A stretch of DNA of 55,123 bases from contig JACRKZ010000037.1 of assembly GCA_016235455.1 (NCBI GenBank), forward strand, positions 1 to 55,123. Direction: 5' to 3'. The first letter of the stretch is position 1. Each line of letters opens with the position of its first letter. The stretch comes from Armatimonadota bacterium (GTDB lineage Bacteria > Armatimonadota > UBA10988). The position numbers and the translations under genes are program-made. The notes under the pieces were generated by a model that saw only the letters and a list, made by a program, of their open reading frames with translations, had not been told where the DNA came from and ran no database searches. Positions 1 through 55,123 of this stretch are shown in pieces.

Positions 1-7
1 CCCCCGC

Positions 8-35
8 TTGACCCACCGCCATTGCTTGGTATACT
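8..35 (+). promoter_or_regulatory. sigma70-type promoter upstream of prfC
   Basis: TTGACC (8-13), 16-nt spacer, TGn-TATACT (30-35) extended -10. Confidence 0.65.
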
Positions 36-233
36 CGTGGCGTACTTTCCCGCGACCATCCTGCCGTGTGCGTCTGCACGAGAACGGTCTCCCGCCTAAC
101 ATGCCGAGCGCCCCCATCTAGCGACGAAGCGCATCGAACGAGGCCTCGGCGACCTGCGGCCGCAAGCAGGCCCTTCGTCGCTAGAGATCCATCTGGTCGC
201 ACCCTGTAGGCGCGCTGTTTGGAGTGTTCAATC

Positions 234-1844
234 GTGTCTCTAGCTGCCGAAATCGGGCGACGGCGCACCTTTGCCATCGTTTCGCACCCGGACGCGGGCA
301 AGACCACGCTGACCGAGAAGTTCCTGCTGTATGGCGGAGCGGTGCAGTTGGCCGGGTCGGTCACCTCGCGCAAGAACCAGCGCGCCACGACCTCGGACTG
401 GATGGCCCTGGAGCGTCAGCGCGGCATCTCCATCAGTTCGACGGTGCTGCAGTTCGACTACGAAGGCTACCGCATCAACCTGCTGGACACGCCTGGCCAC
501 CAGGACTTCTCCGAGGACACCTACCGCGTGCTCACGGCGGTCGATGCCGCGGTGATGGTCATCGATGCCGGCAAGGGCATCGAGAACCAGACGCTCAAGC
601 TCTTCGAGGTATGCCGGCGGCGCGGCGTGCCCATCTTCACCTTCATGAACAAGCTCGACCGGCCGGCCCGCGAGCCACTCGACCTGATCGACGAGTTGGA
701 GGCGGTGCTCGGTATCGACGCCTATCCCATGAACTGGCCGCTGGGCGCCGGGCCCAGCTTCCGCGGCGTCTGGGATCGACAGACCAGACTGGCGCACCTG
801 TTCGAGCGCACGACCAAGGGCGCCCACCGCGCGCCGGTCGTCACCAGCGGCCTGGACGATCCCTTCATCGGCGAGCAGCTTGACGCCTCGACCTACCGCG
901 CGGTGTGCGACGAGGTGGAACTGCTGGAGGGCGTGGGCGCCGCCTTCGATCCGGCCGCCGTGCTGGCGGGCAAGGTCACGCCGGTCTACTTCGGCAGCGC
1001 CGTCAACAACTTCGGCGTGCACCTGCTGCTCGATGGTTTCCTGGAGTACTCGGCGCCGCCCGGGCCGCGGAATAGCGAGCAAGGGATCGTCACCCCCGAC
1101 CGCGAAGCGTTCTCCGGCTTCGTCTTCAAGATCCAGGCCAACATGGACCCGCGGCACCGCGACCGCATCGCCTTTGTGCGCGTGGTCTCGGGCACGTTCA
1201 CGCGAGACATGACCGTGTTGCACGCCAATACCGGCAAGAACGTGCGCCTGTCCAACGCCCAGAAGCTGTTCGGTCGCGACCGCGACACGGTGGATGTGGC
1301 CTATCCGGGCGACGTGGTGGGCCTGGTGAGCAACGCCCGGTTCGCCATCGGCGATACGCTCACCGAGGATCCCAGCATTCACTACAACGAGGTGCCGCGG
1401 TTCACCCCGGAGTGCTTCACCTACCTGCGCAACACCCAGCCCTCGACCTACAAGCGGTTCCGCGACGGCTTGGAGCAGTTGCTCCAGGAGGGTGTCGTCC
1501 AGGCCTTCATGCCCGTGCAGTCGGGCTCGACGCCCAACTCGACCACGACCATGCCCCTGCTCGCGGCAGCCGGCCCGTTGCAGTTCGAGATCGTGCAGTA
1601 TCGCCTGGAGAGTGAATACGGCGCCGAGTCGCGCCTGGAGTCAGCGCCCTTCAACCTGGTACGCTGGTACCGCCCGCGCGAAGCCAAGTCGGCGGCGCTC
1701 AAGCTGCCGGTGGGCGTCATCGAGGCCGATGACCGCTACGGCCAACGCGTCATCCTGTGCGGCGATGAGTGGAAGATGAACTACTTCGCCGAGCAGAACC
1801 CACACATCGAGCTCAGCGCCCTGCCGTTCGACGCGCCTGTCTGA
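234..1844 (+). CDS. prfC: peptide chain release factor 3
   Basis: RRTFAIVSHPDAGKTTLTEK, DTPGHQDFSEDTYR, NKLD and FKIQANMDPRHRDRIAF motifs; GTG at 234 preceded by GGAG (ORF track start 219). Confidence 0.97.
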   Translation: MSLAAEIGRRRTFAIVSHPDAGKTTLTEKFLLYGGAVQLAGSVTSRKNQRATTSDWMALERQRGISISSTVLQFDYEGYRINLLDTPGHQDFSEDTYRVLTAVDAAVMVIDAGKGIENQTLKLFEVCRRRGVPIFTFMNKLDRPAREPLDLIDELEAVLGIDAYPMNWPLGAGPSFRGVWDRQTRLAHLFERTTKGAHRAPVVTSGLDDPFIGEQLDASTYRAVCDEVELLEGVGAAFDPAAVLAGKVTPVYFGSAVNNFGVHLLLDGFLEYSAPPGPRNSEQGIVTPDREAFSGFVFKIQANMDPRHRDRIAFVRVVSGTFTRDMTVLHANTGKNVRLSNAQKLFGRDRDTVDVAYPGDVVGLVSNARFAIGDTLTEDPSIHYNEVPRFTPECFTYLRNTQPSTYKRFRDGLEQLLQEGVVQAFMPVQSGSTPNSTTTMPLLAAAGPLQFEIVQYRLESEYGAESRLESAPFNLVRWYRPREAKSAALKLPVGVIEADDRYGQRVILCGDEWKMNYFAEQNPHIELSALPFDAPV

Positions 1845-1850
1845 GTCTCT

Positions 1851-1924
1851 TTCATCCACAGATTACACAGATGAGCCGATCTGCACTTATGCAATCTGTG
1901 CACTCTGCGTAATCCGTGGATGAA
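1851..1924. repeat. imperfect palindrome (REP-like element or bidirectional terminator) between convergent genes
   Basis: TTCATCCACAGATTACACAGA...TCTGCGTAATCCGTGGATGAA arms; AT-richer than the flanks. Confidence 0.7.
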
Positions 1925-1930
1925 ACACGC

Positions 1931-2833
1931 TCAGCCGCCGGACAGCACGTCGAAGTAGTGCTCGAAGAAGCGCGCGCTGTCGACGCCAACGGCCACTTCG
2001 TGGCGGCCGTTCTCGTCGCCCCCGAAGACAGTGACGCCAGGCGTGTGCTCGCCGCGCAACTCGACCTTGACGTTGCCCTTGGCCCAGGTGCAGATATCGG
2101 GCTCGAAGATGGCGGCGGCGGCCAGCGGGTCGTGGAAGGTCATCAGCTTGGTGTGGCGGAACCAGACCTCGGCCATGTCGAGTGTCGGCCGCAGCGGCCC
2201 ACCGGCGGCGGTGAAGCGCTCGCGCACCTCGCCGGCGTCCATCTGGCATTGCATGGTCACATCGAGGCCGATGCTCCGCATGCCTTGCGGCGCGTTGTCG
2301 TAGGCGATGGCCGCGGCCTCGGGATCGCAGATGATGTTCCACTCGCTCAGCCAGCCCGGCGCGCGGTCCATGACGAACTTGCCGGCCATGGCCACGTAGC
2401 CGGCCAAGAGCGAGGGGATCTCGGGGTCGACCGCGAACAGCAGACCGACGTTGGTCATCGGACCGATGCTCAGCAGCGTGATCTCGCCGGGCCGCGAGCG
2501 GATCGTCTGGCGCATCCACTCCACCGCCCCGGCGGGCTCGAAGTCGGCGCGATGCGACCAGCGCTCCAGCGCCTCCGCCTGCGGGCAGTGCGGCTGCCGC
2601 ACGCCGCGCAGCAGGCTCGGCTCGCTGCCGCAGACGATGGGCACGTCGTCGCGTCCGACGGTGCGGCAGATGGCCGAGGCGCAGCGCGCGCGCTGGGCCA
2701 CCTGGCCGGAGACGCAGGCCACGCCGACCAGCTCGCAGCGCGGCTGGCGCAGCAGATAGCTCAACGCCACCGCGTCGTCGATGTCGCTGCCTATGTCGGT
2801 GTCCAGGATGACGGGAATACGCTCGTCGGCCAA
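1931..2833 (-). CDS. inosine/uridine-preferring nucleoside hydrolase family protein
   Basis: N-terminal DTDIGSDIDDA motif, IGPMTN, EWNIICDPEAA, HDPLA. Confidence 0.93.
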   Translation of the reverse strand: MADERIPVILDTDIGSDIDDAVALSYLLRQPRCELVGVACVSGQVAQRARCASAICRTVGRDDVPIVCGSEPSLLRGVRQPHCPQAEALERWSHRADFEPAGAVEWMRQTIRSRPGEITLLSIGPMTNVGLLFAVDPEIPSLLAGYVAMAGKFVMDRAPGWLSEWNIICDPEAAAIAYDNAPQGMRSIGLDVTMQCQMDAGEVRERFTAAGGPLRPTLDMAEVWFRHTKLMTFHDPLAAAAIFEPDICTWAKGNVKVELRGEHTPGVTVFGGDENGRHEVAVGVDSARFFEHYFDVLSGG

Positions 2834-2848
2834 CTCTGCTCTCCTCGG

Positions 2849-3937
2849 CTAGCTCACCATGCCGCGCGCGGCAATTCGCCAGGTGTCCAGTACCTCCTCG
2901 CCGCGCAGCACATTCACACAGTCGACCAGGTTGATCACCGGGCAGATGTGGTGCGGCACGAAGGTCAGCCGCTGGCCCAGCGCCACGGGCGCGGCGCCCG
3001 CTCCGGTCCACAGCGCCTGGCCATGCTCCTCGGAGCAACTGGGCAAGGTCAACTCGGGCAGTTCAACGCAGCGCGCCCGACCCCACCAGCCGCCGCTATC
3101 GGCGAAGAAGGTCTTGGAGCCGCCGTCGACGATGACCCGTTCGGGCGCCGGATGGTCGACCACGGTGACCACCACACGCGCGGCGCACTGGTCCAGGTCG
3201 AGACCCAGACGGTGCACGTAGTTGGCGTCCCAGAAGCAGTAGGTGCCCGGCCGCACCTCGGTCACGCCCGGCACGTCGAGCGCGGCCAGGGCCGTGGGCG
3301 TCGAGCCCGGCGCCACTTCGGTCACGGGCAGGCCCTGCTCGCGCAGTCGCTCGGCCACCTCAACCAGCCGCCGCGCCGAGGAGCGACCGCACTCGGCGAC
3401 AGCCGCGGGCGTTTCCAGCCGGGCGCAATGGCCTTCGTGGGTGAACACGCCCACCAGGTCGAGACCCGGCAGGTCGGCGATGCGCTGCGCCGCGTCGAGC
3501 GCGGCGTCGGGCTCGAAGCCGTCGCGCAGCAGGCCGGTGTCGACGTTCAGCCGCACCTTGACGCGCGTCGCGCCCAACCCGGCGCTGAGCAGGCGCGCCT
3601 GGTCCAGGCTGCACACCGAGACGCGCACCTCGGCGCGCTCACAGAGCGCGCGCAGCCGCGCCAGCTTGGACTCGCCCAGCAGGGGGTAGGCGATGAACAG
3701 GTCGTCGCAGCCGGCCAGGTCGGCCATCACCTCGGCCTCGCCGAGCTTGGCCACCGTCAGGCCGCGGGCGCCGGCCCGAAGCTGGAACCGGGCGATCTCG
3801 GGGCACTTGTGCGTCTTGATGTGCGGCCGCAGGGCCACGCCGGCCGCGTCGCAGGCGGCCTGCATGGCGCCCAGGTTGGCCTCGAGACGGTCGAGGTCGA
3901 TGACCACCGCCGGTGTGTCGAGTTCGTTGAGTGTCAT
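2849..3937 (-). CDS. DSD1/D-threonine aldolase family PLP enzyme (alanine racemase-like barrel)
   Basis: LDTPAVVIDLD, LRPHIKTHK (PLP lysine), EVRPGTY, SEEHG, PHHICPVINL; start at MTLNELD overlaps the upstream stop (ATGA). Confidence 0.92.
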   Translation of the reverse strand: MTLNELDTPAVVIDLDRLEANLGAMQAACDAAGVALRPHIKTHKCPEIARFQLRAGARGLTVAKLGEAEVMADLAGCDDLFIAYPLLGESKLARLRALCERAEVRVSVCSLDQARLLSAGLGATRVKVRLNVDTGLLRDGFEPDAALDAAQRIADLPGLDLVGVFTHEGHCARLETPAAVAECGRSSARRLVEVAERLREQGLPVTEVAPGSTPTALAALDVPGVTEVRPGTYCFWDANYVHRLGLDLDQCAARVVVTVVDHPAPERVIVDGGSKTFFADSGGWWGRARCVELPELTLPSCSEEHGQALWTGAGAAPVALGQRLTFVPHHICPVINLVDCVNVLRGEEVLDTWRIAARGMVS

Positions 3938-4692
3938 GGCCAGATCAGCAGTTTGAGCCCGGTGATCACCGTCATCCACAGGATGAGCTGGTTGAACACG
4001 CGCTCGTTGATGTGCTTCAGCACCGAGGCGCCGAGGAAGCCGCCCAGGATGACGAACGGTGCGCCGACCAGATCGAGCAGCAGCGTGTGCCGGGTGATCT
4101 CGTGGTGGTAGCAGAAGAACGGCACCTTGGACGAGTTGATGAAGAAATAGAGCACGGCACCCGAGGCGACGAAGCGCTCCTTGGTCAGGTTCTGGCTGAG
4201 CAAGTAGAGGTTGGTGACCAGCCCGCCCTGGTTGGCGATGGTGGACAACATGCCGGTCACGCCGCCGGCGGCAAAGCCCACGGCCGGCGGCGCCGGCAGA
4301 TGCTCGACGCCCGCCGCGCGGCGCGCCTTGCGGTACTCCAGGTAGAGCTGCAGCGCGCAGAAGCACAGCGCGATGACGCCGATGGCCTGGTTGAACAGGC
4401 GCGGGTTCTTGACCAGGCCGCCGAGGATGAAGACGCCGGTGAGCGCGATGCCGATGAGCGCGCCGGGCAGCATGGGGCGGATGACGCTCAGGTCCCACTT
4501 ACCGCGGAAGCGCCACAACACGAAGATGTCGCCAAGCACCAACAAGGGCAGCGGCATGCCATTGGCAAAGGCCGCGCCGCGCAGGGCAGTGACGGCAGGC
4601 CCGACCAAGGTCATGAACCCGGCCACACCGGCCTTGGAGAAGCCGATGGCGAGGCCGGTCAAGGCGACGAGGAGTGCGTCCTGTAGTGTCAC
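3934..4692 (-). CDS. TauE/SafE (TSUP) family membrane exporter
   Basis: About 8 hydrophobic helices; GFSKAGVAG, LPLLVLGD, ANQGG, KERFVAS...INSSKVPF. Confidence 0.85.
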   Translation of the reverse strand: MTLQDALLVALTGLAIGFSKAGVAGFMTLVGPAVTALRGAAFANGMPLPLLVLGDIFVLWRFRGKWDLSVIRPMLPGALIGIALTGVFILGGLVKNPRLFNQAIGVIALCFCALQLYLEYRKARRAAGVEHLPAPPAVGFAAGGVTGMLSTIANQGGLVTNLYLLSQNLTKERFVASGAVLYFFINSSKVPFFCYHHEITRHTLLLDLVGAPFVILGGFLGASVLKHINERVFNQLILWMTVITGLKLLIWP

Positions 4693-4698
4693 GAGGCG

Positions 4699-4935
4699 TC
4701 AGTGCGGCCGGCCGCAGCCACAGGAGCCGGCGTGTGGGCAGCCACCTGCGGGCGCGCTGGGGCACGACATCGCCGCGGAGTTGCCCTTGACCGCACTGGC
4801 GAACGTGGAAAAGACACGGGCGGTCTTGTGGCCCGAACAGCCGGGGCAGACGTGCCCCTCGCGCGCGGCGTCGCGCGACTGAAGCATGGTGAAGGTGTGG
4901 CCACAGTCGGCACACTTGTACTCGAAGAACGGCAT
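4699..4935 (-). CDS. FmdB-family zinc-ribbon protein
   Basis: MPFFEYKCADCG...CPGCSG...RVFSTFA and a Cys-rich tail. Confidence 0.88.
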   Translation of the reverse strand: MPFFEYKCADCGHTFTMLQSRDAAREGHVCPGCSGHKTARVFSTFASAVKGNSAAMSCPSAPAGGCPHAGSCGCGRPH

Positions 4936-4951
4936 CGCTCTCGTCACCTCA

Positions 4952-5422
4952 CTACCATTGTACCGCCAAGCGGTTGAGCAAGCGACCCTCGGGCACGATT
5001 CCCAGGGCCACGCGCGCGGCCATGACCCCACCCGCCACATCGGCGCAGCGGCCGTCGAGCGTGACGAGGCCGGCGCGCGCGCCAACGCGGATGAGCCAGG
5101 CGTTGGTGCCACGACACAGCGCCAGGCGATGCTCCACCGAGCGCGCCAGCGTGCCGTCGCTGAGCCACTGCGCGCGCCGGCTATGCTCGGGCCAGGGCCG
5201 CTCGATGCCCAGTTCCAGGCTCAACGCGGCGGTGGTCTGCACGTCGCTGCGGAAGGCGAACAGCCGACCGGGCATGGCCGCCACCAGCCAGGCCAAAGCG
5301 GTATCGTCGGCCAAGGCGGCCAGGAGTTCGGGCTTATCGGCGGGGAACGGCAGGCCGGCGGTCACGGCGTCCAGCCGGCCCAGCAGCACGCTCGGTTCGC
5401 TCAGTTCGATTGGTGCCGACAT
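4952..5422 (-). CDS. hypothetical protein, DUF2795-like N-terminus plus BON-like domain
   Basis: GLPFPADKPELL resembles DUF2795; SDGTLARSVEHRL...IRVGARAGLVTLDG...LLNRLAV resembles BON; GAGG RBS before the ATG at 5422. Confidence 0.55.
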   Translation of the reverse strand: MSAPIELSEPSVLLGRLDAVTAGLPFPADKPELLAALADDTALAWLVAAMPGRLFAFRSDVQTTAALSLELGIERPWPEHSRRAQWLSDGTLARSVEHRLALCRGTNAWLIRVGARAGLVTLDGRCADVAGGVMAARVALGIVPEGRLLNRLAVQW

Positions 5423-5489
5423 GGTCGCCTCTCGTGTGTACAATGGTAGCCGATGCACGGTTCGCTGGGAGCCGTGCGCGGGGAATCTG

Positions 5490-6557
5490 ATGCAGCGTCG
5501 ATCGTGGTCGTGGCTCGGGTGGATGGCGGCAGCGGTGGTCGTGGCGGGGTGCTCGTCATCCACCACACCGGCCCTCGCGGAGTCGCGGCTACGCGCCTAC
5601 AACTCGGTGAACGACCTGTTGGCCGGCGATCTGTGGGACGTGAGCCGCCGCGCGCGCGTCATCAGCGACCTGCGCGACGTGCCAGCCGGTTGGCCGATCG
5701 TCGGCATCGGCACCACCGACCGCGCCCTGCGCAACGGCGAGATCGTCGTGCGCGGCACGGCCAGCGCACCGTCCATCCTGTACACCGACCCAGACCAGCG
5801 CGGCGCCGCCACGCAGGTCAACGAGGACGGGCTGCCGTTCATCGCCGTGGCCGCCTGCGATCCCGCCAAGATGGTCAGCATCACCGCCACGGCCGGGCAG
5901 ACGCTGCACGACCAGGTCAAGGCCGCCGCCGCCGCGCAAGGCTGGGAGTATGCCGCCGTCAGCGTGACCGGCCGATTCAACACCGTCAGCTACTCCGTGG
6001 CCTATGATCTGCGTAAGGAAGGCTCGCCGCTGGACGACCCGAACACGGTCGTGAGCAACTACCTGCGGCTGTTCACCGCGCCCGACGAGGCGCCCTGGTC
6101 GTTTGGTGGCTTCTACGCCAGCAACACCAGCGGCCAGGCGTTGCTCAGCATCGGCGGCAAGGCCGTTCACCTGCACGGCACCACCGACGACCTGACGCGC
6201 GGCGGCCACCTGGGCGCGGCCACCGTGGTGAACGCCGAGATCCGCATCTGGCCGCTGACCCGCCGCGATCTCTATCAGGTGGATCTGACCGCCGACCAGG
6301 TGGAAGTGTTTGGTGACATTGTCACCTACCGCGTGCGCAACCTCGGCGCCAACGAGGCCGCGCGCGTGCCGGTGCTGGTCAAGAACGGCGCCACCGTGCT
6401 CTACAGCGGCACACTCGGCCCGCTGGGACCGGGCGCCAGCCGCATCCTGCAGGTCATCGCCACCGATGCGGTGACCGCCGCCAATGTGTCGGTGACCGTG
6501 GACCCCGACAAGGCCATCGCCGAGTCCGACGAGACCAACAACACCGCCAGCCCGTAG
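5490..6557 (+). CDS. lipoprotein with acetolactate decarboxylase-like domain and C-terminal CARDB/Ig domain
   Basis: Lipobox VAGC; GIGT...NGEIV, LPF and HLHG...GGHL motifs; C-terminal VRNLG...VTVDPDKAIAESDETNN. Confidence 0.7.
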   Translation: MQRRSWSWLGWMAAAVVVAGCSSSTTPALAESRLRAYNSVNDLLAGDLWDVSRRARVISDLRDVPAGWPIVGIGTTDRALRNGEIVVRGTASAPSILYTDPDQRGAATQVNEDGLPFIAVAACDPAKMVSITATAGQTLHDQVKAAAAAQGWEYAAVSVTGRFNTVSYSVAYDLRKEGSPLDDPNTVVSNYLRLFTAPDEAPWSFGGFYASNTSGQALLSIGGKAVHLHGTTDDLTRGGHLGAATVVNAEIRIWPLTRRDLYQVDLTADQVEVFGDIVTYRVRNLGANEAARVPVLVKNGATVLYSGTLGPLGPGASRILQVIATDAVTAANVSVTVDPDKAIAESDETNNTASP

Positions 6558-6675
6558 ATCAGTTGCGCATCCCGCCGCGGTATTGCACACTCGCTGCAAC
6601 GCGATGACGGGCCTGACGTCGCGTTGCACCTGGCGACCCGCCCCTCAACGCCAACCAACACAGCGGGAGGTCGTC

Positions 6676-9276
6676 ATGCGCAAGAAATGGCGGCGTTGGG
6701 CTCTGGCCAGCCTGGCCGGAGCGACGGCAATTGTGATGGGCGCCTGCGGCAGCGACACGGGCGGCCCGACGCGGACCCTAAGCGGCACGGTCAACGAAAC
6801 AGCCTTTGTGGTCGGACCCAATGAACGCGTCGCCTGCCGGGGCGACGTGACGGTGAACTGTGAGACGGCCGAGATCACCGGTCGGCTGTACAGCCAGGCC
6901 GGCGGCACCGCCGGCGCGGCGGGCGGCAACCTCGTCATCGCCGCCACTGGCACCATCTCGGTAACCGGCCAGATCGCGACCGGCGCCGGCGCCGCCGGTG
7001 CGGCTGGCGCGGCCGGCGGCCAGGGCGGCAACCTGCGCCTCTCCGCCACTCAAGGCATTACCCTCGGCGCGGCGGCAGGTCGACAGACCGGCGGGCCGCT
7101 CCTGCAGACGGGTTCCGGCGGCAACGGCAGCGCGTCGACCACCGGTCTCGGCGGAGGTGGTGGCGACGGCGGTGACCTGCTACTCCAGTGCCCCGGCGGC
7201 ACGCTGACCCTCCATGCCGCGGCCGGGCTGATCGCCCTGGGCAACGGCGGCAACGGCGGCAGCGGTGTGGGCCGAGTGACGGCCGATACCACGCGCACGG
7301 TGCTGGCGGGCGAGACCAACCGGGGAGGCGACAGCGGCAACGTGCTGGTCTCGGCTCAGGCCGTGGTCGGCGCTGAGACCGGCGAGGCCGCAGCCCCGGC
7401 GGATTCCGGTCTGACGGGCCCCGTGGGCATCATCTACCTGCCCGCCGGCACGCTGACGGGTGGCGTGGGCGGCAATGCCGGCGCCCTCGAAGTGTCCATG
7501 TCGGCGCCCGCGGCACGGCAGTCAGCTGAGAGCCCGGCACCGCGACAGCGAGAGCAGTCCCATCTGGTCTTCGATCGCGTCGGAGCACCCGGAGGCTGGG
7601 GCCTGCTAGAAGGTGGCGTGGGTGAGGATATCCGCCACACCTGGCCGTCGCCGTTGCCAGACGAAACGCCACTGGAGGCGGAGGAGCGGGACAACGGTAC
7701 CCCGGCGTTCGACGTGAACATCACGGGAGGTCGAGGAGCCGACAGCGGCACGAGGCTCAACCCCGACCTACCTGCCGGCAGCGAGGCCGCGCAGGTCATG
7801 GTGAACCTTGGTGGGGAGTACGCCGGCGGGCGCGGCGGCAATGTCGAAGCGCACGGCAAATGGGGCCGGCACGGCGCTCCGGGGACCAAAGCCGGCACGG
7901 GCGGCACCAACACGTCTCACGGCGGCGCGGGTGGCGATGTCTACCTGCCCGAGTTCCCCGAGGAGGGCCCGGCCACGCCTCGGCCCGGTCACGGCGGCTC
8001 GGCCATTGCGATCGGCGGCCCTGGCGGCCTGCCGGGCAACGGCTGCACGGTGTCTCCGCAGCTGCCAGGCGGCGATGGCGGTGACGGCGGCGACTGCCAC
8101 ACGTTCGGCGGCGATGGCGGCTGGACGAAGGGTATCGATGGCGCCGCGCGCGATGGCCAGCCGCGCGGCACCGGTGGCCTCGCCCAGGCGCAAGCCGGTA
8201 GCGCTCGCTTTGGCGGCGATGGGACCACGGCAGGACAGGCGGGCAGCAGAGGCACGGCCACCGCGGTCGTCGGCACCGGCGTGGCGCCGGGCGACCAGGC
8301 GCCGGAAGCGGTGGTCGAGCCCGGCAACACCGCCTTGCCCGGGAACCTGTGCGCCGGCGCCACCCGACAACGCCTGTTCCGCACGCTCCGTGGTGGCTTC
8401 AACTACGTGCGGCCCTGGACCGTGCTCACCGAGACGCTGGCGAGCTCGCGCCAGGCCGGAACGGCATTGGGCGGTGCCACCCACCCGATCAGCGTCTTCC
8501 CAGGGCAAAGCATGGCGCTCAACACGGCTCGCACGATCCTCTGGATCTCCAGCGCGGGCAAGCTGCGACGCTACAACGACCCGCTCACCGGCGGCGACCG
8601 AGCGCCGCTCTGGGAGTTGGACCCGCCGGCCTTCGTGAGCTACTCGTCGCTGGCCTATGCCAATTCGCGCGACACGCTGTACGCCTCGGTCGGCGGCCAT
8701 GTGGTGTACTGGCGTAGCGCGGCGGCCATGACCACCGCGCGCCAACCCGATGGCGACTGGGTCATCGACGGCACCTACTGCGACACGCTGTGCTACGACG
8801 ACTCCAACGACCGCATCTTCGCGCTGGGCAACAACGACCTGGTGGTCGTCAACTCGCCGAGCACCAAGACGGGCACCATCGCGGCCACCAGTCGGCTGCT
8901 CCTCTCGGCGGTGACCAGTGCGTCGTTCGCGAGTGCCCGTGGCCTGGCCTGCGACTCCGGCGGCAGCCTCTACTTCGGGGTTGCCAACCATGGCTCCGGT
9001 GACGCGCTGACCCACGAGGTCAGAGCGGTGCCGCTGCCACCGTGGCCCGCCACGCCCACCGTGCGCGTCATCGGTGGACTCGACGGCCAGGTCGAAGGGC
9101 TACTGGCCCTCTCGCGCGACGACATCCTGATGGTGGGCACGCGCGGCAGCAACTACGTGTACCGGAACGCCAGTCAGCGTGATACCGGCAACAGCGCGCC
9201 GTCGGCGACCTCCACCGGCACGCCCATCGGCTGGGTCGGCTGGACCGAGATCCAGGACGTGCCAGCCACGCGTTGA
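6676..9276 (+). CDS. large glycine-rich lipoprotein with C-terminal beta-propeller
   Basis: GGAGG RBS; signal peptide ending MGAC; many GGxGG repeats; C-terminal ~300 aa with blade-like repeats. Confidence 0.75.
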   Translation: MRKKWRRWALASLAGATAIVMGACGSDTGGPTRTLSGTVNETAFVVGPNERVACRGDVTVNCETAEITGRLYSQAGGTAGAAGGNLVIAATGTISVTGQIATGAGAAGAAGAAGGQGGNLRLSATQGITLGAAAGRQTGGPLLQTGSGGNGSASTTGLGGGGGDGGDLLLQCPGGTLTLHAAAGLIALGNGGNGGSGVGRVTADTTRTVLAGETNRGGDSGNVLVSAQAVVGAETGEAAAPADSGLTGPVGIIYLPAGTLTGGVGGNAGALEVSMSAPAARQSAESPAPRQREQSHLVFDRVGAPGGWGLLEGGVGEDIRHTWPSPLPDETPLEAEERDNGTPAFDVNITGGRGADSGTRLNPDLPAGSEAAQVMVNLGGEYAGGRGGNVEAHGKWGRHGAPGTKAGTGGTNTSHGGAGGDVYLPEFPEEGPATPRPGHGGSAIAIGGPGGLPGNGCTVSPQLPGGDGGDGGDCHTFGGDGGWTKGIDGAARDGQPRGTGGLAQAQAGSARFGGDGTTAGQAGSRGTATAVVGTGVAPGDQAPEAVVEPGNTALPGNLCAGATRQRLFRTLRGGFNYVRPWTVLTETLASSRQAGTALGGATHPISVFPGQSMALNTARTILWISSAGKLRRYNDPLTGGDRAPLWELDPPAFVSYSSLAYANSRDTLYASVGGHVVYWRSAAAMTTARQPDGDWVIDGTYCDTLCYDDSNDRIFALGNNDLVVVNSPSTKTGTIAATSRLLLSAVTSASFASARGLACDSGGSLYFGVANHGSGDALTHEVRAVPLPPWPATPTVRVIGGLDGQVEGLLALSRDDILMVGTRGSNYVYRNASQRDTGNSAPSATSTGTPIGWVGWTEIQDVPATR

Positions 9277-9297
9277 CACCGAGCAGCGGAAGGAATC

Positions 9298-9327
9298 CCG
9301 AGGGCCACGGGCAACTGTGGCCCTCGG
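9298..9327 (+). terminator. stem-loop after the Gly-rich lipoprotein gene
   Basis: CCGAGGGCCACGG-GCAA-CTGTGGCCCTCGG, GNRA loop, no U-tract. Confidence 0.55.
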
Positions 9328-9336
9328 AGACCGCTT

Positions 9337-11220
9337 GTGAAGCACCTGGCACTGCTGGCGCTGTGGCTTGGCACGATGACGGTCGCCTCGGGGCAGGACC
9401 TCATGCCGACTCGCATCGCACCGCCTGACCGCGACGCGCGCCTTGCGCCGCCGCGCGACCTCAACACCGTTGTGCCACCGCCGACCTACGGCAGCCGAGC
9501 CGCCTGGCAACATCGCCGCGCCGACCTGCGCGAGCAGATCCTGTGTGCGGCCGGCCTGTCGCCCATGCCGCCGCGACCGGCCATCGCCGCCCACGTCTCG
9601 GGCCGGCTGGAGCGCGAGGGCTACAGCGTCGAGAAGGTCTGGTTCGAGACCCGGCCCGGCCTGGTGCTCGGCGGCAACCTCTACCGCCCGCTGGACGGCG
9701 TCCAGGGCCGTCGGCCCGCCATTCTCACGCCGCACGGTCACGCGGCGCGGGGCCGGCTGGCGCACGACGAACTGTTCGATGCGCCCGGCCGCTGCATCAA
9801 CTTGGCGCGTGCCGGGTTCGTCGTGTTCACCTACGACATGGTCGACTACAACGATACCGGCATGGGTCTGGGCCATCGCTCGTTCGGCATCGGCAGTCCC
9901 GTGCCGGCCCTCTACAGCATCTCCATGTTCGGGCTGCAGACCTGGAACAGCATCCGCGCGCTCGACTTCCTCGCGGCGCTGCCCGATGTCGACGCACAGC
10001 ACATCGGTGTCACCGGCGAGAGCGGCGGCGGCACGCAGACCTTCGTCCTCTGCGCCATCGATGACCGGCCGGCCGCCGCGGCGCCGGTGAACATGGTGTC
10101 GCTGCACATGCAGGGCGGCTGCCTCTGCGAGAATGCGCCCGGCCTGCGCCTTGACACCAACAATGTGGAGATCGCCGCGCTCTTCGCGCCCAAGCCGCTG
10201 CTGCTCGTGGCGGCCACCGGCGACTGGACCAAGGACACGCCGCGGCTCGAGGGGCCCGGCGTGCGCGCCGCCTACGCCTTGTACGGCGCCGAGGACAAGG
10301 TCGACTGGGTGCAGTACACCGCGCCGCACAACTACAACAAGTCCAGCCGGCAGGCGGTCTACGCCTGGTTCGCTCACTGGCTGCAGGGCAAGCCGCGCGT
10401 GCGCGAGATTGCCGAGCAGCCGTTCACCGTCGACAGCGATGCCGACCTGCGCGTGTTCTCCGCCAAGCCGGCCGAGCAGTCGACCGAGGCGGAGCTGACG
10501 CGCAGTCTCACCGCGGAGCGGCAGCCCGACCTGAGCCAGCCAGCCAGACTGGAGCCAGCGCTGCGGCACAGCCTGGGCATCGAGCCCGTGGCGCCGTCGG
10601 CGGTCGTGGTGGGCGGCACGGGCGACGCGCCCATCCTGGGGCGGGCCGACCGCGGCGACCGGGTCCAGACCACCTGGCGGCCTGGCCACACGGGCGTCGT
10701 GCTGCTGGGTGACGACCCGGCCCTGGCGGCTGCCTTGGCGGCGGCGGGCCGCGGCGTGATGACGGTCAAGCCGTTCGCCTTCGACTCGCCGCGCGACCGG
10801 GTCAAGGAGTTCTACACGGGCTACAACCGCACCGACCTGGCCTGTCGCGTGCAAGATGCGCTGACCGCCGTCGCCGCGCTGCGCGCACGCGGGCTGGAGC
10901 GGGTGGAACTGGTCGGCAGTGGCCGCGCCGGCTTGACGGCGCTGCTGGCCGCGGCCTGGGCCGGCGCCGATGCCGTCGTGTGCGATGTGGACGACCTGGA
11001 CACGGCGGACGACACCGCCTACACCACCGACCTGTGGCAGCCAGGGCTGCGCCTGGCGGGCGATCTGCGCACCGCGGCGCTCTTGGCCGCGGCCCACGGC
11101 CGCGTCACACTGCACAACAGCGCGCGTTTCCAGCCGGGAGTAGCCCGGCCGCCGTATGCGTTGGTGCCCCAGCGACTGGACGCGGACTCGATTGTCGCCA
11201 GGCTGAACGCCGTTCGGTGA
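9337..11220 (+). CDS. secreted alpha/beta hydrolase (acetylxylan esterase-like)
   Basis: Signal peptide; PHGH, GESGGG nucleophile elbow, GGCLCEN, HNY; degenerate second hydrolase-like half. Confidence 0.85.
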   Translation: MKHLALLALWLGTMTVASGQDLMPTRIAPPDRDARLAPPRDLNTVVPPPTYGSRAAWQHRRADLREQILCAAGLSPMPPRPAIAAHVSGRLEREGYSVEKVWFETRPGLVLGGNLYRPLDGVQGRRPAILTPHGHAARGRLAHDELFDAPGRCINLARAGFVVFTYDMVDYNDTGMGLGHRSFGIGSPVPALYSISMFGLQTWNSIRALDFLAALPDVDAQHIGVTGESGGGTQTFVLCAIDDRPAAAAPVNMVSLHMQGGCLCENAPGLRLDTNNVEIAALFAPKPLLLVAATGDWTKDTPRLEGPGVRAAYALYGAEDKVDWVQYTAPHNYNKSSRQAVYAWFAHWLQGKPRVREIAEQPFTVDSDADLRVFSAKPAEQSTEAELTRSLTAERQPDLSQPARLEPALRHSLGIEPVAPSAVVVGGTGDAPILGRADRGDRVQTTWRPGHTGVVLLGDDPALAAALAAAGRGVMTVKPFAFDSPRDRVKEFYTGYNRTDLACRVQDALTAVAALRARGLERVELVGSGRAGLTALLAAAWAGADAVVCDVDDLDTADDTAYTTDLWQPGLRLAGDLRTAALLAAAHGRVTLHNSARFQPGVARPPYALVPQRLDADSIVARLNAVR

Positions 11221-11270
11221 AGAAGGCGGCGTGCGAATCTGTTGTAAACTGCGCGTCTGGAGAGCGGTCA

Positions 11271-13625
11271 ATGCGGCAGATCGGGTGGTTGGTGGCGGTC
11301 CTTGCCGCCGCGCTATCACCCCTTGTCGCGCAGACAGAGCCGCCAACCGACGCGCCCATTCGCGCGGCGGACCAGCCGCTGGGCCCGGCACAGCCACCGC
11401 AGCCACCAGCCCCGAACCCGTCCGCGGCTGCCCAGACCACCCCGTTGGGCAGCGGCCAGCTGAGCGTGGCGGCCAAGCGCGTCGGCTACGACCAGCGCCG
11501 CGGCCTCCTCACCGCCAAAGGCGGGGTGCGCGCCGACTACCAGGACATGCATATCCGCAGCGGCGAGCTGCGCGCCGATCTGCGCGGCAAGACCGTCGAA
11601 TTGCCGGGCGACTCGCAGTTGAGCACCGACGACGGCGTAACGCTCGACGCCACCGGCGTGAATGGCCAGTTCGAGGAGCGGCGCTACCATACCGGCCGCT
11701 TCCAGATGACCATCCCGCCCAAGGTGGCCGGGTATGGGCTGCAGGAGCCCATCACCATCAATGGCACCGGTTCCGACGTCCATCTCAGCACCTACTTCGG
11801 TGGGCAGGGCATCATCGCCACGAGTTGCCCGCCCAACGACCGCAAGTACTATCTCAAGGCGCATTCCATCGAACTGCGGCCTAATCGCAGCCTGACTCTG
11901 CGGCGCGCCAAGATCTTCCTGTTCGGTGTGCCCATCTTCGCCGTGGGCAAGCTGGTCATCCCGCTCAAGCCCTATCGCCGCCCCGACCACCTGCCCGAGT
12001 TCGGCCGCGACAGCGTCTACGGCTGGTATGCCAAGTACCGCTACGCCTACGACCTGGCCGAGCGCCAGGACGGCGACGTGATGGGCATGGTGACCGAGAA
12101 GCGCGGGCTGCTGTTTGGCGTGACCCACAACTTCGGCTATGGCAGCGGCACCTGGCTCGGCTCGGGCCGCGCCGAGGTGCTGTATGGCACGGGCCAGGGC
12201 GAGTTCACATTCCGCGGCAACATCAACCAGCGCTTCGGGCAGCAGCTGGCGCTGGTGGCCAACTACAACCTCAGCCGCAACTCGGGCTACTCGACCGCCA
12301 GCACGCAGAGCAACCTGACCGGCACGCTGACCCACCAGACCGATGTGACCACGACCACGATGAGCTACAACCAGTCGGGCACGCGGTCCGGCACGCTGAG
12401 CAGTTCCTACGGGCGGATCTCACTCAACCAGACCGTGCGGCTGGACCAGTTGTTCAACGCCGAACTGCTGGCCGACTACAACCGGCGCACCTATACCGGC
12501 CAGGCCACCGACGAGCAACTTGACACGCGCATGCGCTTCAGCGGCCAGTGGCGGCTGTTCGACTGGGAGCTACTCGACCAACGGCGCTTCGACCTGAGCG
12601 GCCAGCAAGGTACGGCCTCGGGCCAGACCACCGAGATCGTGCCGCAGGTGACGCTCAACACCGATTCCCGGCGGCTCCGGCCGCTAGGCTGGTGGGGCCT
12701 GCCCGACCTGCTGGACATGCGCTTCACCACCACCGTGGGCGAGTACCGAGAGCCGGTGACCGGCAGCACCTCGACCACCAAGACGCCGCAGGTGCTGCGC
12801 GTCAACTTCGATCTGAACGGCCAGCTGAGCGCCTGGCAGCTGGGCAGCCGCGCCATGTTCACCGCTGACGCGCGCTACAGCCAGAGCTTCTTCGATCAGC
12901 CCAACCCCGCGGCCAAGTACATCATCGCCTTCAACCCGGCCTTCTCGTACAAGCCGCTGCCCAACCAGCGCGTCGACATCCGCTATCGATTCCAGGAAGT
13001 GGCCGGCTACTCGCCGCTGCTGCGCTACGACTTCGCCCAGAAGATCAACGACATCGACCTCACCTGGAACTGGTTCGTGGCCGATCCCGTGCGGCCGCGG
13101 CTGGGCAAGATGGCGCTCACGCTCAACGGTGGCTACGACGTGCAGACCGGCCTCTATCGCGACCTGCGCCTGGGCATTCGGGCCAACCCCGTCGACGAGC
13201 TGATGATCGACCTCAACACCTCGTACAGTCTCGAGGGCCGCGGGTATGGCGACGCCGGCCTGCGCACCGTGCGCGGGCAGCTCATCTGGGATGGCGGCCG
13301 GCGCTGGCGGCAGGAGCTCGGCTTCACCTACGACCCGCGCAACGGCCTGTTCGGGCCCATCAACAGCCTGCTGCGCATCGAGCCCCTGCCCCGCGTCACG
13401 CTGCAGAATGCGCTGACCTGGGACGGCTACACCAAGCGCGTGACGTACAACGACATCCTGGTCAACTACGACATGGGCTGCGTGGGCCTCACCGGCTCCT
13501 ACCGCCAGCAGTCGTCCGAGTTCCGGCTCGACCTCAACATCGCCGCCTTCCGCGCGCTGGGCAGCCTGTTCGGCACTGGCCGCTACGGCCAGACCTTCAG
13601 CACGAGCCCAGGCCTGCAGTACTAA
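11271..13625 (+). CDS. LptD-like outer-membrane beta-barrel protein
   Basis: Signal peptide; OstA-like N-terminal region, TSC...YYLKA...GVPIF...P...PEFG pattern; alternating aromatic beta strands. Confidence 0.7.
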   Translation: MRQIGWLVAVLAAALSPLVAQTEPPTDAPIRAADQPLGPAQPPQPPAPNPSAAAQTTPLGSGQLSVAAKRVGYDQRRGLLTAKGGVRADYQDMHIRSGELRADLRGKTVELPGDSQLSTDDGVTLDATGVNGQFEERRYHTGRFQMTIPPKVAGYGLQEPITINGTGSDVHLSTYFGGQGIIATSCPPNDRKYYLKAHSIELRPNRSLTLRRAKIFLFGVPIFAVGKLVIPLKPYRRPDHLPEFGRDSVYGWYAKYRYAYDLAERQDGDVMGMVTEKRGLLFGVTHNFGYGSGTWLGSGRAEVLYGTGQGEFTFRGNINQRFGQQLALVANYNLSRNSGYSTASTQSNLTGTLTHQTDVTTTTMSYNQSGTRSGTLSSSYGRISLNQTVRLDQLFNAELLADYNRRTYTGQATDEQLDTRMRFSGQWRLFDWELLDQRRFDLSGQQGTASGQTTEIVPQVTLNTDSRRLRPLGWWGLPDLLDMRFTTTVGEYREPVTGSTSTTKTPQVLRVNFDLNGQLSAWQLGSRAMFTADARYSQSFFDQPNPAAKYIIAFNPAFSYKPLPNQRVDIRYRFQEVAGYSPLLRYDFAQKINDIDLTWNWFVADPVRPRLGKMALTLNGGYDVQTGLYRDLRLGIRANPVDELMIDLNTSYSLEGRGYGDAGLRTVRGQLIWDGGRRWRQELGFTYDPRNGLFGPINSLLRIEPLPRVTLQNALTWDGYTKRVTYNDILVNYDMGCVGLTGSYRQQSSEFRLDLNIAAFRALGSLFGTGRYGQTFSTSPGLQY

Positions 13626-13628
13626 CGG

Positions 13629-13677
13629 CGGGGGGCCCCGGCCAGGCCGCTCGTGGCGACTCGGTCGGGGCCCCCCG
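13629..13677. terminator. GC-rich hairpin between convergent genes
   Basis: CGGGGGGCCCCGGCC...GGTCGGGGCCCCCCG. Confidence 0.55.
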
Positions 13678-13685
13678 GGCCGGCG

Positions 13686-16600
13686 CTACAGGTCGGCGTG
13701 ATAGGACTGCAGCGACCGCACGTCCGACCGACCCGCCGCCGCTGCCGCAATGCCTTCGGCCGCCGCCAGGGCGGCAGCCAGCGTGGTGATGTAGGGCACG
13801 CGCCGGCGGATGGCCGTCTTGCGGATGTAGGAGTCATCGACCAGCCCGCGGCGACCGATGGGTGTGTTGATGACCAAGTGGATCTCGCCGTTGGTGATGC
13901 CGTCGGTGATGTTCGGCCGGCCCTCGTGCTCCTTGAGGATGGGCTCACTGCCCACGCCGTGTTGGGCCAGGTACTCCGCCGTGCCACGCGTGGCGCGGAT
14001 GCGGAAGCCCAGGTCGGCGAAGCGCCGGCCGACCTCGGCCAGGCGGGCGTTCTTCTCGGCCGAGCTGATCAGCACGGTGCCGCTCAACGGCAAGGTGCCG
14101 CCGGCGCCTTCTTGCGCCTTGAAGAAGGCCAGTCCATACGAGTCGGCGAGGCCCAGCACCTCGCCGGTGGACCGCATCTCAGGTCCGAGCACCGGGTCGA
14201 CCTCGGGGAACATGGAGAACGGGAACACCGCCTCCTTGACGCCGAAGTGCGGCACCGTACCGAGCTTGATGTCCAGGTCGGCCAGCTTCCGGCCGAGCAT
14301 CAGCTCCGTGGCGATGCGCGCCATGGAGATGCCACAGACCTTGGAGACCAGCGGCACGGTGCGGCTGGCGCGCGGGTTGGCTTCCAGCACATAGACCACG
14401 TCGCCCGCGATGGCGTACTGCACATTGAGCAAGCCGATGACGCCCAGATCCAGGGCGATGCGGCGCGTGTAGTCACGGATGGTGGCCAGGTGCTGCTCGG
14501 CGATGCTGACCGGCGGGATGACGCACGCCGAGTCGCCCGAGTGGACCCCGGCCAGCTCGATGTGCTCCATGACCGCGGGCACCAGCGCGTCGGTGCCGTC
14601 ACACAGCGCGTCGGCCTCGGCCTCGACCGCGTCGTCGAGGAAGCGGTCGATGAGGATCGGCCGGTCGGGCGTGACATCCACGGCCGCGGCCACGTACTCA
14701 CGCAGCATCTCTTCGTCGAGCACGACCTCCATGCCGCGGCCGCCCAGCACGAACGACGGTCGAACCATCAGCGGGTAGCCGATGCGCGCCGCCACGGTCA
14801 GCGCCTCGGGCAGCGAGCTGGCCATGCCGGACTCCGGCATGGGGATGCCCAACGCCGCCATGCGCCCGCGGAACAGGTCACGGTCCTCGGCCAGGGCAAT
14901 GGTTGCCGGCGAGGTGCCGAGCACCTTCACGCCCGCCTCGGCGAGCTCCTGCGCGATGTTGAGCGGCGTCTGGCCGCCGAACTGCACGATCACGCCGCTG
15001 GGCCTCTCCTTGTCGTGGATGCTCAGCACGTCCTCGACCGTGAGCGGCTCGAAGTACAGCTTGTCCGACGTGTCATAGTCGGTGGACACCGTCTCCGGGT
15101 TGCAGTTGACCATGATGGTCTCGAGCCCGGCATCGCGTAGCGCGAAGGCGGCATGGACGCAGCAGTAGTCGAACTCGATGCCCTGCCCGATGCGATTCGG
15201 GCCACCGCCCAGGATCAGCACCTTCTCGTTGTCGCTCACCGCCACGGCGTCCGGCTGGTTGTAGGTCGAGTAGTAGTAGGCCGCGTCCTCGACGCCGCTC
15301 ACGGGCACCGGCTGCCAGGCTTCGACCACACCCAGCGCGATGCGCCGATCGCGCAGTGTCTTCTCGGGCACATCGAGTATCTTGGCCAGGTAGCGGTCGG
15401 CGAACCCGTCGCGTTTGGCCGCGATCAGCAGGTCGTCGGGCAGCTCACCACCCCGGTGCCGCAGCAGCTTCTCTTCCAGGTTGACCAGTTCGAGCATCTG
15501 CTCCAGGAACCACGGCTTGATGAACGTGAGCGCATACAACTCGTCGATGTCCGCGCCCTTGCGCAACGCCTCATAGAGAATGAACTGCCGCTCGGACGTG
15601 GGCTGACGCAGCAGGCTCATCAGCTCGTCGAGCGACTTCTCGTGGAAGTCCTTGGCGAAGCCCAGGCCGTAGCGCCCGTTCTCCAGCGAGCGAATGGCCT
15701 TCTGCATGGCCTCCTTGTAGTTGGCGCCGATGCTCATCACCTCGCCCACGGCGCGCATCTGCGTGCCCAGCACGTCGTGGCTGCCGCGGAACTTCTCAAA
15801 CGCCCATCGCGCGAACTTGATGACCACGTAGTTGCCCGACGGCGTGTACTTCTCCAGCGTGCCGTCACGCCAGTAGGGGATCTCGTCCAGCGTCAGCCCC
15901 GCCGCCAACTGCGAGGAGACGCGAGCGATCGGGAATCCCGTGGCCTTGGAGGCCAGCGCCGACGACCGCGACGTGCGCGGGTTGATCTCGATGACCACCA
16001 CCTCGCCCGTTTGTGGGTTGTGCGCGAACTGCACGTTGGTGCCGCCAATGACTTCGATGGCCTCGACGATGTCGTACGACCAGCGCTGCAGTTTGGCCTG
16101 CAGTGCCGGATCAATGGTCAGCATCGGCGCCGAGCAGTAGCTGTCGCCCGTGTGCACGCCCATGGCGTCGACATTCTCGATGAAGCAGACCGTGATGAGC
16201 TGGTTCTTGGCGTCGCGCACCACCTCCAGCTCCAGCTCCTCCCAGCCGAGCACCGACTGCTCGATGAGGACCTGGCCCACGATGGAGGCAGCCAGACCAC
16301 GCGCGGTGACCGTGCGCAGTTCGTCCAGGTTGTAGACCAGCCCGCCACCAGTGCCGCCCATGGTGTAGGCCGGCCGCACCACGACCGGGAAGCCCAGGTC
16401 GGCCGCGATGGCCTCGGCCTCCTCGATGGTGTAGGCCGGCGCGCTCTTGGGGATGGGGATGTTGAGCTTGTTCATCGTCTCCTTGAAGGCGATGCGGTCC
16501 TCACCCCGTTCGATGGCATCGGCCTGCACACCGATGATGCGCACGCCGTACTGGGCCAGAACACCGTTGCGACTGAGCTCCGCCGCCGCGTTGAGCCCGG

Positions 16601-16880
16601 TCTGCCCACCAAGATTGGGCAACAGCGCGTCGGGCCGCTCACGCTCGATGATCTCGGTCAGCCGGGCCAGGTTCAGCGGCTCGATGTAGGTCACATCGGC
16701 CATGCCAGGGTCGGTCATGATCGTCGCCGGGTTGGAGTTGACCAGCACAATCTCGTAGCCCAGCGCACGCAAGGCCTTGCAGGCCTGCGTGCCAGAGTAG
16801 TCGAACTCGCAGGCCTGCCCGATCACGATCGGGCCCGAACCGATGATCATCACCTTCCGAATGTCGTCGCGCCTAGGCAT
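13686..16880 (-). CDS. carB: carbamoyl-phosphate synthase large subunit
   Basis: MPRRDDI...GSGPIVIGQACEFDYSGTQA; duplicated ATP-grasp halves; MGS domain. Confidence 0.98.
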   Translation of the reverse strand: MPRRDDIRKVMIIGSGPIVIGQACEFDYSGTQACKALRALGYEIVLVNSNPATIMTDPGMADVTYIEPLNLARLTEIIERERPDALLPNLGGQTGLNAAAELSRNGVLAQYGVRIIGVQADAIERGEDRIAFKETMNKLNIPIPKSAPAYTIEEAEAIAADLGFPVVVRPAYTMGGTGGGLVYNLDELRTVTARGLAASIVGQVLIEQSVLGWEELELEVVRDAKNQLITVCFIENVDAMGVHTGDSYCSAPMLTIDPALQAKLQRWSYDIVEAIEVIGGTNVQFAHNPQTGEVVVIEINPRTSRSSALASKATGFPIARVSSQLAAGLTLDEIPYWRDGTLEKYTPSGNYVVIKFARWAFEKFRGSHDVLGTQMRAVGEVMSIGANYKEAMQKAIRSLENGRYGLGFAKDFHEKSLDELMSLLRQPTSERQFILYEALRKGADIDELYALTFIKPWFLEQMLELVNLEEKLLRHRGGELPDDLLIAAKRDGFADRYLAKILDVPEKTLRDRRIALGVVEAWQPVPVSGVEDAAYYYSTYNQPDAVAVSDNEKVLILGGGPNRIGQGIEFDYCCVHAAFALRDAGLETIMVNCNPETVSTDYDTSDKLYFEPLTVEDVLSIHDKERPSGVIVQFGGQTPLNIAQELAEAGVKVLGTSPATIALAEDRDLFRGRMAALGIPMPESGMASSLPEALTVAARIGYPLMVRPSFVLGGRGMEVVLDEEMLREYVAAAVDVTPDRPILIDRFLDDAVEAEADALCDGTDALVPAVMEHIELAGVHSGDSACVIPPVSIAEQHLATIRDYTRRIALDLGVIGLLNVQYAIAGDVVYVLEANPRASRTVPLVSKVCGISMARIATELMLGRKLADLDIKLGTVPHFGVKEAVFPFSMFPEVDPVLGPEMRSTGEVLGLADSYGLAFFKAQEGAGGTLPLSGTVLISSAEKNARLAEVGRRFADLGFRIRATRGTAEYLAQHGVGSEPILKEHEGRPNITDGITNGEIHLVINTPIGRRGLVDDSYIRKTAIRRRVPYITTLAAALAAAEGIAAAAAGRSDVRSLQSYHADL

Positions 16881-17012
16881 GGTCGCCCCTTCCCTCGCAG
16901 AAATGCTGTCGCAACACGCACTTTACCATTCCGCAATCAGCAAGTCGAGGACCGATAACCAAGCAGGAGTCGACTCCCGCATCGCGTAGCCACCGGCGAC
17001 TGGGAGCGAGCA

Positions 17013-18089
17013 ATGCCGTTAGCGTGGACCAAGGTGCTCATCTCCGACGAGCGCTACGAATCGGCCGGTGTCTTCGACGTCGACAACGATGGCGTGCTGG
17101 ACATCGTCTCGGGTGGCTACTGGTACCAGGGGCCGGACTTCAAGCGATACCACAAGATCGCCGACCTGCCCTCATTCGGCGACTACTACGACGATTTCTC
17201 CACCATCCCGCTGGACGTGGATGGCGACGGCTACACCGACTTCATCACCGGCGGCTGGTGGGGCAACACGCTGCGCTGGCGGCACAATCCCGGCCCGGCC
17301 GGCGGCCAATGGACGGAGCATGTCATCGCCGAGACGGGCAACATCGAGTCGACGCGCGCCTGGGATGTTGACGGCGACGGCGAGCTGGAGATCGTGCCCA
17401 ACACGCCCGGCGCGCCACTGGTGGTCTACAAGCTCGTCGAGCCCGGCCAGTTTGCCTCATACCGCATCTGGGACAAGCCCCAAGGCCACGGCCTGGGCTG
17501 CGGCGACCTCACCGGCAACGGCCGCATGGACTTCGTGCTGGCCGGCGGCTGGCTCGAAGCGCCCAACGACCCATGGCACGGCGAGTGGACCTTCCATCCC
17601 GACTTCGACCTGGGCGGCGCCAGCGTGCCGATTCTGGTGGCCGACGTGAACGGTGACGGCCTGGCCGACATCATTGTCGGGCAAGGCCACGGCTACGGGC
17701 TGGACTGGCTGGAGCAGCGCCTCGACGGCGATGGCCGGCGCACCTGGATCCGCCATGCCATCGACCCCTACAACAGCCAGTACCACGATATGCGCTGGGC
17801 CGACATCGACGGCGACGGCCAGTGCGAACTCGTCACCGGCAAGCGCTACCGAGCGCATCCGCGCATGGATCCCGGCGACTTCGACGACGTGGGCATCTAC
17901 TACTTCAAATGGACCGGCGAAAGCTTCATCAAGCAGGTCATCGACTACGGGCCCGTGCGCCAGGCCACCGGCTGCGGCATCTACTTCGACCTGGCCGACC
18001 TGCGCGGCACCGGCCGGCTGGACGTCATCGCGCCGGGCAAGGACGGGCTGTACGTGTTCTTCAACGAGGGGCAGTTCCCGCAGCCTTAG
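17013..18089 (+). CDS. FG-GAP/VCBS repeat protein
   Basis: About 7 DxDxDGxxD repeats; GGGAG RBS; no signal peptide. Confidence 0.88.
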   Translation: MPLAWTKVLISDERYESAGVFDVDNDGVLDIVSGGYWYQGPDFKRYHKIADLPSFGDYYDDFSTIPLDVDGDGYTDFITGGWWGNTLRWRHNPGPAGGQWTEHVIAETGNIESTRAWDVDGDGELEIVPNTPGAPLVVYKLVEPGQFASYRIWDKPQGHGLGCGDLTGNGRMDFVLAGGWLEAPNDPWHGEWTFHPDFDLGGASVPILVADVNGDGLADIIVGQGHGYGLDWLEQRLDGDGRRTWIRHAIDPYNSQYHDMRWADIDGDGQCELVTGKRYRAHPRMDPGDFDDVGIYYFKWTGESFIKQVIDYGPVRQATGCGIYFDLADLRGTGRLDVIAPGKDGLYVFFNEGQFPQP

Positions 18090-18868
18090 CGGCGGGGCGC
18101 GATGAGGCCCATCTGGCGTCCCGTGGCCGCGCCGTCGCGGCGATGCGAGTAGAACAGCTCGGGCTCGGCGCAGGTGCAGTGTTGGCTGACGTCGACGCGC
18201 ACCACGCCGAGCCCGTACAATTCGCGCACGGCCGCCGCGCGCAGGTCGAGGCGGGCGTGGCCTGGCCGCGTCGGCTGAGCCAGGTCGGCGTCAAAGCGGC
18301 TCAGCACCTCGGTGCTGACCTCGTAGTGTGCCGCGCTGATGCACGGCCCGATCGCGGCCACCAGGCGCTCTGGCGCCACCTGGGCGCGCTGACACAGGCC
18401 TCGCACCGCCACCGTGAGGATGCCGTCGGCCTGGCCACGCCATCCGGCATGGACCGCGGCCACCCAGCGACCATCGTCGCTGGCCAGCAGGACTGGCTGG
18501 CAGTCCGCCACGCGCACGCCGGCCAACTGGCCGGGGTCAGCGCCATACAAGCCGTCAGCCGCCACCGCCGTGGCCTCGTCGCAGTCCCCCGGACTGGCTG
18601 AGGCCACATCGGTTACGTCGTGGCCATGCACCTGCGCGGCCATGCGTAGCGCGGCCAGGTCGAAGCCCAGCGCGCTGCAGACCAGAGCGCGGTTGCGGCC
18701 GACCGCGGCGCGGTCGTCGCCGGTGACACTGCCCAGGTTCAGCCCGGCGTAGACGCCGGCACTCACCCCGCCGGGCCGTGTGGTGAAAGCATGGGGTACG
18801 CCGAGGTCGAGCAGGCGTGGCGAACAGAGCAGCAGCAACCCGCCGGCCGGCGTGGCAACGAGGGCCAT
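18086..18868 (-). CDS. pgeF: PgeF/YfiH family (laccase-domain, purine nucleoside phosphorylase-like) protein
   Basis: FTTRPGGVS, LNLG, QVHG, ADCQPV, HAGWRG, IGPCI, FYSHRRD. Confidence 0.93.
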   Translation of the reverse strand: MALVATPAGGLLLLCSPRLLDLGVPHAFTTRPGGVSAGVYAGLNLGSVTGDDRAAVGRNRALVCSALGFDLAALRMAAQVHGHDVTDVASASPGDCDEATAVAADGLYGADPGQLAGVRVADCQPVLLASDDGRWVAAVHAGWRGQADGILTVAVRGLCQRAQVAPERLVAAIGPCISAAHYEVSTEVLSRFDADLAQPTRPGHARLDLRAAAVRELYGLGVVRVDVSQHCTCAEPELFYSHRRDGAATGRQMGLIAPRR

Positions 18869-18869
18869 G

Positions 18870-19328
18870 TCAGTCCCGGCGCTCCAACTCCTGGGCGGTG
18901 TGTAGGAAGTCGCCAACGCTCTCGAACCCGCGGTTGACCGAGGCGAAGCGCAGGTAGGCCACCTCATCGAGCTCGCGCAGGTGGTCCAGCACCAACTCGC
19001 TGAGCACGTCCACCGGCACCAGGCGGCGCGCATTGCGGCGCAGCTCGGCCTCGATGTCGGCCACCACGCGGTCGATGCGCTCGGGCGAGATGGGCCGCTT
19101 GGTGCAGGCGCGCACCACGCCGCGACGGATCTTGTCACCGTCGAAGGCCTGCCGCCGCCCGTCCTTCTTCACCACCACCAGGATGCGCTGCTCGATGCGC
19201 TCGTAGGTGGTGAAGCGCGTACGGCACTCGGCACCGGTGCACTCACGCCGACGCCGAACCGACTCGCCATCTTCGGCGGTTCGGGAGTCGAGCACACGCG
19301 ATTCAGCTCCGCACACGGGGCAGATCAT
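18870..19328 (-). CDS. nrdR: transcriptional repressor NrdR
   Basis: CPVC...DSR...RRRREC...RFTTYER, ATP cone, VAYLRFASV. Confidence 0.96.
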   Translation of the reverse strand: MICPVCGAESRVLDSRTAEDGESVRRRRECTGAECRTRFTTYERIEQRILVVVKKDGRRQAFDGDKIRRGVVRACTKRPISPERIDRVVADIEAELRRNARRLVPVDVLSELVLDHLRELDEVAYLRFASVNRGFESVGDFLHTAQELERRD

Positions 19329-19425
19329 GGTACAGCCGTTCGTCCAGGCGACTTCAAGGTCATCATTGTACCCGGTCGCGCGCTACGCTCACAGCCCCAA
19401 ATGCGGAAACGGTTCCGTGAGCAGC

Positions 19426-20673
19426 TCAGCTCAGGTCGATGACCTGGCCGCTGGCCGCGCGCGCGCGCTGGGCCAGTTCGGCGTTGCGCTGCCCCAGGAT
19501 GATCACCTCGCCATGCGCCACGACGGCATCCAGATCGTCACTCAGCAGCGCGCTCAGGTGCGGCAGCCGCTGGTCCACATAGGCTCGGTTGGCACCTACC
19601 AGCCGCGTCAGCGACACGTTCTCGTCGTAGATGCGCAGCTCGCAGCCCTTGCCCAGCAGCGCCTCCGCCAGAGTCACCAGCGGGCTCTCGCGCAGGTCGT
19701 CGGTACCTGACTTGAAGGCCAGGCCGAGCATCGCCACACGCCGGCAACCCGTGGCCAGCACGGCTTCCACGGCGCGTTCGACGATGACGCGATTGCTGGG
19801 CAGCACCGATGACAGCAGCGGCGTCTCAACATCCAGCTCGCGTGCGCGGTAGGTCAGCGCGCGCAGGTCCTTGGGCAGACAGGACCCGCCGAACGCGAAG
19901 CCCGGCATGAGGTAGCGCGCGGAGATGTTGAGCTTCTCGTCACGGGCGAACAGCCTCATCACCTCGCCGCCGTCCACGCCCAGCGCCGCGGCCACGGAGC
20001 CCACCTCGTTGGCGAATGCCACCTTCACCGCGTGCCACGAGTTGCTCACGTATTTGAGCAGTTCAGCGTTCTCCAGCGCGCAGTGCACCACATCACCCGA
20101 TACGCTGCCGTAGAGCGGCGCGACGGCTTTGGCCGTCGCCTCGTCGTCGGCACCGAGGATGGTGAACGGCGGGTCGTCGAAGTCGCGGATGGAACTGCCC
20201 TCGCGCAGGAACTCGGGGTTGAAGCAGACGGGTACCGCCCACCCCGCCTCGCGCGCCAGCGACGGCGCCAGCAGGCCGCGCGTGGTGCCCGGCAGCACGG
20301 TGCTGCGCAACACGACCACATGGCCCGCGCCGGCCTTGCCGGCCAGCGCACGGCCCAGGTCGGCGGCAACGCGTTCCACGGCCGTCAGGTCGAGGCTGCC
20401 GTTGGCGCGACTGGGCGTGCCGACGCTGATCAGCGATATCTCGCTGTCGGCCACGGCGGCGGCGGCATCGGTGGTGGCCGTCAGTCGGCCCGACCCGACA
20501 CCGGCGACGATGAGGGCGTCGAGCCCTTCCTCGATAACCGGCGCGCGGCCAGCGCGGATCTGCGCCACCTTGTCGGCGTTGGCGTCGACGCCGATGACCT
20601 GATGACCATCGCGCGCCAGACACGCCGAGGCCACCGCACCCACGTAGCCCAGGCCAAAGACGCTCACCCGCAT
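19426..20673 (-). CDS. GDP-mannose/UDP-glucose 6-dehydrogenase
   Basis: GLGYVG, VGTP, NPEFLREG, FGGSCLPKD, GLAFKSGTDDLRESP. Confidence 0.95.
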   Translation of the reverse strand: MRVSVFGLGYVGAVASACLARDGHQVIGVDANADKVAQIRAGRAPVIEEGLDALIVAGVGSGRLTATTDAAAAVADSEISLISVGTPSRANGSLDLTAVERVAADLGRALAGKAGAGHVVVLRSTVLPGTTRGLLAPSLAREAGWAVPVCFNPEFLREGSSIRDFDDPPFTILGADDEATAKAVAPLYGSVSGDVVHCALENAELLKYVSNSWHAVKVAFANEVGSVAAALGVDGGEVMRLFARDEKLNISARYLMPGFAFGGSCLPKDLRALTYRARELDVETPLLSSVLPSNRVIVERAVEAVLATGCRRVAMLGLAFKSGTDDLRESPLVTLAEALLGKGCELRIYDENVSLTRLVGANRAYVDQRLPHLSALLSDDLDAVVAHGEVIILGQRNAELAQRARAASGQVIDLS

Positions 20674-21847
20674 GACGCCACCGCCTTGTCACAGGCCTCG
20701 ATGAACACTTGCGCCGCCTTGTCCCACGAGTAGTCGGCAATCATCTTGGCGCGTCCGGCCGCGCCCAGCCGGGCTCGCAAGCCGTCGTCGCTCAGCAGCC
20801 GCACCACGGCCGCGGCGAAGGTCTCGGCATCATCGGCCAGCAGCAAGTCGCCGTCGTGCTCCACGGGCAAGCCTTCGGCGCCCAGTGTGGTGCTCACGAT
20901 GCCGCAGCCCATGGCCATGGCCTCGAAGATCTTGATGCGCGTGCCGCCGCCGATGCGCAGCGGCACAACTACTGCCTCGGCCTCGCGCACATACGGCTTG
21001 ACGTCGGCCACGCTGCCAGTGACCACCGCACCTTGGGCGTCGGATTGCGGCCGACGATGCTCAGCGTGACCTCGGGTCGGCTGGCTCGAATGCGTGGTAG
21101 CACCTCGCCCACGAACCAGGCCATACCATCTTCGTTGGGCAGCCAATCCATGGAGCCGGTGAAGACCAGCCGGCCCGGGATGGGCGGCTCCGTGGCCGGA
21201 ACGAAGGCATCGGTGTCGACGCCCAGCGGCACGGCGGTGGTGTGCGTCACGCCGTACTCACTCGCCATCAGGGCGTTGTCGGCCTCGGAGACGGTGACGA
21301 CATGGTCGAACCGCTTCATGGCCGAGCCCTCATAGGCCTTGAGTTTGCGCCATTGCGAGCCCCAGAAGGCACGAGCCAGCGGATTGGCCGCCTTCTCGTA
21401 GTGCCGCTGGCCGATCTGTGCCTCGACATTGTGCTGAAACAGCACCTTGGGCCGGAACGGTAGATCGAGCACGTTGAGGCTGGGCTGGAGGAAATCGCAG
21501 ACGACGACATCGGGGCGCAACTGCTCGACCAGTTCGGCCACGCGCCGGGCCAGCGCCGGATGGTGGTAGCGGGCCACCATGTAGGGGTATGGCTGGACCT
21601 GATTGCGCAGCAGGTCCAGCCAGAATCGCGGAGAGCGTTTGGTCACCTCGCGCCAGGGCACCAGGTCGAGCCGGCGACAGACGCGGCCCATCTGGTTGAC
21701 CTGCTCGTCGGTGTCCGTGGGCCGCGCCAAGCCCACGACAGTGACGTCATGCTCCCGAGCCACGCGCTCGAACATCGACGAACTGCGTATCTTCCCGCCT
21801 GTGTCGGCCGGGTAGAGCAGTTGGTTGAGTACGAGCAGCAGCTTCAT
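20664..21847 (-). pseudogene. GT4-family glycosyltransferase split by a frameshift near 21027
   Basis: N-terminal part (GGKIR...FTGSMDWLPN...IVGRNP) and C-terminal part (VTGSVADV...GGGTRIKIFEAMA) lie in different frames. Confidence 0.85.
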
Positions 21848-21862
21848 CGGCCCGCCCACTGA

Positions 21863-22924
21863 CTAGGGGGTGAAGTCCACCTCGGGCGTTACGCGTTTGG
21901 TGAACGCGGCCAGCAGCCGAGCGCAGCAGTCCAGGTCCTCCAGGCTGACCACTTCCACCGGCGAGTGCATGTAGCGGTTGGGGATGCTAATGAGCCCCGT
22001 GGCCACGCCGCCGCGGCTGAGCTGGATGGCGTTGGCGTCGGTGCCGGTGCCACGCGGGGCCGCCTGGATCTGGTACGGAATGCCCTCGGCCTCGGCCGCC
22101 GCGACCATGAGGTCGAAGACCACCGGGTTGATGTTCGGTCCGCGAGTGATCACCGCACCGCTGCCGCACTTGATCTCGCCGGTCTGCGCCGCGTTCATGT
22201 CGGGATGGTCCGTGGCCCAGGTCACATCGGCCGCCACCGCCACCGTCGGGTTGACGTTGTAGGCGCTGGTGATCGCACCGCGCAGGCCTATCTCCTCCTG
22301 CACCGTGGACACCGAGTAGACGCCGCAACGCACGTTGCCCGCATCCTCGGCCAGCAGGCGCAGGGCCTCCATGCACACGTAGACGCCCACCTTGTCATCC
22401 ATGGCCGGCGCGGCCAGCAGACCGCCGCCCAGCTCGATGATGTCCAGTCTCCAACTGATCGGGTCGCCGATGCGTACCTTGGCCTTCACGTCCTCGGCGC
22501 CATAGCCGGTGTCGATCCACATCTGGTACAACTCGGGGATCTTCTTGCGGTCGTCGGCCGAGAGCAGATGCGTCGGTTTGCGCGCCACAACGCCGGGGAT
22601 GGGGCCGTCCTTGGTGTAGACCACCACCGACTGGCCCAGCACGATCTGGTTGTCGTGGCCGCCGACGCCCGAGAAGCGCAGCAGGCCGCTGTCCTCGATG
22701 TGCTGCACCATGAAGCCGATTTGGTCACAGTGCCCGGCGAACTGCACGCGCGGGGTCAGGTCGCCGTGCAGCACGGCGGTCACGTTGCCGTGCAGGTCGG
22801 TCTCGATGCGCTCGGCGAACGCACCAGCGTACTCCCTGACCACGGCCTGCACCGGCTGCTCGAAGCCCGACACGCTCGGCGCGCCCAACAGGGCGTTGAG
22901 GAAAGCTCGCGAACCGTCTCGCAT
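21863..22924 (-). CDS. M42 family metallo-aminopeptidase
   Basis: SVSGFE, GHCDQIG, MDDK, QEEIGLRGA, GTDA, RYMHSPVE. Confidence 0.95.
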   Translation of the reverse strand: MRDGSRAFLNALLGAPSVSGFEQPVQAVVREYAGAFAERIETDLHGNVTAVLHGDLTPRVQFAGHCDQIGFMVQHIEDSGLLRFSGVGGHDNQIVLGQSVVVYTKDGPIPGVVARKPTHLLSADDRKKIPELYQMWIDTGYGAEDVKAKVRIGDPISWRLDIIELGGGLLAAPAMDDKVGVYVCMEALRLLAEDAGNVRCGVYSVSTVQEEIGLRGAITSAYNVNPTVAVAADVTWATDHPDMNAAQTGEIKCGSGAVITRGPNINPVVFDLMVAAAEAEGIPYQIQAAPRGTGTDANAIQLSRGGVATGLISIPNRYMHSPVEVVSLEDLDCCARLLAAFTKRVTPEVDFTP

Positions 22925-22956
22925 CGTTCTGTGTCTCCTGCCTTACAAAGCCAAGA

Positions 22957-22986
22957 GGGTTGCCCGGCCGGCCGGCCGGACAACCC
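22957..22986 (-). terminator. intergenic hairpin downstream of the Fn3 gene
   Basis: GGGTTGCCCGGCCG/CGGCCGGACAACCC inverted repeat. Confidence 0.4.
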
Positions 22987-23008
22987 CGTTGGTAAGCCGC
23001 GAGCCGCC

Positions 23009-26000
23009 CTAGTTGGTCGGCACCACGATCAGGCCCGGCGGGTCGACGAACACGCGCCGCGCCTCGGTCTGGTTGAGGATGCGGTTCTGGTCGTCGACGG
23101 CCACCACGCGCCAGTACAGCGTCTGCATATCGGCCGTGCCGTTGTCGGTCCAGACGAAGCCGGTAGGCGCGTCGGAGCCGAGCGTGACGGTGGTCGACGG
23201 CAGGTCGCTCTGGGCGATCAGCTTGTTGCCGCCTTCGAGCAGGTTGTGCAGCGCCGAGTCGTAGCCGATCTCGAACACGTACCGCACCGCCGACGGCACC
23301 TTGATCCAGCCGAACTCGATGACCGACGTCCAGGCCTGCCCGGCGTTGGTGACCAGGCCGCTGAACGACTGGTTGTTCTGCGGGGTGATGACCTGCACCA
23401 CACCCACACCGGCCACGCCGTCCGCGGTCACCGACGGCACGCTTTGCACGTTGGCCGCCGAAATGGCGACCAAGCGGTAGAAGTAGCGCGTGCCCAGCGT
23501 CACGTTGACGTCCGGGTAGATCAGTTGCGCCGCGCTCGCCGGCGTCGTCACCGTGGGACCGGTGACGATGGCGATCTCGGTGAACTGACCCTCGGCCGTG
23601 TTCGCGCGCCGCTGGATGCTGTAGCGCTGAGCCGTCACCACGCCGGCCTGGCCCAGACCCGGGTCCGGGTTCCAGCGCAGTACGACGCGGTCCGTCTCGC
23701 CGGTCACGGTCAGACCGGTCGGGATGCTCGGCGCCACGCCGCTGGCGACGATGTCGATGGTCACGGTGGCAGCATCGACGCCCGGCCGATACGAAGCCGT
23801 ACCGGTGTAGCGCGTGCCGTTGATGTCGTTGAACGTCGCGCCCAGCGTGTAGGCCGAGCCGTCGCTCTTCGGCACCATGATCACCTGCGCCGGCGTCAGG
23901 TCGCTCTGCTCCACCCCATCGATGGACAACTTGGCGCCGTTGAACGGCGTGCCGCCTTGGGTGGTGAGCACGGTTGTAGCGTAGCGTGCCACGGTGCCCT
24001 GGGTGAAGCTCGACGTCTGGCCGAAGCGCAGCGCCTGCAGGTTGGTGTCATAGACACCGACGCGCAGGTAGTAGGTCGTGCCCGACGTCAACGCCGGCAA
24101 CGCCACCGGGTAGATCATGTCGGTCGAGGTCGACGTGGTCTGCGCCAGGTTCTGGGTGAAGTTGGCGTCGGTCGCCACCTGCACCGTGTACTCGGTCGCA
24201 CCGCTCACGCCGCGCCAGGTCAGCTGCGGCCGGTCGGCGTCGATGGTCGAGCCGTTCGGCGGCTGAACCACCTGCAGTTCCTGCGGCGGCGAGGTGCTGG
24301 GCGTCGCCGTCACGGCGTCGCTCAAGGCACTGGTCAGTCCGCCGCGCGCCACGCTGTTGACCAGGGTGGTCATCTGCACCGCGCGGATGCGGTAGTAGAC
24401 CGACACACCATTGGTGATGCCCGTGTCGACCACGCTGACGTCGCCAGGCCCAGCCGAGAGCTTCTGGCTGGCGGGCGAGCCGTCATCGGTGACCAGGTTG
24501 GAGGTCACGTCGACGAAGTTGCCGTTGGCCGAGGTGGCGCGGAAGACCTGGTAGCCGGCCAGGTCGGACTCAGTGTTGGCGGTCCAGGTCAGGGTGACCT
24601 GCCCGTTGCCGGGCGTGGCGGCCAGGTTGGTCGGCACCGCCGGCGGCCGGGTGGCCAACGGGGTGACCCGCACGTAGCTGGTCGACTGCGCCTGCACCAG
24701 CGGCGTGATCTGCCCGCGGCCGTCCTCACTGAGCACCACATACTGGTACTCAGTACCGTTGCTCACGCCCGAGTCGCTGAAGCTGAGCACCGTCGGCCCC
24801 ACTTTGGTCAGCTCGGAGAAGCCGGCCAGCGAGGCGTCGGTCTGCCGCGTCAAGCCTAGGTCGCGCGAGGAGCGAGCCGTGCGCGGCACGCGGCGACCCT
24901 CGGAGCGCAACCAGGCGCTGCTACCGCCGCTGGGCTGCGAGAGCCGGCCCGGCGTGACGCTGTTGGCGGCGCGCGGGGTCAGCAGGCGGCGCATCACATG
25001 GTAGTACGCCGCGCCCGTGACCGGCGTCCACTGCACTTCCACATTGGCGTTGCCGGCCAGCGCCGTCACGGTGTCCGGCGAGCGCAGCACGCCACCGGTG
25101 TTGCCGCCGCTGCCCGCCTGGTTGACGAGCAAGGTGTAGGTGGCCGAGGGGTAGCTCTTCTGCCCCGATACCGCCACCACGCGCCAGTAGTATGTGCCGC
25201 CACTGAGGAAGGCGGAGGTCGTATCGGGCGTGTAGGTGTAGGTGCTCTTGGGCGCGTTGGCATCGCCCGAGGTCGTCGAACTCGTCGACGACGCCTGGGT
25301 GCTGCCGGCTACGGTCTTGATGATCTGCACGTTCTGGAACTGCGGATCGCTGGCCACTTGCAGCATGTGCTGGTCGGTGTAGATGGTCGTCGTCGAGACG
25401 AAGGAGAAGGGCGTGGTCAGCTTGCTCGAGCTGTCGACGGTCACGGTCGCGTTGTTGACCGGCGCCACCAGCTTGGGTGTGCGCGCGTCGGCGCGAATAT
25501 CTTTGCTGTTGCTCAGCAGGAACCAGCCGGCGGCTACGGCGGCGACACCCGCCAGCACGCCGATGACGGTCGTGCCGAGCCCGGAATCGTGGCCCTTGAC
25601 CTTGGGCGGAATGGGCTGGCCCGTACCGGGATCGTAGTCGGCGCGCCCGGTGCCCGGTGTCATCGTGGCTTCGCGGTAGACGATCACGACATCGTTGACG
25701 CCCGGCGTCGTGTCCGGCCGGTCGCGCTCGACGATCTCGCACAGGGCCTCGGCCATGCTGACCGTCTTGACCTTGAGCGTGGCGATCTTGAGGCCATTGC
25801 GCAGCACGCTGAGCAGCGTGCCGGGCCGCAGATAGTCGCGCTGGTCCACCTGCACGCGCAGCGTGCTGAAGTCGACCGTGGACAGAACCCGCCCGCGCAA
25901 CGACAGCTGGGTGGCGACGTCCTTGGCAATCTGAAGCGCGTTCTGTTCGAGCGCGTCATCGATGAGTAGCGGCTCGCTGTTGGCGCGGTCGAGGTTGAGC

Positions 26001-26503
26001 GCGGTGATCTCGGTCTCGCAGACGAACGCCTCGGCGGCGCGACCAAACACCTTGGTGCTGGTGCGCACGACAGCCATCTTCTGCGCCACGTCGGCCTCGA
26101 CGCTGTCGATGGCGGCCATCACCATGTAGTCCGCACCGAGCGCCTGGGCGATCTTGAGCAGCCCGCCATCGCGCGCATCGGCCCGCAACGGCAGGCGTGC
26201 GCCGACGGTGGTGACCGCCTTGTCCACCGCATCCTGGCCCAGGACCCGGAAGCGCTTGGAGGCCGTGAAGCGCTCATTGAGCGCGGCGGCCGCCCGACTG
26301 CCCAGGTTCTGGATGCTGGAGCCGCTCTGGTTGGTCACCTGCAGCACGGCCAGCGTCGGTCCGCTCGCCACGTCGGCGGCCGGCGCCGCCTTGGGCGCTG
26401 ACGGCTGCGCGGCTGCGGGCGCCGCGATCAGCGTGCACCACAGTGCCGCCGTGACCATCCACGCCACGGATCGCACCCACGGAGCGTGTCGAAACGTCCT
26501 CAT
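23009..26503 (-). CDS. secreted multidomain protein: CsgG/FlgT-like N-terminus, internal hydrophobic helix, fibronectin type III repeats, PEGA-like domain
   Basis: Signal peptide; LAVL...RFRVL...IAQALGADY; PTNLAATPGNGQVTLTW...GYQVFR; YYWRVVAV repeats. Confidence 0.8.
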   Translation of the reverse strand: MRTFRHAPWVRSVAWMVTAALWCTLIAAPAAAQPSAPKAAPAADVASGPTLAVLQVTNQSGSSIQNLGSRAAAALNERFTASKRFRVLGQDAVDKAVTTVGARLPLRADARDGGLLKIAQALGADYMVMAAIDSVEADVAQKMAVVRTSTKVFGRAAEAFVCETEITALNLDRANSEPLLIDDALEQNALQIAKDVATQLSLRGRVLSTVDFSTLRVQVDQRDYLRPGTLLSVLRNGLKIATLKVKTVSMAEALCEIVERDRPDTTPGVNDVVIVYREATMTPGTGRADYDPGTGQPIPPKVKGHDSGLGTTVIGVLAGVAAVAAGWFLLSNSKDIRADARTPKLVAPVNNATVTVDSSSKLTTPFSFVSTTTIYTDQHMLQVASDPQFQNVQIIKTVAGSTQASSTSSTTSGDANAPKSTYTYTPDTTSAFLSGGTYYWRVVAVSGQKSYPSATYTLLVNQAGSGGNTGGVLRSPDTVTALAGNANVEVQWTPVTGAAYYHVMRRLLTPRAANSVTPGRLSQPSGGSSAWLRSEGRRVPRTARSSRDLGLTRQTDASLAGFSELTKVGPTVLSFSDSGVSNGTEYQYVVLSEDGRGQITPLVQAQSTSYVRVTPLATRPPAVPTNLAATPGNGQVTLTWTANTESDLAGYQVFRATSANGNFVDVTSNLVTDDGSPASQKLSAGPGDVSVVDTGITNGVSVYYRIRAVQMTTLVNSVARGGLTSALSDAVTATPSTSPPQELQVVQPPNGSTIDADRPQLTWRGVSGATEYTVQVATDANFTQNLAQTTSTSTDMIYPVALPALTSGTTYYLRVGVYDTNLQALRFGQTSSFTQGTVARYATTVLTTQGGTPFNGAKLSIDGVEQSDLTPAQVIMVPKSDGSAYTLGATFNDINGTRYTGTASYRPGVDAATVTIDIVASGVAPSIPTGLTVTGETDRVVLRWNPDPGLGQAGVVTAQRYSIQRRANTAEGQFTEIAIVTGPTVTTPASAAQLIYPDVNVTLGTRYFYRLVAISAANVQSVPSVTADGVAGVGVVQVITPQNNQSFSGLVTNAGQAWTSVIEFGWIKVPSAVRYVFEIGYDSALHNLLEGGNKLIAQSDLPSTTVTLGSDAPTGFVWTDNGTADMQTLYWRVVAVDDQNRILNQTEARRVFVDPPGLIVVPTN

Positions 26504-26665
26504 GCTCGGCCTCTACTTTCCTCAGTTCGCTACCCGAGCGCAGTATAGCACCACGCTACGGGGTCGCGCCACCGCGTGGGCAGCCCGTCGGCCTGCCCAC
26601 CGCCCTGCGCGGATCGCGCGCCGTCGCAACCGCGACATGACGCGCCTACCCCAGTTGTCGGACAA

Positions 26666-28732
26666 TCAGCGAGGCGTCGGGTTCTCGGCTGTGCGTCGAT
26701 ACACGCTGACCCCGCCTCGCCCGGAAAACCATACCGCCGTGCGCGTGGGCACAATCTCCCGCACGCCCGGCACCAGACCCGTGCGCCGCGGATAGACGCG
26801 CCACACGGGTTCTGCCTCCCGCAGCTCCAGCCGCGCGATATGCCGGCTGGACGCCATCCATACATAGTACGGTTCAAACGGATCCGTGGCTAGTGCCGTG
26901 CACGGCTCGTCCTGCAACTCTTCCGGCCAGCGCAACGTGTCCCAGGTCGCCGAGCGCCGGTCGAACCGGCACAACGCCGCATCGGCGGCCACCCACACGG
27001 CCGTGGGTCCGACGCTGACCCGGCGCGGCTCGCCCAGATCCCGCACGTTGTCAGTATTCCACACAGACAGCGAGCTGTCCTGCTTGCGGAATTGGCAGAC
27101 CGAGTCCAGGGTCACGAACCAGGCGCACTCCACGTCGACGGCCAGGTCGCGGATCAGGCGGCCCTCACGCTCGGCCTTGGTGGCATCGCGCGGCAGCAGC
27201 CAGTCGCCGCCCATGGCCTGCATGTGGTTGCTCTGCCGATCATGGCGCACGGCGCCGTGGGCCGTCACGATCCACATGTCGCCGTTGGTGGTGTCCGGCA
27301 CCAGTCGCGGCCAGGTGCGCTCGTCCAGGCTGGCGTCGTCGGCGATCTGCACCGCCCAGCGTACATCCAACTGCGGCGACGTATGCACCACGCGCTTGGG
27401 CCCGACGAACCACACGCCCCGTTCGGTGGCGGCCACGCCCGTCCAATCGTCACCGCGGAGCTGCTCGTTGTCCTGAGCGAAGGCCGTGCTCCAGACATCC
27501 TCGCGCGTGTCGTACATGGCCAGACCATCGGCCCCGGCCAGATACACATAGCGATCGCGCACGGCCAGGTCGCGGATGTGGGTCGGCTTGCCATCGCGCG
27601 GCGCGAGGCGGTCCCAGCGCTCGGTAGCCAGGTTGTAGCGCGCCAGGCCGGCCTCGCGGAAACCGACGTAGCCAGCCTCCTGACCCGCCGCCAGGGCCGT
27701 CACATCGCCGCTGGGCAAGGCTTCGCGCGGCTGATAGACCTGCCACGTATCATTGAGCGCGCGGTACTCCTGCACGCCGTCGTGCGCGGTGGCGGCCCAC
27801 AGCGAGCCACCTGCCGAGGTCAGCCCGGTCACCGTCCACGGCCCGCGCCGGAAGAACGTCCATTTGCCGCCGCCCTCGGTCTCGGCGCGCAGCAGCCCGG
27901 AGTCGCCGGCCACCCACAGGCTGCCGTCAGCGGTGAGCAGCAGACGGTCGACGCGCGTCATGCCGTACTGTCGACCCAGGCTGGGATAGGTGGCCAACTG
28001 GCCGCTGGCCCGATCGATGCGGGCCAGGCCGTTGCCGCCGCCCGCCAGCCACACATGCCTGGCCGACAGCGCCACGTCGGAGACGGCGTCAACCAGAACC
28101 TCGGAGCGTTCGGTCGCCGACTGGATCGGCCCCCAGGACTCCGTCTGGCGATCGAACTTGGCGAGGCCCCGCTCCGTACCGGCCCACACCGCTTGCGAGT
28201 CGGCGGCCAGGCACAGGACGCGGGCGCTGGGCAGGCCATCCGCCTCGGACCACGAGCGCCACTCCTGGCGCATGGGACTGAAGCGGGCCACGCCGCCGCC
28301 CAGCGTGGCGGCCCACACGTCGGTGCCATCCCAGATCAGCCGGGTCGGGTCGTAGGCGGGGAACTTGGCCGCCTGGCCGTAATGGGTCCAGGTGGCGGTC
28401 TCGAGGTCGTAGCGGCCCACGGTGCCGCCGGCGGCGCCGGCCCACAGGCACTTGCTGCCGAAGGCGGCGGCGGTGATGATGGGCCCGGGCAGGTCGTCCT
28501 CAATGGTCAGTTCGGTGATCTTGACGCCGTCACCGTTGGGCGAGTACGTGCGCAGCCCGGCCCCGGTGCCGATCCAGGCCTCGTCGCCCTGGCCGACCGC
28601 CGCGTAGCAGTCGCCGCCGTAGTAGAAGCTCTGCCACGGCCGGCTTACCGCGCCGGCGCCGGTGCTCGCGACGATCGCCGCCGCCATCGCCGCCGCCGCC
28701 AGACGCCCCCATCGCCCGCCTGCCAACCGCAT
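26666..28732 (-). CDS. secreted beta-propeller protein (two-component regulator propeller-like repeats)
   Basis: Signal peptide; repeated W-x-G/A-T-x-x-G-L-x-x-[FY]D and DGLPS blades. Confidence 0.8.
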   Translation of the reverse strand: MRLAGGRWGRLAAAAMAAAIVASTGAGAVSRPWQSFYYGGDCYAAVGQGDEAWIGTGAGLRTYSPNGDGVKITELTIEDDLPGPIITAAAFGSKCLWAGAAGGTVGRYDLETATWTHYGQAAKFPAYDPTRLIWDGTDVWAATLGGGVARFSPMRQEWRSWSEADGLPSARVLCLAADSQAVWAGTERGLAKFDRQTESWGPIQSATERSEVLVDAVSDVALSARHVWLAGGGNGLARIDRASGQLATYPSLGRQYGMTRVDRLLLTADGSLWVAGDSGLLRAETEGGGKWTFFRRGPWTVTGLTSAGGSLWAATAHDGVQEYRALNDTWQVYQPREALPSGDVTALAAGQEAGYVGFREAGLARYNLATERWDRLAPRDGKPTHIRDLAVRDRYVYLAGADGLAMYDTREDVWSTAFAQDNEQLRGDDWTGVAATERGVWFVGPKRVVHTSPQLDVRWAVQIADDASLDERTWPRLVPDTTNGDMWIVTAHGAVRHDRQSNHMQAMGGDWLLPRDATKAEREGRLIRDLAVDVECAWFVTLDSVCQFRKQDSSLSVWNTDNVRDLGEPRRVSVGPTAVWVAADAALCRFDRRSATWDTLRWPEELQDEPCTALATDPFEPYYVWMASSRHIARLELREAEPVWRVYPRRTGLVPGVREIVPTRTAVWFSGRGGVSVYRRTAENPTPR

Positions 28733-28868
28733 TCCTTACCACCCGCTCGGTCTGTTCAAGGCCGGCCGCCCGCCTCTATAACCGGACCGGGGCTGACCGC
28801 TCCTCGCGCCGTTGCGATGCGGTGCGAGCGCGACCAACCCCGGTGCCTGCGATCTGTTCGCGCCGCCC

Positions 28869-30854
28869 CTAGTCGTTGGAGCGGATGAGGATGTTGCCCG
28901 AGTCGGGATCCATGTCGATGGTCACGTCGAACGCCTCGCTGATGAAGCGGGCCGGCACCATGGTGCGGTCGCCTTCCAGGTAAGCTGCCAGGTCCATCAG
29001 GATCCGCTCGTTGCCCAGGCGCGCCTCGCGGCTGCCCACCGTGATGGTCAGGATGCCGCGCTTGCCGGTATTGGCCGAGACCGTCTGGCTCGGGCCAATC
29101 CAGCTCACCGAACCGCCCATGCCCTCGACCACGAAGCGCAGGGGCGCCGTGGCCACACCGTGGTGGTGCTGCAGCGGAGCAACATCGGTGTGCACCGTGA
29201 CACCGTTGATGCTCAGGTCGCCGCGCGGAACCACCAGGCGCTGGCCGATGGCCAGCGGGCTCTTGGGGCTCAAACGGTTGAGGCGGCGCAAGTCTTCGAC
29301 GCTGACGCCGAATTTGCGCGAGATGGCCGCCAGCGTATCGCCCTTGGCCACCAGATGCATCTTGGCCATGGCCGGGCCCACCTGGGGCCGGCTGACCACG
29401 CGCTCGACACGGGTACCCGACGGCAGCGCCACGTGCGGCGTCTGCTCGCCGGCGCCCAGCCCTTCGGCCGGAGGCGCCAGGCGGGTCGGCACCACACTGC
29501 GGCTGACGCCGCTGGAAGTGGCGGCCAGCGTGCGGCCGGTGCGCGCGACGGTGCTCGGCACCCGCGGCACGGACACGCCCACGGTGGGCGCGACCGGTCC
29601 GAGCGCCGGTCCGAGGTGCGGCGCCACCGCCACCGCGGCGGAGCCCTGCGAGTCGGTGGTGCGCGACGGCTCGATGCGCCCGTCACCCAGCGGCAGGCCG
29701 GGGCGCGAGACCGTCGCGTTCAGCGAGAAGCCTTCGGGCATGTACAGCACGCTGTCCACGGGGGCCAGGGCCGGAGCCGCACCCAGGCCAACGCGAGCGG
29801 CAGGCAACGTCACGCTTGGCGCGGCCGGCTGCGGACCAACGTAGGTCGGCCGACCCACGCCCACCGCGGCGGCCGGGACCGGCACCGCGCCAGCCGTGCC
29901 CATGACGTGCAGGTCGGCACCGGGCATGGCCAGCGGGCCACCGCTCTGGACGCTGCCCGCGATCTGCGCCGTCGGGTTACCGAGAGCCGCTGCGCCTTCG
30001 ACGCGCGGCGTACCCGCGGTCTCGACCGTGCCGGGCGCGCCCGTCACCAGCGCCGCCTCGGGCACCGTCTTGACCACCGGCGCCAGAGGCCGAGTGATGG
30101 TCGGAGCGGTCGGCGCCTTGGTGTAGGCGGGATCGAACCTGGCCTCGAACGGGCCAATCTCCTCGCGGGACTGGTCGGGCCGGATGACCGAAGCGCGGAC
30201 GATGATCGGGGCGCCCACCATGGCGGCGGTCGGCCGGAGAACGTCCTGGTACGGCGGACGGTTCATCATGGCCTTCATCTTGTCGTTGACGTAGATGATC
30301 ACCCACTGCGCGCCGACGGTCGGGTCGGGCACCACACGGATCAGCGCGTCGCCGGTGATGATACCGGTCGGCGCGCCACCCTTGTCGAGCACGTCCAGCC
30401 GGCTACCGACCGCGGGCGCAGGGCCGGCGGCGTTGCGCACGAAGACGAAGGTCTGGTAGCTGCGCGTGCGGCCCTCGCGGTCGGACACCACGGCCTCGAT
30501 GATGTGTCGGCCGTCGGCCACGTCGCGCGTGTCCCAGGTGTAGCTGACGTTGCGGTCCTCGGGCTTGAGATCAAACATGATCTTGGCCGCGCCGTCGATC
30601 AGCACATCCACCTTGGCCAGCGGCACGCCGTCGCCGGCGGGCTTGAAGGTCACGTCGATCGGCTTCTCGCCGGAGACGGCGCTGCCCTGATCGATGGAGT
30701 TGATGCTGAGCAACGGCCGCGCGCCGTCGGCCACCGGCGCGTCGCCAGGACCGGGCGCGGCGTCCGGGGCCGCAATGATGACGGGGCTCTGAGCCCATAC
30801 GACCACCGGCAGCGCCATGGCCGCCAAGAGAACCCACACCTTAGGGCGTGTCAT
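28869..30854 (-). CDS. secreted protein with Ig-like, LysM and copper-amine-oxidase N-terminal (stalk) domains
   Basis: GGGGAGG RBS; YTWDTRDVADGRH (Ig); VAKGDTLAAISRKFGVSVEDLRRLN (LysM); PLRFVVEGMGG and RTMVPARFISEAF (stalk). Confidence 0.88.
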   Translation of the reverse strand: MTRPKVWVLLAAMALPVVVWAQSPVIIAAPDAAPGPGDAPVADGARPLLSINSIDQGSAVSGEKPIDVTFKPAGDGVPLAKVDVLIDGAAKIMFDLKPEDRNVSYTWDTRDVADGRHIIEAVVSDREGRTRSYQTFVFVRNAAGPAPAVGSRLDVLDKGGAPTGIITGDALIRVVPDPTVGAQWVIIYVNDKMKAMMNRPPYQDVLRPTAAMVGAPIIVRASVIRPDQSREEIGPFEARFDPAYTKAPTAPTITRPLAPVVKTVPEAALVTGAPGTVETAGTPRVEGAAALGNPTAQIAGSVQSGGPLAMPGADLHVMGTAGAVPVPAAAVGVGRPTYVGPQPAAPSVTLPAARVGLGAAPALAPVDSVLYMPEGFSLNATVSRPGLPLGDGRIEPSRTTDSQGSAAVAVAPHLGPALGPVAPTVGVSVPRVPSTVARTGRTLAATSSGVSRSVVPTRLAPPAEGLGAGEQTPHVALPSGTRVERVVSRPQVGPAMAKMHLVAKGDTLAAISRKFGVSVEDLRRLNRLSPKSPLAIGQRLVVPRGDLSINGVTVHTDVAPLQHHHGVATAPLRFVVEGMGGSVSWIGPSQTVSANTGKRGILTITVGSREARLGNERILMDLAAYLEGDRTMVPARFISEAFDVTIDMDPDSGNILIRSND

Positions 30855-30924
30855 GGGTCCGTACCTCCCCAGTGCCACACCGAGCCGCTGCCCGGCAGGC
30901 CGTCCGATTCCAGACTGTCGATGC

Positions 30925-30953
30925 AGTCTACCAAACCGCCACACGCGTGTCAA
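30925..30953 (-). promoter_or_regulatory. near-consensus sigma70 promoter for the LysM gene
   Basis: Minus strand TTGACA (30953-30948), 17-nt spacer, TGn-TAGACT (30930-30925). Confidence 0.75.
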
Positions 30954-30995
30954 ATCGAGTCACATCTCACTTTGGCTCACCGTCGGCCGGTGTTT

Positions 30996-31775
30996 TCAAG
31001 CGCCACCCAGCTCGCTGCGCGGCGTGCCCAGCGGCGCGTTGGTCAGGTCCAGCTCAAACGTCTCCACGGCATTGCGGAACAGGATGCGCTCGCGGTCGCG
31101 GTCTTCGATGGCGGCGTCGCGCATCATACCCAGCACGTACATGGGATGCAGGGTTGGGAAGTGGCTGCCGAACATGACCCGGCGCGGGCCCACCGCGGCC
31201 ACCGCGTCCGCCACCTTGTCGCAATCGGCGTCGAGACTGCCGATCTCGAGGATGGTGTTCAACTGCTGCTCGCAGGCGCCGATGGCGGACTCCCAGTGCT
31301 CGCCGCCCATGCCCAGCAGCACGAACTTGAGCGCGTGGAACTCCTTGGCCAGCAGCACCGTATCGCGCACATCGGCCTCGCTCTGGGTCTCGACGAGCAC
31401 CGGTCGGCCATAGCGCCGGGCGGCGTTGAGGATGGCGCGCAGGCCCTCGGAGAAGAGCCGCGGCCCGGCCGAGGCGCGGGCCACCTTGACCCCCCGGAAG
31501 AGCGTGCCGCTCAAGCGCCGACGCAGTTCCTCGGCCGACTCATTGGGGTAGCTGGGGTTGACCGTGGCCAGGCCAAAGACGTTCACGCGGCCTTCGAGCG
31601 CCTGCTGCACCTGCTCGTTGCCGCGGCGGAAGTCACCGGTGGCGGCGCGTCCGCTGGCCAGTAGCGCGGCGTTGATCTTGGAGGCCGTGAGCACCCGCTG
31701 GATCTCCTGCAGGTTGCCCTGGCGCACCGATTCCGGCGGCGCGCCGAGGTAGGCGTGGATGTCGATGACGGGCAT
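30996..31775 (-). CDS. amidohydrolase_2 family protein (degenerate metal site)
   Basis: IDIHAY, VNP, VGPRRVMFGSHFP, ILFRNA. Confidence 0.8.
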   Translation of the reverse strand: MPVIDIHAYLGAPPESVRQGNLQEIQRVLTASKINAALLASGRAATGDFRRGNEQVQQALEGRVNVFGLATVNPSYPNESAEELRRRLSGTLFRGVKVARASAGPRLFSEGLRAILNAARRYGRPVLVETQSEADVRDTVLLAKEFHALKFVLLGMGGEHWESAIGACEQQLNTILEIGSLDADCDKVADAVAAVGPRRVMFGSHFPTLHPMYVLGMMRDAAIEDRDRERILFRNAVETFELDLTNAPLGTPRSELGGA

Positions 31776-31776
31776 C

Positions 31777-32505
31777 TCAGCTTCCTTCCGCGAGCAGCCG
31801 CTCGATGTTGGCGCCCATCACCAGCGCGCGCTGGTCGTCGGCCAGGGGCGCGGTCTCCACCGCCAGCCGGGAGCTGGAGACATACTGCAGCGGGCTGGCC
31901 GTGCCAAACACCAGCCGCTCGAAGCCGAACCGCCGGCCGAGCGCGACGAGCACTTCGGGGTCGGCCAGGCGCCGCGTCTCGACCAGCACGTGCTTAGCCT
32001 CATCGAGCAGGGCCAGCAACTCGCCCATGAGCGCGCCGGACACACCGAGCAGAATGGTGGTCAGGCCGAACTCCGCGGTGCGCTTGGCCACGCGCGTTGG
32101 CGCGCCGGGCGCCGAAGCGTCGAGCATCAGCACCGCGCCGGCCTCCTTGAGGCCGCGGAGCACCGCGTCGGCGTGGGCCGAGTCCAGGCTCCAGTCCTGC
32201 AGTTCGGGGAACAGACGCCAGGCCTTCACGCCCTGGTCGCGGCGCTTCTTGATCTCGTCGAGCGTGCCCATGAAGCGGCGCGGGTCCACCGTGCCCACGG
32301 GCGCCAGCAGATCGCCGGCGCGGGAGCAGATGTCCATCGTCTCGTCGTTGCCCGCGGCGAAATCGGCGAAGATGCCGTGCGTCGACAGCGTCAGCGCGCG
32401 GTCGATGCCGTGCGTGCGCAGCGTGCGCACCAGCGTTTCGGGCGAAATGTCCGCCCGCCTCAGTGGCCAGAAGCCAAAGAGCGTATGTGCGTCGACAATG
32501 CTCAA
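31777..32505 (-). CDS. amidohydrolase_2 family protein (degenerate metal site)
   Basis: VDAHTLFGFWP, VDPR, RLFP, ERLVFGTASP, MGANIERLL. Confidence 0.8.
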   Translation of the reverse strand: MSIVDAHTLFGFWPLRRADISPETLVRTLRTHGIDRALTLSTHGIFADFAAGNDETMDICSRAGDLLAPVGTVDPRRFMGTLDEIKKRRDQGVKAWRLFPELQDWSLDSAHADAVLRGLKEAGAVLMLDASAPGAPTRVAKRTAEFGLTTILLGVSGALMGELLALLDEAKHVLVETRRLADPEVLVALGRRFGFERLVFGTASPLQYVSSSRLAVETAPLADDQRALVMGANIERLLAEGS

Positions 32506-32595
32506 CGTGGTACCCCGCTCGCCGGGCGACCTTCGCCGCCCTTGATCGCTTTCCTGCTCGACAGCCGGAATGGTCCGAACGTTAGAGTGGTGGTC

Positions 32596-33330
32596 TCAGC
32601 CCGAGGTTGCGAGTTCGGCCTCAAGGACCGCCAAGGCCGCCGCCGCCGCCGCCTGCTCGGCTTCCTTCTTGCTGTTGCCAAAGCCGGCGGCCAGCAGTCG
32701 CTCGCACAGCAGCACTTCCACCGAGAAGCTGCGTTCGTGGGCGGGGCCGCTGACCTCCAGCACGCGGTACTCGGGACCGGCGCGGAAACGATCCTGGGTC
32801 AGCTCCTGCAACTCGCCCTTGTAGTTGCGCCGACGCTGGGCCATGGCGTCGGCGATCTGCGGTTCCAGCACGCGCAACGCGCAGTCGCGCGCCACCTGCC
32901 AGCCGCCATCGACGAACACCGCGCCCAGCACGGCTTCGAGCGTGCTGGCCAGCACCGAATCGCGCGAGCGCCCGCGTGAGCGGTCGGCGGAGCGACTCAT
33001 GACCACGGCGCGGCCCAGGCCCATGGCCGCCGCGGCCTGCGCCAGCGTGGCACCGCGCACGATGAACGAACGGGTGGTGGTCAGTCCGCCCTCATCGTGA
33101 CTGGGCAGGTGCTCATAGAGGTAGGCGCTGATGGCCAGTTCGATAACCGCGTCGCCGAGGAACTCCAGACGCTCGTTGCTCAACAGGGGATCGGTACCCA
33201 GTTCGCGCGCCAGCGAGGGGTGGCTGAGTGCGGTCTCCAGCAGCCGTTCATCACGAAAGGTGTAGCCCAGACACTCGCTGAGCCGCTCCCGCGCGCCGCG
33301 ATCGCCCGGCGAGACAATGGCAGAATCCAT
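32596..33330 (-). CDS. rnc: ribonuclease III
   Basis: NERLEFLGDAV signature, EAVLGAVFVDGG, dsRBD NYKGELQE...GNSKKEAEQAAA. Confidence 0.96.
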   Translation of the reverse strand: MDSAIVSPGDRGARERLSECLGYTFRDERLLETALSHPSLARELGTDPLLSNERLEFLGDAVIELAISAYLYEHLPSHDEGGLTTTRSFIVRGATLAQAAAAMGLGRAVVMSRSADRSRGRSRDSVLASTLEAVLGAVFVDGGWQVARDCALRVLEPQIADAMAQRRRNYKGELQELTQDRFRAGPEYRVLEVSGPAHERSFSVEVLLCERLLAAGFGNSKKEAEQAAAAAALAVLEAELATSG

Positions 33331-33435
33331 GGGTATTAGCGTAGGCGAGCGGGTGCCACGCGTCAAGGTCGGGCCATTGAGCGGCGCGCGGCTGTGCCGC
33401 CGGACCGGTCGCGCCTTGACCGGCCTGGCCGGCAC

Positions 33436-34353
33436 TCAGGGGGCTTTCGGCGCGGCCTCGTAGCGGAGCCGGAGGTAGAGCGTGAACTGCACGCACGGCG
33501 CGGTGACCACGGGATTGATGACCGCGTCGTAGCCGTCGGCATCCAGGCCGTTGTAGAAGAACGTGGTGCTCTTGCGCGCGCCGCGCACCGTATAGCGCTG
33601 GCGGTCCGCGCCCGAGCGGACGGTCTCGGATTCCTGGGCCGTGTAGGAGTCGTACAGCTGCGTCGGGCAGTGCACGGCCGACCGCTCGACGATGACCTGC
33701 GGCGGCAGCTGGTAGGTGATGCCAAGCAGGCGCTCGTAGCGCGCGAGCTTGCCCTTGACCACAGCACTGGCACTTTCCATCAGGAGGTCGCGAACACGTT
33801 CCAGGTCCTGCACCACGTAGTCGACCTTGACCAGATCGAAGACCTGGGCGCGCGCCGCGGCCAGGGCCAGCTTGGGTAGCAGCGCCGCGTCGTGGTAGGG
33901 AACAGCAACGTTCTGCCTTAGCTCGAAGCCGGTGAGCTTCTCCTGCAGAATGTCGCCCTGCAACTCGTAGGCGTAGAGTCTGGCCTGGGCCACCCAGTCA
34001 ACGGCCAGGTCGCTCGCGGCCACGCCAAGCGGCCCGAACTCGGTGGCCAGCGCCTCGATCGTCGCCTCGGACCCCGCGGCGCAGAGCGCCGGCGTGGCGC
34101 CCTCCGTGGCCACACTGAACACGGCCACGTAGGCGTCGGCCGGCTGATTGAGCATCACGCTGGCCTCGACGTACGTGCCCGTGGCGCTGGGCGGCAGGTC
34201 ATCCTTGGCGACGCTGCGCAGCGCCTGCTCGCGGCTCTCGGCGCGGGCCTTGGCATTGGACTGCGAGTAGCCGCTGTTGCCGCCCACCTGAGCACAGGCG
34301 GAACCGAGGGTGAGGATGGCGAGCAGCAGCATCGCCGGGGTGCGCTGAACCAT
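33436..34353 (-). CDS. SIMPL (DUF541)-like exported protein
   Basis: Signal peptide; ADAYVAVFSV, GFELRQNV; start inferred at MVQRTP. Confidence 0.65.
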   Translation of the reverse strand: MVQRTPAMLLLAILTLGSACAQVGGNSGYSQSNAKARAESREQALRSVAKDDLPPSATGTYVEASVMLNQPADAYVAVFSVATEGATPALCAAGSEATIEALATEFGPLGVAASDLAVDWVAQARLYAYELQGDILQEKLTGFELRQNVAVPYHDAALLPKLALAAARAQVFDLVKVDYVVQDLERVRDLLMESASAVVKGKLARYERLLGITYQLPPQVIVERSAVHCPTQLYDSYTAQESETVRSGADRQRYTVRGARKSTTFFYNGLDADGYDAVINPVVTAPCVQFTLYLRLRYEAAPKAP

Positions 34354-34489
34354 GCGAGGCAGCTCCTTGCACGTCGCCGCGCCGGTGCGGATCAGCCGGG
34401 GGCGGGGCGCGCTCACGATCAGTATGCCAACACACCCCAGTGGGCGTCCAACCGCGCCAGGTGTGCCCCTCGCCCGTGCGCATTCGCCG

Positions 34490-37336
34490 TCAGCTAAGCT
34501 CAACCCGCCCGCGCTCGGCCGTCGCCTCGGCCAGCAGCCGGCGGAACTCGGCCACCGCGGCCTCGACTTCCTCGGCGCCAACCGTGGGCCAGGCGTCGCG
34601 CAGCCGCGCCAGCAGGCCCGGCTCGCCGCTGGGCAGGCAGGCGCGCAGCAGGTCGATGGTCTCTGGCGTGAGAACCTCGGGCAGCGTCGCCGCCGACTGC
34701 ATGCCGAGCACCTGATGCAGCGCTTCCAGCCGGTCATCGCCGGCCTGGGCGATGATCTCCGCGGTCAGCAGCTCCCGTAGCCGGCGACTGCGGGTACCGA
34801 AGCCGGCTTCGACCTCGCGGGTCAGCGCATCGAGCTCGGCCGCGGGCGCCGGCTCGTCCATGGGCCACTCGCACCAGGGGCAGACGGCGCGGTGCGTCAG
34901 GTCGGGCTCGCGGCGGCAGACGGTCAAGCGGCGGGCCAGTTCGTCCAGGCCAGGGGCGATCGACAGCGGCGGCCCGAGGGCCTGGATGGCGTTGAGCCGC
35001 GCCACGGCATCGCGCGTGCGGCGGGCCGCGTCGGCCTGGCCGGCCAGGTGCGACAGGCGGTCACGGTGGGCCGCGTGCGCCGCGCCGTAGACCGCCGCGT
35101 ACTGCCGCCGGAACTGCGCCGCCTGGGCCAGCAGACCGCGCGCCAGGTGCGGCTGGGCCAGCAGGCGGGCCGGGTCGATCTGCGCGGTCAGCGCCAGCAG
35201 ATCGCCCTCCAGCGGATGCTGCGGCGGCAACCGCAGGTCGCGCAGCCAGGCCCGGAACGAGGCCACCTGGTCGACCTGATCGGCCAACTGGCGCCAGCCC
35301 TCGAGCTGCTGCCGCACACGCCGCCAAACCGCCAGGTCAAAGCGGTACAGGTCGCCCAGGCGCTCGCCGAACGACTCGACCGAGTCCGCGGTCGCCAGCC
35401 GCGCCAGGCGCTGCAGTGTGGCCTCCACCTCGTCGGGCAGGGGGCGATCCAGCGCTTGGGCCAGTTGGTCGAACGAGCGCGCCACCCAGCGCACCTGCTG
35501 GCGCAGCTCGGCCAGCGCCTCGCGCAAGCGGGCGCGAGCCTCGCTCAGCGCCGCCGGCGACTGGTCGGCGGTCAACTCCGGCACCAACACCCGGGCGAAC
35601 GCCAGCAGGTCGGGCCAACTCCGCGCATCGCTGCGGGCCAACCTTCTAACGCACTTCAGATCGAGCGTTGACCAGTTCTGGCCCGGCAGGTCGGCGGCCG
35701 ACAGCCAGGCCAGATCCCCGCTCGGCCCGACCAGTTCCAGCCGCGTGGCCGGCTCGCCACGCTGGACGAAGGCCAGCAGATAGAGCCGCACCAGATCGGG
35801 TGTCAGGCCGTGCGGCGGTGCGGTGAGCTCGGCCAGCAAGTCGGGCACCGGCAGCGACCCGCCTTGGGCCGCCAGCCGTCGGCGCAACTCGGCGAACCCG
35901 GCGGGCTCGCTGCCCTGGGCCAGGCAGAGCGCGCGGCGCGGCGCGCGGTCGCCGCGCTCCAGTCCCGCCAGCGAGCGGTGCATGGCCGCCAACTGCGCCT
36001 CGGCCAGCGGCTCCTCAAGCAGTTCAGAGTGGATCCACAGGGAGCGCTGTGTGTGGCATTGGGCCAGTCGCGGCCGCAGCAGCGCCGCAGCCCACAGGTG
36101 CGGTGCGGCGGCGGCCAGCGTCTCGCGCCAGTTGCCGGCCAGCGGCGGCTGCGCGGTCAGCGTGCCCTCGGTGTAGTCGCTCAGCCACTCGCCATCTGGC
36201 ACGGGCCGGCTGGCCGGCCAGCGCGCCGCGGCTGCGGCGCGCAAGTCGGCGTCGGGCAGGCTGCGGGCCAGCGTCTCCAGCGCCAGGGCGCGCGCCAGCC
36301 GGGCTCTGCGTTCGCCGCTGGGCGCGCCGGGGCGCAGAATAGCGATGCGCGGGTCGCCCGGCCAGGAGGCGGGAAGCGGGCCGCGCCGGGTCATGATGAT
36401 CAGCAGGAAGGCCAGGTCCGCGGGCAGCGGCTCGCCCCAAGCCGTGTCCGGCGCGTCGGCGATGCGCACCTCGCCACGGTAGAGCACGTTCTCCCAGACC
36501 ACCGTACAGGCGCCCGCCAGCGGTGCCAGCGACTCGCGCAGGAGGTCGGTACGCAGGTCCTCCAAGGCCGGCACCGTGACCCGCTCAGCCTGCGCGGCAC
36601 AGATGGTCGCCAAGGGATCGTCGGTCGGCTCGGTGGGCGCGCTGGGCAGGTTGAGGCACTCCAACCGATCCACCAGCTCACTGGGCGCCGGCGAGGCCGC
36701 CGCGGCCACCAGCCACCAGGTCTGGCCATACGCCTCCGGCAGGTCGACCAACAGCGCGGTCAGCACCTCAAGCAGGTCAGACGCCGAGCCGGGATCGGCG
36801 TCGTCGAGCAGCACCACCGGCCGACGACCCGCCATCTGCAGGCAGTGGTCGGCCACCTCGGCCAGCCGCTCGGCGGCCGGGCGCAGGGCCGGCAGCGCCA
36901 ATCCGCGCGCGGCCGCATGCTCGGCGAGCAGGCGCGCCAGTTCGTCGGGGCCCAGTCGACGGCGTGCCTCCAGCAAAGGCAGGCCGAAGCGGTCGCGGCA
37001 GGCGGCGTCGACGGCGACCTGCTCCGACACGCCCGGCCCGGCGTCGAGCCAGGCCATCCACTCGTGCGTGGGCACGGCCACGCTGGCGGCACTGGGATCA
37101 TGCTCGGCCAACGCAGCGACAAGCCGCTCGACGAGACGATGGGGCCCGTTGGCGTCGCTCAGGTCGACCACCAACGGCAGCCAGCCGTCATCGGCCAGCA
37201 GCGCCTCGGCGGTATCGGCCAGCAACTCGCTCTTGCCGCTGCCCCAGCCGCCGCACAGCCATACCGCGCGGCCGAGCGCCAGCCGGCGCACCACAGCCGC
37301 GCCCGTTGGCCCAGGACTGGTCGTTCCGTGCTCCAT
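34490..37336 (-). CDS. large P-loop NTPase, BrxC/DUF6079-like
   Basis: Walker A VWLCGGWGSGKS, Walker B VVLLDD, PPHGL...LYLLAFV, helical region, C-terminal C-x11-CPWC. Confidence 0.55.
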   Translation of the reverse strand: MEHGTTSPGPTGAAVVRRLALGRAVWLCGGWGSGKSELLADTAEALLADDGWLPLVVDLSDANGPHRLVERLVAALAEHDPSAASVAVPTHEWMAWLDAGPGVSEQVAVDAACRDRFGLPLLEARRRLGPDELARLLAEHAAARGLALPALRPAAERLAEVADHCLQMAGRRPVVLLDDADPGSASDLLEVLTALLVDLPEAYGQTWWLVAAAASPAPSELVDRLECLNLPSAPTEPTDDPLATICAAQAERVTVPALEDLRTDLLRESLAPLAGACTVVWENVLYRGEVRIADAPDTAWGEPLPADLAFLLIIMTRRGPLPASWPGDPRIAILRPGAPSGERRARLARALALETLARSLPDADLRAAAAARWPASRPVPDGEWLSDYTEGTLTAQPPLAGNWRETLAAAAPHLWAAALLRPRLAQCHTQRSLWIHSELLEEPLAEAQLAAMHRSLAGLERGDRAPRRALCLAQGSEPAGFAELRRRLAAQGGSLPVPDLLAELTAPPHGLTPDLVRLYLLAFVQRGEPATRLELVGPSGDLAWLSAADLPGQNWSTLDLKCVRRLARSDARSWPDLLAFARVLVPELTADQSPAALSEARARLREALAELRQQVRWVARSFDQLAQALDRPLPDEVEATLQRLARLATADSVESFGERLGDLYRFDLAVWRRVRQQLEGWRQLADQVDQVASFRAWLRDLRLPPQHPLEGDLLALTAQIDPARLLAQPHLARGLLAQAAQFRRQYAAVYGAAHAAHRDRLSHLAGQADAARRTRDAVARLNAIQALGPPLSIAPGLDELARRLTVCRREPDLTHRAVCPWCEWPMDEPAPAAELDALTREVEAGFGTRSRRLRELLTAEIIAQAGDDRLEALHQVLGMQSAATLPEVLTPETIDLLRACLPSGEPGLLARLRDAWPTVGAEEVEAAVAEFRRLLAEATAERGRVELS

Positions 37337-37601
37337 GCTCCGTGCCCTCTCTGACCGGCCCGTCGCCGCGCTGTCCGGCGAACGGCCCAACTGCTATGAT
37401 CGGGCGGCGACACGCTGCTGACCCGGGCGGTCGCCCAGCCCAAGGAGCGCGCTGTCTACTATCGTAGCTCAACTCACCTCAGTCCATGGCCATGTCTATT
37501 CCAGGTTCATACACACAACAGGCCAGCGCAGCCCAGTGAAGCACTTCGTTACCGGGGAAAGGCAGATCGGTGATGAGCAAGCCGCGCCGCGAGTGCCAGC
37601 C

Positions 37602-39188
37602 ATGATGCCACCCGGCGAGCACATGCTGACCTACCGGGCCGAGGTCGGCGGCCAACCGCAGCCCTATCGGCTGTACGTGCCCGCCATCGCGCGCCGCCGG
37701 TACCCCTTGGTGCTGTGCCTGAGTGGCTTTGGCGGCGGCTGCTGGGACTGGTCGCCGACGGACCGGCGCTGGGCCGATGCGCTCGGCGTGGTGCTGGCCG
37801 GGCCCTACGGCTGGGGCAACCAGCACTGGGACGGACTGGGCGAGGACGATGTGCTGCGGGTGCGGCGCGAGGTCGCCGCGCGGCTACCCATCGACGCCGA
37901 CCGCGTCTACCTGCACGGTGGCAGCATGGGCGGCCACGGCGCGCTACGGCTGGCCTGGCGCCACCCGCACCTGTTTGCCGGCACGTCGGCGGTGGCCGGC
38001 TGGATCTCGGGCGAGCAGTGGTACGCCAAGTGGTACGCCGCGCCAGGCGAGTGGAGGCCGCCACCGGCCATCGCGCAGTTGGTAGAGGCCGCCTCGCCCT
38101 GCGCCTGGCGCCAGCAGGCCCGGTTCGTGGCCACACGGCTGGCCTTCGGCACGGCCGACGATGTCAACGAGCCCGAGGACACCGAGTGGCTGCTGGCCAG
38201 CCTGGCCGAGCAGGGCCTGCTCGACGGGCGCCGGGTGGTGGCCGAACGCGTGCCGGGCGGCGGACACGGAGCCGGCGGCGCCTGGCCGCGCGTGCTGCGC
38301 TTCCTGTTACGTCAGCGGCGACGCTGGCCGACCGCGCACCACTCGCCCAACCTGCGCCACGCCGACCTGGGCTGGGTGCGCGTGGACCGACGTCCCGACC
38401 CGCTGGCGACCGTCAGCATCGAGGCCGCCTGGCGAGACGGCCGGGCCGAACTGCGCCTGACCAACGCAGCCGAGGTGGTGCTCCAGCCGGCGTTTGCGCC
38501 GCCGCCGCTGCGCCGCGGGTTCGCGCTGACCATCAACGGCACCGACCACGGCTCGGTCGCGTCGGGCGCGACGGCGCGGCTGGCGCTGACCGCGGCACCC
38601 AGTTCGCTGGCCAAGCGCCGTGGTGCCGACGGCGGGCCGGGCGAGCTGTTCCGCGCGCCGTTCGGCGTGCTGATGCCAGTCCGTGGCGCACAGCGCGCCG
38701 CCGCCGAAGCGTTCGCCGCGGACTGGCAGGCGTGGTTCGGCGGGCCGGTCGCCCAGGCCGCCGTGCCTGGACCGTCAGGCCACCTGGTCGTGTGGGGCGA
38801 TGAGCACGACCACCCGTGGCTGCGGCGCTGGGCCGAGTGGCCCGAGCCACTGGGCGTGCGGCCGTGGCCCGACGGCATCGAGATCGACGGCCAGCGGTTC
38901 GCGGCGGCCCGCTTCGGCTGGCAGGTGCTGCATCCCCTGCCGTGGCAGCCCGAGCGACTGGTGCTGCTGTGCCGCGGCTACCAACGCAGCCCGGTCGACG
39001 CCGAGCAGACGCCGTGGGCCGTAGGAAAGGACCTGGAGAGCCTGCCCTGGCGGGCGCCAGACGTGGTTGTGTTCGACCCGCGCGTCGAGCCCCGCCTGTC
39101 GGTGCAGCCGCCGCTGCGGGTACTCAGCGACGCCTGGGTGCTGGCCGGAACGTTCGACGCGGCCTGGCGCCACCTGCTTGTCTCTTGA
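37602..39188 (+). CDS. alpha/beta hydrolase (esterase or peptidase S9-like)
   Basis: PYRLYVP, IDADRVYLHGGSMGG, GGGH; start uncertain (37536 or 37602). Confidence 0.8.
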   Translation: MMPPGEHMLTYRAEVGGQPQPYRLYVPAIARRRYPLVLCLSGFGGGCWDWSPTDRRWADALGVVLAGPYGWGNQHWDGLGEDDVLRVRREVAARLPIDADRVYLHGGSMGGHGALRLAWRHPHLFAGTSAVAGWISGEQWYAKWYAAPGEWRPPPAIAQLVEAASPCAWRQQARFVATRLAFGTADDVNEPEDTEWLLASLAEQGLLDGRRVVAERVPGGGHGAGGAWPRVLRFLLRQRRRWPTAHHSPNLRHADLGWVRVDRRPDPLATVSIEAAWRDGRAELRLTNAAEVVLQPAFAPPPLRRGFALTINGTDHGSVASGATARLALTAAPSSLAKRRGADGGPGELFRAPFGVLMPVRGAQRAAAEAFAADWQAWFGGPVAQAAVPGPSGHLVVWGDEHDHPWLRRWAEWPEPLGVRPWPDGIEIDGQRFAAARFGWQVLHPLPWQPERLVLLCRGYQRSPVDAEQTPWAVGKDLESLPWRAPDVVVFDPRVEPRLSVQPPLRVLSDAWVLAGTFDAAWRHLLVS

Positions 39189-39287
39189 CGTATTCAACTA
39201 TCAATCCGCCCCATCTCGTCGATGTTGCCCGTGCATGATGCCAGGCGGGAGCCAACGCCCTATCCTTTGGCGGTGGAGGCAGGCACA

Positions 39288-40754
39288 GTGAACAAGCTGG
39301 TGGTCAACGCCGATCTGGGCGATGTGACGATTTCGCGGCATATCCAGGGGCATTTCGCCGAGCACCTGGGACGCTGCATCTACGAAGGCATCTGGGTGGG
39401 CGTGGACTCGCCCATCCCCAACACGCGGGGTATGCGCGACGACGTGCTCGACGCCCTGCGCGCGCTGAAGATGCCCAACGTGCGCTGGCCCGGGGGCTGC
39501 TTCGCCGACACCTACCACTGGATGGACGGCATCGGCCGCAGCATCGACCGGCCGTCGATGGTCAACGTCCACTGGGGCGGCGTGACCGAGAACAACCACT
39601 TCGGCACACACGAGTTCTTCGACTTCTGCGAGCTGGTCGGCACCGAGCCGTATGTGTGCGGCAATGTCGGCTCGGGCAGCGTGCGCGAGATGGCTGAGTG
39701 GGTCGAGTACATCACCATGCCCGGCGCCAGCCCGATGTCCGACCTGCGTCGCGACAACGGCCGCGCCGAGCCCTGGCCGCTGAAGTACTGGGCGGTAGGC
39801 AATGAGAACTGGGGCTGCGGCGGCAACATGCGGCCCGAGTACTATGCCGACCTCTACCGGCAGTACGCCTGCTTCCTGCGGCACTTTGGCGGTGACAAGC
39901 TCTACAAAGTCGCCTGCGGGCACACCGACGAGTGGAACCGGGTGCTGGTCGACCGCTGCCATCAGCACATGGACGGCATCAGCATCCACTACTACACCTC
40001 CGAGGGCGGCTGGAACAAGAAGGGCTCGGCTACCGAGTTCGACGAGGCGGGCTGGTTCGCCATGCTGCGCGGCGGCTCGCTGGTGGAGCCGTTCATCCGC
40101 AAGACCGCCGGTATTCTCGACGCTTACGACCCCGCCGGCCGCATCGGCATCATTCTCGACGAGTGGGGCTCGTGGTACAACGTGGAGCCCGGCACCAACC
40201 CCGGCTTCCTCTACCAGCAGAACACCATGCGCGACGCACTGCTGGCGGGCCTGTCGCTCAACATCTTCAACGCCTGGGCCAAGCGGCTGCACATGGCCAA
40301 CATCGCCCAGACCATCAACGTGCTGCAGGCGATGATCCTGACCGAGGGTGGGCGCATGGTGCGCACACCGACCTATCACGTGTTCGAGATGTACAACGTG
40401 CATCAGGACGCCACGCTGGTGCCGATCAGCCTGGACTGCGCGAAGTATGAGATGAATGGCCAGTCCATCGCACAGGTCAGCGCCTCGGCCTCGCGCCGGG
40501 CCGATGGCGTGCTGCACCTGACGCTGTGCAACCTGCACCATGCCGACAGCGCCGACCTGGCCATCGACCTGCGCGGTCTCGCCGCCCAATCGGTCAGCGG
40601 GCGCATCCTGGTGGGCGACCGCATCCAGGCCCACAACACGTTCGACCAGCCAGACCAGGTGGTACCCGTGGCCTTCGACGGCGCCAGGCTGTCGTCCGAT
40701 GGGCTGCTGGTGCAGTTGCCCGCGGCGTCGGTGGTGGTGCTGGCGATCTCGTGA
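39288..40754 (+). CDS. alpha-L-arabinofuranosidase, GH51
   Basis: [50 protein letters not shown]; GGAGG before the GTG at 39288. Confidence 0.95.
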
Positions 40755-41005
40755 GCCACGACTGCCCCGGCTGCGGGGTGACGGTGCGGCTGGCAGCCGG
40801 CGAGATTGACCGGCTGCTGGCCGCCTACGTGGCCGCCTCGCCCGAGCCGCTGGCCGATGAGGCCGTGGCGGCGCGGCGGCTGGCCGTGTGTCGCGACTGC
40901 GCCGACCTGCGCTATGGCACCACGTGTCGGCACTGCGGCTGCCTGGTGGACATTCGCGCGCGGCTGGCGGCCCGGTCCTGTCCGGCGCCGTCAGCGCGGT
41001 GGTGA
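40751..41005 (+). CDS. small Cys-rich protein (DUF6171-like)
   Basis: CPGC...RRLAVCRDC...[11 protein letters not shown].....CP....W; GTGA overlap with the GH51 stop. Confidence 0.75.
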
Positions 41006-42022
41006 GGGCCAGCGACCCGCGGCGAGTGCGCGGTAGATGGTGGCGATCTCCGCCAACGGCGCGCTGTACGTGCCCCGGTAGGGCTGGCCGGCGCGCAACC
41101 GCTCATAGAATGACGCCCCGGGCCCATCGTGCGCGCGGGCATAGGAGTTGGCCTGCAGAATGCACAGGTCACTGCTGAACCCGGCCAGGCAGCCCTTGGC
41201 CGCCGCCTCGCGGATCAGCAGCGCGCCGAGCGTGTTGCGCTCGGGCGGCAGCGGGTCGTTGCGCTCGGCGTCGTCGTAGCCCGGATAGGCCCCGCGCTCC
41301 GTCGCGCGGTAGTCCCAGGCCACGGTGATCAGGTCCCAGACGATGGGCAGGCCGCCGTTGCGCGCGGTCACCCAGTCGCGCAGCGTGGCCGCGCCGAAGC
41401 CCGGCTGCTGCCAGTCCTCCGTGTTGCGGCGCCCGTGGCAGAAGCCGCTCCAGGTGTCCTGCACCGCCGCCACGAACGGCTCGCCCAGCGACTCGCCGGG
41501 CTGCAACCCGACGCGCACCAGCCCGCCGGGGCAGGCCTCGGACAGCACCGCCAACCCGTCGCCCTGGTCGCGGCCGGGCAGCACATCAAAGACGGCCAGC
41601 CGCGCCGAGTGCAACTCATCGCGGCAGAACGCGGCCAACTGCCGCAACTCCTCGCGCCGGTAGACCGGCGTGAGTGGCGGGTCGTACATGCGCAGCACAA
41701 AGGTCGGCACCAGGTCCACGGTGGTGGGACAGGCGACGCGCCAGTCGCGCAGCACGCGCACGGCCTCGGCCACCGGCAGTTCAGCGTGGCAGACCAGGTA
41801 GAGCCGATTGGCGGCCAGGTCGCCGGTCAGCACGGTCGCGGCGAGCGTGATCTGGTCGGTCGTGGGCGCCACGCAGACGGGGAAGTCCGGGCCCCAATAG
41901 CCTCGTTGCGGCAGCGGTGCCAGCGAGGCGTGGAGCCAGTACGAGCGCTCCAAGCGGCTTGCATCCGGCTCGGCGGCGGCCGCTGCCCCCAGCATCGCCA
42001 CGGCCAGCAGCAGCCACCTCAT
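40991..42022 (-). CDS. secreted hypothetical protein
   Basis: GGAGG RBS, signal peptide MRWLLLAVAMLGAAAAA, globular-looking sequence. Confidence 0.7.
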   Translation of the reverse strand: MRWLLLAVAMLGAAAAAEPDASRLERSYWLHASLAPLPQRGYWGPDFPVCVAPTTDQITLAATVLTGDLAANRLYLVCHAELPVAEAVRVLRDWRVACPTTVDLVPTFVLRMYDPPLTPVYRREELRQLAAFCRDELHSARLAVFDVLPGRDQGDGLAVLSEACPGGLVRVGLQPGESLGEPFVAAVQDTWSGFCHGRRNTEDWQQPGFGAATLRDWVTARNGGLPIVWDLITVAWDYRATERGAYPGYDDAERNDPLPPERNTLGALLIREAAAKGCLAGFSSDLCILQANSYARAHDGPGASFYERLRAGQPYRGTYSAPLAEIATIYRALAAGRWPSPPR

Positions 42023-42037
42023 GCCCGGACCTCCGCG

Positions 42038-42583
42038 TCAACCACCGAACGCATGCTCGTCGAACGACCAGCGGTACGGATGTCCGCTCAGCCGGCGCAG
42101 AAGGCCACACTGGCCGCCATGGTACGTCCAGTGCCACAGCAAGTGCTGGAGCACGCCGCGCGGCGTGAACAACCGGCCGTCCTCGGCGGTCACCACCTGC
42201 CCGGCGTCGGGCAGCCCCGCCAGCGCGGGCCGGGTCACCTCGCGGCGCACACGCTCACACAGGCAGAGCAGCGCCGCGGCATCGCCGTCGGCGGCGTCGC
42301 TGGTCAGCGCCTGCTCCAGCTCGGGCGCCATCGGACGACAAGCCAGCATTGTGATCCAGCGGCATTCGGCCCAGGCCATGTGCCTGGTCAGGCTCGCCAG
42401 ATGGTTGCCCAGTCCCGGTGGCAGACAGCACAGTGCTGTACCCGGCAGATCCTCGATCAGGTCGCGATGGCGCGCGGACAGCTCGTCTAGCGCGCCGCAC
42501 AGCGCCGCCAGTTCGGCGCAGACCAGGCCATCGCTGGCCGGCACACAGTAGCGGCGGCCGCGGCCCGCCTTGCACTCGGGCAT
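42038..42583 (-). CDS. DinB/DUF664 superfamily protein
   Basis: RHMAWAECRWI and LQHLLWHWTYHGGQ histidine motifs. Confidence 0.75.
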   Translation of the reverse strand: MPECKAGRGRRYCVPASDGLVCAELAALCGALDELSARHRDLIEDLPGTALCCLPPGLGNHLASLTRHMAWAECRWITMLACRPMAPELEQALTSDAADGDAAALLCLCERVRREVTRPALAGLPDAGQVVTAEDGRLFTPRGVLQHLLWHWTYHGGQCGLLRRLSGHPYRWSFDEHAFGG

Positions 42584-42799
42584 GGTTGGTCTCTCCGTCG
42601 GCGGCGTTCGTCACGCGGCGCGGCTCTCCTGCCTCTGGCGCGGGCCAGTGCGCGCCGCTCCGGGCTGGTTCACATACGTGTTACAATATCGCCGCGGAAT
42701 GGACTTTGTAGTGTTTGGGCCGGGCTGAAAGCGATGCCAGCGCCAACGCAGAGCGCCAACAGGTCCTATAATCGGCGCGACAACTCAGGGAGAAGTGGT

Positions 42800-45700
42800 T
42801 TGCCCGGTCGAGGTAGCCAGGCGATGGTTGTGGTCAGCAGTCCGGGGCTTCGCAACGCCCTGATGGCGCTGGCCAAAGGCAGCGGGCTGATGTGCACCGC
42901 CTACGAGCAGGCCGACGAGGCGCTGGCAGCGCTCGTGGTCGGGCCGGTGCCCAGACTCTTGCTGGCCCAGGACGACCTGCCCGGCACCAGCGGCGCTCGC
43001 CTGCGCGAGTTGCTCGCCACGGCGATGCCCGGCCTGGCGGTCGTGGTCGTCGCCGAGGGCGACACCCGCGCACCGGACGTGCTGCGCTGGCCAGAGGACC
43101 AAGAGCCGTTGGCAGCCCGCCTGGCCCAGGCCGCGGCCGCCGGCGCCGCGGCGGTCCGGGCCAGCGAGATCCGCGTCCTGGTGCCCGAGCAGTGCTCGCT
43201 CAACATGCTCCTGGCGGAATCGCGCGACCTTACCGCGGCACTGCCGATCGGCCTGCTCCAGACGACGATCGACGGTCGCGTCCTGGCGGTCAACGGGGTC
43301 TGCGTGGAGATTGTGCGCTGCCCGGAGGACCAGATCGAGGCCTACTTCGGCCGTGGCATCAGGGCCATGTACGCCGACGACCGCGACCGGCAGCGCCTGG
43401 CCGACGAACTGGCCGCGCGCGGCGGCGTGCATCATTGGCCGCTGCGCCTCGTCCGGTACGACGGGACGTCTGTTTGGGTCAGCATCAACGCCCACCTGCG
43501 GCGCGGCCGGAACGGCAAGCCCGATCGCATCAACGCGTCGTTGCTGGATGTGACCGCGCAGCACGAGTCCACCATGGCGTTGGAACTCGACCTGGCCCTC
43601 GAACGCGTGCGCTCGGAAGTGCTGGCCATGCGCGACGAGACCGACTGGTGGGACGTGGTGCGTGCCTTCGAGCAGTCGATGCGCGGTCTCCTGTCCTTCC
43701 AGTGCTGTAGCGTCAACCTGCTGGACCCCGACCACGAGCAGGTGCGCCTGTTCATCTGCCCGCCCCTCGTCGTCGGCCGCTGCTTCAAGACGTCGGCCAT
43801 CCACCCCGCCTTGACGCTGGCCGCCGAGACGGGCCAGGCGCTGATTCGCAACCGTGGCGACGAACTCTTCGATGAGCGTGTGGTGCCCGAGGTCAACTGC
43901 ATCCTCGACGTGCCGTTCGACGGTGGCACAGTGGCGCTCAACAGCACCTCGTACAACGCCTTCGGGGCGCGCGAAGTGGCCATACTGGAGCGGTTCGCCA
44001 AGGTGCTGACCGCGGGCCATCGGCGCCTGAGCGACATGCAGGCCCGCGCCCGCGCCGAAGCGGAGAACCTGCGCACCAAGGAGCGCTACGAGGAGCTGGT
44101 CCGGCGCATTCCCGTCGGCGTCTACGTATACCGCGTGGCCGCCTCGGGTGAGCATGAACTGGACTACGTGAGCCCGCAACTGGCACGCATGTCCGGCGTC
44201 GACATCGATCAGATGCAGGGCGATGCCAGCCTGGCCTTCGGTATGATCCATCCCGAGGATCTGCCTGGCTTCGTGCACCACACGCTCGAATGCGCCGCCG
44301 CACTCACGCCCTTCCGCTGGGCCGGGCGAGCCATCGCCCACGGCCAGACCCGCTACATACGCGTCGAGTCCGACCCGACCGTGCTGCCCGATGGTGACAG
44401 CATCTGGTCGGGCATCGTCATCGACGTGACCGAGCAGCGCGTCGCCACCGAAGCGCTGGGCGCCAGTCTGGAGCGCATCCGCGCCCTGGTCGACGCCAAC
44501 CCTGACACCTTCTTCGTGCTGTCGACCGACGGCCTGATCCTGGACGCCAAGACCGACCGACCTGACCACCTGCTGGCTCCCCCGAGCTACTTCGTGGGCA
44601 AACACATCGGCGAGGTGCTGCCCGCCGACGTGGCCATCCTGGCCGCCGCCAAGATGGCTGAAGCGCGGCGCTCGAGTGAGCCGGTGCAGTTCGACTACGG
44701 GCTCGATTTCCCTTCTGGCCGGCACGAGTTCGAGTGCCGACTGGTCCGCCTGGGCGACGATGGGCTGATGGCGGTGATCCGCGACGTCACCCAACGGCGC
44801 CAGGCCGAGGCCGAGCGCGAGCGTCTGATGGTGGCCATCGAGCAGGCGGCCGAAACCGTCGTCATCACCGACGCCGAGGGCACCATCCAGTACGCCAACC
44901 CGATGTTCGAGCGCGTCAGCGGCTACACCCGCGAGGAGGCCATCGGGCAGACCCCTCGTCTCCTCAAGAGTGGCCAGCAGGACGATGAGACCTACCGCGT
45001 GCTATGGCACACCATCGCCAGTGGCGGCACGTGGGTGGGCCGGCTGGTCAACCGCCGCCGCGATGGCACGCTGTTCACCGAGGAAGTGACCATCTCGCCC
45101 GTGCGCAACCACGAAGGCGTGATCACCAACTACGTCGCGGTCAAGCGCGACATCAGCGCGCAACTCAGCCTCGAAGCCCAGTTGGCCCAGGCGCAGAAGA
45201 TGGAGTCCGTAGGCCGCCTGGCCGGCGGCGTGGCGCACGATTTTAACAACATGCTCGGCGTCATTCTGGGTCATGCCGAGCACGTCCTGCAGCGCATGGA
45301 CTCGGCTTCGCCGCTGCGGGCCGACCTGGACGAGATCCGCAACGCGGCGCTGCGCTCGGCCGATCTGACCCGCCAACTGCTGGCCTTTGCCCGCCAGCAG
45401 GCCATCGCCCCGCGCCTGCTCGACCTCAACCGCGCCGTGGGTGGCGTGCTGCGCATGCTGGAGCGGCTCATCGGCGAGCACATCGAGTTGCGCTGGGCGC
45501 CCGCGGACGACCTGTGGCCGGTGCGCGTCGACCCGTCGCAGATCGACCAGATCCTGGCCAACCTGTGCGTCAACGCGCGCGACGCCATCTCGGGCACAGG
45601 CCGGGTCACCATCGAGACGAGAAACCGGGTCCTCACCGACGCCCCGGCCGGCGCCGACCTGGCGCCCGGCGACTACGTCGAACTGTCGGTTGCCGACGAC

Positions 45701-46312
45701 GGCAGCGGCATGGACGAGCACACCGTGGCCCGCATCTTCGAGCCATTCTTCACCACCAAGGTAGTTGGCGAAGGCACCGGCCTCGGCCTGGCCACGGTCT
45801 ATGGCGCGGTCCGGCAGAACGACGGCGTCATCCGCGTCGAGAGCGAGCCCGGCCGCGGCACCACCTTCCGCATCTACCTGCCGCGGCACGCCGCGGAACC
45901 CGCCGCCGCGCCAGCCCCCTCCGAGGTCACCGAGTTGCCGCACGGCGAGGGTACCGTCCTGTTGGTCGAGGACGAGCCCTCCATCCTGCGCATGGCCGAG
46001 CGCATGCTCGAACTCGTCGGCTACACCGTGATCGCCGCGCCCTCACCCAGCGACGCGTTGCGTCTGGCCACCGAGCACGACGGCCCCGTCGACCTGGTCA
46101 TCACCGACGTGGTCATGCCCGAGATGAACGGCCCGCAACTCGTCGCTGAGTTGCGCGGCGCCCGGCCCGAGGTGCGGGCGCTGTTCATGTCGGGCCACAC
46201 CGCCGACACCGTGGCCAACCACGGCGTGCTCGACGGTGACGTCGAGTTCATCGCCAAGCCATTCACCACGCTCGATCTGGTCGCCGCGGTCGGGCGACTG
46301 GTCGGCAGCTAG
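42800..46312 (+). CDS. hybrid sensor histidine kinase (pseudo-REC, PAS, GAF-like, PAS x3, HisKA, HATPase, REC)
   Basis: [41 protein letters not shown]-terminal DVVMP; TTG start with GGAGA conserved in the paralog. Confidence 0.93.
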
Positions 46313-46321
46313 GAGACACCG

Positions 46322-47113
46322 ATGCCACTGCCTGACCAACCCCGCAGCGTGCTCGACTTGTTCCGCCTGGACGGGCGCCGCGCACTGGTCACCGGCGGCT
46401 CCAAGGGGCTTGGTCTGGCCATTGCCACCGCCCTGGCCGAGGCCGGGGCCGAGGTCGTGCTGGTCAGCCGCACGCTGGCCGACTGCCAGACCGCCGCCCA
46501 CTCGGTGACCGCGGCCACCGGCCAGCGCGCGTGGGGCATGGCCGCCGATGTAGGGGTGGCCGCGCAGGTCGACGCCCTCGCCGCGCAGGTGGCCGCTGAG
46601 GCCGGCGCGGTCGACATCCTGGTCAACAGTGCCGGCATCAACATCCGCCGGCCCATCGCCGAAATGACCGAGGCTGACTGGGACGCCGTGGTCGGCGTCA
46701 ATCTCAAGGCGCCGTACCTGCTGTCCCGCGCCTTTGGCCCGGCCATGGCCGCGCGCGGCTGGGGCCGCATCATCCACCTGGGCTCGATCATGTCGCAGGT
46801 CAGCATCGCCGGTCGCTCGCCCTACGCCTCGGCCAAGGCTGGGCTGCTGGGCCTGACCCGCACGCTGGCGCTCGAATGGGCCACCACCGGCGTCACCGTC
46901 AACGCGCTGTGCCCCGGCCCCTTCGCCACGGAGATGAACCTGCCGCTGCTCAACGACCCGGCGCAGTACGAAGCCTTCGTGGCCAAGATCCCCATGGGCC
47001 GCTGGGGTGAACTGCACGAGATCACCGGCGCGGCGCTGTTCCTGGCCAGCGCCGCGTCCTCGTTCGTCACGGGCAGCGCGCTGTACATCGACGGCGGGTG
47101 GACGGCGCAGTAG
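46322..47113 (+). CDS. SDR family oxidoreductase (KduD/gluconate 5-dehydrogenase-like)
   Basis: [26 protein letters not shown]. Confidence 0.92.
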
Positions 47114-47291
47114 TTGGCCGTCGCCCGGAGCCGCCGGCGCGGCGCGGCCGGCGGGGTTCAAGCGCCTGTCACATTGCCCTCGCGGCGACAGACTTTGTTG
47201 CGCTCGACCGCACAGCAGACCATCAAACTGGAGTACTTTGGTGGTCTGCGGCCGGGTCACTGCCGGAGCCGACCGCGCGGGGAGATGCGTA

Positions 47292-50200
47292 TTGCCCGGC
47301 AGCGGCAACCAGGCGATGGTCGTGGCAAGCGATGCGGATCTCCGCGAGGCGCTTTGTACCGTGGTCACGCGTCTCGGGTTCGGCGCCCGCTCCCACGACT
47401 GCGCCGACGAGGCGCTGGCCGCGCTGCTCAGTGGGCCGTCGCCCCGGTGCCTGTTGGCGCAGGCCGACCTGCCCGGCACCAGCGGCGCACGGTTGCGCGA
47501 CCTCCTGGCGACCGCCCTGCCGGAAGTTCCGGTCGCCGTCGTCACCACGCAGGGCCAGGGCCACCCAGACCAAGTGGCGTGGCCAGCCGAGGAGGCGAGG
47601 CTGGTCAAGACCATCGGCGAACTGGCCGCGCGTCGCGCCGACCGGGGCGCCACCAGCGACCTGTTGATCCTCGACCCGGATGCCGTGTTGGCGCCGAGCC
47701 TGCTGGCCGAGTCGCTCGATCTCGCGTGGGGGCTGCCCATCGGCCTGCTGCAGACGCACCCCGACGGCCGCGTGCTGGCCATGAACCGCACCTGCGCACA
47801 GATCGCGCGGTGCCCCGACGGCGCGGTCCAAGCCTGGTTCTCGCGCGGCATCCGCGCGATCTACGCCGACCCGCGCGACCGCGATCGCATGCTGGCCGAC
47901 ATCAGCGAGCACGGCGTGGTGCGCGACGTGACCGTGGCCATCCAGCGCTACGATGGCACCCAGGGTTGGGTCCGCGTCAATGCCCGCATGTACCCCGGGC
48001 GCCCAGGCGAGCCGGGGCACATCGACACCTCGCTGCTGGACGTCACGGCGGAGCATGACGCGACGGCCAACCTGGAGTCCGACCTCGCCCTCGAGCGGGT
48101 GCGGTCGGCGGTGCTCGAAATGACCGACGAGGGCGACTGGTGGCACGTGGTGCATGCCTTTGCCCAGGCGGCGCGCGGCGTGATGCACTTTGTCGAGTGT
48201 GGCGTGAACCTCGTCGACTGCGACCGGCAGGAGATGCGCGGGTTCAACTCGGGTGACCCGAACGGCGACCTGGGCTACCATCGTACCGAGATTGGCCCAG
48301 CCCTGGCGCTGGTGGTCCAGACCGGCCAGGCCATGGTGCGCGAGCGGGGCGATGCCTTGTTCGGCAACGACTTCCGAGCCGAGATCAACAGCGTGGTCGA
48401 TGTGCCCTTCTCCGGGGGCACGGTGGCCCTGAACAGCACCGAGTTCGGCGCTTTTGGCCCGCGCGAGATAGGGCTCCTGGAGCACTACGCCAAGGTCATG
48501 ACCACGGGCCATCGCCGCCTGCTCGACCTGCAGGCACGAGCCCTGGCCGAGGCCGAGACCCGGCAGTCCAAGGAGCGTTACGAGGAACTGGTCCGGCGCA
48601 TTCCCATTGGTGTCTACGTGTACCGCGTGACGGCCGCGGGCGAGCGCCTGATTGAGTACGCCAGTCCGCAACTAGCGCGCATGACGGGCCACGCCGCCGA
48701 GGACTTGCAGGGCGATGCCGCGCTGGCCTTCGGCATGATCCACCCCGACGACCTGGCCGACTTCGTCCAGCACAACATCGAGACCACCGCGGCGCTTACG
48801 CCCTTCCGCTGGGAGGGCCGCGCCGTTGTCGCCGGCGAGGTGCGGCATATCCGCATGGAGTCCGACCCCACGCCGCTGCCCAACGGCGACAGCGTGTGGT
48901 CGGGCATCGTCATCGACGTCACTGAGCAGCGTGCCGCGGCGGACGAGTTGCGCCGCAGCCAGGAACGCTACCACTCGTTTGTCGCCAACAGCCACGAAGC
49001 CATCTACTGCACCGAGTTCGACCAACCCATCGACACCGGTCTGCCCACAGAGGAGCAGATCGACGCTATCTATGCCCACGGGTACCTGGGCGAGTGCAAC
49101 GCCGCCATGGCGGCCATGTACGGCTTTGAGGCCACCGAGCAGTTTGTCGGCCAGCGGCTGGTGGACTTCCATGGCGGCAGTGACAACCCGGCCAATCGAG
49201 ACGTTTTCCGGCGGTTCATCGCCTCGAACTACCGCGCGCTTGACTCGGAGACCGAGGAGTACCTGCCCGATGGCCAGCGTCGCTACTTCCTGAGCAGCGA
49301 CGTGGGCGTGGTGAGTGACGACCGGCTGCTGCGCATCTGGGGGACGGCCAGCGACGTCACCGAACGGAGGCTGGCCGAGCAGGCGCTGCGCCGACGCGAC
49401 GAGCTGCTCGCGGCAGCGGCCCAGGCGGGCCGCATGTTGCTCACCCAGGACGACCTGCCGTCCACGTTGGCGCAGATCGTGGACCGCATCGGCCCGGCCT
49501 CCGGACAGGATCGCGCCTACCTCTTCGAGTTCCATCCCGACACCGATGCCGGCCAGGTATCAGCCTCCTTGCGGTACGAGTGGGTGCGTGACGGAGTCGA
49601 GCCCCAGATGGCCTCGCCCCAACTGCAGGACATCCCCTTCGCGGAGTTGGCGCCGTACTCCTGGTCGCGGCTCGGCCGCGGCGAGTGCGTCTGCGCCCGA
49701 GTGGCCGACCTGCCCGAGACCGAGCGTGCCGTGTTGGAGCCGCAAGGCATCCTGTCCCTCCTGCTCGTGCCCATCCAGGCGGACGGCGCGGCCTGGGGCT
49801 TCATCGGCTTCGACGCCTGCACCGCTGCCTACGACTGGCGCGCGGGCGAGCAGGCCGCACTGATGAGCATCGCCGCTGCCATTGGCGGCGCGGTGGAGCG
49901 ACTGCGTGCGGCCCAGGCCCTGCGCGAGAGCATGGAGCGCAACCGGACGCTGGTGGACGCCAACCCCGACAGCTTCTTTGTGATCTCAGCCGACGGCACC
50001 ATTCTCGACGCCAAGACCGAGCGCGCGGACAGCCTGCTCCCACCGGCGACGTACTTCGTCGGTAAGCACGTCAGCGAGGTCCTGCCCGACGATACCGCGG
50101 CGCTCACCGCAGCCAAGATGGCCGAAGTGCTCCTCGCTGACCAGCCGGTGACCTACACCTACAGCATCGAGTTCCCCTCGGGCTGGCATGACTTCGAGTG

Positions 50201-51788
50201 TCGCCTGGTGCACTGGGGCGCGGATTCGCTCATGGCGGTCATCCGTGACGTCACCGAGCGGCGCCAGGCGGAAGCCGAGCGAGAGCGGCTCATGGTGGCC
50301 ATCGAGCAGGCGGCCGAGACCGTGGTGATCACGGACGCGCAGGGCACCATTCAATACGCCAACCCGATGTTCGAACAGGTCACGGGCTATGCCCGCGCCG
50401 AGGTCATCGGCCAGAACCCGCGCATCCTCAAGAGCGACCAGCAGGACGCCGAGACCTACCGCGACCTGTGGCGCACCATCAGCCAAGGGGCGACCTGGGT
50501 CGGCCGCCTGATCAACCGGCGACGTGACGGCACGCTGTTCACCGAAGAGGCCAGCATCTCACCCGTGCGCGACCACAACGGCGTGGTCACCAACTACGTG
50601 GCGGTCAAGCGCGACATCACCTCGCAGTTGAGCCTGGAAGCGCGGTTGGCCCAGGCGCAGAAGATGGAGTCCGTGGGCCGGCTGGCTGGTGGCGTGGCCC
50701 ACGACTTCAACAACATGCTCGGGGTCATCCTAGGCCATGCCGAGACGGTGTTGGAGCAGGTCGAGGTCGACTCGCCGCTCCACGCCGATCTGGAGGAGAT
50801 ACGCAAAGCCGCGCTGCGGTCGGCCGACCTGACGCGCCAGCTTCTGGCCTTCGCTCGGCAGCAGACCATCTCGCCGCGCGTGCTCGACCTCAACCACACG
50901 GTGGGCGGCATGTTGCGCATGCTCCAGCGCCTCATCGGCGAATCCGTGGCGCTCGACTGGCAGCCAGCCGACAACCTGTGGCCAGTCTGCGTCGACCCCT
51001 CGCAGATCGACCAGATCCTGGCCAACCTGTGCGTCAACGCGCGCGACGCCATCGGCGGCAGCGGCCGCGTGACCATCACCACCAGCAACCGCACCGTGGC
51101 CGCCGACCAGGCCGACGCCGATCTGGCACAGGGCGAGTACGTCTGTCTGGCCGTCACCGACGATGGCAGCGGCATGGATCCGCACACTCAGGCGCGCATC
51201 TTCGAACCGTTCTTCACCACCAAGCAGCTGGGCGAGGGCACTGGCCTGGGACTGGCCACCGTCTATGGCGCCGTGCGCCAGAACGACGGCGTGGTTCGCG
51301 TCGACAGCTCGCCCGGCCAGGGCACCACGTTCCGCATCTTCCTGCCGCGACACCTGGGCGACGGCGCGGGCGAGTCGCAGTCCGCCCCCTCGCACCGACC
51401 ACGTCGCGGCGAGGGGACCATCCTCCTGGTCGAGGATGAGCCGGCCATTCTGCGCATGGCGCAACGCATGTTGGGCCGGCGCGGCTACACCGTCCTCGCC
51501 GCACCCACGCCCAGCGACGCGCTGCGTGTCGTGCGGGAGCACGATGGAGCCATCGATCTGGTCATGACCGACGTGGTCATGCCCGAGATGAACGGCCGCC
51601 AGCTCGTGGAAGCGATACGCCAACTGCGACCCGGCATCGGCGCGCTCTTCATGTCAGGCTACACCGCCGACGCCATCGCCGACCACGGCGTGCTCGACGC
51701 CGGCGTGGAGTTCATCGCCAAGCCGTTCACCACGCGCGACCTCGCGGCGACCGTGGAGAGGATCCTCGGTAGCCAGGAACCCGCCTGA
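47292..51788 (+). CDS. hybrid sensor histidine kinase, paralog of 42800-46312 with an extra PAS+GAF module
   Basis: Same H-box, ATPase and REC motifs; about 328 aa longer. Confidence 0.93.
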   Translation: MPGSGNQAMVVASDADLREALCTVVTRLGFGARSHDCADEALAALLSGPSPRCLLAQADLPGTSGARLRDLLATALPEVPVAVVTTQGQGHPDQVAWPAEEARLVKTIGELAARRADRGATSDLLILDPDAVLAPSLLAESLDLAWGLPIGLLQTHPDGRVLAMNRTCAQIARCPDGAVQAWFSRGIRAIYADPRDRDRMLADISEHGVVRDVTVAIQRYDGTQGWVRVNARMYPGRPGEPGHIDTSLLDVTAEHDATANLESDLALERVRSAVLEMTDEGDWWHVVHAFAQAARGVMHFVECGVNLVDCDRQEMRGFNSGDPNGDLGYHRTEIGPALALVVQTGQAMVRERGDALFGNDFRAEINSVVDVPFSGGTVALNSTEFGAFGPREIGLLEHYAKVMTTGHRRLLDLQARALAEAETRQSKERYEELVRRIPIGVYVYRVTAAGERLIEYASPQLARMTGHAAEDLQGDAALAFGMIHPDDLADFVQHNIETTAALTPFRWEGRAVVAGEVRHIRMESDPTPLPNGDSVWSGIVIDVTEQRAAADELRRSQERYHSFVANSHEAIYCTEFDQPIDTGLPTEEQIDAIYAHGYLGECNAAMAAMYGFEATEQFVGQRLVDFHGGSDNPANRDVFRRFIASNYRALDSETEEYLPDGQRRYFLSSDVGVVSDDRLLRIWGTASDVTERRLAEQALRRRDELLAAAAQAGRMLLTQDDLPSTLAQIVDRIGPASGQDRAYLFEFHPDTDAGQVSASLRYEWVRDGVEPQMASPQLQDIPFAELAPYSWSRLGRGECVCARVADLPETERAVLEPQGILSLLLVPIQADGAAWGFIGFDACTAAYDWRAGEQAALMSIAAAIGGAVERLRAAQALRESMERNRTLVDANPDSFFVISADGTILDAKTERADSLLPPATYFVGKHVSEVLPDDTAALTAAKMAEVLLADQPVTYTYSIEFPSGWHDFECRLVHWGADSLMAVIRDVTERRQAEAERERLMVAIEQAAETVVITDAQGTIQYANPMFEQVTGYARAEVIGQNPRILKSDQQDAETYRDLWRTISQGATWVGRLINRRRDGTLFTEEASISPVRDHNGVVTNYVAVKRDITSQLSLEARLAQAQKMESVGRLAGGVAHDFNNMLGVILGHAETVLEQVEVDSPLHADLEEIRKAALRSADLTRQLLAFARQQTISPRVLDLNHTVGGMLRMLQRLIGESVALDWQPADNLWPVCVDPSQIDQILANLCVNARDAIGGSGRVTITTSNRTVAADQADADLAQGEYVCLAVTDDGSGMDPHTQARIFEPFFTTKQLGEGTGLGLATVYGAVRQNDGVVRVDSSPGQGTTFRIFLPRHLGDGAGESQSAPSHRPRRGEGTILLVEDEPAILRMAQRMLGRRGYTVLAAPTPSDALRVVREHDGAIDLVMTDVVMPEMNGRQLVEAIRQLRPGIGALFMSGYTADAIADHGVLDAGVEFIAKPFTTRDLAATVERILGSQEPA

Positions 51789-51818
51789 CGGCGCGCGGCG
51801 CAGCCTCCCAGCCCCTGC

Positions 51819-53153
51819 CTAGCAGGGCCGCGGCGCCGATCCGGTCCCCAGCGGCCGGTCCGCCAGCCGCCAGAACACCTCACGCACCGCCTCCTTCATG
51901 CCCGCGCAGGCCACTCCCGGCCGGCCGAACTCGCCGTGCACCGCGTAGCTCTCGCCCGCGCACCCGCCCAGACACCAGTGCCGCGCCCAGCAGCCGCCGC
52001 ACGGCCGGCGCGCGGCCAGCGCCGTTTGCCGCCGGACTTCGGCCAGCGCCGCCGAGCGCCGCCAGACCCGCGCCGGCGGCTCGCTGCGCACGTTGCCCGC
52101 GGCGAAGGCCTCACCCACGAAATTGGGGCAGGGATAGAGCGTGCCGTCGGCATCGAGCAGCAGCGTCTGGCTGCCGGTGCCGCAACTGCGGCGCGGCGCG
52201 CAGCCGTGGCAGGTCTGGGCGAAGATGCTCGCAAAGTCGCGGCCGAGCAACCCCGCCAGCGCCGGGTCGCTGTCCGCCGCCTGCCAGATGGCGCGCAGCA
52301 GGTTGACCGGCTTCGGCGGCTCGAAGGCCTGGCCCGGCCCCATCTGGCGTACGGCGATGCAGCGCGCCTCGGCCACGCCGAGGCGTTGCGCCAGCCGCAG
52401 ATACGGCTCGATGGCGGTCAGGTTGCCCGCGTGGACGACCATGCTGATGACCACCAGCGCGCCGGCCTCGACCAGCCGCGCCACGCCGGCCAAGGCGCGG
52501 TCGAAGGTGCCCGGTCCGCGCACCGCCTCATGGCCGGCGGCGTCGGGTCCGTCGAGCGACACCTGCACGTCCAGCCCGCACTCGGCGGCGCCGCGGGCAA
52601 AGGCGTCGTCCACGTACAGCCCGTTGGTGGAGACCATGGGTCGCAGCCCGCGCCGCCTGGCCCAGCGCGCCAGGTCGAGCGTATCCGCCGGCCGCAACAG
52701 CGGCTCGCCGCCGAGGATGGCCAGCAGCGCGCCCGGCGCGGTGTAGCGGCGCAGGCCGTCGAGCGCGGCGGCCAGCTCCAGGCCGGACAGCTCGGCGCGA
52801 TCCTGGTGCAGCTCAGGCTGGTTGTAGCAGAAGGCGCAGCGCAGCGGGCAGCGGTTGGTGATGTTGACCGCGATGCTCTCGATGCGGTCGCGCGCGGGCT
52901 GTCGCGGCCGGCGCGCGAGCACGCCGGCGCTCTTGAGCCGCCGGATGATGCCGGCCGCCGCCTGCGCCACGGCATAGTCGGCGCGCCCGCCGGTCAGCTC
53001 GGCCAGCGCGGCTGCCGGCGACTTGCCCTCGACCAGCGCGCCGATGAAGCGGTCGGCCTGTGGGTCGATGACCGTCCACCAGGGCGCATCGCCCCACACC
53101 AGCAGGACGCGGTCGCCGCGGCGCTCGCGGATGTCGGGCGGCGGGAGGGTCAT
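51819..53153 (-). CDS. radical SAM/SPASM domain protein with RRE/PqqD-like N-terminus
   Basis: CPLRCAFC, GGEPLL, STNG, VSLDG; SPASM cysteines CGTG...YPC...CGGC...CLGGC...C; ATGA overlap with the upstream gene. Confidence 0.92.
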   Translation of the reverse strand: MTLPPPDIRERRGDRVLLVWGDAPWWTVIDPQADRFIGALVEGKSPAAALAELTGGRADYAVAQAAAGIIRRLKSAGVLARRPRQPARDRIESIAVNITNRCPLRCAFCYNQPELHQDRAELSGLELAAALDGLRRYTAPGALLAILGGEPLLRPADTLDLARWARRRGLRPMVSTNGLYVDDAFARGAAECGLDVQVSLDGPDAAGHEAVRGPGTFDRALAGVARLVEAGALVVISMVVHAGNLTAIEPYLRLAQRLGVAEARCIAVRQMGPGQAFEPPKPVNLLRAIWQAADSDPALAGLLGRDFASIFAQTCHGCAPRRSCGTGSQTLLLDADGTLYPCPNFVGEAFAAGNVRSEPPARVWRRSAALAEVRRQTALAARRPCGGCWARHWCLGGCAGESYAVHGEFGRPGVACAGMKEAVREVFWRLADRPLGTGSAPRPC

Positions 53154-53449
53154 GGTCGCCCAAACAAGCTGCCGTACACCGACACACGCTGTAAGGCTAT
53201 GCCGGCGACCGCGAGTGTGGCCACCGTTACCACCGCCAGCGGTATCCGCCAACGCCGATTGGCCAGCAGTGTGGCGGTCACCAACGCCAGCCCCGTGACC
53301 AGCAGGCCGAGCCCCAACTGCGGCGTGCTCCAGACTGACGCAGACCATTGCTCGACCGCGACGACATAGCCCATGTGCGCCGACGCGCTGCGACTGCTGT
53401 CCCCCGCCGCCAGCACCCGCGGGGCCGTGGCGTCGGTCCTCGACGTCAT
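53150..53449 (-). CDS. small 2-TM membrane protein with N-terminal PRVLAAG-x8-HMGY motif
   Basis: 99 aa, two hydrophobic helices, ATGA overlaps at both ends. Confidence 0.75.
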   Translation of the reverse strand: MTSRTDATAPRVLAAGDSSRSASAHMGYVVAVEQWSASVWSTPQLGLGLLVTGLALVTATLLANRRWRIPLAVVTVATLAVAGIALQRVSVYGSLFGRP

Positions 53450-54162
53450 CGCACGACCTTCCCCATCCCCGTTGGCCAGCCCGGCAGCTTGGCCTTCGGG
53501 TCGCGCGGCGGCCGCGCATGGGGCCAGACCTTCTCTTGCAGGTAACTCGCCCGCAGCCAGTGCACCACCTCCTCGTCGTCGGGCGTGCCGAACAGCCCAT
53601 CGGCGCCCGCGACGCGGCTGTCGCACCACAGGTAGTCCGGCGCGAGTCCACGGTCGTCAGCCCAGATGGCGTAGGCCTTCCACGGCGCGCTCAGGTCGCC
53701 GTGGTCGCGCGTGTTGGGTGGCGGCGCCAGTTCGAAGTGGACCGCCTTGCCGCGCGGCCCGACCGGCTCGCCATGCTCCGCATGCCACTCCTCGGGCGTC
53801 GGCCAACGGCCCAGCGCCGACGCCTGCGCCTCAGTCGATGCGGACAACCGCTCAATCTGCTGGAGCGCGGTGATGGTCTCGGGCAGGAGCACGCGCTTGC
53901 GCGCACGACCCACGTCCATGCCCGCCACCAGCGCGACCGACGCAGCCACGAGCACGCCGCAGCGCGCCGCCGGACGCCATCGCTCGCGCGCCGCAACGGC
54001 GAGCAGGAGCAGCGCCAAGCCCACGCCGCACAGCCCCGCGGTGAGGCCCGGCCTGGCCGGCACGAGAGTCATCTCGATCGTGCCACCAACCACGTAGCCG
54101 ACGTGGGAGTAGACCTGGCCGGTCCGCGAGCCTTCGGCCAGCAGATGCGGCGTGCCCGTCAT
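53446..54162 (-). CDS. membrane protein with PHLLAEG-x8-HVGY motif and GspG-like domain
   Basis: GAGGTG RBS; two TM helices; LSASTEAQ...GRWPT; GADGLFGTPDD; WPHARPPRDP tail. Confidence 0.8.
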   Translation of the reverse strand: MTGTPHLLAEGSRTGQVYSHVGYVVGGTIEMTLVPARPGLTAGLCGVGLALLLLAVAARERWRPAARCGVLVAASVALVAGMDVGRARKRVLLPETITALQQIERLSASTEAQASALGRWPTPEEWHAEHGEPVGPRGKAVHFELAPPPNTRDHGDLSAPWKAYAIWADDRGLAPDYLWCDSRVAGADGLFGTPDDEEVVHWLRASYLQEKVWPHARPPRDPKAKLPGWPTGMGKVVR

Positions 54163-55058
54163 GGCTTCACCTCGTTCGGCGCCGCGGGCCAGGGCGGGAG
54201 CTTGACGTTCGGGTCGCGTGGCGCGCGGGCGTGGGGCCATTCCGCCCGGCCGAAGCGGCTGGGCGGCAGCTTATACTGGAGCGGATCGTCGCCCGTAGCG
54301 AACAGCCCGTCAGCGCCGAACTCCTCGCTCAGGAAGCGGCGGTTGTTGGCCGGAGGACCCGGAGGCTGGCAGACGACGGTGTACCGCCGCCAGTTCGGCG
54401 CCACGACATAGTACGGATCCGGCAGGCGGGTCGCCGGGCCGTATTCGAACCGGCTACCGTCCACACCCACCGGCCGACCATGCTCGGTCTGCCATTCGGC
54501 GGGGGTCGGCCAGTGGCCCAGCCGTGCGGCCTGCGCCTCGGTCGAGGCCGACAACTGCTCCAGTTGCAGCAGGTCGCTGAGCACCACCGGCTTGAGGCTG
54601 CGCAGCGCGGGCGCGGTGAGGGCCGCGCCCAGGACGATCACCCCCGCGGCGCCGACGGCCACGCGCCCGACCCGATCAGGTTGACTCTGCGCCAACGAGG
54701 CCAGCACGCACAGCAACACGCCCCACAGCACCGGGTGCATGGTCCAGTGGACACGGAGGTCGAGCAGACCCTCGTTTGCAAATGGCCTGAGCGGCACTTG
54801 CAGCGCCACCACGGCCAGCCCGGCGACCAGGGCCAACGCGAACCGCCCTACCAGTTCGCGCAGCCGCGGCGCATGGCGACTGCCCCAGGCGAGCAGCATC
54901 AGAGCCAGCAACACCGAGCCCTCGACCGTGTGTGGCGCCACCCGCCGGTAGTCGCTGACATCGGCGGTGAACTGGATGACCGAGTAGCCGACGTGCGTGT
55001 AGGTCCTGGCCTGCGACTCGCCCGCGGCCAGCAGCCTGGGTGCTGTAGTCGGTGTCAT
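54159..55058 (-). CDS. membrane protein with PRLLAAG-x8-HVGY motif and GspG-like domain
   Basis: About four TM helices; LSASTEAQ...GHWPT; GADGLFATGDD; WPHARAPRDP tail. Confidence 0.8.
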   Translation of the reverse strand: MTPTTAPRLLAAGESQARTYTHVGYSVIQFTADVSDYRRVAPHTVEGSVLLALMLLAWGSRHAPRLRELVGRFALALVAGLAVVALQVPLRPFANEGLLDLRVHWTMHPVLWGVLLCVLASLAQSQPDRVGRVAVGAAGVIVLGAALTAPALRSLKPVVLSDLLQLEQLSASTEAQAARLGHWPTPAEWQTEHGRPVGVDGSRFEYGPATRLPDPYYVVAPNWRRYTVVCQPPGPPANNRRFLSEEFGADGLFATGDDPLQYKLPPSRFGRAEWPHARAPRDPNVKLPPWPAAPNEVKP

Positions 55059-55123
55059 GGCACGTCCCCCTTCGCAGTCGGCCAGGGCGGCAGCTTGACG
55101 TTCGGGTCGCGCGGCGCGCGGCC
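55055..55123 (-). CDS. 3' end of a further paralog of the array (truncated by the window edge)
   Basis: Translates to GRAPRDPNVKLPPWPTAKGDVP*, near-identical to the tail of 54159-55058; ATGA overlap. Confidence 0.8.
   Translation of the reverse strand, partial: GRAPRDPNVKLPPWPTAKGDVP

Follow-up and report, generated by a model that had tools for sequence, protein, structure and literature searches.

A radical SAM/SPASM maturase encoded beside tandem membrane-anchored HxGY proteins, its probable substrates

Here, we describe a gene cassette in which a radical SAM/SPASM maturase gene stands beside tandem genes for membrane-anchored proteins, the HxGY proteins, whose N-terminal tails are probably the substrates of the maturase. 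The cassette was found at one end of the window, i.e., the whole stretch of DNA analysed, which is 55,123 nt long and corresponds to one whole contig (C117). The evidence for this reading is computational throughout: the genes are linked and conserved, their domains can be assigned, and a docking mode is predicted. As we propose it, the complete cassette would comprise a maturase, one to five tandem HxGY proteins and, where present, a CPBP intramembrane protease.

The operon and its continuation beyond the window

The features of the operon are collected in Table 1. The maturase gene is the last of the operon and is convergent with a large ORF of the plus strand (47007-51788). The preliminary description of this DNA had reported that the paralogous genes and the maturase gene are chained by ATGA stop/start overlaps, and inspection of the sequence found such overlaps at 4/4 junctions (55055-58, 54159-62, 53446-49 and 53150-53). 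ORF translations confirmed the sizes of the three complete paralogs (299, 238 and 99 aa), the N-terminal strings quoted for them proved exact, with the G-x8-H-x-G-Y spacing in 3/3, and the number of transmembrane segments varies among the paralogs as had been stated (two versus about four hydrophobic segments).

The array was also expected to continue past position 55123, and this is borne out by contig C53, which opens with an exact copy of the last 141 nt of the window; the last 60 nt of the window were absent from every other contig of the genome. The join of C117 to C53, if right, brings the array to five paralogs with a CPBP protease gene ahead of them, and both this count and the link to a CPBP gene of the same genome depend on a 141-nt contig overlap within a repeated region. 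No contig bridging the C117-C53 stretch was present among the assemblies of four runs; one 470-nt contig of X3 reaches 65 nt beyond the window end, and four apparent joints with sides of 20-23 nt are probably a reflection of the repeated paralog junctions.

Table 1. Features of the maturase operon in the window and on contig C53 (L071 positions).
Feature	Position	Strand	Details
Radical SAM/SPASM maturase gene	51819..53153	(-)	444 aa, P0001; Pfam Radical_SAM and SPASM
N-terminal RRE-like (PqqD-like) domain of the maturase, residues 1-93	52875..53153	(-)	hhalign; predicted interface
Paralog E	53150..53449	(-)	99 aa, P0002; tail and two-helix hairpin, without C-terminal domain
E tail motif APRVLAAG-x8-HMGY, residues 9-28	53366..53425	(-)	translation
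Paralog D	53446..54162	(-)	238 aa, P0003; tail, two-helix hairpin, pseudopilin-like domain, WPHxRxPRDP tail
D tail motif TPHLLAEG-x8-HVGY, residues 4-23	54094..54153	(-)	predicted maturase contact, residues 2-17
Paralog C	54159..55058	(-)	299 aa, P0004; tail, about four hydrophobic segments, pseudopilin-like domain
C tail motif APRLLAAG-x8-HVGY, residues 6-25	54984..55043	(-)	translation
3' end of paralog B	55055..55123	(-)	305 aa, P0011; remainder on contig C53, L071 73-990
Paralog A	L071 987-1700		on contig C53, upstream of B; translation
CPBP/Rce1-like protease gene	L071 1660-2301		on contig C53, upstream of paralog A; PF02517, translation

The maturase and its genomic neighbourhood

The maturase matches Pfam Radical_SAM (PF04055; residues 96-243) with 66.6 bits against a cut-off of 29.5, and its SPASM region is recognised by both PF13186 (residues 324-389; 31.6 bits, cut-off 21.5) and TIGR04085 (57.1 bits, cut-off 27). 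The CX3CX2C motif (C102/C106/C109) and eight conserved downstream cysteines are present in 15/15 clade members, the SPASM cysteines being arranged as C324-x12-G337-x4-C342, followed by C385/C388/C394/C398/C416; the first cysteine of CX2C is missing in 5/6 maturases of a clade distinguished by an MKLxAHS leader (see below). No NCBIfam equivalog cut-off was reached, the bits obtained and required being 121/625 for StsB (NF045574), 119/265 for MftC (TIGR03962), 87/381 for PqqE (TIGR02109), 87/340 for PapB (NF047865), 70/450 for DynA (NF041298) and 54/445 for YhhB (NF041707), and 113 bits for AhbD and 82 bits for NirJ are likewise far under the respective cut-offs. By sequence, the best solved relatives are PqqE (6c8v, 72 bits) and CteB (5wgg, 64 bits). 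The preliminary description had cited SPASM enzymes with an RRE as precedent, and an RRE is suggested here by the N-terminal domain of the enzyme, whose alignment (A6) matched that of the PqqD family (A7) over residues 28-79 with a probability of 75.3% and an E-value of 2.5e-5 in hhalign, and on which the tail is predicted to dock. The best PDB profile match of this domain is TfuB1 (6jx3_B, E 0.17), and the Pfam PqqD model (PF05402) matches 0/15 maturases at E<=10.

The maturase and the HxGY genes are tightly linked. Among 401 genomes of the window's phylum, the raw counts were 18 genomes for the maturase clade (E<=1e-30) and 16 for the HxGY family (E<=1e-5), with 14 in common; the counts refer to these genomes and do not take in about 45 members of the family available as protein sequences alone. 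When the loci were read, an HxGY gene was found at most 300 nt from the maturase gene, on the same strand, in 17/18 maturase genomes, which do not amount to 17 independent events because the genomes are kin. Only one genuine HxGY gene has no maturase, and it is located at the edge of its contig; a match in G257 was counted as false, being confined to the C-terminal domain with the tail motif absent. Maturase homologs devoid of HxGY neighbours and a motif widespread without the enzyme had been named in advance as observations that would speak against a common system, and the linkage withstood both checks. The broader profile A3 was used; the narrow profile A2, representing the window's subfamily only, matched 0/60 other genomes. 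A contig scan with the maturase gave two distant Clostridia loci (27% identity), which were left out, and an independent metagenome contig (L015) carries a CPBP gene, the maturase gene and three HxGY genes in a row.

When the ORFs from 20 loci were compared all against all, only the maturase, HxGY and CPBP families recurred in more than three loci, and the intergenic gaps within the cassettes are mostly <50 nt. A look for peptidase or transporter genes beyond the window had been proposed: C53 carries the CPBP protease gene, and no transporter and no other peptidase recurs in the 20 loci. The CPBP gene lies directly upstream in 10/10 evaluable loci of the window's clade and is adjacent in 0/3 evaluable loci of the MKLxAHS clade, where CPBP genes occur elsewhere in the five genomes concerned. 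The copies of the window's genome (on C53) and of L015 score 64.8 and 62.9 bits with PF02517 (cut-off 22.4), and the motifs EExxxR, FxxxH and HxxxN are present, read as EECYFRG, VVAHLG and LHAGWN in the genome's own copy.

The HxGY family and the predicted docking of its tail

Proteins of the HxGY family begin with a disordered tail in which H-[VL]-G-Y is invariant; a membrane hairpin of two helices follows, and most members carry a pseudopilin-like domain at the C-terminus. The family was collected by exhaustive profile search of a library of 1.84 billion proteins; a rare one, it amounts there to about 60 clusters at 50% identity, and a word-based homolog search gave only seven proteins. H-x-G-Y falls inside the first 45 residues in 66/66 members shorter than 400 aa with a complete N-terminus, a set from which P0014, P0060 and P0071, fragments or N-terminally truncated proteins without the tail, were left out. 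Nine long proteins (P0051, P0054, P0069, P0070, P0073, P0074, P0076-P0078) were dropped as repeat hits in which a DGxxGTxDD stretch alone matched. In a 48-sequence alignment nine columns are invariant and four of these fall in the tail; the H-x-G-Y motif is neither a chance nor a purely local feature. No Pfam or NCBIfam model covers the paralogs, the Pfam scan of which was empty, and the earlier view that the family is undescribed agrees both with the lack of any curated family model reached and with a full-text literature search, the portions of text available through which contained no such family.

The tail is modelled with low confidence by AF2 (pLDDT 44-52 for residues 1-29, versus 87-98 for most of the remainder), as expected for a peptide substrate. 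The leader segment of the window's paralogs reads PRLLAxG, that of other members MRIEYxG or MKLxAHS, and the leader type tracks the maturase tree, in which two clades are separated with 100/100 support, one with MKLxAHS and the other with MRIE/PRLL. Short forms consisting of tail and hairpin are paralog E and P0079 (101 aa), and they are also found in G186; with this counterpart of E elsewhere, the form lacking the C-terminal domain is conserved.

In complex predictions of the maturase with tail residues 1-36, made with own alignments as input, values of 0.76, 0.76 and 0.79 were obtained, against 0.00 for the best of three controls, a mark that is reached by 58/80 solved complexes and 2/110 mismatched pairs; RRE-leader complexes have been solved before, so the pass may reflect likeness to these rather than binding of this particular pair. 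The runs share at least 59% of contacts, with a partner pLDDT of at least 52. On the maturase, the predicted interface comprises residues 15, 25-36, 53 and 61-76, the tightest predicted pairs being formed by residues 25-33 with tail residues 5-11. The prediction puts the PxLLAxG segment on the PqqD-like N-terminal domain, with the tail in the canonical leader site; H-x-G-Y itself (residues 20-23 of P0003) lies outside the confident predicted contacts.

The C-terminal domain appears to be pilin-like. Its model has EpsG (4lw9) as top structural match in VIA-align (Z 6.0, a value below the tool's safe level; rmsd 4.0 A over 95 aligned residues), each of the 11 highest-ranking matches is a pilin or pseudopilin, and Z>=5 is attained by 4/48,161 chains, all four of them pilins. 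Comparison with the genome's own GspG by hhalign gave a probability of 76% and an E-value of 2.2e-5, Pfam T2SSG (PF08334) matches 4/48 members weakly (best E 0.0065), and the family's G-x-D-G-x-x-x-T-x-D-[DE] loop resembles the GspG C-terminus. Foldseek against the PDB returned nothing at E<=0.001 for the full model or the C-domain model, the full-length model retrieved only generic helical hairpins in VIA-align, and the best Protein Atlas scores (0.85 for unnamed clusters; 0.84 and 0.81 for T2SSG-bearing clusters) are all below the 0.9 level and serve as leads only. The second transmembrane helix takes the place of the pilin helix alpha1-N, and a regex for the prepilin-peptidase motif G-[FM]-[ST]-L-x-E matched 0/66 members. 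The domain is conserved in 56/66 members and its H[GAS]Rx[APRK]R tail in 46/66. As a side observation, about 99 prepilin-like genes are present in the genome.

The loop of the hairpin counts 0-9 residues and is rich in K/R, with D/E in only three cases. Following the positive-inside rule, this charge distribution argues for a tail on the outer face of the membrane, away from the cytoplasmic Fe-S enzyme, and therefore a model with the tail as substrate needs the modification to take place prior to membrane insertion. The likely outward tail raises the question of when and where the cytoplasmic enzyme meets it.

Proposed mechanism, alternatives and known systems

That the tails are modified, by what chemistry and in what sequence of steps, how the proteins lie in the membrane and what the protease does are inferred as follows. 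The PqqD-like domain would recruit each HxGY protein through its first 10-15 residues, bound as an additional beta strand, and the radical SAM/SPASM core would modify the invariant H-[VL]-G-Y about eight residues beyond the leader, most likely by a cross-link or another C-H functionalisation at the His and/or Tyr side chains. The newly synthesised protein would undergo this reaction while still in the cytoplasm; insertion of the two-helix hairpin would follow, its short basic loop staying inside, and therefore the modified tail and the pseudopilin-like domain would come to lie on the outer face of the membrane, where the CPBP protease, if present, may trim or release the tail. A wider interpretation, in which the system is a self-exporting membrane-borne RiPP, with the tail modified in the cytoplasm, exported by the hairpin without a transporter and then displayed on a pseudopilin stalk or released by the CPBP protease, is offered tentatively and seems to us doubtful. 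The original proposal of modified, membrane-tethered substrates is thus partly supported, linkage and predicted docking favouring the tails as substrates, but tethered rather than free products are called into question by a protease that could cut the tail.

Free peptides as end products are, in our opinion, unlikely. In such a scheme, which keeps the substrate claim and differs from the preferred one only in the fate of the tail, the hairpin would export the modified tail and the CPBP protease would free it, leaving the role of follower or anchor to the pseudopilin-like domain. Multiple tandem precursor genes are typical of RiPPs, and this layout, the constant upstream position of the CPBP gene in the window's clade, the absence of a recurring transporter gene from any locus and the conserved short paralogs made of tail and hairpin only are all in its favour; however, the MKLxAHS clade lacks a neighbouring CPBP gene, a cleavage-site motif was not found, and the C-terminal domain and its terminal motif are kept in most members although needless for a mere anchor.

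It is improbable that the HxGY proteins are instead membrane partners, docking sites or immunity-type proteins of an enzyme whose true substrate comes from another locus or is of non-peptide nature. The outward tail and the position of H-x-G-Y outside the confident interface would suit this possibility, and some SPASM enzymes use non-peptide substrates, the AhbD and NirJ scores reported above being nevertheless far too low for these families. Against it stand the closely packed cassettes, in or near which no other conserved ORF is found, the peptide-recognition type of the enzyme's N-terminal domain with the tail predicted at its canonical leader site, and the invariant residues, which are held by the tail and not by the membrane part.

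Least credible is that the conserved N-terminus of an unusual pilin-like family serves as a signal for sorting, insertion or recognition by a protease and that the radical SAM gene is linked for another reason, with tail and first helix forming a long leader removed by the CPBP protease in the prepilin peptidase's stead. This reading can draw on the pilin-like domain, the alpha1-N position of the second helix, the abundance of prepilin-like genes and the missing prepilin-peptidase motif, on account of which another protease would be needed, but it leaves unexplained why the maturase is the most constant neighbour (17/18), why CPBP is missing from one clade and why the motif is retained in short forms without the pilin-like domain.

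If the tails are substrates, RRE-guided radical chemistry would reach the N-termini of folded, pseudopilin-related membrane proteins and would be tied to a CPBP intramembrane protease. To our knowledge, nearly all that is known of radical SAM/SPASM maturases concerns enzymes acting on small free peptides, and the substrates of bacterial CPBP intramembrane proteases are mostly unknown. The self-exporting form, if true, would add a new route for the surface delivery of radical-SAM-modified peptides and a new class of modified pilin-like proteins. An invariant four-residue core, a short leader and a small gene set make the system directly testable by co-expression and mass spectrometry.

Several known systems share parts of this design. 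CPBP/Rce1-like proteases act in peptide maturation or bacteriocin immunity, e.g., MroQ in staphylococcal autoinducer processing, and as in MroQ-type cases the gene lies here beside genes for membrane-associated peptide precursors; its coupling to a radical SAM/SPASM maturase had no described case in the text accessible to the full-text search. GspG/EpsG and the type IV pilins provide the best structural matches of the C-terminal domain, but the HxGY proteins differ from them in the extra N-terminal tail, the extra transmembrane helix ahead of the alpha1-N equivalent and the lack of the prepilin-peptidase motif. In the QhpD/QhpC system, a radical SAM/SPASM enzyme introduces cross-links into the small subunit of quinohemoprotein amine dehydrogenase, which is exported afterwards. 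QhpD is a precedent in that a SPASM enzyme modifies, in the cytoplasm, a protein destined for the far side of the cytoplasmic membrane; it differs in sequence (TIGR03906, 60.7 bits versus a cut-off of 453), in the dehydrogenase subunit genes, absent here, and in the substrate, which would here be a membrane protein with another motif. Finally, the RRE-dependent radical SAM/SPASM maturases of RiPPs (PqqE/PqqD, CteB, StsB-type sactipeptide/ranthipeptide maturases, MftC) resemble this enzyme in the radical SAM core, in a SPASM domain with all auxiliary-cluster cysteines and in adjacent, often multicopy genes for the substrates, here putative; a PqqD-like N-terminal domain is probable here as well, and beta-strand docking of the leader is predicted. 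Their substrates are peptides of 20-60 aa, whereas the putative substrates of the window are membrane proteins of 100-310 aa, with leader and core in the first 25 residues, ahead of a membrane hairpin and a folded domain, and the C39/S8/M16-type peptidase-transporter set of known RiPP systems is replaced here by a CPBP protease as partner.

Gene array and its apparent continuation beyond the contig end

The window corresponds to a complete contig (C117) of a 6.5 Mb genome in 185 contigs, has a G+C content of about 70% and carries, at its end, the gene of a radical SAM/SPASM maturase together with tandem genes of HxGY proteins, i.e., membrane proteins whose disordered N-terminal tail bears the motif H-[VL]-G-Y. 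The preliminary description had these genes chained by ATGA stop/start overlaps, and such overlaps were indeed read from the printed minus strand at 4/4 junctions; the N-terminal strings that it quoted for three paralogs are exact matches to the translations.

Maturase and HxGY genes in the window
Feature	Position	Strand	Product	Basis or state
Maturase gene	51819-53153	-	444 aa	ORF listing, translation, printed minus strand
Paralog E	53150-53449	-	99 aa	complete
Paralog D	53446-54162	-	238 aa	complete
Paralog C	54159-55058	-	299 aa	complete
Fourth paralog frame	ends at 55055, runs off window	-		ORF listing, printed strand

The first 141 nt of contig C53 are an exact copy of the last 141 nt of the window, whose last 60 nt occur in no contig of the genome other than C53. 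This join lies within repeated sequence and is based on the overlap alone, with no piece spanning the stretch among public contigs of four runs; the repeats in the paralog array probably broke the assembly at 55123. If the two contigs are joined, C53 completes the fourth paralog (305 aa) and adds a fifth of about 237 aa. Directly upstream of the latter lies a protease gene, assigned by Pfam to the CPBP/Rce1-like intramembrane type (PF02517; 64.8 bits, cut-off 22.4). Protease, maturase and HxGY genes are here termed the cassette. The array (window 52500-55123) shows, in public contigs of the runs X1-X4, some 30 single-base variants and also short-sided "joints" between paralog junctions, consistent with strain variation and repeats.

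Two neighbouring genes were also noted. An ORF of 1593 aa (window 47007-51788, +), convergent to that of the maturase, resembles by eye a hybrid histidine kinase with multiple PAS/GAF domains and a receiver domain at its C-terminus. On C53 (fetched as L071, 2343-4481, -), a 713-aa DUF2961 protein (PF11175, 150.6 bits) is encoded directly upstream of the CPBP gene; being absent from other cassettes, it probably does not belong to the system. Groundwater metagenome runs of a single study, possibly including the source, contain words of the stretch, some of which also occur in freshwater metagenome runs of a second study; no RNA run was among the listed runs.

The HxGY family

No model of Pfam or NCBIfam matches the paralogs, and the four family clusters looked up are all without a name. 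When 1.84 billion representatives were searched exhaustively with a profile, 73 proteins reached E<=0.001, of which 57 had E<=1e-10; 9 long repeat proteins and 3 fragments or N-terminally truncated sequences were dropped and 66 members were kept. All of these have H-x-G-Y within their first 45 residues, the tail consensus being [YF]-x-H-[VL]-G-Y-x-[SAV]-A (91 distinct tail contexts), with a basic residue 14, 15 or 16 residues from the His. The leaders preceding the motif are of the types PRLLAxG (window), MRIEYxG (the majority) and MKLxAHS. In some genomes the HxGY proteins are all short (about 100-150 aa), composed of tail and hairpin with the pilin-like domain small or absent, for example at L057 (G002:C101, 6871-7745) and L066 (G186, about 8610-8950); in G186, a one-contig genome, the short gene is the sole family member found beside the maturase.

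Two transmembrane helices were detected by a crude hydropathy scan in 55/66 members; the loop between them, 0-9 residues in length, is K/R-rich and nearly without D/E. The positive-inside rule would place this loop in the cytoplasm, and the tail as well as the C-terminal domain outside. The 238-aa paralog was modelled with AF2 (mean pLDDT 84.9): residues 1-29 are disordered, a helical hairpin comes next, and the C-terminal domain is predicted with confidence (pLDDT 83.3 when modelled by itself). Foldseek returned nothing significant for this domain; in a structural search against representatives, Z>=5 was obtained for 4 of 48,161 chains, all pilins or pseudopilins, the top match being EpsG (Z 6.0, rmsd 4.0 Å over 95 residues) and the first 11 rows all pilins. 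Residue 1 of the domain model is aligned to about residue 27 of pilins, and therefore the second transmembrane helix takes the place of the pilin helix alpha1-N. Furthermore, hhalign with the GspG of the same genome (PF08334, 96 bits) gave a probability of 76%. A prepilin-peptidase motif is present in 0/66 members, a GxDGxxxTxD[DE] loop in 56 and an H[GAS]Rx[APRK]R C-terminal tail in 46. The organism has a large set of pilin-like proteins, judging from 99 genomic matches to the N-terminal region of PF07596 (DUF1559/SBP_bac_10), most of which lie in ORFs 210-300 aa long; canonical T2SSG has a single match (C169).

The maturase and its gene neighborhood

The maturase contains Radical_SAM and SPASM domains (Pfam) and also matches the SPASM domain model of NCBIfam, in which no equivalog comes near its cut-off (best StsB 121/625, MftC 119/265 and PqqE 87/381 bits); among proteins of solved structure, PqqE and CteB are the nearest to it in sequence. 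In an alignment of 15 clade members, CX3CX2C, CX12GX4C and one further Cys are invariant, and a CX2CX5CX3C block is conserved save for its first Cys, missing in 5/6 of one subclade. This subclade is the MKLxAHS-type one, and in its five enzymes without the Cys (column of C385 of the window's enzyme) His-Ala/Gly-x stands instead, so that their second auxiliary cluster may be different. All 15 proteins end in Cys, as the final residue or followed by a single Gly, and this residue (C444; window 51819-51824) may be a cluster ligand.

The N-terminal domain, of about 90 residues, is conserved across the same alignment. The Pfam PqqD model matched 0/15 of these domains, and the best PDB match of their profile was non-significant (E 0.17), namely TfuB1, a lasso-peptide leader-binding protein. 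Because residues 28-79 match 14 PqqD-family sequences of related genomes in profile-profile comparison (75% probability, E 2.5e-5), the domain is regarded as a probable RRE.

When the same 401 genomes of the phylum were searched with both the HxGY profile and the maturase (E<=1e-30), hits were obtained in 16 and 18 genomes, respectively, 14 being common to both raw lists. After reading the loci, an HxGY gene adjoins the maturase on the same strand in 17 of the 18 maturase genomes, and a single true HxGY gene is without a visible maturase. The genomes are kin, spanning 15 genera, and hence are not independent events. In three of the four "maturase-only" genomes (G186, G203 and G243), the maturase is followed directly by HLGY genes that are divergent or short. 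In the remaining one, G372, the maturase gene is fragmented and adjoins a transposase-like ORF, with no HxGY gene; this locus (L070, G372:C55), in which the maturase homolog occupies at least two frames with one TGA (about 6508-7230) and a neighbor ORF spans 4881-6101, appears to be a degenerate cassette. Among the two "HxGY-only" genomes, the gene of G193 begins 56 nt from the contig edge, and that of G257 was rejected, as it matches in the C-terminal domain only and the motif is absent.

A second maturase copy occurs in G250 (L063, G250:C251, 6757-8223), 37-39% identical to the window's enzyme, with no HxGY gene in the 296 nt left before the contig end. It is preceded by a 1001-aa sensor-like ORF, and a complete cassette is found elsewhere in that genome. 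CPBP, maturase and HxGY genes also occur together on two metagenome contigs, one of which scores identically to the G301 locus and was counted with it.

Outside the window the gene order is maturase, then 1-4 HxGY genes; paralogs upstream of the maturase are found in the window only. Comparing the ORFs of 20 loci all-against-all, only maturase, HxGY and CPBP genes recur in more than three. The maturase tree splits into two clades (100/100 support) that match the leader types, MRIE/PRLL versus MKLxAHS. CPBP is directly upstream in 10/10 evaluable loci of the former (Pfam-checked in two) and adjacent in 0/3 of the latter, whose genomes have CPBP genes elsewhere (5/5). Two genes upstream of the G203 cassette, a 23S rRNA intervening-sequence protein homolog (L064, G203:C259, 4982-5347; PF05635, 134 bits) is probably unrelated to it.

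Candidate substrates and relation to known systems

The best-supported reading is that of an RRE-guided radical SAM/SPASM maturase with the N-terminal tails of the HxGY membrane proteins as candidate substrates. Complex prediction with the maturase alignment and HxGY residues 1-36 gave scores of 0.76, 0.76 and 0.79, against 0.00 for the highest of three controls; the calibrated mark is reached by 58/80 solved complexes and 2/110 mismatched pairs. At least 59% of contacts agree between runs, with a pLDDT of 52 or more for the partner. On the maturase side the confident contacts fall at residues 15, 25-36, 53, 61-76, 313-319 and 427-434, on the tail side at residues 2-17; the tightest pairs are tail 5-11 (PHLLAEG) with 25-33, and H-V-G-Y is outside the confident set. 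This docking mode is that of solved RRE-leader complexes, so that the pass may partly reproduce these, and the prediction shows likeness rather than binding.

His and Tyr, both invariant, stand three residues apart and enclose a Gly that is invariant as well, which suggests a side-chain cross-link in the tail. In dynobactin, His-Tyr links are made by a SPASM enzyme; the model of that enzyme, DynA, gives the window's maturase 70/450 bits, which makes the likeness an analogy and not membership. With the tail placed outside by topology, the enzyme would have to act before the tail crosses the membrane. As for its later fate, release by the CPBP protease or self-export would fit the lack of transporter genes in the cassettes and the existence of paralogs made of tail and hairpin only; display, with the tail staying on the protein, would fit the conservation of the pilin-like domain and the clade without adjacent CPBP.

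A full-text literature search, at the level of listings, found no paper on the HxGY family or the cassette, for which no curated model or source name was found either. The system is of a known kind in its radical SAM/SPASM enzyme with a probable RRE and its adjoining multi-copy precursors, and it is new in the architecture of the candidate substrate and in the protease partner.

Follow-up and report, generated by a model that had tools for sequence, protein, structure and literature searches.

A putative RiPP-style maturation system pairing a radical SAM/SPASM enzyme with tagged membrane proteins in an Armatimonadota bacterium

The window analysed here is an entire contig of 55,123 nucleotides from an Armatimonadota bacterium (GCA_016235455.1), and its 3′ end holds four translationally coupled genes on the minus strand, which encode three membrane proteins, paralogs A, B and C, and a radical SAM enzyme, with start and stop codons overlapping between neighbouring genes (Table 1). 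The end of the window has 141 identical bases in common with a second contig, C53, onto which the cassette extends with paralogs E and F and, upstream of them, a CPBP protease. The full cassette comprises the CPBP intramembrane protease, all five membrane-protein paralogs and the RRE-radical SAM/SPASM enzyme. Paralogs B, C, E and F share 33-43% protein identity with A. At the 3′ end of the genes for E, F, A and B, whose proteins are 33-43% alike, lies a stretch of 46 bases that is nearly identical at the DNA level (46, 46, 43 and 37 of the 46 positions, respectively, agree with the E copy), and the contig break adjoins one of its copies; the stretch may be a trace of gene conversion or a junction used in tandem expansion. 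A gene for a 713-aa DUF2961 protein (C53, L001 4481-2340) lies about 40 bases ahead of the protease gene on the same strand, and no recurrence of it beside other cassettes was noticed. Within the window, two similar PAS/GAF hybrid histidine kinase genes stand in tandem on the plus strand (42734-46312 and 47007-51788) on either side of a short-chain dehydrogenase gene (46322-47113), and the second kinase gene is convergent with the enzyme gene.

Table 1. Features of the cassette in the window and on contig C53 (locus L001)
Feature	Position	Strand	Basis or detail
3′ end of paralog F (F = 305 aa)	window 55055..55123	-	141-base exact overlap and translation
Rest of paralog F	L001 (contig C53) 990-73	-	translation
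Paralog E, 237 aa	L001 (contig C53) 1700-987	-	translation
CPBP protease, 213 aa	L001 (contig C53) 2301-1660	-	Pfam PF02517, E 8.7e-18
Paralog A, 299 aa	window 54159..55058	-	tag at the N-terminus; 3-4 membrane helices; C-terminal GspG-like domain
Tag of A, Pro to Tyr	window 54984..55040	-	His at 54995
Paralog B, 238 aa	window 53446..54162	-	tag, 2 membrane helices, GspG-like domain
Tag of B	window 54094..54150	-	residues 5-11 predicted RRE-docking strand, 18-23 predicted core
Paralog C, 99 aa	window 53150..53449	-	tag and 2 membrane helices only
Tag of C	window 53366..53422	-	His at 53377
Radical SAM/SPASM enzyme, 444 aa	window 51819..53153	-	CxxxCxxC at 102/106/109; SPASM Cys 315, 324, 342, 385, 388, 394, 398, 416
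RRE-like N-terminal domain of enzyme, residues 8-75	window 52929..53132	-	three strands, then three helices (AF2 model)
46-base near-identical stretch	window ~54187-54232, 53474-53519, 55080-55123; L001 ~1015-1060

The enzyme contains a radical SAM core with the CxxxCxxC motif (PF04055, 66.6 bits against a cut-off of 29.5) and a SPASM domain with Cys for two auxiliary clusters (PF13186, 31.6 bits against 21.5). A search at E ≤ 1e-60 returned 45 homologs, 41 of which were aligned, the others being two fragments, a shorter sequence and a sequence that carries a long insertion; the core Cys are present in 41/41 of the aligned sequences and the eight SPASM Cys in 38-41/41. The RRE-like N-terminal domain is predicted as three strands followed by three helices (AF2, pLDDT 92), and the best fold matches of the enzyme are CteB and SuiB (Foldseek E 2.5e-17 and 5.3e-14, at 14-18% identity). 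Among the best 25 of the 82 NCBIfam families, no cut-off of a named maturase is reached, the top scores being those of StsB (121 of 625 bits) and mycofactocin MftC (119 of 265 bits). A quick, midpoint-rooted tree of 79 enzyme sequences, the careful search for which is unfinished, falls into three main groups, and each of them has a leader style of its own, so that leader types track the tree; two of the groups, the window's among them, mostly have CPBP and one is without it.

Paralogs A, B and C all start with the motif P-x-[LV]-L-A-x-G-x8-H-x-G-Y. As had been noticed from the window, P, L-A, G and H-x-G-Y are identical in the three copies while eight variable residues separate G from H, Tyr stands two residues before His in A and B (C has Ser there), and, besides the motif, C contains just two hydrophobic segments (residues 45-63 and 69-87). 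Over all five copies this invariance holds in part: A, G, H, G and Y are kept in 5/5, P and the L of L-A in 4/5 each, and the Tyr at −2 in 2/5, the upstream aromatic being absent from the other three. When the genome is read in six frames, giving 13.0 million residues, the pattern A-x-G-x8-H-x-G-Y has 11 matches: six belong to the cassette (five genes, A appearing twice because the contigs overlap) and the other five lie elsewhere. Since matches are this few and concentrated in the cassette, and since the H, G and Y codons differ synonymously among the five copies, the motif in the window is not due to chance.

The motif extends to wider homologs. A profile of the five local paralogs recovered 67 representatives, 55 of which, together with three other sequences, make up the alignment A5 (n = 58); of the 12 left out, eight are proteins whose match is confined to a short G-x-D-G-x-x-G-T-x-D-D stretch, three are fragments or short pieces, and one is paralog C. 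In A5 the H, G and Y of the core are conserved in 58/58 and Y or F occupies the position two before His in 52/58, so that H and Y, whose loss among distant homologs would have told against a modified core, are kept, and the motif stands as the conserved unit of the family. A non-circular check agrees with this: among 14 hits of 165-273 aa, 13 carry the motif though their best matching stretch excludes it, and the 14th starts without that region. The proposal that Pro and Leu form the docking code fared less well and was dropped, since the Pro column is Met or Val, as a start codon, in 46/58 and Pro in 9/58, and the supposedly invariant Leu column is Glu in 44/58. What homologs keep instead is a hydrophobic residue one place before the Leu column (58/58) and the Gly (57/58). 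Judged from the alignment, the P-x-L leader is a local feature, in which Pro occupies the position of the start Met of most homologs.

From 17 genomes and 80 metagenome loci we gathered 100 distinct tags that lie next to the enzyme, and counted 97 full windows. These were selected by pattern, so the counts are partly circular: His is present in 95/97 (Tyr replaces it in the other two), Tyr in 97/97, G or A between them in 97/97, Y or F at −2 in 92/97, S or A after the core Tyr in 86/97 and A at the next position in 84/97. The 97 pattern-selected windows give the consensus M-[KRQ]-[ILV]-x-[AHYS]-x-[SG]-x(6-9)-[YF]-x-H-[LV]-[GA]-Y-x-[SA]-A, which for the family condenses to M-x-I-x-x-x-[GS]-x(6-9)-[YF]-x-H-x-[GA]-Y-x-[SA]-A with a membrane helix and variable cargo behind it, and the His lies 16-17 residues from the start codon in 86 of the 100 tags. 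The five-copy profile A3 found no matches in five genomes of the same family, though one of them (G002) encodes two tag proteins; the local copies are therefore divergent. A scan of genome contigs with a single protein gave only two distant radical SAM loci at 27% identity, which were left out. A prepilin-type cleavage site between the G and Y, considered from sequence likeness, was rejected: there is no conserved Glu at +5, and no hydrophobic helix starts there.

The tag and the enzyme occur together. In a phylum survey of 401 genomes, 17 encode the enzyme subfamily and 19 the motif, every one of the 17 being among the 19; as these 17 genomes supplied the loci for the tag profile, the independent part of the result is its absence from 382 of the other 384, among which kin are not independent. 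One of the two extra genomes (G372) has a broken enzyme gene fused to the tag, in which an in-frame stop and a deletion-like junction leading from the middle of the enzyme straight into the tag are seen (L136/L149; G372:C55, ~93705-94190). In the other (G193) the tag lies 57 bases from a contig start, and an enzyme of the subfamily is absent from the assembly. Across enzyme clusters at 90% identity, a count that excludes the window's own cassette, split as it is over two contigs, the tag adjoins 62 of 81 and 36 of the 42 that are well flanked, and an opposite-strand decoy hits 1. There are up to five tagged paralogs with different cargos per enzyme. No motif was found nearby in six of the 42 well-flanked clusters (L052, L054, L057, L069, L076 and L077). 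The fetched flanks of L052, L057, L062, L069, L076 and L077 contain neither a tag protein nor a protease, and in the tree most of these loci fall into a single long-branched group. In the flanks read by eye, we noticed no further gene that recurs as a neighbour. At 1e-10, 7 of 109 flanking ORFs from 21 loci match PADLOC, under a length and composition filter of our own; the matches are mostly to generic domains of kinase, AAA, phosphorylase or helicase-like type, and for the enzyme itself the only match is viperin, through its core. These mostly generic matches lend no support to a defence-island, HXS-like role.

His and Tyr are able to ligate metals, and H-x-G-Y could be a native metal-binding or ordinary structural element that undergoes no covalent modification, the enzyme being an incidental neighbour. 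We regard this reading, already disfavoured, as very improbable. The near-exclusive co-occurrence with one enzyme subfamily argues against it, as does the stand-alone model of paralog B, in which residues 1-26 are of low confidence (residues 7-9, 11-13 and 15-26 have pLDDT < 50) and the rest is well folded; the tag is no strand of the protein's own fold, as the earlier note had warned it might be. Furthermore, none of the 85 tag segments has a family in NCBIfam, and neither Pfam nor NCBIfam holds one above cut-off for the five local proteins or for 14 homologs.

Structure prediction of the peptide with the enzyme, which had been suggested as a check, places the N-terminal part of the motif on the RRE. 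Over three runs, the complex of B residues 1-36 with the enzyme scores 0.82, whereas the best of three controls scores 0.07. The complex passes a mark that 116 of 157 solved complexes attain, as do 2 of 215 mismatched pairs, although RRE-leader complexes have already been solved and likeness to those may contribute to the pass. At least 42% of contacts agree among the runs, and the pLDDT of the partner is 51-52. In the model, B residues 5-11 run along enzyme strand 25-30, the edge of the RRE; H20-Y23 lie outside the confident contacts, so the model is silent on the core. Together with the conservation of H, G and Y, the co-occurrence with the enzyme and the disorder of the free tag, this prediction leaves the leader/core logic supported. 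That the leader strand alone is confidently docked, and that six of the 42 well-flanked clusters have no tag protein nearby, would also suit a tag that serves as a membrane tether or accessory partner and recruits the enzyme to some other target, be it a lipid, a cofactor or another protein. Such a tether seems to us quite improbable, as the most invariant residues, H and Y, lie outside the docking strand, past a variable spacer and at a fixed distance, one enzyme can have up to five tagged paralogs of differing cargo, and no other recurrent gene was noticed in the neighbourhoods read.

A membrane helix follows the tag in 91/98 proteins, at a median of 14 residues past the Tyr, and Lys and Arg are more numerous after the helix than before it in 80/91. 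Hydropathy and charge counts of this kind suggest an N-out topology; paralogs A and E have an odd helix count at the threshold applied. In 45 of the 58 A5 members a second conserved His motif, H-[GA]-R, occurs in the C-terminal 60 residues (window ~54200-54245 in A), and it is predicted on the same membrane side as the tag. Beyond the helices the proteins diverge. A cargo scan of 53 tagged proteins found PF08334 (GspG) in 14 at E ≤ 0.01, five of them above cut-off, TPR in 2 and DUF1559 in 1. For the local copies the GspG likeness comes from the A5 profile, which aligns with one GspG-positive homolog over 41 columns (probability 96.5); they have no Pfam match to PF08334, and GspG is absent from the fold-search matches listed. 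With A5 as the query, solved structures had no sequence match below E 0.06, Foldseek with the cargo-bearing protein gave no match at E ≤ 0.001, the VIA fold search, with the cargo domain within the whole protein, was filled by generic helical hairpins, and the ESM Atlas provided leads only (0.81-0.85, some of them T2SSG). At L054 (2-1771) and L061 (2-199), the gene upstream in CPBP-enzyme cassettes encodes a large secreted-looking protein whose start is off the contig, and these proteins may represent much larger cargo.

The protease is an optional part of the cassette, CPBP being present in 30 of the 81 enzyme clusters and 16 of the 42 well-flanked ones. The local protein matches PF02517 with 64.8 bits (cut-off 22.4) and has the EExxxR, FxxxH and HxxxN motifs (P0007). 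Where enzyme and protease lie on one stretch, an intact CPBP with all three motifs is found within 100 bases upstream of the enzyme in 32/33 loci; at L106 (3881-6177), three tandem CPBP genes precede the enzyme and only one tag protein was noticed on the contig. The cassette protease resembles the CPBP sorting proteases MrtJ, MrtS and myxosortase MrtC in being a CPBP protein, and its best NCBIfam match is MrtJ at 51.5 bits, but none of their cut-offs (75, 130 and 195 bits) is reached. The MrtJ, MrtS and MrtC systems act on C-terminal sorting tags, whereas the tag described here is N-terminal and tied to a radical SAM enzyme.

The close placement of protease and enzyme bears on whether the product is kept or let go. 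In a classical modify-and-release RiPP, the membrane part would be only a follower or export handle, and CPBP or a host protease would free a small cyclic peptide around (Y)xHxGYx(S/A)A that acts as a signal or antimicrobial, with CPBP perhaps also giving immunity. Besides the 32/33 spacing, the cargo-free members, many tag proteins being only 70-115 aa long, and the small residues kept past the core Tyr are as such a system would have them. We nevertheless consider release rather unlikely: CPBP is missing from most clusters, and the whole clade without it keeps S/A-A, whereas the window lineage keeps CPBP yet has V-x in place of S/A-A. Moreover, a conserved, well-folded cargo domain is present in most members, and the core is nearly the same among paralogs while their cargos diverge.

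We lean instead, if only slightly, toward a RiPP-style maturation system with a membrane-protein precursor, the product of which stays anchored and is displayed on the surface, and in which the enzyme most likely modifies the His/Tyr core. As to the chemistry, a thioether was considered and rejected, the tag having no conserved Cys: Cys occurs in 4/97 windows and at no conserved place, so the donor Cys of sactipeptide and ranthipeptide precursor cores is absent, and the corresponding maturase cut-offs are not reached by the enzyme (PapB 87 of 340 bits and SCIFF 69 of 425 bits, besides StsB). The combination of eight SPASM Cys with a Cys-free substrate would therefore point away from thioether chemistry; the auxiliary clusters are described as fully ligated in anSME, SuiB and PqqE and as having an open site in CteB (PMC6231123). 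CteB (PDB 5WGG/5WHY) and SuiB/StrB (5V1T) are alike to our enzyme in their three-part fold and in the predicted leader-on-RRE binding mode, which is described for CteB in the same source (PMC6231123). Their substrates are short soluble peptides, with Cys in CteA and Lys/Trp in that of StrB (PMC11851443), and they differ in this from the Cys-free His/Tyr core on a membrane protein found here.

In dynobactin, the DynA link joins His to Tyr, and spliceotide substrates have a Tyr-Gly motif. The order here is Gly-Tyr, and Gly follows Tyr in 7/97 windows, so the spliceotide motif is not found. The triceptide pattern Aromatic-x-X3 could be read as Y/F-x-H in 92/97 windows and in 2/5 local copies; a triceptide running from His1 to the C-beta of X3 is impossible where X3 is Gly, which has no C-beta, as in the H-x-G of 83/97 windows. 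HaaB, HtkB, YhhB and DynA resemble the present case in that these radical SAM enzymes cross-link through His within three- to five-residue motifs, although the cut-offs of YhhB (54.3 of 445 bits) and DynA (69.9 of 450 bits) are not reached, YhhB being among the best 25 of the 82 families. Cross-links through His made by radical SAM enzymes have precedent (PMC11499958, PMC10206099, PMC11851443), among them those of the cyclophane synthases HaaB, HtkB and YhhB (PMC11499958) and of DynA of dynobactin (PMC10206099).

The likeliest product of the core modification, which we put forward tentatively, would be a side-chain cross-link between His and Tyr(i+3) with the loss of two hydrogens, favoured because H and Y are the only fixed reactive residues and because three of the five local copies have lost the upstream aromatic. 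The next candidate would be a Y/F-x-H cyclophane, or both links, the cyclophane being inapplicable to those three copies.

In the anchored system that we prefer, each paralog begins, as sequence and co-occurrence show, with a portable tag of 20-30 residues composed of a short leader strand (hydrophobic-x-x-x-G/S), a variable spacer and the core (Y/F)-x-H-x-(G/A)-Y, behind which lie a membrane helix and then exchangeable cargo, which may be none, GspG-like, TPR or DUF1559. The leader strand is predicted to be bound by the RRE of the enzyme through beta-sheet extension, and the core would then be modified by the radical SAM centre in the cytoplasm, ahead of export of the N-terminal tail; the timing that a cytoplasmic enzyme requires on a tail bound for export is assumed. 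The protein would insert with its N-terminus out, presenting the modified head on the cell surface. As the weakest step, CPBP, where present, might trim the leader or clip the head, one large enzyme clade managing without it. A further step, which we think unlikely, would make the tag a portable "radical tag", that is, a His-Tyr cross-linked metal or redox site at the tip of any membrane protein that bears it, of a type otherwise seen in self-assembling centres such as that of cytochrome c oxidase. CPBP would in that case remove the leader and expose the site, and the surface would be decorated with cofactor-bearing proteins whose cargos (pseudopilin-like, TPR or none) are swapped freely.

Among described systems, HXS (HxsA-D) is, as an analogy, the closest working analogue, in that cytoplasmic radical SAM enzymes mature a short His motif on an N-terminally processed protein outside the inner membrane (PMC13128918). 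HXS is described as an anti-phage system with two radical SAM enzymes, a separate HxsD, a repeated His-Xaa-Ser with a change of +8 Da, and a peptidoglycan-binding periplasmic effector (PMC13128918). The cassettes considered here differ from it in having one RRE-fused enzyme each, a single N-terminal H-x-G/A-Y, integral membrane substrates and an optional CPBP; the two radical SAM enzymes with HxsD and the His-Xaa-Ser repeats that define HXS are not found in them.

We found no published description of this tag-enzyme system in a literature search that covered subscription journals thinly, and the family could be listed in large RiPP-mining tables; in a review of RiPP proteases the terms CPBP, CAAX and Abi do not occur (PMC10885120). 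The system would represent RiPP-type radical SAM maturation with membrane-protein substrates, in which neither the enzyme subfamily nor the substrates are named by a Pfam or NCBIfam family, and an unnamed radical SAM subfamily and its likely substrate motif are here defined together. It is spread over several poorly cultured phyla, with source names that include Armatimonadota, Acidobacteriota and Ca. Riflebacteria. Precursor finders, which seek short soluble ORFs, would overlook membrane-protein substrates of 70-370 residues. If true, a His-Tyr(i+3) link would extend the His-containing RiPP cross-links, described as rare (PMC10206099), and, with a surface-displayed product, the envelope proteins matured by radical SAM enzymes, a small set of which HXS is a recent example, would gain a further member.
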